A DNA stretch of 64,000 nucleotides from the NCBI RefSeq assembly GCF_033153115.1, contig NW_026889771.1, forward strand, positions 9,610,001 to 9,674,000, given 5' to 3'. The notes beneath the pieces were generated by a model. It saw nothing but the letters and a program-made list of their open reading frames with translations, was not told the DNA's origin and made no database searches. Shown here in pieces: positions 1 through 64,000 of this stretch. The translations under genes were made by a program, and so were the position numbers. Position 1 is the stretch's first letter. The number at the start of each line of letters is the position of its first letter. Source of the DNA: Saccostrea echinata. Taxonomy: Eukaryota.

Positions 1-14000: not shown

Positions 14001-15659
14001 CTACAAAGACACACAGTACTACTCATCACACTGTCATTATGTAGGTCTGACAAGCCCCTGTTAAAATGCTCGTCTTTTTAAATCTCTGAATGGCATGTTC
14101 TTATTAATTGTTCATTAAAAACTGAGGACAGAGTATGAAATAATATTGAAGGATAAAATCATGTCGAATCACGATTGAACTTATCAAATGAGTATCTATT
14201 TCCTGTATTTTGGAATCTAATTGTAACAATTATGTTTTTGAAATTTTTGTTCCAGAGGAGGTAAGGTTTTTAAATTCCAGAAGAAAGGGGCACATGGTAT
14301 AAAGGCCTTTATACCTCAGCATGCTATTTATTTACTTCCCCAGAAGAACGAGCTTAATCACCCGGTAATCTGACATGGTCCCCCCTTCTTAATGACACCA
14401 ACCATCGTTAACCTCATTGTCAACAGAGGAATCTTTGTTGTGCAAACTGTAGGGACAATTAATGGTGATGTTTACAAATACACTGTATGCATGCGACCTA
14501 TTTGGTCCAATTTAAAGTTCATATTGTGGCTGATTAACGATAAACAATTTATCCAACGGATAACTTTAACAGGAATCTTGAAAGATATTAAATGGATTAA
14601 TGTAAAATCATGTTGATTTCCAGAGACACTTTGGAGAGCGATTTTTAAGACTTGATACTTTATCTAATGGTGTTTCTAAGAAGGTGGAGAACTCTCAAAA
14701 TTAGTAAAACTGTTTGACTGTCGGTAAAATATATAAGCACTGTAAGAAGCTAATAAATCAGAAAGAAAAACCAACCCGATACATGTAAACCACAGTAAAC
14801 AATGCAAGTTGTCATTTCGTGTTTTGAGTTACGATTACTTTGACAGACAAGATGGTTCAACTCTTTAAAGGCTGAAGTGAAAGGTGTGACTATAAAATAC
14901 AATCGTGTAATTGTTGAAATTTACACAATATGATCATATTTCTTTGTCGGTGTACCAAATTAGCACCTTAAAACTTTATAACAATAGCTCTTGTTTAAAG
15001 AAATATCTTCCACAAGGTGACACAATTGAAAAAGGATCCATTTAAGAAATTTGGTGTTACTTCGCCCACAAGGTGAAAACACAAGAGAAAATTCTGCTTG
15101 TCCTCGAGAAAATTTGAAACAATTTTTTAGGACTTTGAGATAAAATCTCAAAAAAGACAATTTGTATTTTATGAATGAAAATTTTTAAATATCACTGACT
15201 TAAATTTTAAAATTGCATTTTCAACGAAGGTGCGCTGATGACAAAATCTAGGCCTATGGTATAACAAATTTCATAACATACAGCTTGTTAAACAAGCTGA
15301 AATGGAGACAGAAAGAAATGTGAAAAGAAAAATATATAGGATACTACTTTGTAGTATACATTTAGTTGATTTTTAAAGATTTTATTTATCATATCATACC
15401 CACAATGGGCCAAAAATTAATTTAAATTTATTATTATAATTATTAATTTATCTAATTAATGAAAAAGGTGTTAATTTGCAAAGTAATGAACAGCAATGAG
15501 CTGATAGATGTTTCCTGTTTAGGCAGAATTAACGACTTTTTTCATTCTTATCGTGTTATAAATGTCAGAAACATTCTGAATTCAGAAACTTGACCGGTGT
15601 CGTTCAAAAATGTTCTTAATCACCATTTGATTGGTGAAGCAAATATTTTCATGTCAAAA

Positions 15660-16110
15660 CCAAAGAGCTGTTGCAAACTGAAAGTAAACATCGTTCTCTG
15701 GAAACAACTTGTAATCTGGGTACTTCAAAATAATCCTGTTGCTTTAAGTCTAACAATCTCTCTTGTTAAAGGTACTTCTGTAAATTCTCAGCCTGTTGGA
15801 GATAAAGACGTCCCATTGATGTTTTCGGCAGTTTCCTTGTTTGGGCCGATTAGAATTAAATACGAAATCCGTACGATCTGCAAGTTGCTCGGAAATTTTA
15901 AATAAGAGGAATCCGACTGCATTCCGTTACAATCAGTGGAGGTTATAGAATTCTGGTCGAATTGATACGATTATAACACCGGGGTGTTTATAATTCCTTC
16001 CATTATTAAGAAGATACGCTCAATGACATTTTCCACATGTCAATTTCTACTGATGAGTCTTTTTTTTCATTTTCTATCCGAGAATTAAGATCACATTATT
16101 TCCTGATTTA
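15660..16110. repeat. ~430-bp dispersed repeat, copy 1 (copy 2 at 25436-25860)
   Basis: Shared AAAGAGCTGTTGC...AAAGTAAACATCGTTCTCTG...CTTGTAATCTGGGTACTTCAAAATAATCCTGTT...CCGAGAATTAAGATCAC. Confidence 0.7.
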
Positions 16111-16417
16111 ATGTATGTCCTCCAAAGTTTGAAATACTTTATTTATAGATTTTAAGATATGAGAAGCCTTAATACCAGTGATATCTTTAAAATAGTGTTT
16201 TTTTAATTGGGTTCAAAATAAAATGTTATGAAATTCAATTATAATTCCCTTTTAAATTCATATAATTGATAGCATATAAATGTATAAATAAAAATTTTAG
16301 TAATAAATATAATATGAATTAATAGCAAAAAATGAAAATTTCATTTCTTGTGAATAATGAACATTTCTTCTTTCTTTCCTTTTGTGGAAATGCGCGTTTC
16401 CCCTCTTTTCTACTTAC

Positions 16418-16426
16418 ATTCCCCAT
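16418..16426 (-). CDS. Candidate first coding micro-exon (Met-Gly-Asn) of the formin gene
   Basis: ATG GGG AAT followed directly by consensus donor GTAAGT. Phase 0 joins the exon at 14000 to give MGNVMAT. Vertebrate FMNL proteins begin MGN. Confidence 0.4.
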
Positions 16427-17469
16427 TATCGATCCCTTAAGTATGTCATTTTACTTTATTTAGTGGAGTTCTATCACCAGTTATTGCAGATTTTAATGAA
16501 TGAAGAAATGGATCATTTTAAAGATTCCTGGTTTACATATATAAATCACTGCTTTTTGTAGCAGTGCTTGGCTTTATATCCGACATCCTCGCAATTTTCA
16601 ATAATTTATCATTTATGATAAAGGATACCATCCCATTTTATAAAGCACCCGAATATAAGATTTTTTTTCTACCACAAGTTCTTGGACAATAACACTTATT
16701 TGTTTAAATACGTAACAGAAAAGAAAGCTACGCTAACTGTACGTACAAAAAAAATCATATTAAAAATATTTTACACAAAAATGTGCTAAAATATTTTACC
16801 ATCTTCCTTTTTAAAAGAAAATCTCGGAAAAAACTTCTTACTTGTATATTGCAGTGTTCCTCTTTTGAAATTCACAAATACATCGCTCACGAAGAGGAGG
16901 GGTTGTTAAGTTTAATACACATGTGTTAGTTTACTGGGTAAACAGGTAACATTGTACAGTTAGCTATGTCAAAGTAGTCACAAGTAGGCTTCAACTATTA
17001 AACTGATATCCACCGCGGGGCACGCTGGGATACAGGTCCCTCGGGTAAATATGGTCCAGACAGAAATGTAAAATATTGTCGTATTATCTTTGGTCTCTTT
17101 GAGAAATATTTTTCTCCCTTAAAATAAACACTCCGTTGTAAATTATGTAAATAATTACCCCCAGACCTTCGCACAATGATGTTTCCTTTTACTACATAAA
17201 GAAGTCAATTTAAAAATTTAAATAACGAGTAAAGTGCAGCGACATTGTTCCCCCGCCTGTGTTGACTTGCGGCTGGGGTATGAACACGAAGGAATAACAA
17301 ACACGGGTTGGAGATGTGTATTTCGTATACATTTCTTTTACACTTGCAATTAAACAAATACACTTGAGAATAAAAGGAATGTTTTGCAATGTTATTTGGA
17401 ATTGATTTACAAATAAAAGGTTACAATAGATTGATACTTTGTCCTGATTTCTGTGTTACCACATGCTTG

Positions 17470-17473
<4 letters not shown>

Positions 17474-17500
<27 letters not shown>
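17474..17500. repeat. (GA)n microsatellite
   Basis: Direct sequence. Confidence 0.9.
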
Positions 17501-18542
17501 GAGTACAGTATATACAATGTATACATGTAATTAGTTGTAAAATGCAATGAAGTGGCGGGCGGCCATGAAATGGTACCGTATATAAAATACTCATATATTC
17601 CCTAGTATCAGAAAGCTTTTACCTAAAATTTGGGTAAAATATTGAAATATCGGATTAATTAATATCAGAAACTAAGACAGAAGGAAAAAAACCCCAAAAA
17701 AATCAATTACCTGATTTTTCCGAGGTTTAAGCATTCCTCCCCGATTTATTCGTGCACCGTAAATATCGCCTTATGAATTATTCAATCAAAAGATTCGGAC
17801 CCCCTGTGTTCAAAGCTCTGTCTATTCCCAAACGTATTTTTATCAACACTTGATCAATATCACGAATAGGAAAAAAACCCAATCATTTTTATATTTACAA
17901 AAAAGGTCATCTCAACCTGTACACAATCTCTTCACAGAAAATTTACAGGGTGCAATCTTTAGACCTTGTAAGGTAAATTTGTTATCGATAGGATCGCACG
18001 AGGTGAATCGTCGTTATTTGATCATTTTGAAAGTAAAAGTAAACAAAAACAAAGAAAGATGATCAGTTAATGAGTTTTGTAAACAATTAAGAAAATAAGA
18101 TTCAATAAACGGCGCGTATTTTAATAGGTTCTGTCAACGTGAAAGTGATAGAAGACTTTAGAGTGCGTATTTAATAACGATTTGCTTTACCCCTGTTTTT
18201 AAAATTTAATGCGCGTTGTACCCTTTGTTAGGATATTGTATGACAAGCGTGAAACAAGTGTTTTATTTTTATTATTTAATCAATTAAAATTAACAACTTC
18301 TGTCAAAGTAGTGTTGGTGTTGTGTGGTCCGTAGAAAGGAAATTGCAGATTAAACCTAAAAAATCAAGTCCTTAATAAAACAGTATTTTTAAAATAAAAA
18401 TATTTTCATGTCTTTAATTTGTCAAAACATACAAACATATGAAGAATTGATATTTTCAATCTCATCATCAAAAATACATTTATAACTCAACATGAATTTC
18501 TGGACTTTTAATATAGCCAGTTGTCTTGTGTACGTAGTGTAT

Positions 18543-18822
18543 GGTCGCCCGCGTGGCGCTGTGGTTAGATCGTTTGCTCTAGAGTCGCGGAGTAAGATGT
18601 TGATCCTTACTCCGCGGGTTCGAATCGCACTGCGAGACGTGGAGACCGGTCCATCGGATGAGACCGTGCAAACCCAGGTCCCGTGTCGCATTAGATGCTG
18701 ACACGATAAAGAACAGGCTGTAACTGCCGAGTACATGTCTAAAATTGCAGCCCTCCACCGGCAAGTGGTGGCATCTAAATTTGAGTGTAAAATTCTCGAA
18801 GGGACGTTAAATAAACAAACAA
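18543..18822 (+). mobile_element. tRNA-derived SINE with V-domain-like core
   Basis: Box A TGGCGCTGTGG, box B GGTTCGAATC, core TCGGATGAGACCGTGCAAACCCAGGTCC and (AAAC)n tail. TSD ACGTAGTGTAT (18532-42) / ACGTAATGTAT (18823-33). Confidence 0.85.
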
Positions 18823-19334
18823 ACGTAATGTATATTGGAAAATCAATACGACGGTTTTAATTTTATCAAGTTTTTAATGAATTAAATGATTGTTCTCCCG
18901 TGAGAAAAAGAAGAGTTGCTTACCTTTTATAATGGAATTACTATTGGAACAAAATCTTGTATGTATATGGTGTTATTCCATATTTTCTGGATCATACATT
19001 TCATATTCCTCTGGCGTATATTTAACATATTTTATTTCACCTTGGAACAACTTGGAACAATGCCTTCTTATAATGAAGCAATGAATTATGCAAAGAGAAG
19101 CTTGATACACACAACGATGTTACATGTACACAACACTTTCAACGAAACAACCAAAATTTCTTTTGTTGTTGATTTACCATTTGTTAAGATACGAAATTGT
19201 GTATAAATTATTCACATAAGGTAAAGTTTCTTACAGTATTACAAGTGTTTGTACATATGCATGTTGAGTACTTTGCTTTTTTCCATTACATATATAAATA
19301 GAGGGGGGGGGGGAATCTTGATTTGAAATTGGTC

Positions 19335-19576
19335 TCAAAGTCTCTTTATATCCATCTAATATTTTGTCTTGAATAGTTTGTTGATGTTGGAGAGTCGAAA
19401 ACTTTGGAGTAACTGCACCGAATACAATGTATTTTGATAAATAGCCCCAAAAACAATCCAGTACGTTGTCTAATTAGTTCGAATTCTAAATTTCATTTCC
19501 GATAACGATTTATAAATAAGCTAAAGCTAGATTTTGATCTTCTAAGTTTTCTTTTGAATGTCATCGTAGTCCGACC
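19335..19576 (-). pseudogene. 5' remnant of a paralogue of the Cys-loop receptor gene at 34076-35311
   Basis: TGTTGGAGAGTCGAAAACTTTGGAGTAAC and CTTTATATCCATCTAA match 35165-35415 (GAVTPKFSTLQHQ...LDGYK). The start region is damaged and the rest of the CDS is absent. Confidence 0.8.
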
Positions 19577-20752
19577 TTTTCAAAATTATTCCAAACAATC
19601 AAAATGAATTTGAATTACCATACTTTTACTGGATCCCTAAACTTAATAAAAATCCTTAAAAACAGAGATACATGTACATAGGGGTTCCAGTAAATGTTCT
19701 ACCAAGCCTCTTTCTTCAGTCCTCGGTAAAATATTAACAGCAGTGAAGGAGAAACTCCAGGAGTACTGTACAACAATACCCGGTATATTCAAGAAGTGGT
19801 GTAAATCAAATATGGATACTTAAAAATTCCAAGTAACTTTTAGAACAAAACATTATTTTGAAGAAAAAAAAAAAATTACAATTCTGATTGTACACACAAG
19901 TTCTCTGAAGTTGATATTAAAAAGATGCTTGAGTTTCGGTTTGACAATATCTATGTAGTTTTTGGAGACCAACTGAAGTCTTCCAACAATGTGTCTGAAT
20001 TCCCATGGGTACCATTTGCACCGTTATTAGCAGACCTATTTTCATATCTATATGAAGCAGAATTTATTCCAAACCATACAGGAGAAGAAGAAAACACTTG
20101 CTGTGGGCTTCAACTCGACATTTAGATATATCGACAACGTATTATCAATTAACAATAGTTGTCGACTCGATATATCCCAGTGAGCGTGAAATAAAAGATA
20201 CCACAGAGTCTTACACATCTGTTTCATATTTGGATATTTTACTAGAAAAAGACGTAAATGGTAACCTAATAATCAAGTTTTATGATAAACGCCATAACTT
20301 TTCAATCAACTTCCTTACTTTTGTAGCAATATACCATTATCACCTGCACATGGGTTTTATGTTTCTCAGTTGATTCGATATGCAAGAGCATGTTCTACGT
20401 ACGAACAATTTCTAAAACGAGGCAAGCTATTGACAAACAAGTTGATGAAACAAGAATATCAACCGTCTCGTTTAAAGTCATCATTTTGCAAGTTCTTTTG
20501 TCGATACAATGACCTTGTCAGCAAATATAATCTATTATTAAGTCAAATACTGACTGGTGTTTTTCGTAATAATTGTGAGGCCATTATTTACACACTAAAT
20601 TGACAAGAAACACATAGCGGATGTGACCGGTGGACAGGGGATGCTCACTCCTCCATGGCATCTGATGTTTTAGGGGTCCGTATTTGCTCTGCTCCTGATT
20701 TGTATTGTTTGAATGGACTTTGAGTTTGAATACTGTTCGTTTTCTCCATATT
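19577..20752 (+). mobile_element. Penelope-like retroelement (frameshifted RT) inserted just upstream of the receptor pseudogene
   Basis: RT motifs PLLADLFSYLYEAEF, YIDNVLSIN and YARACSTYEQFLKRGKLLTNKLMKQ. The insertion is absent at the homologous position 35415-35435. Confidence 0.8.
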
Positions 20753-23201
20753 CCACTTCTTGCTTTTAAAATTGGTGCGTTAATAATTATTTTCTTAACC
20801 AATTACATGTCATGTACTCTTTTTTTGCGAAATGTCCAAATGGCATTGTGATCGTGCGTCAAGCAATAAACAGAAGGCGACATAATTATACATTTAAGTC
20901 CAACTTTCACGCAAATAAACCCTCTGCTTTTAATTAACACATCCCTTGAGGCTGATTTTGTTTTTAGTTGCTTGAAATATTTAAGTGTGTAAAGATGTAA
21001 TTCATTAGTAATCGATGTCAGACAAATATTATGATCTCCCTTTTAAATCAGATATTCTTGTCATGTCAATATAATGAAGGGCACCAGGGATACCATGTTA
21101 TTCTGAAATGTTTAATGTGATTTGGTTGCATAATAAAGGACTGCTTTTGACTACTTTGTGAATTAAGACAGTTTTATTGATTAGAGGTAATATGAGTACG
21201 GCATAAAGTCTTGAAATCGTCGATTTTGTTAATCATTCACAAAAAATTAACAATAAATATAATACTTGTTTTCGTAGATTCATAAACATTTGATGTCACT
21301 AAAGAAAATTAAATTAGCCTCGTCCTTTTGCCTCGGTTAATAGAAAAAATCTCAGATAAGTTTTGAGTATCGTGTTGAACTGAGTAAAAATTTTTTTAAA
21401 TATATTGACATTTGAAGTCTGTACGGCTACATGTAAGAACAAAAACATATCCATGTAGATCTTGAAACTTTATAACAGGTACTATGAGAATGAGTGGAAG
21501 CGTAACTGATTCAGTTCGACTGGTGGAATTTCCATTGTTAATGTAAGTTTCAAGGACAGATTTTTCTCTATGTTAACGGGATTATGTAAATCTCTTTATC
21601 AAGACATGTGTATTAGACAGAAACCTGTATGGCCGAAGGGCATTGAGAAGCAGTTAAAATCCGATTGGTAATAAACCCCTAATAGTTTACTTAGCGTCTT
21701 GATATTGGGCCATATAACAACTTTGTGGCCCGGATAATCAGTTTCTAGATAAACAAACCGTTTAGGGAGAAACCGTTCATCTATAATCAGGCCAATACCA
21801 CAGACGACAATAAATGAAGACCTCGTCATTGGATTGGAATTGTCTGATAAATTGTCCCTGCGGGCCGGGCGAGGTCTAAATATATAATATTAATTTAATC
21901 CCCTAAGCAAGTGTTGGATTATTGGGATGCTTTTCTAGTGCAGACTGGTCTCTATTTAAAAAAAAATATATGTGGTCATAATTACAAATTTTAAAAAAAA
22001 AACTTCCTAGATTATACACCTGCAAGGTAGTATAACTTAAGTTAAAAAATATTGTTATCATTGTTCTTAATAAAAAATGGTGTGTAAAAATTTTAAGGAT
22101 GTTTTTCATTTAAACCCGATAGAAAGAAGAAAGTATTGTACATAATTCTAATAACAAACACGGCAGACTATTTTAAGCGCTTGAACCTTTGGCCCATGTG
22201 AGTAATCAGTTAATCAAAACAGAAATAATAAATAAAGATTCAAACTGACTTTGAAAATGCTATCCATGAGAGAATAAATATTTTTACAAATATCTAATAA
22301 TTTTTTAAGCAATTAGAGAAAAGCGATATGTTTACAATTTCTGCTATGGAACATGATGCCTTAATTGTTCTTGCAGATCAGCTGAAGATTTTTTGAAGGC
22401 GATTTAATTTAAAGTAAAATTGTCTTCTTTTAAACAAAACTAAAAATGTGAAGAAAAAAAATATATGCATATATCGTTTTGAAGTGATTTTAAACTTCAT
22501 AATAAAAATCAAACACGGCATTATCTTACCAAACTGTATTATTGATTTATAAGATTGTTTTTCCATTTTTTGAAAAAAAAATATATCGCAAATAGTACAT
22601 GTAACTGTCAGTTCTAACTGCTACAATTCAGCCAGGAGTTTCAAAATGTTAAATTAACAACTCAAATGTGTTATAAACTTACCCAGAAAGGTACATCATA
22701 TTGGTTCTGATAGAGTCTTCCGTAAAACTGAGTTCTGTGCAAAATAGGATCTGAAATGCTTTTGGATAGAAGATCCATGGTCCTAAGGCATAGATAAAAA
22801 CAGCGCCTTCCACGTACTCTGCCACGAGGTTAATTAAGTTTTTGAAAGAAATTCAAGCCTTATAATAACTTACGATTCAATATGTAGTAAGTTTTAATTA
22901 TTGAAAATTAGATTAAAGTCTTTAAGCTATTTAAATAAAATAAGATTAAACACTTTAGGCCTGGAGTCAAATACACACAATAACGTATAATCCCTCCTTT
23001 CTGTATTCTTGAGTGAGGAGTTAATCTAAATTCAACCCAGGGCAGGACATGGGAAAATGTCATTTAAACAAATAGTCACGAACTTTCAAAAGTTTGCGTA
23101 ACCTTTTGGTGATTTATTTACCGAATAACATTAAGGCACCACTAAAATGATTTTTTTTTTTCATACGAGTATGAGCATCTTCTTTAAATATAAAATTTAT
23201 A

Positions 23202-23287
23202 TAATGAAATACGTATCCTACTCTGTGCGACAACATGTCAATTCTGCTGAAATCCTTGCCATAAAAAGCAGGACCCGTGTCCACTAC
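23202..23287 (-). pseudogene. Pseudo-exon 4 of a third 3D-domain gene copy
   Basis: ctttag|VVDTGPAFYGKDFSRID, then a 2-nt frameshifting deletion and a further ~35-nt deletion compared with 30500-30622. Exons 1-3 not found in this unit. Confidence 0.8.
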
Positions 23288-24988
23288 CTAAAGAAAAAAA
23301 ACGGTTACTTTTCAAAATGCAAAACAATTTAACATCAGGGCATTGTTTTGTATCTAAATGAGAGGAAGCACTTCATACATGTAATACCAGATAAAACATA
23401 AATGTGAAGAATTTAATCTATTTAAAGTGTCATTTACAGATTTTATTTTGAAATTAAAAGAAGTTTAATTTACGAATAAAGTCGTATACTTATTTTCATT
23501 TCAAATGAAAAATCACAGAAGTTTAAAACATATACAAATGTACTTGGTAATAGACTTAGGTCATGTGAATCAATCTACATGTAGTAAGAAGTATCAGTTA
23601 AGCATGGCATGAACTGGTATCCTGTGTCTTAGTATGACATTTCAAAGGCCTCAAGCCTGTACATTCAATACATTATTGCCAATATTGTATTTGCTATACA
23701 AACAAACAAGCACACAAAACCCGATCCGGATGGGGATTAGATATACTTTCCCGGTAGAATGGGGGGGGGGGGGGGTAAAATCATTATATGAAAGTTATTG
23801 GCAGGAAATAGAGAGTGGGTGACACTCTATGATATCTAGAGAAAAATCATACTGCTAAGGTCAGAAGTTTTTTTTTATTATATTATTATAAACCAAAATT
23901 AAAAAGATCCGTCTATTTGTATTATTAATTTATATAAATGAAATATGTGGAGATAACGAACAGTATTCGAGCTCAGAAGTCCGTTAAACATTACAAAATA
24001 GACGCAGAGCAAACACGGACCTCTAAGACGGCAGAGGTGGGATCAGGTGCCATGGAGGAGTTAGCATCCCCTACCGATAGGACTTTTCTGTAAATTACAC
24101 AATTTAAATCAATCGCGTTTCAAAGATATCAATTTTTTTTTAAATAACCGATTTATTTACCGACTCCACAAAAATAACAAAGATTTCAATAACTCCGCCT
24201 TAATCTGATTGCGTGACACTATAGCTAATCGAGACAATCAACAATAATGGCTAACAATGAGAACGAGGAGTAGACCAGCGTACACAAGCAGTTAACAGAT
24301 TCAGAGAGAAAAGGGAGGAAGAGATAGCAGACATTAACAATATCATGTACATTTATACCTCTTCTTCCATCATGGTTTTCCCACAGTCATTCGCGTGTCG
24401 GATCTTATTAATATTCAACACCATTACAACGAAGTTTAAAGTCAATTTAACTATAGAAACGTGAAGTTATTCGAGTTCAAAATCAGTGAAAATTTTAATT
24501 TTTAATCAGGAGATTTCCAAGATGATTTTGCTGTTGTTCATCCAATAAGTCAAGCTGACAAATTTCCACTCGAAACCCTAAGGATGTGGGAGCCGTACAG
24601 AGTTGCCATGGTTACTGACAAAAAATATACGATCCTTAAATTTCTAACCCCTATACATGTACATACCCCGCTCTTCATACTTTTTGATTTTAATGATAAT
24701 TCCGATAACTATGTAAAAACATTCCTATCAATTTTAACGACTTTTAACGAAATTGATATATGGTATATGTATAACAAGCAAAATATATTTTAGAGTTACC
24801 GTTCTTGTCTTGTGTAAAATAAATACTAGATGAGACGTATGCACAACGTAAACCATAGATAAATGTAAATTTTATTTATTTTTCTTAAATTAGAAGATAT
24901 AATACATGGTGTAAATCGTTGAAAGACTAAAATCCTGTTATATGCCTCAGTGCTCTAGCAATTCTACGTGAAAACACTTGTTTCTTTC

Positions 24989-25093
24989 TGTGGGCAATAT
25001 AGTCAAATGGATAGTTCGTGTACAAGAACATGTGATTTAACTTCTCAGCTAGCACATCCATGCTGTCTCCACTGACGCAACCCTGGAAAAATT
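24989..25093 (+). ncRNA. Degenerate vault-RNA-like copy (probably a pseudogene)
   Basis: TAGTCAAATGGATAGTTCGT...TGCTGTCTCCACTGACGCAACCCTGG. Paralogous to 46606-46713, including flanks, but the terminal stem and T-run are broken. Confidence 0.4.
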
Positions 25094-25435
25094 CCACCCG
25101 CAAAAGGTGTGTTTTCTGAAAAACAAACTTTCGGACATTTTCTGACATTCTTTAGGGAATTCAGGAGAAAATGAAATACTGTGAGAGAAAGATAACTTTT
25201 AAACAAATGTGAATTTTTAAATTGTACTTTTCTTTGATTTGCAGATTTTTTCGATTATCTTATGGATCTTTAATGTTAATAGACAAAATTTACGACTTTT
25301 ATTATATATGTCGAAAAACCTATTGAACTCAAAACACACGATGTTGTCTTTCACAAAAATTTGGTATTGTTGATTAAAAAGATTTTAATTTCCATTTGAT
25401 TTGTTATACATCTATTTACATATAAAAAAAAACCC

Positions 25436-25860
25436 AAAGAGCTGTTGCGAAATGAAAGTAAACATCGTTCTCTGAAAACAACTTGTAATCTGGGTACTTC
25501 AAAATAATCCTGTTACTTAAAGTCTTATCAACTCTCTTGTCATTGGGTGCTTCCGTAAAATCCTTGCCTGTTGGAGATGAGAGATAAAAGACTCCCCATT
25601 TATGCCTTCGATAGTTTCCTTGTTTGCACCGATTAGAATTTAATACTAAATCCATGCCATGTTCAAGTTAATAGGAAGAACAAATCAGTGAAGGTTATAC
25701 AATTGTGATTGCACTGAAATACTATTAGAACACTTGGGGTGTTTATAATGCCTGTCGGAATTAGGAGCTGGAGTATATTTCTACACGTCAATTTATTCTG
25801 CACCGATGAATCTTCTTCTCTACCCGAGAATTAAGATCACAGTATTTCCAGATTTAAAGT
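25436..25860. repeat. ~430-bp dispersed repeat, copy 2
   Basis: Homologous to 15660-16110. Confidence 0.7.
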
Positions 25861-26421
25861 AATTACCACAAAGAAATAAGTCTAAAATACAATAAGTTAG
25901 TTTAAAAAAATTACTTTATGTTGAACATAAATACAATTTTGCCATCGTCTTTGACTTTCTTCAATATAATTTATAATCTCCATCCATGGGTCCACTCTGC
26001 TTTGTTTTTTGCAAAATATAAAATAAAACTAATTGTCGTAAATGGGCATTTATTATAATACCAAACAAATTAACCAAATACGTACAAAAGTTTAATATAT
26101 CCCTTATTAGGATATTAATATACATAATGAAAAGATACAGATATGAATGGGAAAAAAATGGCAAAATAAAAATGGGAAAATTCTTTCAAAACACGCCACA
26201 AACTTTTCAATAATTAACAAGTTATAGATAATGCCCCATCCAGAGGAGACGAATGGGAAACACAGAAATCTAACAAGTAGCAATTAGCAGAGAAAAAATG
26301 CACAAACTGTCAGGCAAACGAATTAAGTAAACATTTTGATAAAAAATACAGCGGACTCAGTAGAGAGTCCACACTTTACAGCAATCATCAAATACACAAC
26401 AACAATGTAAGCATTATGCTG

Positions 26422-26932
26422 TATACCATCGTCCGATACCCACGGGTGATCTCGTCTTTTACTCGTGGGCAAACTCGCCAAAAACTCGTTTGTAATTAAT
26501 ATGCGCGGGTCATTTGATTGACTGCTGCACAGAGTCGCGATGGCAAATCAGTGAATAAAAGTTTATCTATTTTACATATGTTCGGCAATGACAAAAACTT
26601 TAACATAGTTAAAATACGGATTGCAAATAAATCCACTTACCAGTGCATTTAACAGTTTGAGAAAGATACTCCCATATAATTTCTGAGTGGTATTTGATGT
26701 ATGTGACCTGTACGACTAATCTTTAATCGTTTCAAAACAAAATTTAGACGTTTTAACGGGCGTCAAGATATTTTGTATAAATAGCAAACTAATAAAGGTA
26801 TTTTCAAAATTGAAGAGTTCCAACTTTCTAATTGGTTGTCTATAATCAACAAATTAGCATATTTCGGCGAGTTTGCCCACGGGTGATGAGTAAAGAACGA
26901 GATCATCCGTGGGTATTTGGGATGCCAGTATA
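26422..26932. mobile_element. MITE with ~60-bp imperfect TIRs, TA-flanked (Tc1/mariner-like)
   Basis: TATACCATCGTCCGATACCCACGGGTGATCTCGT...GTGGGCAAACTCGCC versus GGCGAGTTTGCCCAC...ACGAGATCATCCGTGGGTATTTGGGATGCCAGTATA. Confidence 0.75.
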
Positions 26933-28674
26933 CATGCATAAATTTTATCTTGAAAATAAAAAAATCCACAAATTTATTGAAATTTGATCCTTAAAAAAAT
27001 TCTGATCACGGAATATATGCAAAATTCTTTGGTTGCGATACTTAATCATAGGTTATAAATATATTCACTATTGGTAAAGTATTGTACAAAATAATGGAAT
27101 TGTAAGTTCACTTGAAAATGAGAGAAAGAAAAGTATTTTAAAAGATTGAGAAATTTTTGGTGAGTTAGAGGACGATAAGAAACCTTATTATTGTAACTAC
27201 TTCACAAACATTTTCTTAGCTAAAATAGAATGTTTGTGAATTAGTTACAATGTGGAACGTCACAAGCATGGATTCTGACAGTTCACACTCTTCAGAGAGA
27301 GACAGAGAGCGAACGAGGGAGAGATCAGCGGTTGATCAATTTTGACAGACAAAAAATTATTCTCTGAATTCCCCAAACTCTTTATTGCAGTGTAAATAAC
27401 CACATGTATATTCCAAAACGCCAATATACATTCACAAAAAATAGAAAAAGATAAGAAATTAAAATCTCCTTATTGTTTTGCACTTCTCTAATACAAGTTA
27501 CAATTTCAGATAGCGAGAAGTTTCAAATGATGCAGGCTTTAAAATCATTGCGTTAATATTCTATGATTTTGTTAATCGTCATGTGATAAATCTCGTGTTT
27601 CGTTTGTTTGTTTGTTGTTTAACGTCCCTCCTGAGAATTTTTCACTCATGTTTCGTAAAATATTCCAATAAGCATTGAACTGTGATTGTGCGTCAAGCAA
27701 TAAATTGAAGGCTACATATTTATACATACAGGACCAACCTCCACACAACTAGCATCGACCTGCTTTCAATTAACGCATTACTTGAGGATGATTTCATGAT
27801 TAATTCATTATTTTAATGTTTAAGTCTGTAATTTATTAATAACCGATGACAGAAATCTACCCACAAACAATATGATCTCCGTCATAATATAAATATCCCT
27901 GTCGTGTCAATGATTGATGATTTCAAAAAAAAAAGCACTAGGAATAACTTGACATTCTGAAATGCTGATATTTTGTTGTATGTTAAAGATTACATTTGAC
28001 TACTACGTTAATTCCGAGATCTTTTTTTTTATTGTTAGGTCTAATATTTCATTACATTTGCATAAGGTCTGGATACCAGCTTTTTGTTCATTATTAATGA
28101 AGAATAACATTTAATACATGTATATATACATGTATGTATATTTTCATCAGATGCATTTTTGTTACTCAGGAAAATTATTTTAGCCTTGGCCAATCAAAAT
28201 AAGCTCTAGGAAAGTTTCAGGTAGCATGTTGAACTGAGTGAATTTTTATTTTATACATGTATATTGGCATCGGATAATTTTATATATATAACTACATACT
28301 TGAATATACATTGTACACATTGTACATATTTGTAGATCTTGAAACGTAACAACAGATACTTTGAGAGTGCGATCTAACATCTATTTTCAATTATTTTGTA
28401 ATAAATGGAGACATCATTTTTGGATTGGAAATGCCTGATATATTGTATTATGATAATTGAAGCCTTTTTACAGGAATTGTTTAAACGAGTGAGATGCTAC
28501 TTTAGTGCAATATAATCTCAATAAAAAGTTAAAAACATGAATATAATGATTAAGAATTAAACCTTCTTTGATTATACACCTGCAAGGTAGTATTTGATAA
28601 ATATGAAATCACTTCTTTTATTATTTATTTTAAAATGGCGTGCAAAAATATTTAACAAGGTTTGATTATGATAT

Positions 28675-29598
28675 CTTAAGTCTTAAACTTTTTTTGTCAA
28701 GTATATTTTTAGTTTCTTCACACATAGCTTAATTAAAAATCAAAACAAAAAATGGGAATCAATATTCTTCTTTTGGCGCTACAGCACATTTAATATGACA
28801 TTTTTTGCACTGAAATTTGTGTCTTAATCAAAAATCACACCTTCGATGTTTTCCCTCCAATATTTTTATCCAAATAAATCATGGGACAAAATAAACTTTA
28901 AGTCTATTTAAAAAAAGACACATAAAAATGTGACTAAGAAAAAGTTTCAAATTGCTTCGCATAATCAATTATTTGACCTTTCTGCACTCACAAAATGTGA
29001 TTTTTCTGGCTTTAAAAATTTAACAAGCAAGAAAATTATTTTAAAGTCTTAAACTTTTGCTGAATTTAAGCAGATTGATCAAAGTTATCTTATATGTTCA
29101 GGAAAGAAAAACAAAAAAGGGGGACTATGATGTAAATTTTTAGATATTACTAAAAAAAAGTGTTAATTTTAAGTTAAAATTGGCTAAATTTTTTCCTGGA
29201 CTTTCAGAATATATTTACTATATTTGTCACAATATAATGAAAGAATTCATAGAAAATAATTTAATAGATAATTCAGAACCAGTATAAAACATTTCACTGC
29301 AAAAAAAGTTCTGTGTGCAACCAGCATGGAAAAATAGGAATCTAGACTTAACAGTGCTGTATATATTTCAAAAGGGAAAATTGATCATTTTCTTCTTTAA
29401 AAAAACCTTCCGCCACAAAATATAGTTCCTGGCTTAATCCTATTTGGATGGAATTTAATTGCGGTTTTTTTCATTGGATATAGTTTTATTTACATTGTAG
29501 AATCCAGATTTAATGTTAGAACTTAAAAATGATGCAGAATTTTTGAAATAAAGGTCCAGACCAAAATCTGCTCAAAAGCTCAGGATCGAACCTCCTTA
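28675..29598 (-). mobile_element. TTAA-flanked non-autonomous DNA transposon (Kolobok-like), same family as 37478-38408 in the opposite orientation
   Basis: Ends CTCAAAAGCTCAGGATCGAACCTCCTTAA. Internal blocks are reverse complements of 37480-38370. Confidence 0.7.
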
Positions 29599-30499
29599 AG
29601 GAACATTTGCACTGAAATGCATCAAGAATACTAACCCAAGCTATAAAAAAGGATACTGTACGTACATAATTATAGAGTAATACGACAAGGTTTTTTGAGC
29701 ATATGTATCTTTAACTTGACCATTGTGATTTAATCAAAACGATCGAAGAATTTAAAATGACTTTGAAATATGCTATGCATCGGAGAATTGATATTTTACC
29801 AGTATTTCGTTTTGTTTTTACCCATTTAAAGAAAGTAATATGTTTACAATGTAATAGACTACAGAAAACCGTTATAATAAAAAACTTACTTTTAATCATT
29901 TTAATACCAGTCGCAAATATAAAATGCCTCAGCAAAGGGTTTTAAATCTACATAATTTAACGAATCAAATGCATTCTAAACTAACCAACAAAGGTTCATC
30001 AAATTGATTCTGGTAGAAGCTCCCGTAAAACTGAGCTCTGTGCAAAATGTTTCACTTTGTCGCTATAACATCCAAGATACCAAATTGTAGATTTAAGCGA
30101 CGACTGTAACAGACTCTGCTAGGAGAATCATTAAATTTTTGAAAGAAATTTAAGCTTATAACTTACGATTCAGCATGTATCAAGGTTTAAAGATTGAAAA
30201 TTATATAAAAGTCTTTATGCTATTTATATAAAAAAGATTAAAGACTTCAAGCCTGAAGTCAAATACACAATTATATGTACAATCCCTGCTTTCTATGTTG
30301 TTGAGTGAGAGTTAAAATCTCAATTCAACCAAGGGTAGGCCATGGGGAAAATGTCAATTAAACAACTGCAGGGTGATATGAGCTTTCAAAAGTCTGTTTA
30401 GCCCGGCGGTGATTTGTGCACTGAATTCCATTACGGTACCACTGGAACTATTTTTTTTTTTTTATAAGGGTTAACAGCTTCTTTCAATATCATGTTTAT

Positions 30500-32340
30500 T
30501 TAATGAAATACAAGAGTAAGAGGTCCATTAATGGTGTCATCAAAGGTATCGTGTTCCGTGCGACAACATATATCAATTCTGCTGTATCCCTTGCCATAAA
30601 AAGCAGGACCTGTGTCCACAACCTAAAGAAAAAATAATTCGTTATTTTTAAAATGCAAAATAATTATACATTAGGACACTGTTTTGAATATTGAGTTTTG
30701 TTTGAAAATTAAAAGAAATATACAAGGAAAGAAGAATAATTATTCAGATTTTGAAATAAAAATTGATAAACGGAGTTGTATACTTTCGTGATAAACTTCG
30801 GTAATGTAAAATCAATCAATGAAGCATCAGTTTAGCATGACATGAACAAAGACATTTTGGTGGCCTGGATCTTCAATTTGATATTTGCAAAGCCTCAAGC
30901 CTGAACATTCAAAGTATTATTACCGATATACAACTAAGCCTCAAAGGGAAAAGGGAATTTGATATTTTTTCTCGACACAGAATGAAAAAAGCAAAGTTAC
31001 ATTATGAATGAAATATGTGGGTGGAGATAACGAACACTATTCGAGCTCAAAAGTCCATTAAACATTACAAAATAAGAGCAGAGCAAACACGGACCTCTAA
31101 GACATAAGAGGTAGGATCAATGTCATTAATTGGTAGTAAATAGAACGTTAGTGACATTGTCATGCTGCTTATGTATTTTCAAACTAAGTTGAATTGTACA
31201 TACAATGAAGTCAATGAATCTGTGGTACTTCCGGTTCAATTCTGGAATACAAACATGGGTTCCATAGGGAATTCCGGCATGGTTATCCATAGCAACACTC
31301 ACATGATGAACTCGTCCCTCAAGATAATCCTTACATAAGCAAATTAGACGCTTAGAAGATAATTATCTTGNNNNNNNNNNNNNNNNNNNNNNNNNNNNNN
31401 NNNNNNNNNNNNNNNNNNNNNNNNNNNNNNNNNNNNNNNNNNNNNNNNNNNNNNNNNNNNNNNNNNNNNNNNNNNNNNNNNNNNNNNNNNNNNNNNNNNN
31501 NNNNNNAGTCTTTTTATGACTGTTTAAATACCTGCGTTTAAATACCTGTAGTGTTTGTAACTTGTGATCACGCATATCCACAAATCCCCCTTCAATGGGA
31601 TCGTCGGCTGGGTAGTACCCCGTTCCCCGGGCATGATGACGGTGATGGCCGTGCGTGCATTCTATGTTGTTTATTGCACCTGTGTGATAATAGATTACCA
31701 TTTGTGTTTAAAAGCTTTATTAAAAGAAAGATGGAAAATGTTTCACAATTCTATTTTGTACACTGAATCTTTTAGCAGTTTTAAAAGGCGCTTTTATCCA
31801 ATGTTGGTCTGTCTTAAATTTTAGATTTCAGTTGATAACGTATATAAACCCTTTGTAAGGTTACGAATTAGCTCTCATTTCAATATCAATACATATGTAC
31901 ATTTCGTTGGTCCTATAATTGGAATATTCTTCTACATATATGATAAATCTAAATGAAATAGCTCTGACTCTTTGACTTTGTTTTATTTTTCTAGATATAA
32001 ACAAATATATACATTTAACTAACCACAAAGAATCCCTTATTCTGCAGAAAACGTTGAAAATTATATTTATTATGATTTTAGATCTAGTCTAAGGTACATG
32101 TATTTTGATTTCAATTTTGTACAAAAAAAAAACAACATCCTTAAAATAAAGAATATGACAATGTGCGTGTCATTATACACAATCTTTTTATAACAGAATA
32201 AAAGTCTTGAAATACATTATACACAATCTTTTTATAACAGAATAAAAGTCTTGAAATACATTTTACAATATTACAAAAGTATACATTGTACCTGAAGACA
32301 AACCAAATAGAAACACTAGCACAGTCACAACACGGTACAT
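30500..32340 (-). CDS. Secreted 143-aa 3D-domain (MltA/DPBB-like) protein, copy 1
   Basis: Exons 32292-32340, 31546-31679, 31204-31329, 30500-30622 give MYRVVTVLVFLFGLSSGAINNIECTHGHHRHHARGTGYYPADDPIEGGFVDMRDHKLQTLQDYLEGRVHHVSVAMDNHAGIPYGTHVCIPELNRKYHRFIDFIVVDTGPAFYGKGYSRIDICCRTEHDTFDDTINGPLTLVFH*. Signal peptide, VAMD/DTG/RID three-Asp signature, and AATAAA overlapping the stop. Confidence 0.88.
31371..31506. other. Assembly gap (N run) inside intron 2 of 3D-domain gene copy 1
   Basis: 136 N bases. Confidence 0.99.
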
Positions 32341-32394
32341 GCTTCTTGTCGTCCTACCGCTCTAGAAGGTAAGTAGTTAATGCCGTCTTATCAA

Positions 32395-33345
32395 TGTAAA
32401 TGGTGAAGATAACGAACAGTGATCGATCTGATAAATCCAGTAAAGAAAACAAATCGTGAATAAGGCAAAATCACGGATTTTTAAAAACACCAGAGGTGGG
32501 ATCAGGTGCCTAGGAGGAGTAAGGATACCTCAACCGGTCACACCTACCCTGGGCCCTATTTATTGATCAGGTAGTAATTCGTAGTCAAATTGAGTTTAAA
32601 AGCAATGACTTAACATGAAAACAATGACATTGAAGTTACAATTGGTATGCAACATGTCAGACAAAATATGACCTAACGATAGGCTGTATTTGCAAACACG
32701 GTCATTGTATAGACCGTTTGTATGTTTGTTTAGTTGTTTAACGTCCCTTCGAGAATTTGTTACTGATACCGAGATACCGCTACTTGCCCGGAGGGCTGCA
32801 AATTTAGACTTGTACTCGGCAATAACAACCTTTAAACAATGATGGATCTTTTTTGTGACAGCACCTACTGCTGTTTATAGGCCTCATCCGAAGAATCGGT
32901 CTTACAATGAATTCGAACCCGCGATGTAAGGATCAACTCCTTACGCCTCAACTCTAGAGCAAACGCTCTAACCACAGCGCAATGCGGGCGACTATAACGA
33001 CCGTAGAATATGCAAAAAGCTGACTTTAAACACGGTCATTATAACGACCTTAGAATTTGCAAAAAGCTGACTTTAAACGAGGTTGTTGAAATATTTGTAA
33101 CATCAATCATTTGTCAGTAGCTTGCCTCGGTTTAAACATTGATCGTACTCAGAGCATATTCTTGCGTATCGATTTAGTTGGAAAATATAAACATCATATG
33201 CAGGTATATAGTTTAGAAATAAGTTGGCCATTATCGTCTAAAGTCAGTAAAACATCCAAATACGACAAAAATGAAGCAGGCCCTTGGTGTCTTTTCTGTT
33301 GAGTTTACTGGGATATCGATTCGACAAATTAGTGAATCAGGTTCA
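32395..33345 (-). mobile_element. Penelope-like 3' fragment containing a nested SINE
   Basis: GGTGAAGATAACGAACAGTGATC...GGTGGGATCAGGTGCCTAGGAGGAGT terminal module, plus degenerate RT C-terminal sequence. Confidence 0.65.
32718..32992 (-). mobile_element. tRNA-derived V-type SINE, second copy
   Basis: Reverse-complement homologue of 18543-18822: CGCCCGCATTGCGCTGTGGTTAGAGCG head, GGTTCGAAT box B, GGGACGTTAAACAAC tail. Confidence 0.8.
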
Positions 33346-34075
33346 ATCTAAATTTTATCATATCTAATATCAGTAGCACTTGCTTTTAATATGAGATAGC
33401 TGACCGTTTTGGGACTGAGAGTTGATTTCAGTTAAAAATTTAATAATGCACTAAAGAAAGAAAGTCCATTAGTGCCAACTTATATGTAATGGTTATAAGC
33501 CTCAAACTGCCTATGATGTCTGATATTAGACGGTTCGAGGCGCGTTAGCGGAAAGAACATTATGTAGTAAATTAAAATGTTAAACATGGATACAAATAAA
33601 GTAGTAAATGTATATGAAGCAAAACCAACCAAATTGGCATATTGCAGAGTATTGATACATGTAATCAAATACATGACGAATTTCAACATTTTTGAAAATT
33701 AATAATTTTTTTTAGTTATTTTATGAAAGCCTTTCTGCAAGACAAGAGATACTAGAGCTCACCTTTTTAAACAGAGTAAACATTATTGGTTAGGTATCAT
33801 GTAAATGGCTTCATTCCATATTTTTCGATCATGCAATGCAAATGAATCTTAAATTTTATTTTATCTGGGAACAAAATCTTTGCAATTAATTAAGCAATGA
33901 CAAACTTTATACACACAAAAATATTTCATAGCAACAATGAGAAACTTTATTTTCAACCGGGACTACCAACATTTCTGTTTACTTAACTGCATTTTATAAT
34001 ACAAACAAAATAATCAATTCAAGTCAAATGTACATATAGTTGAATTCCCATTTATATTTTTGTTAACGCTGCATT

Positions 34076-35311
34076 CTATGTTTTATACGTAACATAGAAA
34101 ATAAAAACGATGACGGGAAACATGGTGGAACAAAGGAAAATTAATAAAAACAGTTTGTCCAAGGCATACGCAACCTCTTTCCACGTGACTTTTTCATCTA
34201 CAACCTCTTCACACGATTTGCAACAATCTTCAGCGGGTTTTATTCTGATGGTGATGGCAGAGGATGACATTTTTCCATGTGATTTTTGTCCCATGAATCT
34301 CACAAAAGCAACAATGCAAGATGACAAGACGTCATATGACCTATGGTATATATTTATTACGAGGACATTACAAATTAAGATCATGGTGCTGTTTGCAAGT
34401 TGAAATGCAAATATGATACTGAGGATGGAAAGGGGGTTTGACTGTTGCGGGACCTTCTCAGTTAGGATAGTAATAAATACGGCAAATGACAAGAAACTGG
34501 TGATCGAGAACGATATTCTCTCCCCTGATTTTACCGGAAGTAGAAAGACGAGCATATTTATTGATAAAAGGAAAAGAACCGGTAAAAATAGGTTGACAAT
34601 TAGGAAGGAGGATTTTCTTTTCATCTCCAGCTTGATTTCCATCGTTTTGTCAGTCACGATGGTGTCTAGAATGGATATGCTCCATTGTCCATTCTCTGTA
34701 AATGTATGCATTGCCTCTGCTGGTTTCGCGAGTTGCAGTTGAACTTCATAACTCTCATAGTTGAGAACAGCCAAGGTCAATGAACAGTGATGTATATCAA
34801 AGGGATAATACGTCACATCCGGTTCACACATGATTTTGATCATCCCTGAATTCTGTAAATCCATTAATCCGTGATTTGAAGCGGGTACAGTAAATCCTGC
34901 TATCTCAATCTCCATGAACTCCTCACTTTCTGCCGGATTTCGAACACCGATGTTGGGGACCCAGATATCGTCAATTGGAAGTCTAGTGACTGTTGCATTA
35001 CCATATTCATTCGGATTCCAACGGATAGACTCGTCTACCCAGGATAGATTAAGTCCACCATTGAAAGCAAAAAGACCGCTAACTTCATTGTAATTTTGTA
35101 TTGTGTGAAATTTGAAAGAAATATTGACAGTCAGTGGCAAGTCTTGGTCTGATATTGGCCTTAAGGTCTTTTTATATCCATCTAACATTTTGTTTTGAAG
35201 TGTTTTTTGGTGTTGGAGAGTCGAAAACTTTGGAGTAACAGCACCAAGCACAATGCATTGTGATGAATAAACAATTCCCAAAACCATAAACCAGATTTCG
35301 ATCCAGCGCAT
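34076..35311 (-). CDS. Intronless Cys-loop ligand-gated ion channel, nAChR-like non-alpha subunit (411 aa)
   Basis: Signal peptide, LRP motif, WVDESIRWNPNEY, IWVPNI, Cys-loop CEPDVTYYPFDIHHC, four TM segments with cation-type SGERISFSIT before M2, and VTWKEVAYALDKLF before M4. Confidence 0.93.
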   Translation of the reverse strand: MRWIEIWFMVLGIVYSSQCIVLGAVTPKFSTLQHQKTLQNKMLDGYKKTLRPISDQDLPLTVNISFKFHTIQNYNEVSGLFAFNGGLNLSWVDESIRWNPNEYGNATVTRLPIDDIWVPNIGVRNPAESEEFMEIEIAGFTVPASNHGLMDLQNSGMIKIMCEPDVTYYPFDIHHCSLTLAVLNYESYEVQLQLAKPAEAMHTFTENGQWSISILDTIVTDKTMEIKLEMKRKSSFLIVNLFLPVLFLLSINMLVFLLPVKSGERISFSITSFLSFAVFITILTEKVPQQSNPLSILSIIFAFQLANSTMILICNVLVINIYHRSYDVLSSCIVAFVRFMGQKSHGKMSSSAITIRIKPAEDCCKSCEEVVDEKVTWKEVAYALDKLFLLIFLCSTMFPVIVFIFYVTYKT

Positions 35312-35998
35312 TGTTCTATTAGTTTCTAAATGTCATTTCCAAATACAATATCTATAAGTAAAACTAAAGAATGATTTTGATCTTTGAAGTACTCCTGAAT
35401 GTCATCATAGTCTGATCACTTCCATATGTTGCTGGCTTTTAAAATCAGTGTTAATATTTAATGAGTTTGTTAATCATTCTACAAGTCATATACTCTTGTT
35501 TTGTCAATTTTCCCAATAGGCATTGTGATTGTGCGTCACACAAGAAATAGGCTATCTATTATACAACTTAATCAACCTTCACGCAAACACAGCCTCTGTT
35601 TTTAATTAACACATCGCTCTAGGGTGATTTCCTTGTTAATTGATTGAAATATTTTAGGGTGCAAGTCTGTAATTCATCCTAATTGATGCCTGTGATCTCC
35701 CTTTTAAACTAAATAATCCTGTCATTGTCAATATGATAAAGGGCACTAGGGATCACATGTAATTTCGAAATGTTTAATGTAATTTGGTGTTGCATAATGC
35801 AAGATTGCTCTGATCGAATTACTTTGTGAATTCAGACAATTTTATTGGTTGTAGTACTACTAGATCTGCATAAAGTCTTCAAATCGCCGATTTTTTCATT
35901 ATTCATGAAAAAAATAAACACATTTAATTTTTGTTAGATGAATAGGCATTTGGCGTAATTCACGAAAATTAGATAAGCCTCGGCCTTTGGTCATGGTT

Positions 35999-37244
35999 CT
36001 TCTTCTTCCAGTAAGGAGTTAACCTCTTATTCAGAGTGATAATAACTCTGGCTTGGTTAAAACAGGAGGCTTCTTCTTTTAAAAACAGTTCTGGTTCTTC
36101 TGTCCCCAGGTGTGTAATATTTGTCTCGATTAATGTCCACAAGGTGGTTCCTGATTTTGTAGCACAGAATAAGTCGATGTAATGTTCTCCTATGTTGGAG
36201 TGAGTTCCACTCTAGTTGATCCAGTAATGATGTTATAGACCCAGGGGAGGTGTCCGAGTACTGGTTGAAGACGAACCTGGCTGCTCTACGCTGTACCTGC
36301 TCCAAATCCTTTGTTAAGTTGGCCTGATAAGGATTCCACACTGATGACGCATATTCGATGGATGGTCTGATCAAAGTACAGTACGCTGTTGCCTTAACTG
36401 TTGATGTACAATGACCCATGTTTCGTTTCAGGAAGCCCAAGGCTCTTGTAGCTTTCCCTATATTGGTGTAGATGTGTTTGGTCCATTGTAGGTCTTGGGA
36501 GATGGTAACACCAAGATACTTCCCACTCTCCATCACTTCCAGCTGATGTCCATGCAAGGTGTATGATGTTTGCAGAGGCTGCCGTTTGTTGGAGATCCTA
36601 ATAACTGTGCACTTTTCGGGGTGGAAGCACATCTGTCACTTCTTTTCCCATCCCTCTAAGGCAGTGAGATCTTCTGTAACTTGACTGCATCTCTCTGATT
36701 TCGGATCTGACGATAGATGAGGCAATCATCTGCAAACACTCTGGCGTCTGAATTGGTGCACTCAGGTAAGTCGTTAATGTAGGTCAGGAATAGGAGCGGT
36801 CCCAGGACAGTTCCTTGTGGTACTCCCGAAAGGACATCCAGAGGTGAAGATGTATGACCATCCAGAACCACTGATTGGGTTCTACAACTTAGGAAGTCCT
36901 TAATCCAGCCTAGGGTGGTACCTGACACTCCGTAGTGCTCCAACTTCAGTAGTAGATGTTGGTGAGGGACTTTATCAAAAGCTTTTGAAAAGTCCACTAG
37001 TATAATGTCTGTCTGTTGCCCCTGGTCCATATTCCTGGCTATCTGGTCCAGTGTTATGACAAGCTGTGTCTCACATGATCGGCGGGCTCGGAAGCAATGT
37101 TGCTCATCACAGAGGATGTTGTTTCGATCAAAGTGGTCCATAACTGTGCTGTGTACAACATGTTCCAGGAGCTTGCAGGCTATTGATGTAAGGGAGACAG
37201 GCCTGTAGTTTGATGGTTGATGTTTCTCCCCTTTCTTGTATATA
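35999..37244 (-). mobile_element. 5'-truncated non-LTR retrotransposon (LINE, CR1/L2-like clade), frameshifted RT
   Basis: Motifs PIYKKG...NYRPVSLTS, DFSKAFDKVPH, GVPQGTVLGPLLF, FADD and KYLGVTI. (GAA)n 3' tail, flanked by GGTT (35995-98, 37245-48). The empty site is visible at ~21335. Confidence 0.9.
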
Positions 37245-37477
37245 GGTTAATAGATAAAAAGTTCAGACAAGTTTTGGGTAGCATTGAATGTAACTGATGA
37301 GTGGGATTATTCTATATAGTGACATCGGAAGCCTGTACAGCAAAATGCAAGAACATATAAGCACAAATCTTGAAATTCACCAATAGGTTCTTTGAGAAAG
37401 AATGGGAGTGTATCCGCACGATTGGTGGAATTTCAAATGTCAATATAAGTTTCAAGAACAGATTTTTCTGTATGTAA

Positions 37478-38408
37478 ACGAGGTTCGCTCCTGAGCTTTT
37501 GAGCAGATTTTTGTCTTAACCTATATTTCAAAAATTCCGCATAATGTTTTAGTTCTTACAATAAATTTGGATTCTACAATGCCAATTAAACTATATTCAG
37601 TTAAAACTCCATGGTTAAATTTCATACCAAATGCATTAAGTGAGGAACTATTTTTTTTGGGGGGGGGGGGGTTGTAGAAGAAAATGATCATTTTTTTTCT
37701 TTCGAAGTATTTAAAGTATGTTAAGTTTGGATTCCTATTTTTCCATGCAGCCTGCACAGAGTTATTCTGTGCCGTGAACTGTTTTATGCTGGTCCTAAAA
37801 TATATATCAAACAAACTGTCATGAATTCTATCATCATATTTGATAACTATAGCAAATCTATTATAAAAATCTAGAAAAAATAGACCTATATTAAGCTTAA
37901 AATTAGCACTTTTAGTAATATCTAAAAATTAACATCACAGACCCCTAATTTTAATTTTCTTTTCTGAATGTATAGGAAACTTATAACCATTCTTCTTAAA
38001 ATCAGTAAAATGTCATTACTTTCAAATGATGTTATAGCTTGTTAAATTTTTAATGCCAGAAAAATGACATTTTTGAGTGCAAAAAAGTCAATAATTGAAC
38101 ATGCGAAGTAATTTGAAAAATTTTTTGTTTTCAAAATTTTTAATGTGTCTATTTAAGAAGAAATAAGACTGTTTGTTCCCATAATTTACTTGAATAAAAA
38201 ATATTGGAGGAAAAACTTTTAAAAATTGATTCATGTGCAAGACGTATTTACAGTGCAAAAAGGTCAAACTAAATGATCTGTAGCACCAAAAGACGCACAC
38301 TGACCCCCATTTTTGTTTTGATTTTTAATTAAGCTATGTGTATAAATTCTAAAAATATACTTGATAAAAAATTCTCATTACTTTTGATGGCAGGATCCAA
38401 CCTCCTTA
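37478..38408 (+). mobile_element. TTAA-flanked non-autonomous DNA transposon (Kolobok-like)
   Basis: Ends GAGGTTCGCTCCTG...CAGGATCCAACCTCCTTAA. The homologous empty site TGTTAACGGGATTATG is at 21571. Confidence 0.75.
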
Positions 38409-39299
38409 ACAGGATTATGTAAATCTCTTTATCAAGGCATGAGTGTATTTTAGAAAAAAAAAAAACCTGTATGGTGGAAGGGCATTGGGAAGCAGTTAAA
38501 ATCCAATTGGTAATGAACTCGTAATTATTCACATAACGTCTTGATATTGGGTCATATAACAACTTTGTGGCCTGGATTATCAATTTCTAGATAAACAAAC
38601 CGTTTAGGGAGAAACCGTTTATCTACAACAGCCAATATCACAGACGACAATAAATGGAAACTTCATCGTTGGACTGGAAATGCCTGATAAATTGTCCCTA
38701 TGGACTGTGCTGGGTCCAAATGTATAATAATAATTCAATACCCTTGGCAGGTATTGTACGACTGATTGGGATGCTCTCTAGTGCAAACTGGTCTCTATTT
38801 GAAAAATAGAACACGACGGAATTTTCCGTCTACCTGATCAAAATGTGTACAAAAGGCTCACGGCGGGTGTGACAGGTCAACAGGGGATGATTACTCCTGC
38901 CAGGCACCTGATCCCATTTCTGGAATTTCCCTGTTTTATGCCCTGTTCACCGATTTGTATTGTTTGTAGATTATTTGAGATCGATCAATGTTCGTTATCT
39001 TAACCTTTTTCATTGATTATATATAATTTTATATAAGTTTAAAATAATTGCTTTTCTTTAAAAAGTTCATGTAATGCATGAACTTTTTAAATCCTTTGAA
39101 AAGTGGGGAGGGGGAACAAAGTACATAACAGGCAAACACAATTATACTAGTACTATTTCTTGTACTATATCTAACACTTGATTCTTTGGCCCTTGGGAAT
39201 TAATCAAAACAAGGAAGAAGTCAAATTCACTTTGGAGTGCGCCATGCGTAGGAAAATCGGACCTTCCAGGGTTCAGTTTTGGGGATTTTTTTTACTCTA

Positions 39300-39670
39300 T
39301 GTCCGACTTATAGGCGAGTCATTATTTTGAAGGGCAACATGTAGTATTTTATAAACTTGTCCGACGATTATCGTTGAATAAAGTCTGGATATATTATATC
39401 ATTTTTGTATTCTAAAATTATGAATTACAAGTATTTACATATATTTCAATAATTTTATTTCTATTTTAAGGGTGCATTACTCATTTTTTATTGATTTAAA
39501 ATTAAATATTGGCGTCATTTCTAAAAAAAAAAAAATTACTTAAACCAGGGATTTAAAACTGTCAGCCAATTCTTGCAAAAAGTTGAACCGACTTATATGC
39601 GGGTTAATGGCAAATCACTCCAAAACAATCTAAAAATTACAACCGACTTATAGGCGAGTATATACAGTAC
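39300..39670. mobile_element. Mariner/pogo-like MITE remnant
   Basis: Repeated CCGACTTATAGGCGAGT subterminal motifs ending ...ATATACAGTA. Confidence 0.5.
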
Positions 39671-41231
39671 CCGTTTTTCCCCCTTCATCTTTTTTTAAGA
39701 GGAAAGTGATACGTTTACAATGCTCAGTTGTACTCCTTACTTCATGCAGGTTAGCTGGAGATTTTTTAAAGACATTTTTGGATATAGATGTAGAGTTTGC
39801 AGTGATCTATCTGTTGCTTTTTTTTTTAAACCAAAACAGAAAAAGATAACACGTTGACAAATTATAAACAGATGGGTGAAAAAGCCGAGAAAAATGCCTA
39901 ATGGTTCGACAAATAAGAACTTAAAAAATTAAATATCAATTTTCACAAAGTTTTCTTTAATATTACCGTTAACACTAATATACTGCATATTTTTTGAAAA
40001 ATCTCCAAATCTTGCAACAATCTCGCAGCTCTTAAAATTATACATGTATATGCATTATGTAGGCAAAGAGCAAAAATGAACAATTCTTCATACTATAACA
40101 CAATCTTTTTTACGTAAGTGGATCCTCGCTCCATTTCTTTTAGAAAGTTTATTTTCAAAATATTTTAAAAAATATACATTCCTTGTTTGACAAAAACATG
40201 GGGCAAGGACCCACTGTACCCTAAAAATACTCTTTTCCGACACAAAATTTATATCTTCCGAGAAACATCTTTGCAAACTGTCAAAAAATAAAGATTTTTC
40301 ATGTTTAAATGAGACAGTTGCAATTGCAAATAAACAGTGCTACAATTCAAGAGTTTTAAATAATTTAACAAATCAAATGCTTTCTATACTAACCCATACT
40401 TACCCAGTAAGATACATCATACGTAAGATACATCATACTGATTCTGATAAAATCCTACGTATAAATCTGCACATAAAACGATCTGTAATGCTTCTGGCCA
40501 TATTAGATCCAAGATCCTAAGGCATAGATAAATTAAAGCAGCGCCTCCGAAAGACATTGTTAGGAGGTACCGATGTTGATAGACCCTCTAATAAGACAGA
40601 TAACTTCCTAAGAAAATTATTCAAAGGTGTCCGATAATTTGTCTTACCAGGATTTAATAATGAGGACCAATATATATTAATCAATTCATCCATTCCCATA
40701 TAATCAATTCACCCATACGAGTATTGACTTCTAATTTTCTTTTGCCAATATTTTTTTAGTATGTGAGGTTTTAGACCTCTGGGCAGCTCAGTTCCGGTTT
40801 TCGCTGAGGAAAAACTGAAATTTTGAAATAACCGAAATCTTTATTATCTTTTATGCCAATTCTCCCAAATTTGAGAAGAAGATTCTTTAAATCAATCCCA
40901 ACAAAAAAATAAAGCGAAAGCATTTTTGGAACTGTTATATTTCTGCGTTATTGGACTCCAGACATAGAAGAAGGGAATAAAAATTTAATAATTAAAAAAT
41001 AATGTCGGAAAATTTTTATAAAGATTACTTTCTATAAAGACTGACGAGTAGAAGCGGTACTGTAAGTTTCACGTGTCATTCATAGGGAAAGTAGTCCCGG
41101 AGAATTGACACTGTTTGGAGTATGGGTAGTTCATGAATATATGAAGTGTTTTCTAATTTGCAAAGAACCTTAAGAAAAAATATTTGGAAATGTAAATATA
41201 AGAGTATGTACAACCTTAAAATAAAGTTTAT

Positions 41232-44200
41232 TTAATGAATCACAAGAGTGAGAGGTCCGTTAATGGTGTCATCAAAGGTATCGTGCTCCGTGCGACAACA
41301 TATGTCAATTCGGCTGTATCCTTTACCATAAAAAGCGGAGCCTGTGTCCACCACCTAAAAATTAACAGAATAAATCCGTTACCTTAAAGTTTTTAAAGTG
41401 CAAAACAATTTTTAAATAATAATAGGATATTTATTTGTTTAAATATTAATTTATTCTCTTATGCGAAGGAAGAACTTATGATACTCGACATACATGTCTG
41501 TGATCAATATGAAGTCGTCTTTTAGAAGTAGAATTCGAATTCAGTGATATTAAAAACTTGAGTGTTCAACGGAACGCATGTGTCGCCTGCTTTGTAGCTT
41601 CATTAAAGGTGTAAATAAATCTAAGAGTGGTCAGTTTTTTATTTACTATAAGCATGATAGACTGATAATTCACGAACTTGCCTGTAACAAAATGACATAC
41701 ATGTACATGGATAGTATGACTGCGATAGAATCTGACAATCAAAGAAAATATGGTTCCATAACCCTCAAATAATAATAAAATTGAAATTATTAGAAAAAAT
41801 ATTTGTCATTTTATTAATAGGGTTTTAAACAATCCTCCAAAAGAGATTTCAGTCTGTCTTTACTACAATTGTCAATCTACACGATCCATTTTTGAATACT
41901 GATCCCCATATATTTTTATGGTATTTAAATATATGTTGTGTGGTAACTAAATAACATACCGTTTCAAAGTACTTTTTCTTGAGCTAAACGTGTTTCCAAT
42001 AATCATTCAAAAGAGATTTCAGTCTGTCTTTACTGAAATTCTCCGTCTACACGATCCATTGCGGAATACCGATCCCTATGTATTTTCAAAGTATTTAAGG
42101 ATATAAGTTTGTCTGGTAACTGAATATCATACGGTTTCAAAGTACACTATCATGAGCTCATAAACATATGTATAAATGCTAATTATCCAACCCCTGCCTC
42201 TCAAAATTCGAAATTCATAAGTTTAATTAAACTGCCCGAGATTTTTTTGCAAAGTAGGTCAAAGGGCAAGGTCAAGTGGATTGTAATGATTGTATTTTTC
42301 ATATTGTCTTATGACAAACAGTGCACATGCTAAATAGCGTAGACTTACCTCTTAAATGTCAAAAATGTGCTGTATATCGGTATTATGAGCTATTTTGAAA
42401 ATAGGTCAAAGGTCACGAGGTTGGTCAGCATGGTAATATACAAAAGCCACGGTGCCAAGCAATATATGATCCATACCTCTTACAGTTCTTGAGATATAGG
42501 GTGTGACAGACGGGCAGACAGACAGCTAGACAGATTGACAGACAGACAGACGCCGGGTAAAGTGATCCCTTAGTGCCGCTCTGCTCTGCAGTCGACACAA
42601 AAATATCTCTCTGCTGTAAATCGACAAGCACGATTTACATGTCTGTGATCAATATAAAGTCGTCTTTTAGAAGTACAATTCGAATTCGGTGATATGAAAA
42701 AAAATCTCTTTGCTGTAAATCCATCTTGAAAGTATAAAGTTTAATATAACACAAGCAAAGGCATCCAAGTGCCCTTGATCTTCAATTTGACATTTACAGA
42801 GCCTCAAGCCTGTGCATTCAAAATATTAATACCAATATTGCAATTACTTTATGCAAACAAACATGCACGCAAAATAATATCCGATCCCGAGGGGGAAATT
42901 CGCGGCCGACATAGTTTAAAAGAAAAACATTGTCACAATGTTATCTAAAGAAAAATATTAAAAATATCGTGCAATTTAGCGATCTAATTACCGGGTATAT
43001 ACTTTAATTATTATTAAAAAGAGCTGAATTGTACATACAACGAAATCGATGAATTTGTTGTACTTTCTGTTTAATTCTGGGATACAAACATGGGTTCCAT
43101 AAGGAATTCCTGCGTGGTTATCCATAGCAACACTCACGTGTTGAACTCGTCCCTCAAGATAATCCTTAGATAAACGAATGAGACACTTTGAAAATAATAA
43201 GATGGGCGAACAAAGCGAGCAAAATGCCTATTGTGTGACAAGTGAAAATTAATCTCAATTATGACAAAATTTTCTTTAATATTTCATTTAACATTTTATA
43301 CTTTATGTAAAATCTCAACAATCTGCAACAGTCTCACAAGGATTGAAATTATTCGTCTATGAAATAGCATATACACACGAAAGAGGGCAAAAATCATCTT
43401 TTTTCTAATATATCCCATTTTTTCCATATGAGTGGATATTCGCTCCATTCTTTTGAAAGATTATACTCAAAGTATGCGTAAAATTAAACTTTTCATATTT
43501 CGGTAAACAAAAACATGGAGCAACGATCCACTAAACCTAACAATTACACTTTAATTTATGACACAACAATCGTATCTTTCCGAGATATATTTATATAGTC
43601 AAGGGTCATTTCTCAAACGTGATTTACGTGATTTGTCATGAGGTGTATGGTGTAGTGGTTAGAGTTGGTCTGTAAGAAAAAACTGATACTCAGGATTTTA
43701 TTGCTTTGGTTCGAACCCCAAAAATACCTTCTTTTTTTTCAAATCATCATGATCATAGAATGATTTTTGCTAAAAAAAATTTCCGCAAAAAAGTTTGTCA
43801 TAATTTCATATCTTTCACTAAAAAGAACTTAAGTTTACTCTAAATTCTACATTCACAAATTGAATATGACTTTTATACATTTGAAGCTACATGTATGGGC
43901 ATTTTGCACGCCTTGTTCGCCCATCTCCTTTGTGCTTCTATGGTTAGTAGTTTTGTTTTGAATTTGTGAAAAAAATGAATATATATATATATACATGTGT
44001 AAAGAAATTACATGTACATGTATTTTCTATGTGAGTTTTTAAATACCTGTAGTGCTTGTAACTTGTGACCACGCATATCCAAGAAACCCCCTTCAATTGG
44101 ATCGTCCGCTGGATAGTATCCCGTCCCTCGGGCATGATGGCGGTGATGGCCGTGGGTGCATTCTATGTTGTTTATTGCCCCTGATTAATAAAATCACCTT

Positions 44201-44984
44201 TCGTGTTGAATACCACAAATCGAATTAATCTTGTCAGGCGCTCCACAGCCCCGAGTGGACTCAGGACTCCTGACGTTGTGAGGATGGTCGTCATAAAAAT
44301 TCAATGTTTTATTATACCCCCTCCCCTTTTTTCTTTACTTCTCTCCGTCTATAATTGCTTGCATGTCTTCTGTTCGTCTGCAGGTATCAACTTTTTTGCT
44401 CTTCAATCGTAACTTTTAATATAAATTAATGCTTTCTAATGAATTAGTCTAATGATAACTAGATATGCAATACATCATTTAATGACATTATATCTTGAAA
44501 TGAATATAAGACGAATTAGTTATTAAATATATTATGTGTATTGTAACAATATTACACTGAATTAAGTTTTGTTCAGTTTGACTTAATAAATGTAAGTTTA
44601 AATTGTGGTTTCTGTTGCTTAAGATTATATGTACGTGTAGCTTTAACAAGAACATTTTCAACATTACAATTCTATCAATGGTCAGGACATTTCATACAGA
44701 CGGTAACATGCTTCAACGTTATCTTTTGATTCTATTTTAACTTTCTAGATATAATCGAACATCATACACTGATGTATATTCCGATAAAAAAAAAAGAGTA
44801 ATGCCGAAAAAAAAATATTGAAAATATCGTAAATGAGCTATTCCAATTTTGCACGAATCCTTGAAATTAAAAACAAAACTGACAATGTGCGACGCAAAAT
44901 AATTTACAGCTACATGTAACAGAGTAAAAATCTACCTGAAGACAAGCCAACTAGAATCACGAGCACAATCACAAGACGGTACAT
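41232..44984 (-). CDS. Secreted 143-aa 3D-domain (MltA/DPBB-like) protein, copy 2
   Basis: Exons 44936-44984, 44047-44180, 43039-43164, 41232-41354 (same lengths and phases as copy 1) give MYRLVIVLVILVGLSSGAINNIECTHGHHRHHARGTGYYPADDPIEGGFLDMRGHKLQALQDYLEGRVQHVSVAMDNHAGIPYGTHVCIPELNRKYNKFIDFVVVDTGSAFYGKGYSRIDICCRTEHDTFDDTINGPLTLVIH*. Confidence 0.9.
42250..42604 (-). mobile_element. HINE-like element remnant in intron 3 of 3D gene copy 2
   Basis: AGGTCAAAGGTCA core repeats, (GACA)n microsatellite, and terminal ...GTCGACACAAAAA. Confidence 0.6.
43198..43930. mobile_element. MITE (Kolobok-like TIRs) carrying an internal tRNA-like A/B-box segment
   Basis: TIRs AGATGGGCGAACAAAGCGAGCAAAATGCC / GGCATTTTGCACGCCTTGTTCGCCCATCTCC. 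Internal TGGTGTAGTGG...GGTTCGAACCC at 43648-43719. A related copy is at 61443-61997. Confidence 0.7.
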
Positions 44985-45359
44985 CTTTTTGTCTTACAAG
45001 TCTAAAAAGTACGTAGATTATGTCAAGCCTTATCAATCTAGTTTAAGCTGAATTTTGCCAGTTCTAATTTAAGGTGTCCTTACATGAGAAAATGTCACTA
45101 TGGTCTTCGCTGTATGTACTGTACATGTGAATTTGGATTTTTCCGACATGAAGATGTTGACTGTGTTGGGACAATTGGAAGAAGTCTATACATGTTTAAC
45201 AGCAATTTATGCAAGAACGGGTTTAATTTACTTAAAGTCATAACTGCTTAGAAGTTAGTCATAATATACAAGATTTATCTACCCTTAGCTTTAGAGAAAA
45301 TTTCTTGCACTATTTTGTCTTGCACTATACATTTAAGCCAGTTGAACTACAGTCTCATC

Positions 45360-45457
45360 CATCCTCACAATGTCAAGGTTTTGTGATTTCGGAACTCCAC
45401 ACAAAGTTTAGTTTGTGTGGAGTTCGGAAATCACAAAACCTTGACATTGTGAGGATG
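45360..45457. mobile_element. 98-bp fold-back mini-MITE with a 10-bp TSD (Mutator-like)
   Basis: Near-perfect palindrome CATCCTCACAATGTCAAGG...CCTTGACATTGTGAGGATG, flanked by CAGTCTCATC at 45350-59 and 45458-67. Confidence 0.85.
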
Positions 45458-46605
45458 CAGTCTCATCATAAAATTTTGGTTTTCTTATACTTAGAATTCT
45501 TGATATCCCAAACATAAATGTCTATAATACTAAGAGTAAATTTATACCTTCATTAAAACAATCCCAGATAAAAAAAAATACTCTATGGATTGGCAGTACT
45601 CAAATGAATCACTAAACGAGTGTAATCTTCTCACTTATTTATTTTTGAGGAACAATTTTTGACTGGAAAAATATCTAATTTTATTAAAACCTGAATACAG
45701 AAAGCCAATTTGTAGATTACGTGTATCAGCACACAGACTCTTCATAGAATTAGGCAGATATAATAACACACCTAGAACAGAAAGAATATGTAAAAAATTG
45801 TATGCTATAATCAAACTGAAGATGAAGAACATTTCCTTATTCACTGTAGAAAATTTACAAAGGAAAGAGAAGACCTATGTAACTTAATCTCACCTAAAGT
45901 AAAACATTTTACAAAATTGCCTGATAAACAAAAATTATTCTGGATTCTAAATTGTGAGGAATTAGATATCTATTAAATTCTCTTGATTCAACTCTTTCTC
46001 TCTTGTATGTATGTATATCGTATTACATTATGTACTTTAAGATGAAAATATACAGGTGTTTACAATGTTCTTTCTTTTTGTCCCATGAGGGCCCTTAATT
46101 GGTAAATAAACGATTGAACTGAATATATAACAAGCTAGTCTCAACATTATTTTTGTTTCATTATGACAATTATTCATAGTTTCGTGACATTTTTTTTAAT
46201 TTTCATTTTATATTTTATGAGGGAAAATAAGATTTGATAAAATATTTGCAGTTGACTTTCTTAAGATCATGATTAAATTTTTTTTAAGAAAAAGTTTATA
46301 TCTCAATTTGAATTAACTGAAATCTTGATTAATATGATAATTCTCATTTCTTTAAGAAGCAAATAAAAATTTTTCTCGGGTGTAAAAAGGTAAAATATAC
46401 ACAATTCGCACAACGTAACAACGCACAACGTAAGTAACAGACAGGTGTTAATTTTATTCATTTCTCACAAATATAAGACGAATTACATGACATGTGAATC
46501 GTTCAAAGACAAATACTGAAAATTAAGACGGGAAAAAGGTCTATGTCACAATGTATCAGCCATAAAACATGTACATGTATATATGGGGTTTTTTACGTAT
46601 CGTCT

Positions 46606-46713
46606 ATGCAGGCAATATTTAGTCAAGTGGATACTTCGTTTAGAAAAACATGTGATTTACCTCCACAAATGGCACACCCGTGCTGTCTCCACTGACGCAA
46701 TCCTGCAAATTTT
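46606..46713 (+). ncRNA. Vault-RNA-like Pol III gene candidate
   Basis: TGCAGG...TAGTCAAGTGG ATACTTCGT...GTCTCCACTGACGCAATCCTGCAAATTTT: panhandle, box A and T4. Confidence 0.5.
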
Positions 46714-46837
46714 ACACCCGCGTGGAGGTATATTTTGGGAAGAACAAGAAATTTAGACGTTTTCTTTCTTCGAGGAAGGAATTTTTAAGAAATCAATTCC
46801 TGACTAAGAAAGATAACTCTTAAGTTAAGAATATACA

Positions 46838-46873
<36 letters not shown>

Positions 46874-47033
46874 TTTTTTTTTTAAATGCGTAGTAATACT
46901 TTTCATTACGATTAGGAGTGTTTTTGTTTTTTTAATGATGATTTTTTTTTTAAATCAAAAATTTGAATTTCATTTCTTTTCTGAATTAAGACTTCCCTCA
47001 CAGATATAATGTTATTTTGCACAAGGTTAAATC

Positions 47034-47137
47034 GTGCAGGCGTAGTCGTGTGGATACTTCGTTTAAATGAAACATTTGACTTACCTTCAAAACCGACGGG
47101 AGACCGTTTGTTTCCACTGACGCTTCCCTGCACTTTT
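47034..47137 (+). ncRNA. Vault-RNA-like Pol III gene candidate
   Basis: GTGCAGG/CCTGCAC terminal stem, box A TAGTCGTGTGG followed by ATACTTCG, GACGG-GAGA-CCGTT GNRA hairpin, TTTT terminator, and TATAAT about 30 nt upstream. Confidence 0.6.
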
Positions 47138-48991
47138 GCACCCGCTCAGATGCCAACATTTTCTACAATCCATCGTATCATTAAAAAAATAAAGCATTTT
47201 GCAGAATTATTTGAAAATGTGTCGTGGAATGTAAACAAATCAAGAAAGATAACTTCTTGTAAATCTCTCCGACGATCAAGACTGTCACTTCATGTGTCTT
47301 CTTTCCAATTTTTATTCTATAATTGCCCATTTGAAATATTTTTCAGACTTTGTGTTGTATACGATTTGTGTACGAATTATGATTGGAATTTTCGATAAGT
47401 ATTGTATATTTTTTCGTTAGTCATTTGCATTGTTTATTTTCTCTATGTATTCTATATTAATTAACTGACAATTATCCACTTGTATTATATATTTGTTATT
47501 CATATTGTATAACTTCCACTTTTTTATGAATAATCAGCGTGCCATTCTGTATCTATTACAACCCCCGCCCCCTCCTTTCTTTTCTTGCCCCCCCTTTTTC
47601 TTATTGCCATGCATTTTTGTATTGTTTATTTGTTTTTGTACATCACGTGTATATGTATTATATGTCATTTTGTTTGTGTTGGAGAGGACAATCTAAGTTG
47701 GTAAAACTTGTATCCAATCCTATTGATTATTTTCAATAAAATATATTTAAATAAAAAAAATAAAACTTCCAGCTGTAGTGTATGAAAAACCATTTGTATT
47801 CTTAAGTTTCAAATTGTATTGTTTGAGAATTCCATGGAATATGCTTTTAATATCCTATATATGTAATTCTAATTTATATAATTATTTGCACATTTGAGAA
47901 GAAAAGCAGATTTACAAAACCACAAAACATGCAAGTCCGTGTGCAATTTCTCAAACCATCGAAACCTGGGGGGGGGGGGATAAAAACACTTGTTAATCTG
48001 TTTAAATTAATCATGGTATAATGCTGTAGATGTAGTATTTGAACCATTAGATGCTGGTTGCCCCCCTTCCCCCCTTTCTGATTTTGTAAGCGGGTCGAGC
48101 ACTGGCAAATTCGAGGATTTGGACAGGTTTGTTTGTTTGTTTGTTTGTTTGTTTTTGTTTTGTTTTTGTTTTTTTGGCTTGTCAGAAAATTTTGGGAAGT
48201 TCCCCCCCCCCCTTTGTGTGATCAGTTTTTTTTTTGTTTTGTTTTTTGGCTTGTTAATTTTTTGGGGGGTGGGTGGGGGGGTAGTTGCCCCCCCCACTTT
48301 TGAAACCGTTGCTACGGGCCCGTTATCAATAACATGACCATCAAAAATGTCGTCATTTATACCTTCTTCTTAAAGCAACAAGAGTTGAAGGACGATTTTT
48401 TTTTAAGACTGAATGGCTCAAAATTCAAGTGCCGTGTTTCACTTCGTAGACGAAACGGGTACTCATAATTGTACGTACATGTATGTACTACTAGTATTTA
48501 TTCAGATTTTATACATTGTCTATTTCATTTGACATAGAAGTTGAAATTGAAATACTTTTTCAAACATCTTGAACAACTACTTTTGTTTCCAACTGAAGTT
48601 TTCTGATTTGTATTTACCTAAGTCCATGGGTTACAGTGCTTATTATTTTGTACTGATTTTTGTTCTGATATTTAAAATTTTGCTTTGCATAAGATATAAA
48701 TGGGCATTACTGTGTATATTGGTATAAATTATTATAAATAAATATTGTACACAAATGTATGGTATGATATATTTCATTTTGCTTTGATTTTTGTGTCAGT
48801 GCTAATTATGAATTTTTCAATAATTACTGCTCCGTGAAAATCAATCGTCGTATAAGGTCACCATTTTCATGTGAATATTCCCATGCGATCTTGCGACTTG
48901 TGATTTAATCAATGAAACATACTATGGATCTTTCCTTTCAGTGGTCCAACCTTGCTCCTTTTAAATTCTTGATTTTAAATACCCAGTGATT

Positions 48992-49094
48992 ATGCAGGCG
49001 TAGTCGTGTGGATACTTCGTGTATAAAAATAATAAAACTTGGAAAAAAAACTGCGGGTAACCGCTCGTTTCCACTGACGCAAACCTGCATTTTT
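48992..49094 (+). ncRNA. Vault-RNA-like Pol III gene candidate
   Basis: ATGCAGG/CCTGCAT terminal stem, box A TAGTCGTGTGG followed by ATACTTCG, GCGG-GTAA-CCGC GNRA hairpin, and T5 terminator. Confidence 0.6.
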
Positions 49095-49404
49095 GCATCG
49101 GCATTGATATTGCAAAATGATTTAATTGTTTAATCAATGGATATCTATATATGTGTGTATAATATAGAAAAGAAAAGATCTCATTTTGTCAGACTTAAAT
49201 TTCTCTCCGTTATCTTAACAGCCAATTGTTTTATCCCCGTGTGTGTGTGCGTGTGTGTGGGAAGGGGGGGGGGTGTTATATACAAATTGATAAACCGCAT
49301 GTTTACACTACGTCTTTTGCTTGGATTTGTCCTTACAATCTGGACTGTTTTGTTCTTTTAATACTCTGGGGAAAAACTTTGGGATCTATTTTTTATCAAA
49401 TATT

Positions 49405-49585
49405 TTAATCGGAAAAATTAACAAAATATGTTACTTTTAATAGGCAACCACTCATTATAAAAAAATGTTAGCAGGGGTTTATCTAATTACATGTACCTTA
49501 AATCAACTCTTGATAACATTCTTGTAATCTTGTAATGTGGTTACATTCTAAAAGTTACATATTTTGTTAATTTTTTTCGATTAAA
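49405..49585. repeat. Imperfect fold-back (palindromic) element
   Basis: TTAATCGGAAAAATTAACAAAATATGTTACTTTTA versus TAAAAGTTACATATTTTGTTAATTTTTTTCGATTAA. Confidence 0.65.
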
Positions 49586-50118
49586 AAATTATTGGCAAAA
49601 AATGAGAGAGAAATATGAATGATAAAAAATTATTTTTTCAACACTATTTCAAATGTTTCTTTTAAAATAATTAAATATTGTATTTTATAAATGAAATTTT
49701 TAAAACTTAACAATATAAATTTTATCATGTGTTTTATGCAAACTACAAATAACAGTAATGAAATTCTCTTTGTCTGGACTAGATGTGATCCTGTTAAACA
49801 ATTATTTTATAGCTTCATGTTTTACAGTGAATTACATGTGATATTCACACAACATTAATTCCAACATGGCACGAGGTCACAGAATGATTGAAAAGTAAAT
49901 TTTCAAAAAACAAAATCTTCTTCCCTCACACTCCAGGAGACATCGTTTCTCACTTCTTTAAACGTTCCTGGTTCCTAGCAATCTCACATTTCCCTGCGAT
50001 AATTATTCCTAATGGTGATCAATTTTCCTATTGAAGATGGTCACAGAAGAATTCACTCATAATAAACAAGGAGGGACGGGGGACTTTAAAGCGAGTTTAA
50101 ATCATTTTTATTTCCAAC

Positions 50119-50482
50119 GGGTTTTTCCAAAACTTTTTTTTTTCAAAAATAGAGTATATATATTTGGCAAGATTTCAATATTATCCAGCATTGTATAAAT
50201 TACCTAAATAAATATATTTACGTATTCAGTTTAAATATACGCTAGACCGGCGAGAGGCCTAGGGTTTTCCCGTCCCGTTACCTGGTTGATATAAATAGAA
50301 ATTTAAGCCAGGTATTGGATTAAAACGAGGAAGTTTTATTCTTAAGAGCTAGATTTCTAAACAAAACAGACAGAATACTATTTATGTTCGCTCTGAACGG
50401 ATGTGTATTGACAGTTAAATAAATAAGTAAATATAAGGATTGACCGGTCAAGACGAAAAAATAGATTCAACTGTGAATAAAG
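50119..50482 (+). promoter_or_regulatory. Putative promoter and non-coding first exon of the BCAP-like gene
   Basis: Rel/Dorsal-type sites GGGTTTTTCCA (50119) and GGGTTTTCCC (50262), TATAAATA (50290), ETS-like GAGGAAGT, and a strong donor AAG|GTAAGT at 50482/83. Confidence 0.45.
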
Positions 50483-51658
50483 GTAAGTCTTTGTTATTAG
50501 AATGCAGGGTAATTAATTCATTTGATTTTTTAAGGGTATTCAAAGCTTGCTAAACGTATACTTGGCAACTTCAAACCTGTAATTTTAATGTTCATTCACA
50601 TATCTCTATTACATATGCATGTATTAATGAAAGAATTCCTGGGAGCATGGAACAATGTCATTGTTTTCATTAGCCCCCCTTTTTTTCCCCAAGTCCTCCT
50701 CCATCTTCCCAAACCTTGAAAAAAAAACACTATAATACCAATATGGTAACATTTCTGCAAAAATACTCAGGAAGGATTAAATTTTTGTGCTTCAATATTT
50801 TTGATCTTTATAAATCGTCTGATTTTGGGGGTTTAAATCAACTTGTCTTGCGTTCTTCAGAATAATTAACACAAATATTTTATTTATCTTTCATTCACGT
50901 AACTGTTGATTTAATATAAAGAGATAAATACGCATTGAACCAAACCTTTCCCCCATTGTGTCTACTAGCATGTAAAAGATATATCATTCTTTAAGAATTT
51001 AAAACTACATTAACGAAATCCAGATCAATAAGAGATAAATTCACCGAAGCGAGAAACCGTGACCGTCAAACGTTTGGTCAGAGGGGGTCGTAAATGACCA
51101 CAATCATCCAGCATGTAATAATATTGTAGTGCGATCTCGTAGATAAAAATAAATATTAATGGAGTTGTCTGTGAACAGTCATAATATAACGAGGTACTTA
51201 GGTGGAAGGATGCGTAAGAGGGATGGGACTTACACATTGTTTAGGAAGTAGCATAACTCGCAATGAGTCCTTATTGTTAGGAGTCTCGCTAAGTATGTTA
51301 CATACTACTTTACACGTGTACATCTTTAATTATGTATTATTTAGATAGGTGTGTGTGGACCAGATAGAAGCTTTGCGTGTCAAACTAGCTCAAAGCTTTA
51401 ATGTTATCAAGAGGTACTTTGAAAAACTTCCCCCTAGTTGATTTAATTATCAATAGACCCCTTTACAATTTGCTGGATCTTGCTCGCTTGAATTTCCTGC
51501 AGAGCAGGAATTATTTCAGTATTTTGAATGTATATGTGTATATATATTTTTTCTCTACGTTATAGATGAATCATTGTTGTGTCACGAGGAGATAGATGTG
51601 TATGTAAAATGTGATTCAATTTTTTGGATTTATGTATTATTCTTACTAGATATGCACC

Positions 51659-54600
51659 ATGATTGAAGCGGTGGCTCTGTATTTTGTGTCGGAAGACTGC
51701 GGTCCATGGGCAAACTTTCTAAAGACGAAATTGGGAGAAAAAGCATACGACATTCGTGTTCAAGACATAGAGGCCTCTAGTGTGTCAGAAAGTCGAGAAA
51801 ACTACAAAGCTAACATAATCTTGGTGAGCCCAGCTTTTCTGGAACTGCCAACTTATGAACACTATTGCTCGTTTCCCATCAAACAATCATTGGTTGTGTT
51901 GCTTGGAGTAGAATACCAAGAATTTGAAGAATTAGCAACATCAAAAGGAGCTGAAAACATCTTAGGATTTCCTTTATTTGAAACCGAGGCAAACGAGAGT
52001 TCGGTGAGATGTCTTTTGGTGGAAATTATAGATCTCTATGAAAGAAATGTTGCTCTTGAGGAACTTGTACAGCCCCATCCAATCCCTGGTCATTTGTCAA
52101 AGACAAGGGAGAGTGACAATAGTTTTGACAGTGAATACGATCCATATGATTTCCCTCCAGCCCCCAGACCTCTTCCTGAATATATTGAATCACCTACATC
52201 GAACGAGCTGCAGAAGTTCATCTATAGCGAAAAGGTAAATCATATACGTGTAATTACATAGAGTTAGTAGGTTATGTCTTAGTTAATGCGAAGAAACCGA
52301 TCTACACTGAAAATAAGATGACTTAAGCTTTATTTTAATGATCTAATTTCGTTGTTGGGTTGTGGTGGACCCAACATTTACTTCAATCGTTAAGCCAACA
52401 TGTTCGTCGAAAGTTGGAAGGATTGCAATTGAAGTGTTAGAAGCAAATTGTGGTGTACAACGTTTGCCCAGCTTCTTTAGGCTGATACATATATGCATGA
52501 TATTGATGACAAGACAAGCTTATGTGCTTTTTCTAAATGCACAATGACAGACACCTTTTACAAAGAGTTACTTTTATATGACAGAGTCAACACTTGTAAT
52601 AACCTCTTGCACAATATAAATGAGTGAAATTTTTATACTAATTAGTAAGTGTATTTAATTATATTATTATCCGTTGCTTGTGAATCGATTAAAGTTAATT
52701 CGTTTTCTTTTTTTACCTGAAGGACAGCAAAATCTATCTCCTTATGGAAAGAAAAGACGAGGAAAATATTTTGATACAAGACGAAAATAGACCAGATACC
52801 TGTGTTCAATGCAAATACCTTGGCAAAGCTTTGTATGAAGCTTCCTTAACAGGTACAGCCAATTGACATTTTACTTGATCAACATCTAAGGTATTTGTGC
52901 AACAGAAAACAAACATGCCCAGGTAAACAGCATAATTATCTAATTAAAACAAGAGCAGCATTTCAACAAACGAGGAAGAGAAGAAAAAAGATGAAAATGT
53001 ATTGGAGGAATGTGAAAAGTTATCTTTAAACTAGAATTAACCTGTATTTGACACTGGCAAATACTTTCTGTATTGGGTTTCTCTTGCACTAAGTTTAAGC
53101 TGGTACTGAAATCTAATAATGGATGTCACATTATAACCTTTCATGCCCAGCTGAAAATGACCGAATCGGGTTGAAGGGGTTTATTCATGATGAACAATAC
53201 AAACCTTTATTTTTTCTTATCGTCTTTTCTTCCCCTCAAATACTTCCGCATTGAGTCAGCCCCCGTGGAAGTTACTAAAAATTCACGAGGTCACACCGAT
53301 AGATGTCAAAACAATGGTATTATGTACGTAAGAAATGAACAAGTTTAAAAGAACATTGTGTGCAATTTTGATAAAGGAGACTGAAACCCTTTATATTTAT
53401 TCGCCTTTTTCTACTTTTGACTTCGATAATTCAATGATGTCAACATTTTACGCTTACTCTTCTCTGTGGAAAACTTTGCGCTCTACTGACTGAAAGATGA
53501 TATTCGACATTGAATAAAGTGTTGTTTATTTTAGAATCACACATTCAACAATGAACTATACCGCCAAGAATTAAAATAGGTTTAACTTACTATTAAATTC
53601 TGTATGATGCAAGTTGAAACTTGATATAATCCACAAAATATACAGGGTTTCTTTGAGAAATTTGAAAAAAATAATAAACTTCACTGCCCAAATTTCGTGA
53701 TCTAAACTGCTTTTAAAAAGATCATCTGAAAATTTTCAAGTATTAATGATGATTTTCTTTTTTTCTTCCAAATGTAGATGATTTCGATAGAACACATGGG
53801 CTAAAAATAGTCACAACAAAGAGGAGAAATGTAGAGACAATTCGAATCGAACCATCATCTGAACCAGCACCACGTGATAAACTTTCTCAAATTCAGCAGT
53901 TGCTCAATGAAGAGTTAGAACCGCTAACAGTTCTATGCAAAGCTCTAAGACTGCCGGAAGTGTCACATTCTTGTCTCGACACGTTTCTGGCGGAAAAGTG
54001 TTCAAACTTCAAAATGTTTGACACACTTCAGAGTTTGTCTTTAGGAGAAAACCTCAATGAAAAACGTAAGAATATTCATTTTTATGTCAAAAATTGAACG
54101 AAGTTAATTATTAATAAAAAAAAATTGTTGGGTTTTTTTCTCCCTTAACCTTCTTTGATGCTTTCCTTCGAATTGAATATTGACATTTTAGGTATTATGT
54201 TAATTGCAGATTTGGAAGGAAGTAATTGGCCCACGTTGCTGCATTTTGGTGCTGAATTTGGACTTAGTTTGTTTTGTGATGAACTTCTACGGGTTCCTGG
54301 AATGGACAAATTTTGTCACGTTACCAATGCTCAGGACGAGGCACCTGGTCAGTTGGCTCGAAATCGCGGCTTCCTACAATTAGCTGAAAAACTGGACATG
54401 CTTACCGTAACCCAAAGAGACAAGCGTTAGTGCCTGCTAAAAATAACTTGCTGTCATTTCAAAGCTTTTTTAAATGCTGAAATTAATCACTTACAAAATG
54501 ACAGTCATATATTGGAAGGATAGAGTGTGATCAATTTTTATTTCTTTGTTTTGTAGGAAACCCTCCAGCAAATAAGGATAGCGGTATAAGTGACATGCAT

Positions 54601-57600
54601 ACTTCCGCCTATAGTCAAGTATCTGACACAAGCTCGTGTGAGTGATCAATATATTCAATCAGTTATCAAATTTTTGTAAATGTGATTTTTGTTGAAAACA
54701 TTCCAATATTTTTGTTGAATTTTTAATTAGATGCTCCCTCACACAGAGCAGTCGATAGTTTATTGGAGGACGAAACATATCAAATGCCTCCTCCAACACC
54801 CCACCAACATCCACAACAATATTACATAAATTCTAACCCGATATCGCCATCGAAAACAGACAGTACCCAAACATCAGAAGAATCCCCACCCCCTCCTCCC
54901 CCAAAGATTAAAAGTTCGCCGTTGCCTTGTCGACCTCCACCTGCCACAGAAAGAATTTCTATGGACTCTAGGATCTCCATTGACTCGAGGTCTTCCATGG
55001 ATTCAAGAACTACCATAGATTCAGTAACCACCATAGATTCAAGCACCACCTTAGATTCATCGAGCATATCACGAAATTCCATTCAATCTTGCTCGTCTTC
55101 CGGAAGTGATGCTACAATAGCAGACTATGTCGACATGACTTCAACTTCGTCTTCTTACATGGACATGAAATCAGTGCAAAGAACCAACAGTAAAACACTG
55201 TCGAAACCTCCTGCAGTTCTCCCCAAGCCGAGTTCGTCTGATTCCAGTTCTGGGTACGCCGTTACATCCGATGAATCCTCAGATAGGGGATCAGAGTACA
55301 TGCCGATGAGTGAGTTACCTCCTCATATCAAGCCTTCTCACTCAGAATCTGCTATAAAAAAGCAGCTCTCTGCAGATGGTGATTATATGAGTCCCAGTGA
55401 AGCCAAAACAGGTGAGTTTTTCAGATTTCTGCTCAGTAAGACTTTGAATTTTAAAGGTACATGATATGTTTTTAGTATCATGTTAATAATCTAATTTTTC
55501 TATCATTTCAGGTCCCAAACGCCATCCAACTTCATTACCTTTAGCAGAATCCCATCAATTTCATTCAACATCTGATATAAAACGCGAGGTTACAGATCAT
55601 TGGTCTATTCCACCTGGTGAGTTTTCCTTTTTGATCAAAACTTTAATTTTTTCTTTTGAATTGTGGAGAAAATTAAATGGTGCTACATTGTAAGCATTAT
55701 ATAAGGAAATGTAATAAAATGCCATTTTTTTATTTTAGAAATTCCAGCGCATCAAAGCAAAAAGCCCGGGGATCCAGCTTTACCCCTTTCACATCAAAAC
55801 AGAAGCATGTCCGAGAGTGATACTTCTCGGCCTCGTTTTGCGGGACGCATAGGTATTTCTGTTCACGTGATTATTCTCTTCGTCCTTGACCTAATTTTTT
55901 TTAATATATCTATTTTAGCTATGAAATCTCCCAAAATGCTGAGATGAAATATTTTTAATTTTTTGTATGTGTTTTGCTATATCAAGGGTCTCCTTTATCA
56001 CCGAACATGCCGGAAACAGTGTTTGAGAAAGGTCACCAAGTGCTCCATCGACAAGGAAGGGACAGAAGCGCGAGTGCTTCCCGGAAGTGTAGTTCTGATG
56101 ACGATATGACAATGGTAATTTGCTTTATCGTGATATATATGCACAAGACTCCCTAATTGCTATTTTTTATTTTTACAAATTTATTTTAGCAAAATGTTGC
56201 TAGTTTTTGTGCTTTATTGTCTGAGAGATGAATTAATTATCAACTTAAATATTAAAGTTGAGATTTCTTTTGATCTTGAAGAACCAGCGTCATCAGTCTA
56301 AGGGATTTTTCAGTAAGCTGAAAAATAAAATGGGAGGAGGAAGAAAAATGTCATGTCCACCAGAAGCAATTAAAGAAAGTTTAGATCAATATGTAAGTTG
56401 CACTTCAGTGGATCAGACATTGAGAATCGAAATATAATTTGTAACCCTCACTGAGACGGACACAGAGGGTCTAGATCACTTTAGCTCTGTGGAACAAATA
56501 AAGAGATCTATAACAAAAAAATTAACATATTGCACGATGGAACAAACAGATGAGTAAAGAGTTAAAATAAATTGTTAAATTAGGGTTAAATAATGAGTTT
56601 CAAAATCAATTTACTTGTTGGGGATCGGTAAAACACACCAGTATACGAAGTTCATGGTAGTTTGATGAAAAAAAAGTTCAGAATCAGCTAGTTTATTTAA
56701 ATCTTGAACCATTGTTTTATCTGTATTTATAACTTCAAAAGAACGACAAAGTAATTTTTATATCTCTCGGGAAGTTTAAAAGCATTGAAGGAAGTGTACA
56801 GAAATAAAACTTTCATTATTAAATAATATCTACGGATATACCATCTGTCCATTCAAATATATAGTTTATCTTTTATAAGTACAAGAAAGTATCTAGAGCG
56901 ATTAATATTTTCATCTCCCTAAGCTATTTTTTTTATTTATGTGTAGATGATAAGTATGCTATAAGAAGATGTGTTCTTCCTTGTTTTAGCATAAGAGAAA
57001 TCAACAACAACTAAAGTCCAAACCCTCAGAGGAGAACAGGGACTCCAATATCAGTACTTCTAGCTCTTCCAGTAAGTAGCAATCTTACCAAGATAATTAC
57101 AGTTCACCAAAGCTGTTAAAATCTAGTGGAATCTGATTTTAAGTCCAGTATTTTGAAACCAAATTATGATTTAATTTTTGGAAATGCCGATCAAGATTTC
57201 TGTTGTGGCAGCATGATTTTAAGACAAGTAAAAATCATGCTTATAACATTTGAAACAAAATTAGTTAATTGACCAAACTTTTAATTTGAAGGTCATGAAG
57301 GTCATATTCCGGATGAAAATGCTACAGGAGAGGTATTTTATTAATTTTATCAATAGTGTAGCAAAATAAATTACATGTATATTGATTTTATTGGAACTGA
57401 ATATACATATAATTATAGATTGTACAAGTATTTTTCTGAGTCAGTCCACATTTTTATCTAAATGATATCAAGGAAATTCAAGTGTGGAAATTCTAAAACA
57501 AAAAAATCACTTTCCTTAGAAATCCCAGATCCTGTTAAGTAAAAAAAAATACGCACGTGACTAAAATTTGCTCTGTCTGCAGTATATGAATTATACTTAC

Positions 57601-58361
57601 CCAGAAATATCTGTTTCCATAACTTTTGGGTAAATCACAACGTTGAAAACAAAAACCAAGTCTCAAGTGCACGTTATAATCTTTGATAAAAAAAATATAG
57701 TATAAAAGTATTTCAGATTTTTAACTGAAATTAATATCCATTGAAGGAACAGCCAGATGAACCAGTTCGTGCGAGAAAGCCTAAGAAAACACTCTTTGGA
57801 GGGAAAAATAAAGACAATAGAAACGACGTGGTAAGAAATTGACGTCATTTTTCCAATCAACAACTCATTCACTATGTTACTAGCCATTAATCGTACTGTC
57901 TTCCCCCAATAAGAAAGGGCCTATCTCTAGGCAACCTCAAATGCATTGCGGAACAGTAATGACAACCCCCCCTCCCCACTTTTTTAGAGAGAAATCTCGA
58001 TCAGAGATAAGGGAAAGCCTTTATTGTCTTTTGAGAGTAGATTTTATACAAATACAGATCAGTTACCGGAAACAATTTAAAAAAATCGATCCCAGTAGGT
58101 CTTCATTTCCTCTTCCGAGGACAAATCTATTTTGAACGAATTTAGAACTTTCGGCATCATACATTTCAAGGTGTTAACCTAATACCGGAAGGAACTATAA
58201 CTTACTATGCATATGTACTAGGATATTTTCCAGTAGAGTCAATGAAAAATGGAATAATACACTTTTTCTGTTCATTTCAGAGGAGGAAATCTGTGAGAAT
58301 TGATAAAATGAAGAAGGACAAAAATCTACAACTGTTGGAACTTCCTACAAAAAGAAAATAG
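51659..58361 (+). CDS. PIK3AP1: BCAP/PIK3AP1-BANK1-Dof family adaptor (TIR-like, DBB-like, ankyrin, Tyr/Pro/Ser-rich tail); ~877 aa
   Basis: Phase-consistent exons: 51659-52234, 52723-52852, 53778-54065, 54210-54425, 54557-54637, 54731-55411, 55512-55616, 55739-55852, 55987-56114, 56282-56392, 56990-57071, 57292-57332, 58281-58361. N-terminal SEDCGPWANFL...IILVSPAFLE...VVLLGV (BCAP-type TIR). Ankyrin WPTLLHFGAEFGL...LLRVPG...N...PGQLARNRGF. YXXM motifs YVDM, YMDM, YMPM. Confidence 0.8.
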
Positions 58362-59339
58362 CACAAAATCGTTCTACAAATCTCAAAGTGCAATATTTTA
58401 ACAAACAACATTCTGCAATTATAAAAAAAAAAGTTTTACGTCTCTTTTTATGTAATTATGCAATACATGCAGAAATCAGTCAGCTTTTTAGTATTTGTCC
58501 AATTATTTTTACATGTACATGTATTTGTAAATTTCAGTCACTCTGTCTGTTTTTGTACATATCGCATTTTTTTTTCTTTTCTACAACGCATTAACATTTG
58601 CAGTATTTCATGACAACGTACGTTTTAATGATTAATTGCATTACCCCATTTACATGTGATTTCAGTCATTTTTTTTTTTTTTAATTTTTCGGATATGTTC
58701 CAGAGTTGTAATCTGTAATAATGTGTATACTTTTATGTTTGAAAGAGTCAATGCAAATACTGCTTTAAGTGATATTTTCGCATGTGGCTTACAACACATG
58801 TGTTACTGTTATTTTAATCTAATAATAAAAATTGTTATGAAAACAATCTCATCTGTCTTTAGTTTTCCTTCTCAAAGTCGTCACAAAATTAATGAAATTA
58901 AGGAAGACTTTTTTTAAAAAAGAAGAAAAAAGGTCTATATCTAGGGTTTTCCATATGATTTTTTGGCAAATATTCACAAGTCGGAGTCCTTCACGTTAAT
59001 CTGTACATGTAGAGCGGACACTTAAAGCTAAGAAGTAAATAAACAAATAACAAAAGAAGAAAGTGCCTTGTCTAGCAGGAAGTCTTGTTTAAAGACACTA
59101 GTATGTAAGATGGTGATAAACGTGTAATCATAAAGTTCTTACTCAGCCTATATGTAATTTATATTTACGTCTGGTTTTATAAAAATTTTATCCAACGAAC
59201 TTGCAACTTCCTGCCTTTGTGCTGATGATGTTGATGAAGTTAAAACTAGGAAGATTACTGTTGACTAACGATTTTTTTTACTAAAGGTGTAGCAATTTCT
59301 AAAGCACATTGTCAAGTTCACAAGAATCTCACTTAATGG

Positions 59340-59930
59340 TAGAGGGAGGGTAATATGATGAGGGTGAAGAAAAGAATGGGAGATATAATGAAAGGGAAGA
59401 AGAGGGGGGAAAGAGGGAGAGAGAGAGAGATATTTAAAGAGAGGAGGAGAGGGAGGGAGATATAATGAGAGAGAAGAGGGTGATACTTATTTACTGAGAG
59501 AGAGGAGAGGGAGGGAGATATAATGAGAGAGGAGAAGACGGAGGATGATATAATGAGAGAAGAGGAGGGAGGAAGATATAATGAGAGAAAAGGAGGGAGG
59601 GAGATATAATGAGAGAGGAGAAGACGGAGGAAGATATAATGAGAGAAGAGGAGGGAGGAAGATATAATGAGAGAAAAGGAGGGAGGGAGATATAATGAGA
59701 GAAGAGAAGACGGAGGAAGATATAATGAGAAAGACGAAGAAGAGAGAGAAATACATGTTTACTGAGAGACAAAAAGAGGAATGGAGATATGAGAGAAGAA
59801 GAGGAAGGGAAATATGAGAGAGAGGAAGAAGGAGGGAGATATAATGAGAGAGGAGAAGAGGGAGGGAGATATAATGAGAAAGATGAAAATGGAGGGATAT
59901 GTAATGAGAGAGGAGAAGAGGGAGGGAGAT
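59340..59930. repeat. Purine-rich minisatellite (~28-33-bp unit GATATAATGAGAGA...GAGGGAGGGA)
   Basis: More than 15 imperfect copies with a strong GA strand bias. Confidence 0.9.
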
Positions 59931-61442
59931 TTAACAAATTTTATTTCGACACCACTGATAAATGCCGAATTTTCAATAAAATGATTACAAATGGGTTTGA
60001 CTCCTAAACACCAGGAAAATTTAAAAGTCATTGAACAGTTTCGTGGGTGATATGATATTAGAAACCGTTTTTTTTTTCTTTTTAAGCTGTCAATACCCTC
60101 ATCAATTGGAGCATACCCAAAAATATGTGCATTTATTTATTAAAGCATGCAAAAAAGTAGAGTATCAATATATTGACCTCCTTCAAAATTTCTGATAGCT
60201 CTTGTGTGATAAATAAACAGCTATTAGATAAATAGATAAATAAACCTATAACAGACTGTCCTTTGACACCGAAATCACTCTCCATGAGTTAAATAACTAT
60301 AAGATTTTAAAAATTTACAGATTCTTGTATGTAATACAATCAATTAGTGCACACGTATATGATACAATCAATTATTACTAAGTATTTTTTTAAATAAAAA
60401 CCCTTGGTGTGCGGATTCTTTTTAGGAGGATTTTTTGTGAATTTTATTTTTCTCTGACCCACGTTTATCTCATTATCAAGTATTAAACTGAAAGATAGAA
60501 ATGTATTTTTATATAAAGTAGTAAACTTATGTTGTTGTCTTGACTGCGAATAAGAAGGCAATGCAAATCATATTAAAGGTAATTAAACTTAAAGTAAGAC
60601 AGAATGTGAACAATGAATCAGGAAGTAAACTTTAAAACTGTAAAAATGTAACTTAACATGTTCACACAGTTCAATTTAAAGATTAAACAAGAAAGTGTTT
60701 CACGTAAATGAAAAAAAAGGTAAAATTCTAACGCTAAGCGGAAGTGTTACATGTACCTGTGTGTGGTTGTTATATAGTTAAATAACATGCATTTGAAAAA
60801 CGCGTTATCTAGAATCTAGTATAAAATTGCTCTCGTTATATTAAACGTCTACTTAAGTGATATATTGTCAATAAATATGATTCAATAAAATGTCTATCGA
60901 GTATATATAATAAACTTTGATAAAGCGTGTTTTAATTATATCAAGGAAATAATGACTGTGTGAAATCAATTTATTGAGGAAGGAGTGCAATGAAGCAAGG
61001 AAGGCAATTTACAGAGAGAGAAACCATTTCTTGGAAGATGGACACGAACTTCCGCTTTAATGGTTTGGTTTTTTCAGAATTTTTTGGGGTGGGTGGGTGG
61101 GTGGGGAGGGGGGTGGTGAGTAGTGGGGGGGGGGGGTTTCTATGATTTTTCTTTCAAGGGGTTATGCTTGTTCTTCTACAAGACCCCTAGCGATGAGCGA
61201 TTGTTTTAATAGGCAAAACTGCATCTCCTTTCAAGAGACTAAATCTCTTTTTAAGTAGCAGAGGTTTCTGACTACCTTTTTTTGATTCAAGACTTATTAT
61301 TAGCTAAAGGTGGCAGATTTTTGTAAATGGTTCTTACTAATGTTAAAAATGACCAGTGTTAATATTACATGTATAACTGGCAGTTTTTATACCACTAATA
61401 GTTGATGGACATGGTCTATATAGATTTATTAACAATAGCGAT

Positions 61443-61997
61443 AAAGGAGATGGACGAACAAGGAGTGCAAAATGCCTATAATAGCTTCAAATGTATTAAA
61501 GTCATATTCAATTCGCGAATTTAGCATTTAGATGAAAAATCTTATAATTGAAAGGTATGAAATAATGACAAACAAAACTTTTCTGTGGAAAATTCTTTCG
61601 TCAGAAATTGTTCATGATTTAAAAAAATGTGGTATTCTTGGGGGTTCAAACTCAAGCCATAAAACCCTTAATATTAATTTTCGCTTCAAGACTAACACCG
61701 CTGTACCGCTAATAACGAATACCAGCATCCAAATAATGTTTGTGACATGACCCTTGACTAAATGGACTTCAATTTTATTCTCGGAAAAATACAGATGATG
61801 TGTCATAAAACTGTATTTTGAGGTATAACTAGGTCTTTGTTCCATTTTGTTAATCAAAGAACGTATATTTTTACGCATACTTGGTGTATAATCCCCCCCC
61901 CCCCAAATAAAAATGGAGCGAAGACTCACGCATATGGAAAAATTTTTAGTAATAAGGATTGATTATTTTTGTTAGCCCTGTTCACCCATCTTCTTTA
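61443..61997. mobile_element. MITE related to 43198-43930
   Basis: Left AAAGGAGATGGACGAACAAGGAGTGCAAAATGCC; right CCTGTTCACCCATCTTCTTTAA. Confidence 0.65.
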
Positions 61998-64000
61998 AAT
62001 TTCAAGTTAAACGCTGGTCCTTATAGAGTCGATTTGTTGAACACAGTGGGTTTTTTTAAAATTAATTTTCTCTCTGCTAGAGCCTAACTTTGTTCTGAAT
62101 TTAAAGTGCGTATAATGAAGAAGAAAGAATTCCAACTACGAAACATGCCATGTAAACCACTTGCAGTATAATTAGCCGAATTTACATCCTGAATCAAAGC
62201 GCCATTTCTTTCTTTCAGAAAATAAAATTCACGTGAGAAATAATTAATTGTTACTCATACATGTGTGATGTCCTTCAATCTTAATACGATCAATTATCTA
62301 AATTTTGCAACGTGTACTCAGCAGACACTGACAAATAAAAATAAAATTATGTGTGCAGAGGACAACAAACAAATGACAAGGAATTAAGACAGTAGATTAA
62401 TTACTCGCTTACATACTAGGGTCTAGACAACACCTGACAACGTTTAATTGCTGTCACAATTTCAAATGAACTTTTTTAAAGTAATTATTTTTTCTTTTAT
62501 TTGACTTTGTAATGGCTTAGAAATAAGATAAAATTGTGTAAAACTTCACTATTTCTAGACATTGATTATAGATCACATTCGTAAGTAGAATTTGTTACTC
62601 AAAGGTTATTAGGCAAAAATTTCATATCGTATTTAGATATCTTTAGAGATATAAAGATAGAACATTGATTTCCTTTATATAGCAATGGCTACGTCTATAA
62701 GAAGGGAATGGGGATTAAGGAGGAGATTCTTTTTTGACGAATGACAGCCAGGAGCTGATCTTTATGCTACAATACACTGCCTTTGTACATAAAATCTTGC
62801 ATTAGATCCCCAGGATACACATGTATTGACACAACAAAGTCATCAAATTTATTTTTTGCACAAACAGTAAACAACTTGAAACAATTCACGTATAACAACT
62901 TTTGCGGAAAGAACACTAATCTACTACTCGGAAAGTAGATGGATAAAATTGCTTCCTGAAAGAGATAAAAACGGACTCTTAAATGATGAAAGGATTACAA
63001 TAAAAAAAATCAATAACAATTTTAAAACGATAGGGAAGAAATGACTATATGAATTTGGTGTCAATATGGTACAGTCCCGGATAGATTATATTTTTACCTT
63101 TATTTGCATGGTTCGGTTTTTCGGGAAGTAAAGCTAATCAAAGATCAATTACACGTATATTTTCACTATTCTAAATTGATAATTATAAGTTGATATAAAT
63201 AAGGAAAAAATTCTTAAGTGTGATTATTATCAAACAGTTGTGCACTAATTCAAGAACTCTGCCCTAAATTTGAGAACACTTTAATCTTCAAATACAACAT
63301 TTTCGATATTTTTTCCACATAAATTTCCGAGAAAAATGTGTCTGAAATAAAGAACAGTACTATTTTTTCAACACCTGTGCCAACAAATCAACATATAACT
63401 AAATTAGTTTTCCTCGAAAAAATATTCGTATAGATATATGTAACTGAGAACAACAGAAATGTCTAGTTCAATTAAAGATACACACCGATTATAAATGTAA
63501 TGTGCACATGTAGACTCTGTTCAAAAAAGGAAAACGAATCAATTGTGTTGAACGTGCACCGATTAAAACGTTCACTTATATATGCACGTTATTTCCTGTA
63601 ATTTTCTTTTAATGAATGGATATAAATATCTTCTACTTTCCTAATAGGTGCACGAAATACACCCAATGAGGAAACCTCAAGGAAAAAAATTAACGAATCT
63701 CACGCTTGTGCTTGGTAACACCCAATGTTATTATATGTGATTTTCGAAAATCAATTCGGGTCAGCCTGGCTAGATGTAAACAATATGGCAGAGCATACAG
63801 ATGTATATCAAATCAATGTAAATACACACTGCAATACTGCAATATTAGTTCAAGTCTAATCATATTCCAGTCTCCTAGATTTGATGTCAGAATCAAGACC
63901 AATCATCTGTGAGATTTCCAGGAAGTGCCAAAGTTTCGTTCTCAAGAAGGCTTAGTCGACTTCCAGTCTGCAAAACAGAGAGTAGGTTGTATGAGGAAAA

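Follow-up and report, generated by a model that had tools for sequence, protein, structure and literature searches.

The closest described systems are bacterial proteins of the MltA/YuiC type. YuiC (PDB 4wjt, 4wlk, 4wli), a stationary-phase survival protein of Bacillus subtilis in the SpsC group, is a domain-swapped dimer that acts on the wall of its own cell, while MltA (PDB 2ae0, 2pi8, 2g6g) is a lipoprotein of ∼340 amino acids with a second inserted domain. Residue roles have been described for D129/D151/D162 and T91 of YuiC and for D261/D297/D308 and T99 of MltA, YuiC D162 and MltA D308 being catalytic; the second domain of MltA supplies a helix thought to stabilize the intermediate (PMC4499186). 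Two further comparisons, the diffocin hub-hydrolase CD1368 (PDB 8v3w chain H) and the 3D/RlpA-like tail lysins of phages, are domains within large injection machines. Among animals, the Dae genes of ticks and mites are domesticated Tae amidase genes of bacterial type; they presumably parallel the gene capture proposed here, with introns and a secretion signal and under selection. Domesticated bacterial GH25 lysozymes share the same features of capture, introns, secretion signal and selection (PMC4241558), and the i-, c- and g-type lysozymes of animals (g-type reviewed in PMC11576321) are likewise secreted, serve molluscs in immunity and digestion and cut the glycan strand.

In a window of 64,000 nucleotides (the whole stretch of Saccostrea echinata DNA that was analysed), the original prediction had recognized two intact, spliced four-exon genes of equal exon lengths for a secreted protein of this kind. 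Strand reading and a script bore this out. Copies A and B (Table 1) lie on the minus strand, each with exons of 49/134/126/123 nt and three introns that are GT-AG throughout, and each encodes a stop-free protein of 143 amino acids with a hydrophobic N-terminus, the motifs GTGYYP, VSVAMD, IPYGT, VVDTG and RIDI, and cysteines at positions 24, 88, 122 and 123. By inspection, the exon 1 product of copy A is a putative signal peptide, with small residues (SSG/A) after a hydrophobic stretch; from such N-termini we infer that both proteins are secreted. A six-frame genome search with the family profile matched exons 2 and 3 of copy A at E values of 5e-13 and 1.4e-14 respectively; exon 4 of this copy matched the profile at 4e-16 and, used as a phmmer query, returned 76 relatives.

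Table 1. Positions of the two genes, the assembly gap and the decayed third copy in the window
Feature	Positions	Strand	Description
Copy A, whole gene	30500-32340	-	4 exons
Copy A exon 1	32292..32340	-	49 nt; ATG at 32340, GT donor after 32292; signal-peptide-like N-terminus
Copy A exon 2	31546..31679	-	134 nt; GTGYYP...EGGFVDM...TLQ domain half (T36, D51); AG acceptor and GT donor
Assembly gap (N)	31371..31506		Wholly within intron 2 of copy A; coding sequence unaffected
Copy A exon 3	31204..31329	-	126 nt; VSVAMD (D76), IPYGT, CIPELN
Copy A exon 4	30500..30622	-	123 nt including stop; VVDTG (D106), RIDICC (D120, C122, C123)
Copy B, whole gene	41232-44984	-	4 exons
Copy B exon 1	44936..44984	-	49 nt
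Copy B exon 2	44047..44180	-	134 nt; T59A in otherwise invariant TLQ motif
Copy B exon 3	43039..43164	-	126 nt
Copy B exon 4	41232..41354	-	123 nt including stop; family profile E 1.5e-16
Decayed third copy	22650..23353	-	Exon-4 relic and 3′ flank only; ∼73% identity with copy A over 29953-30689

Spliced transcripts, whose absence would have spoken against the genes, were found for both copies. Junctions in Logan contigs (four runs of one study) at 41351>43037, 43163>44046 and 44179>44935 coincide exactly with the predicted borders, and spliced contigs carry the letters of each copy. The runs are coded and their RNA nature was at first a guess; that they hold RNA follows from the contigs being spliced. 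For copy B, junction 43163>44046 is present in two runs, exon 3 is matched with 0 mismatches by X1 record 1 and X4 record 21, two contigs that continue into exon 4, and a contig spanning 44935-45051 covers exon 1, joined to exon 2 at 44179>44935. For copy A, exon 2 runs straight into exon 3, at what is a codon boundary, in a contig that bears the letters of this copy. The assembly gap hides the true length of the intron between them; read bases flank it on both sides (39 to the exon 2 donor, 41 to the exon 3 acceptor), and both splice sites lie in read sequence.

The proposed membership of Pfam 3D (PF06725) stood in profile-profile comparison (E 3e-7 to 8e-6) and failed on the Pfam score, which for the animal proteins lies under the cut-off. 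The Pfam scoring covered single exons and full-length mollusc orthologues. None of the single exons of either copy matched 3D at E ≤ 10, the 3D model had no match in the six-frame genome, and the full-length orthologues scored 13.9-16.4 bits (E 0.01-0.065), below the gathering score of 23.8 bits. A Bdellovibrionales member of the same subfamily scored 23.6-25.2 bits, and 49 of the 78 family members matched at E ≤ 1 (best 7e-6). With hhalign, the 78-sequence family alignment matched MltA-like proteins with 93.3% probability (E 2.8e-7) and Sps/YuiC-like proteins with 84% (E 7.7e-6), the comparison profiles being built from just three sequences each. These alignments place VAMD, VVDTG and RIDI onto the three aspartates of canonical 3D proteins; the corresponding D76, D106 and D120 are present in both copies, as predicted, and invariant in all 78 members. 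T36 is nearly invariant in the family, and its equivalence to YuiC T91 is read from the ATAY/GTGY motif without superposition. A sequence search of solved structures with the family profile found none. YuiC itself is only ∼21% identical; the mollusc/predator subfamily differs in the invariant motifs of its N-terminal half (GTGYYP, EGGxxD and TLQ) and in an invariant cysteine after the catalytic aspartate. The bacterial relatives, too, have this IDIC cysteine without exception, so the four cysteines are not all animal gains as had been supposed.

Structure prediction for the M. gigas orthologue agreed with the expected fold: the model is a double-psi beta-barrel, closer to YuiC/MltA than to other barrel families. 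The oyster proteins would be secreted, single-domain, pared-down versions of the MltA/YuiC '3D' barrel, with ∼126 residues after signal-peptide removal and, unlike MltA, no second domain. Substrate, chemistry and biological role are read here by analogy with YuiC and MltA, which makes a lytic transglycosylase the likeliest mechanism. The barrel groove would bind the glycan strand of peptidoglycan, where D106 (VVDTG) would hold the N-acetyl group in subsite -2, the sole catalytic carboxylate would be D120 (RIDI), with T36 (GTGYYP) orienting it, and D76 (VAMD) would support the active site. The MurNAc-GlcNAc bond would be cut and a 1,6-anhydro end formed; the protein, once released to the lumen of the gut, to mucus or to haemolymph, would help to kill or digest bacteria.

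Alternatively, the fold was kept and peptidoglycan is not cleaved, the proteins being non-catalytic binders or sensors of bacterial glycans or acting on chitin (shell matrix, radula, peritrophic material, fungal walls). We regard this as unlikely. Non-catalytic double-psi barrels (expansins, kiwellins, cerato-platanins) are among the fold matches, but the MltA/YuiC-type matches to the predicted structure lie ∼3 Z units above them. Chitin oligomers, too, are bound by YuiC and MltA, and YuiC converted penta-NAG to an anhydro product (PMC4499186), so that a mollusc enzyme of this type might act on chitin. The bacterial relatives, however, are often fused to peptidoglycan-binding or hydrolase modules (PG_binding_1, PG_binding_3, SH3_3, CHAP, Amidase_3, Peptidase_M15_4) and not to chitin-binding ones, an architecture that suggests peptidoglycan as the substrate. 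The sub-threshold Pfam match also speaks for this alternative, as do residues of unexplained role that are invariant in the subfamily and absent from canonical 3D proteins (D52, T60-L61-Q62, C123 and N136 in P0091 numbering), for which reason chemistry or substrate could differ. Against it stand the conservation of the three aspartates and the catalytic-site threonine, invariant or nearly so across the 78 members, and strong purifying selection.

As to origin, relatives with 55-68% identity occur in Myxococcota, Bdellovibrionota, Melainabacteria and other bacteria. Relatives at E ≤ 1e-10 numbered 695, and 80 loci from at least 10 bacterial phyla were 42-68% identical; a search of 50,697 phage genomes found no close sequence relative. 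Among the best 120 matches of each search, the named eukaryotes were molluscs, one millipede and the alga Phaeothamnion, the last in the label of a single partial record whose contig measures 1.6 kb and which is probably a contaminant. Within molluscs the family is not confined to this genome: bivalves, gastropods and a chiton carry it. UniProt automatically names several orthologues '3D domain-containing protein'; a literature search on these orthologues found no paper. Members from Haliotis, Tegillarca and Sinanodonta carry an N-terminal bacterial-type SH3 domain like that of bacterial members. In exon-level open reading frames from other samples (P0001, P0007, P0024 and P0032), homology begins exactly at VVDTG, which in P0001, P0007 and P0032 is preceded by a Gln codon, as for a shared phase-0 intron, though this is a hint only.

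The original prediction of a horizontally acquired gene agrees with the phylogeny. In the tree of the family the animal clade is sister to Melainabacteria (89/82); in a separate tree, rooting with canonical 3D proteins, an outgroup on a very long branch, nested the animals inside bacteria. The millipede proteins had bacterial best matches outside their own group. Within the best 120 matches per search, a narrow and patchy animal range goes together with bacterial nearest relatives. We consider it very improbable that the family is instead an ancient gene of eukaryotes or animals, passed down vertically and lost from most lineages, or that it went from animals to bacteria. The animal rows do form one clade spanning molluscs and millipede, with moderate support (UFBoot 87, SH-aLRT 75), the view of eukaryotes consists of the best matches just mentioned, and the eukaryote clusters among ESM Atlas features are labelled mostly Arthropoda, so that the animal range may exceed the matches listed. 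Yet the hundreds of relatives across bacterial phyla, the animal-bacterial identity of 55-68% and the nesting of animals inside bacteria all argue against it, and the domain fusions point to a substrate that only bacteria have.

The best reading is that the genes were acquired horizontally and that their products are secreted and cleave peptidoglycan. The mollusc family would descend from a bacterial cell-wall hydrolase gene acquired by horizontal transfer, and copies A and B would be tandem paralogues, with a decayed third copy downstream. We consider it fairly probable that they are tandem paralogues of a mollusc-wide family, derived by such a transfer and encoding a secreted lytic transglycosylase. 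The time and number of transfers we infer; the transfer into molluscs looks old, and the gene was likely kept for use against bacteria. A more far-reaching version is tentative, and we lean slightly against it: that molluscs carry an undescribed class of antibacterial effector, a true MltA/YuiC lytic transglycosylase acquired from a Melainabacteria- or Bdellovibrio-like predator before chitons, gastropods and bivalves split, fitted with SH3b or defensin-like, cysteine-rich targeting modules by lineage, and acquired separately by millipedes.

Between the copies, 47 of 432 nucleotides and 13 of 143 amino acids differ. The 34 synonymous (96 sites) and 13 non-synonymous differences (333 sites; Fisher p 6e-15) give dN 0.040 and dS 0.478 by NG86, a ratio of 0.08 (0.12 by maximum likelihood), in line with the purifying selection that had been predicted. 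Copy B carries the change in the invariant TLQ motif and has the derived state in six of nine mature-domain differences, which may reflect drift or a shift in function. The exon-4 relic of the third copy (23228-23287) reads VVDTGPAFYGKDFSRIDM before a frameshift and stop; it matched at E 0.29 with the family profile and 1e-5 with tblastn, blastn aligned 752 nt at 73%, and a search for relics of its exons 1-3 found none. No further copies emerged from the six-frame family-profile search of the genome. Their contig is of chromosome scale, and the genes are flanked there by a Cys-loop receptor gene of animal type and the remnant of a reverse transcriptase; host-chromosome integration, spliceosomal introns, transcription and purifying selection are found together. 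The gap in copy A and the decayed copy nearby might point to contamination by bacteria, an artefact of assembly or dead pseudogenes, readings that can be rejected on the three GT-AG introns per gene, the putative signal peptide on its own exon, the spliced transcripts, the intact frames with a dN/dS of ∼0.1, the flanking animal genes and repeats, and the position of the gap inside an intron.

Molluscs depend on innate immunity, and filter feeders digest bacteria. Dae and GH25 proteins differ from the mollusc family in fold and in the bond cut (amidase or muramidase as against a presumed lytic transglycosylase). Animal lysozymes have an unrelated fold and hydrolytic chemistry; the mollusc family would reach the bond that they cut without being lysozymes. 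Should the proteins cleave peptidoglycan, they would give molluscs a third, non-lysozyme route to breaking the bacterial glycan strand, by an enzyme borrowed from bacteria that prey on bacteria, and the few domesticated bacterial weapons of animals would gain an ancient example that spans a phylum. They would also offer aquaculture immunology a new effector against Vibrio, and small (∼14 kDa), disulfide-poor lytic enzymes for study. The tandem pair itself, a conservative copy beside a faster one altered at an invariant motif, is an entry to how such genes diversify.

Copies A and B share exon lengths of 49/134/126/123 nt, all six introns run from GT to AG, and the exon phases are consistent, with the first intron falling after codon position 1 and the other two between codons. 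Each copy translates into 143 amino acids with no stop codon, which bears out the original prediction of two intact four-exon genes of identical exon lengths. The introns measure 612/216/581 nt in copy A versus 755/882/1684 nt in copy B (the 216 nt of intron 2 in copy A are as assembled and include a run of N, so that the real length may differ), and outside the exons the DNA likeness between the copies extends only a few dozen bases into the flanks. The protein begins, in exon 1, with a short basic stretch, followed by hydrophobic residues and then small ones (SSG/A), judged by eye to be a putative signal peptide. In copy A intron 1, a unit of ∼47 nt (starting tgtatttcaagacttttattctg) stands twice head to tail (32170-32270, minus strand).

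Features of the locus, in window positions
Feature	Position	Strand	Remarks
Copy A, exons 1 to 4	32292-32340, 31546-31679, 31204-31329, 30500-30622	minus	sequence reading and script
Copy B, exons 1 to 4	44936-44984, 44047-44180, 43039-43164, 41232-41354	minus	sequence reading and script
N gap	31371-31506		wholly in copy A intron 2; ∼40 read intron bases on each side, splice sites read
Decayed exon 4	23228-23287		VVDTGPAFYGKDFSRIDM, then frameshift and stop; weak profile match
Cys-loop receptor ORF	34076-35311	minus	between the copies; intron-less, 411 aa; Neur_chan_LBD (E 6e-36) and Neur_chan_memb
Reverse-transcriptase remnant	36057-37141	minus	between the copies; a pair of neighbouring ORFs, out of frame with each other, RVT_1 in one (E 4e-20)

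The copies differ at 47 of 432 bases and 13 of 143 residues. Synonymous differences (34 at ∼96 sites) far outweigh non-synonymous ones (13 at ∼333 sites; Fisher p 6e-15), and dN/dS is 0.08 by NG86 and 0.12 by maximum likelihood, so the purifying selection expected for the pair is confirmed; the dS of 0.37-0.48 indicates an old duplication held under it. Polarised against the orthologues of M. gigas and C. virginica, six of the nine differences in the mature protein are changes on the copy B side. These include T59A in exon 2, an Ala at the Thr of the TLQ motif that is otherwise invariant in 78 aligned members, bacterial ones included. Judged from these residues, copy A is the conservative one of the two.

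The database, family and fold steps were run on single exons, on the family alignment or on the Magallana gigas orthologue K1PL29 (P0091) in place of the joined models; the joined 143-aa models were used for local translation, dN/dS, BLAST against fetched proteins and two rows of the trees. Neither Pfam on every exon singly nor a six-frame scan of the whole genome with the Pfam 3D model gave a match; the 3D domain is divergent and spread across exons 3 and 4. Exon 4 as phmmer query found 76 proteins among 1.84 billion representatives and led to full-length relatives, the nearest being P0091 (84% identity to copy A, 80% to copy B), which marks the genome as that of an oyster relative. A 1454-aa repeat protein with an exon-4 match (P0004) was rejected as a spurious sum of weak repeats. 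For the full-length mollusc proteins 3D is the sole relevant Pfam family, at 14-16 bits versus a cut-off of 23.8; 49 of 78 aligned members match it at E ≤ 1. The mollusc proteins thus stay below the Pfam 3D cut-off, and one Bdellovibrionales member reaches it.

Profile-profile comparison with canonical 3D proteins from four bacterial genomes matched the family to MltA-like proteins (93% probability, E 2.8e-7) and to Sps/YuiC-like proteins (84%, E 7.7e-6). In both alignments the three Asp columns are matched by VAMD, VVDTG and RIDI, so that the claimed retention of all three Asp stands. Against PDB sequences the family profile found nothing significant, the best relevant match being the diffocin hub hydrolase (E 0.41), and NCBIfam holds no model for the catalytic domain. 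Additional positions are invariant (Y39, G48, D52, L58, T60, L61, Q62, C123 and N136 in P0091 numbering), and by alignment the family is a distinct subfamily.

The predicted structure of P0091 matched YuiC best (Z 10.3, rmsd 3.0 over 97 residues), followed by the diffocin hub hydrolase (10.0), Neisseria MltA (9.4) and E. coli MltA (8.2), all above Pa4485, kiwellin, expansins and designed barrels (5.4 to 6.9); the MltA-type fold that had been proposed is thus recovered. Matches in BFVD were phage 3D and RlpA-like lysins. The YuiC paper (PMC4499186) takes D162 (MltA D308) to be the catalytic carboxylate, oriented by T91 (T99), gives D151 (MltA D297) the part of binding the N-acetyl group at subsite -2, and names D129 (MltA D261) as the third conserved Asp. 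Window residues D120, D106 and D76 align to D162, D151 and D129 respectively, and T36, from its motif, would be the equivalent of T91. The best-supported reading, which we hold to be probable, is that of a secreted minimal MltA/YuiC-type lytic transglycosylase that would cut bacterial peptidoglycan, for defence or digestion; we ground it in fold, residues and kinship and infer the further steps. With non-catalytic barrels also among the fold matches, at lower scores than YuiC and MltA, and the catalytic carboxylate kept, a non-catalytic binder or a chitin-active enzyme is the less likely alternative, deserving perhaps a fifth of our belief.

Relatives in bacteria are plentiful and near: there are 80 bacterial loci at 42-68% identity, and 695 relatives in all at E ≤ 1e-10. 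The 80 loci belong to Myxococcota (Archangium, Myxococcaceae, Labilithrix, Polyangiaceae), Bdellovibrionota, Melainabacteria and other Cyanobacteriota, Vulcanimicrobiota/Eremiobacterota, Acidobacteriota and others; many of the relatives are from predatory lineages. Bacterial members carry PG_binding_1, PG_binding_3, SH3_3, CHAP, Amidase_3 or Peptidase_M15_4 modules, and this module content points to peptidoglycan as the putative substrate. No secretion-system, immunity or phage context was found around two bacterial relatives (L020 and L056), and 50,697 phage genomes searched by tblastn with the orthologue contained no match, so that these give no sign of a phage vector. Many bacterial members, the Eremiobacterota-like ones above all (L020, L056, P0205-P0219), have no obvious signal peptide; their N-termini share a conserved stretch (MELLNI...), with a low-complexity linker behind it, perhaps a signal for non-classical export or delivery.

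Among the best 120 matches per search, animals were represented by bivalves (Magallana, Crassostrea, Mytilus, Dreissena, Mya, Mactra, Mercenaria, Tegillarca, Sinanodonta), gastropods (Haliotis, Patella, Lottia, Littorina, Pomacea, Gigantopelta), the chiton Liolophura and the millipede Chamberlinius. An incomplete record under the name of the alga Phaeothamnion, from a contig of 1.6 kb, was the sole other named eukaryote among them and is probably contamination. Maximum likelihood on 108 domains and 125 columns places all 27 animal or animal-like rows in one clade (UFBoot 87, SH-aLRT 75, 88% of bootstrap trees). Melainabacteria adjoin it (89/82), and the set with Bdellovibrionota and a Vogelbacteria row is well supported (98/92); copies A and B pair together (100/94), and M. 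gigas joins them next (100/98). When canonical 3D proteins serve as outgroup, on a very long branch, the animals fall within the bacteria. The phylogeny agrees with the bacterial origin first suggested, and on these trees and the best 120 matches per search, vertical descent of the family, or its transfer out of animals into bacteria, is very improbable.

In some molluscs of two classes the N-terminus still has an SH3b-like domain similar to that of bacterial members, and so a two-domain gene may have crossed whole. That a chiton, gastropods and bivalves all have the family suggests a capture older than the split between their classes, a dating beyond the reach of a tree of 125 columns. The millipede proteins find their best outside matches in bacteria (67-69% identity) and not in molluscs, among the best 120 listed, and the tree groups them with molluscs; one or two transfers into animals are possible. 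In the ESM Atlas the oyster orthologue lies nearest to eukaryote clusters labelled mostly Arthropoda, with no Pfam labels (0.93-0.97); taken as a hint, these labels suggest a range among arthropods that may exceed what the named matches show.

Several relatives depart from the oyster architecture. Mollusc paralogues of several classes carry six-Cys N-terminal modules, of two kinds, before the 3D-like domain (P0014, P0092, P0093, P0198, P0200 and P0202 from Pomacea, Mactra, Mya, Mercenaria, Littorina and others; P0083 and P0086 from Haliotis asinina and the chiton); the Cys spacing of the first kind may resemble that of beta- or big defensins. A 152-aa ORF, P0032, is exon-4-like, starts at VVDTG after a Gln codon and has KINI for RIDI (catalytic Asp to Asn), possibly an inactive paralogue or pseudogene in another animal. 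P0012, P0203, P0100 and P0002 (millipede and two transcripts) have in common a C-terminal tail, PSL.YG.P.C..., absent from molluscs, and P0002 is a tandem of two domains.

Transcripts came from four small runs of one study. No run on record carries an RNA label; the contigs of these four span only about an mRNA's share of the locus. The predicted junctions 41351>43037, 43163>44046 and 44179>44935 are present to the base, and two contigs (X1 record 1, X4 record 21) show 0-3 mismatches to copy B over the exon 4-exon 3 junction. A 909-nt contig (X3 record 16) carries copy-A letters at 18 of 18 listed variant positions in exons 2-4. No intron-less copy that could have yielded such contigs occurs in the genome, and they are therefore spliced transcripts, as the original prediction had anticipated; they attest transcripts, not expression levels. 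The 909-nt contig joins exon 2 directly to exon 3, and this together with the read splice sites shows that the gap leaves the copy A coding sequence untouched. Its exon 1 and 5′ UTR (44935-45051) fit copy B with one mismatch in 117, where the copies differ at 6 of 49 positions in exon 1; the mixed contig may be an assembly chimera, a different or gene-converted haplotype, or a product of trans-copy splicing.

A search of the 923-Mb assembly with the family profile found just six coding exons, all from the pair, and one weak match, the decayed exon 4. The latter lies inside a 700-bp stretch with 73% identity to the 3′ part of copy A, in which no upstream exons survive. Between the copies lie an ORF that, by its domains, is a Cys-loop (nicotinic-type) receptor subunit gene, of a sort common in expanded mollusc receptor families, and an apparent retroelement remnant broken by a frameshift, in the kilobase of highest GC content in the region. 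The locus is an ordinary mollusc chromosome, contamination being excluded, and a reading of the pair as artefact or pseudogene is refuted.

The domain call itself is not new to databases, since UniProt has auto-named several orthologues '3D domain-containing protein'. In the literature searched, outside which most subscription journals lie, we found nothing on the family in molluscs or any animal, its transfer, or any test of it. The family belongs with two known kinds, the 3D-domain lytic transglycosylases and the bacterial wall-degrading genes that animals have domesticated.

Follow-up and report, generated by a model that had tools for sequence, protein, structure and literature searches.

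The window analysed here, a stretch of 64,000 nucleotides, carries three plus-strand elements that probably represent genes of the vault RNA (vtRNA) family. Copy 1 spans 46606–46713 (108 nt, including a T4 terminator at 46710–46713), copy 2 spans 47034–47137 (104 nt, T4 at 47134–47137) and copy 3 spans 48992–49094 (103 nt, T5 at 49090–49094). A decayed fourth copy on the same strand, a probable pseudogene at 24988–25092, reaches 65 bits with R1, a covariance model of our own. All four elements lie where an earlier note on this DNA, made from the sequence alone, had placed them. In other animals, vault RNAs are small Pol III transcripts carried in the giant vault particle. Few housekeeping-type small RNAs are less conserved, and those known outside vertebrates are mostly computer predictions.

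In copies 1–3, box A with GGATACTTCG is followed by a variable centre, then by CCACTGACGC and a closing stem, and last by a T4–5 terminator. The box A and GGATACTTCG block is located on the plus strand at 46620–46638, 47043–47061 and 49001–49019 in copies 1, 2 and 3, respectively, and aligns to positions 9–28 of the Rfam Vault consensus (UUUAGCucAGcGGUUACuUCg). Near the 5′ end, 3/3 copies read TAGTC(AA/GT)GTGGATACTTCG, in which box A is followed by the conserved GGUUACUUCG block. The block TCCACTGACGC-nnn-CCTG, which supplies the 3′ strands of both helix 2 and the closing helix, occupies 46688–46705, 47113–47130 and 49070–49087 (+). Across the 64-kb window, the box A block TAGTCNNGTGGATACTTCG with up to two mismatches has four matches (25000, 46620, 47043 and 49001, all on the plus strand) compared with 0.00 in dinucleotide shuffles, and the 3′ block TCCACTGACGCNNNCCTG with up to one mismatch also has four (25068, 46688, 47113 and 49070) compared with 0.01 in shuffles.

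Each copy has a plus-strand hairpin at the position of box B or a T-arm. Those of copy 2 (GACGG-GAGA-CCGTT, 47095–47108) and copy 3 (GCGG-GTAA-CCGC, 49053–49064) have different stems and are both capped by GNRA loops, in agreement with the earlier description, and copy 1 carries GGCAC-ACCC-GTGCT around 46671–46684. The plus strand is likewise free of internal T4 in every copy, with T4, T4 and T5 at the ends of copies 1–3, and a minus-strand transcript would contain internal runs of 4 to 8 T. The decayed copy has a broken closing stem, AAAAAT where a T-run would stand and no TATA-like element near −30.

Panhandle structure, selection and strand

The co-variation previously noticed in the terminal stem is borne out, with GTGCAGG/CCTGCAC in copy 2 and ATGCAGG/CCTGCAT in copy 3; copy 1 has an A·A mismatch as its first closing-stem pair. 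When 14 copies are aligned with MAFFT, 96.0% of the panhandle-helix cells pair as compared to 37–46% with partners slid, and the covariation score is 0.402 as compared to 0.04–0.10, with double changes at six pairs. With 18 copies, 93.7% of cells pair and seven pairs show double changes, the slid controls across both sets giving 35–46%. One closing-stem pair is A-U in eight of these 18 copies, C-G in eight and U-A in one. The compensatory changes fall mostly between clusters and thus correspond to about 6–8 events, not many.

Folds of single sequences give the same two helices as the alignment, with minimum free energies of −28.6 kcal/mol for copy 1 (z −2.97), −33.1 for copy 2 (z −3.35) and −28.8 for copy 3 (z −2.78). 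The decayed copy yields no panhandle fold (z −0.55). From these features, the transcript would be about 100 nt long, starting at the A/G before TGCAGG and ending in the T4–5 run. A 7-bp closing helix would join its 5′ and 3′ ends, and a second helix would pair box A (GTCR-N-GTGGA) with UCCAC-UGAC. The two helices would enclose a fast-evolving central domain with lineage-specific hairpins.

Between the window copies, the 5′ and 3′ modules have an identity of 0.82–0.84 and the centre one of 0.60; the 100-nt flanks give 0.51 as compared to 0.50 for shuffles. These values place selection within the RNA body only. Constraint on this evidence falls on the ACUUCG block and the two helices but not on the centre.

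At 47079–47088, GAAGGTAAGT is found on the minus strand of copy 2, and minus-strand folds are also stable, as for any panhandle (z −1.6 to −3.3). Both observations would suit conserved blocks that are minus-strand features, either a promoter or first exons with a GAAG|GTAAGT donor. We consider this reading very improbable. The donor-like site is intact in copy 2 only, copy 1 having GTAAAT and copy 3 none. G-U pairs are frequent (for example, 9/18 at the first pair of helix 2) and turn into C-A on the minus strand, so only the plus strand fits. The Rfam match described below is likewise confined to the plus strand. The T-runs terminate a plus-strand product, and a Pol III transcript of the minus strand would end early at the internal T-runs. 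Finally, the open reading frames overlapping or near the cluster (47009–47398 +, 46912–47133 −, 51659–52261 +, 54763–55464 + and others) gave no Pfam match. A scan for bacterial-type promoters and terminators found about as many as in shuffled sequence, the outcome expected of animal DNA.

Family membership and genomic paralogues

The search with the Rfam Vault covariance model (RF00006; gathering score 34 bits, model positions 1–99) proposed in the earlier note placed two of the three copies over the gathering score and the third just under it. Copies 2 and 3 match over their full length at 43.7 and 36.3 bits, and copy 1 (46606–46712) scores 31.1 bits. That copy 1 falls 3 bits below the Rfam cut-off counts, together with its mismatched first closing pair, against a vault RNA reading. 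Genome-wide, all RF00006 matches over the cut-off come from the vault RNA family, with unrelated ones scoring 23 bits or less. No other Rfam family matched the copy stretches at E up to 10, nor did the Rfam Y RNA models in 46300–49400 at the same limit. Weak matches to SIB_RNA, SCARNA7, blv_FSE and mir-360 in 48234–49285 were rejected as low-complexity DNA, far under their cut-offs.

R1 was run on the 923-Mb genome and the best 150 candidates were scored. At least 18 members were found, in three clusters and two singletons: the clusters are that of the window, one at C2 near 30.96–31.07 Mb and one at C22 near 12.01 Mb, and one singleton is on C30. Copies 1, 2 and 3 score 83.9, 97.2 and 87.9 bits with R1, copy 2 being the genome best among the candidates scored. 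The C22 and C30 paralogues have an exact GGTTACTTCG where the window copies have the block adjoining box A, and the C30 paralogue keeps the closing stem CUGG/CCAG.

The C2 copies score 41–51 bits with RF00006, above the window copies. At the position of the window hairpins they have a canonical T-arm, GTGGG-TTCGAAT-CCCAC, with box B GGTTCGAATCC. Their core is cloverleaf-like, scoring 30–39 bits with the Rfam tRNA model, and ARAGORN also calls it a tRNA. The "anticodons" of these copies disagree (GTC, TGG), extensions of 18 nt at the 5′ end and 20 nt at the 3′ end make up the vault panhandle, and the copies score higher with the Vault model than with the tRNA model. The C2-type copies are therefore an annotation trap, as tRNA finders call them tRNAs. 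Box A is common to tRNA genes and all of these elements, and the T-arm with box B and the cloverleaf-like core extend the likeness in C2; the window copies, in contrast to tRNA genes, give no tRNA match.

Box A, and a core in the C2 paralogues that two tools call tRNA, could also be expected if the elements headed a dispersed repeat, such as a tRNA-derived SINE. There is scarcely any chance of this, given at least 18 copies in 923 Mb arranged as three clusters and two singletons, and a strict 3′-end pattern that yields no additional members beyond the number in the control. The copies are alike over the RNA body and 8 nt beyond it; they have no flank in common, and both a tail (A-rich or repeat) and target-site duplications are missing. 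A tRNA-derived SINE was thus rejected as largely refuted by the copy number, random flanks and lack of target-site duplications.

The genome also encodes the major vault protein. An MVP_shoulder domain (122 bits) and Vault repeats (48–70 bits) lie at C30:22.871–22.878 Mb, and a second MVP locus with shoulder and repeat domains lies at C3:3.424–3.434 Mb. TROVE domains are abundant in the genome. The vertebrate TEP1_N Pfam repeat model had no genome match, but its control matched nowhere either, which leaves this negative uninformative. By family resemblance, a TROVE-domain protein of TEP1 type would bind these RNAs, and their association with vault particles would be partial; in mammals, most vault RNA is outside vaults (PMC7058938).

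The vault RNA identity put forward in the earlier note for this tandem cluster is upheld because the Rfam match, helix covariation, selection limited to the RNA body, low and clustered copy number and the MVP genes all support it. We hold with good confidence, from sequence evidence, that copies 1–3 are Pol III genes of the vault RNA family, probably active paralogues, and that the fourth copy is a pseudogene.

Putative promoter elements and probable activity of the window copies

Of the two internal promoter blocks, box B (GGTTCGANNCC-like) is canonical in the C2 paralogues, whereas in the window copies it is degenerate, as first noticed, and a by-eye count gives 5–7 of 11 positions matching GGTTCGAATCC. 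This counts against the vault RNA reading of the window copies. A TATA-like block is present about 30 nt upstream of all three window copies, as read from the plus-strand sequence: 46578–46584 for copy 1 (−28 to −22), TATAAT at 47005–47010 for copy 2 (−29 to −24) and TTTAAATT at 48960–48967 for copy 3 (−32 to −25). At this position, the C22 12.01-Mb cluster also has one in 3/5 of its copies. Given AT-rich flanks, these elements are suggestive only. Because the internal box B is degenerate, Pol III transcription of the window copies would use box A and the upstream TATA-like element.

In the C2 cluster, a CRE-like TGACGTCAC stands upstream of 5/7 copies at about −52 and the TATA-like block at about −26. 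A CRE-like element is a mark of transcribed vertebrate vtRNA genes (PMC7058938). The combination of internal type-2 and upstream elements in the human VTRNA1 promoter (PMC7058938) is matched by these C2 elements and, in the window copies, by the TATA-like block at about −30; unlike the human promoter, the window copies have no CRE-like element upstream.

These differences bear on whether the window copies are silent or dying paralogues, the working vtRNA genes being those of C2 type and/or the C30 singleton. The degenerate box B points in this direction, set beside C2 copies with GGTTCGAATCC and higher Rfam scores, as do the CRE-like element present in C2 and missing here and the clear decay of the copy at 24988–25092. 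Nonetheless, we find loss of function unlikely. The 5′ and 3′ modules are still 82–84% identical though the flanks are random, and the closing stem has undergone a compensatory G-C/A-U change between copies 2 and 3. All three copies retain T-run terminators and TATA-like elements, and the truly decayed copy displays what loss of constraint looks like. Moreover, box B is weakly conserved, as "GTTC" only, in the accepted and expressed vtRNAs of flatworms (PMC8824774). Probable activity of copies 1–3 thus remains our preferred reading.

Known relatives and the paralogue series

The window copies resemble the vertebrate vault RNAs of RF00006 in being about 100 nt long, with GG(A/U)UACUUCG after box A, closing and box-A helices, a variable centre and an oligo-T end, and in their arrangement in small clusters. 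They differ from them in a closing stem of CAGG/CCUG instead of CUGG/CCAG, in the degenerate box B and in an RCACCCGC motif right after the terminator. Y RNAs, which are bound by Ro60, are also Pol III products of about 100 nt from clustered genes, with a closing helix of the two ends and binding by a TROVE protein. The present elements are set apart from Y RNAs by the missing Rfam match noted above and by the box A–ACUUCG block and second helix, which are vault-specific.

Closer parallels come from Fasciola hepatica, in which expressed vtRNAs have been reported (PMC8824774). Its vtRNA1–5 are about 110 nt long, with GTGGGTTACTTCGTG near the 5′ end, CCCCACCGGC-AAT-CCCGA near the 3′ end, a panhandle fold and a very weak box B (PMC8824774). 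They read GTGGGTTACTTCGTG ... CCCCACCGGC-AAT-CCCGA-TC-ATTT, the architecture and motifs found here, and four of the five genes are clustered, as are those of the window (PMC8824774). The Fasciola vtRNAs differ in having small-RNA-seq support and enrichment in extracellular vesicles (PMC8824774).

The earlier statement that vault RNAs are poorly or not described in protostomes was too strong. RF00006 includes entries from the limpet Lottia gigantea (a mollusc), the leech Helobdella robusta and the flatworm Macrostomum lignano (PMC8824774), and a 2009 article already cites homologues in two lophotrochozoan lineages (PMC2770079). With lophotrochozoan vault RNAs (Lottia, Helobdella, Macrostomum and Fasciola) already in Rfam or published, the novelty of the present genes is modest. 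Routine Rfam-based annotation would find the window genes because two of the three copies pass the standard threshold, and the finding leaves knowledge of vaults unchanged. The well-supported set of at least 18 paralogues in three structural subtypes is useful for the family model, for mollusc annotation and for mapping RNA constraint.

These subtypes may be read as a graded series. The C2 type has a full tRNA-like cloverleaf core, canonical box B and CRE and TATA elements upstream; the C30 type has the vertebrate-like CUGG/CCAG stem; and the window and C22 types combine a decayed internal box B with a new, conserved RCACCCGC right after the terminator. This motif directly follows the T-run in 9/9 copies of the window and C22 12.01-Mb clusters and is absent from C2-type copies. 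In the window, it is located on the plus strand at 46714–46721 (ACACCCGC), 47138–47145 (GCACCCGC), 49095–49102 (GCATCGGC) and, for the decayed copy, 25094–25101; CACCCGC has 4+1 occurrences in the 64 kb, three of them at vault copies. The motif weakly resembles box B (TT..A..CC). In yeast, SNR6 has a downstream B block. Primate VTRNA1-1 has a second box B and a terminator downstream of the gene (PMC7058938), to which the post-terminator motif may be a loose parallel.

The central-loop motif sits in a hairpin loop of the minimum free energy folds of copies 1 and 2, at 46655–46662 (ATTTACCT) and 47079–47086 (ACTTACCT) on the plus strand. Its letters, A(C/U)UUACCU, are identical to those of the 5′ end of U1 snRNA. 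A joint reading would have the paralogue series record the descent of vault RNA from a tRNA gene, RCACCCGC with the T-run act as a displaced downstream promoter element or factor site replacing box B (with SNR6 and VTRNA1-1 as precedents), and the RNAs base-pair with 5′ splice sites through the A(C/U)UUACCU loop. As a whole, we consider this combination unlikely. The central-loop motif also aligns with ATACTTACCTG of the C30 singleton, and its copy 2 form is, on the opposite strand, the GAAG|GTAAGT site flagged in the earlier note.

The vault RNA elements of the window

A cluster of vault RNA (vtRNA) genes, a family of Pol III transcripts, had been proposed in an earlier note, and reading the sequence placed all four of its elements as claimed: copies 1, 2 and 3 (46606-46713, 47034-47137 and 48992-49094) and a decayed fourth copy (24988-25092), all on the plus strand. 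Allowing up to 2 mismatches, we count four box A blocks, TAGTCNNGTGGATACTTCG, across the 64 kb of the window; the 3' block TCCACTGACGCNNNCCTG, with up to 1 mismatch allowed, is likewise there four times. The corresponding figures in dinucleotide-preserving shuffles are 0.00 and 0.01. Every occurrence of both blocks is on the plus strand and their order is constant. Likeness between the copies is limited to the ~105-nt body and ~8 nt past the T-run.

The Rfam 15 Vault RNA model (RF00006, gathering score 34) matches all three copies over their full length, two of them above the gathering score: copy 2 (47034-47137, +) at 43.7 bits, copy 3 (48992-49094, +) at 36.3 bits and copy 1 (46606-46712, +) at 31.1 bits. 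No other Rfam family matched the stretches of the three copies at E up to 10. Together with the panhandle covariation and the small family size described below, these full-length matches bear out the proposal. The elements are real features, and we consider it likely that they are rightly read as a vault RNA gene cluster. By what is known of the family, the window copies would be transcribed, with RNA ends as predicted here, and would associate with vaults. Between copies 2 and 3, a low-complexity segment (47960-48300) with poly-G/poly-C runs and (GTTT)n attracts low-scoring, spurious matches to Rfam families (SIB_RNA, blv_FSE, mir-360), all well under their cut-offs.

The accompanying statement on protostomes, in which vault RNAs are said to be described poorly or not at all, is only half right, failing in that lophotrochozoan vtRNAs are present in Rfam and the literature. 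A passage of PMC2770079 cites homologues in two lophotrochozoan lineages as of 2009 (citing Mosig, Zhu and Stadler 2009), and RF00006 includes sequences of Lottia gigantea, Helobdella robusta and Macrostomum lignano (PMC8824774). Fasciola hepatica was reported in 2022 to express five vtRNAs, of which four are clustered (PMC8824774); the GTGGGTTACTTCGTG and CCCCACCGGC-AAT-CCCGA blocks of the present copies recur in the sequences printed for them. With two of the three scoring above the usual Rfam threshold, the window copies are further members of an already known RNA family, and their newness is modest.

Paralogues, fold and constraint

Above the cut-off, RF00006 hits in the 923-Mb assembly are all members of this one family; unrelated hits reach 23 bits at best. 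Seven copies lie at C2:30.963-31.072 Mb, scoring up to 51.3 bits. The same search places five, on both strands, at C22:12.008-12.015 Mb, a Rfam-confirmed cluster 2.33 Mb downstream of the window cluster on the same contig. A search with our own covariance model (R1, built from 14 copies) returned at least 18 family members and added singletons at C1:1.2525 Mb and C30:15.4846 Mb. The vault RNA set is a small gene family. A dispersed repeat, the alternative reading, is very unlikely: the at least 18 members form clusters and singletons, and a strict 3'-end pattern found no further members above the control count. Two very weak R1 matches within the C22 12.01-Mb and C2 clusters, L058:3696-3801 (+) and L046:6622-6720 (-), at 20 and 19 bits (E 0.04-0.08), could represent copies in advanced decay.

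RNAalifold on a MAFFT alignment yields the vault panhandle: its closing helix has 7 bp, and in a further helix of 3+6 bp box A is predicted to pair with UCCAC-UGAC. Across 14 copies, standard pairs make up 96.0% of cells versus 37-46% with the 3' partners slid by 1-3 columns, and the covariation score is 0.402 versus 0.04-0.10, with six pairs changed on both sides. With 18 copies aligned to the model, 93.7% of cells are paired and double changes are seen at seven pairs. In the closing stem, one pair reads A-U in 8 copies, C-G in another 8 and U-A in 1; in helix 2, one pair reads U-A in 10 copies and G-C in 6. The compensatory changes hit both helices and none survive in the slid controls. Because most of them separate clusters, they are a handful of events. 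Within the window, three features are as previously described: the first closing-stem pair is G-C in copy 2 and A-U in copy 3, a compensatory change; both GNRA-capped hairpins are present; and the plus strand is free of internal T4. Frequent G-U pairs likewise fix the plus strand. Folded singly, copies 1-3 adopt the same panhandle (z -2.8 to -3.35). The 24988-25092 copy is a probable pseudogene, as it has no panhandle fold (z -0.55), no T-run and a broken stem.

The three window copies have an identity of 0.82 across the 5' module, 0.84 across the 3' module and 0.60 across the centre; for the 100-nt flanks on either side the value is 0.51 versus ~0.50 in shuffled sequence. With the ends conserved, the centre less so and the flanks at shuffle level, constraint sits on the RNA ends. 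[quoted passage not shown]

The centres of copies 1 and 2 and of the C30 singleton have A(C/U)UUACCU in common. The U1 snRNA 5' end has the same letters. When copies 1 and 2 are folded, this motif lies in a hairpin loop, one stem pair of which changes from G-C to U-A, and it is the plus-strand reading of a GAAG/GTAAGT site flagged earlier. Its sharing may reflect no more than common descent. The 131-nt singleton itself (L061:109-239 = C30:15484608-15484738, +; Rfam Vault 40.2 bits, fold z -3.67) has a vertebrate-type closing stem, GCTGG/CCAGC, plus GGTTACTTCG and a central ATACTTACCTG stretch.

The C2-type paralogues (L044:2511-2623, L044:7234-7346, L045:6311-6423, L045:7663-7781, L046:1472-1585, L054:7354-7466 and L043:8100-8217) are 113-119 nt long (n=7), with a cloverleaf-like core and a canonical T-arm/box B, GGTTCGAATCC. 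The Rfam tRNA model scores four of the seven at 30-39 bits, and ARAGORN calls three tRNA-Asp or tRNA-Pro with inconsistent anticodons. As tRNA finders accept their core, these copies are an annotation trap; the core is possibly a hint of tRNA ancestry. In five of the seven, TGACGTCAC stands near -52 and TATATTATTAAA near -26; these recall the CRE-like element and TATA of transcribed vertebrate vtRNA genes (PMC7058938).

Putative promoter and terminator elements

Copies 1-3 each end in T4-5 and have TATA-like blocks centred near -27 (46578-46584, 47005-47010 and 48960-48967, respectively); in the C22 12.01-Mb cluster, such a block lies equally far upstream in three of the five copies. As upstream elements these blocks are suggestive only, since the flanks are AT-rich. 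The window copies have a degenerate internal box B, with a short hairpin in its place.

Directly past the T-run, (A/G)CA(C/T)C(C/G)G(C/G) is present in 9/9 copies that make up the window cluster and the C22 12.01-Mb cluster (window 46714-46721, 47138-47145, 49095-49102 and 25094-25101; also the L058 and L057 copies), and the flanks beyond it are random. In short form the motif reads (A/G)CACCCGC. The motif is absent from the C2-type copies, which have good internal box B. By eye, T-run and motif agree with the 3' part of the vertebrate box B region (GGTTCGAGACCCGC, Rfam consensus) at 9/14 positions. In primates, the VTRNA1-1 gene is followed downstream by another box B and another terminator (PMC7058938), and by analogy the 8-nt motif could possibly be a displaced promoter or factor site.

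Partner proteins and neighbouring genes

A gene for major vault protein (MVP) lies at C30:22.871-22.878 Mb, where the shoulder domain scores 122 bits and the repeats 48-70 bits; a second locus is on C3. The C30 singleton lies on the same contig as the MVP gene, 7.4 Mb apart. The vertebrate TEP1_N model had no match in the genome, a result that is uninformative. The TROVE domain (PF05731) is the RNA-binding module of TEP1 and Ro60. It gave ~25 matches at 70-140 bits in apparently intronless ORFs of ~500 aa, most without stops and several in local clusters (C40:1.27-1.45 Mb, C83:0.22-0.60 Mb, C72:0.10-0.19 Mb, C53:1.45-1.48 Mb and others), and a multi-exon TROVE gene lies at C1:44.147-44.152 Mb. 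This unusual expansion of the Ro60/TEP1 module occurs in the same genome as several vault-like and Y-like small RNA arrays.

Two further ORFs lie on the minus strand of the window. An intronless 411-aa ORF (34076-35311) encodes a Cys-loop ligand-gated ion channel (Neur_chan_LBD 124 bits, Neur_chan_memb 47 bits), and a 161-aa ORF (36656-37141) with a reverse transcriptase domain (RVT_1, 73 bits) is a retroelement fragment.
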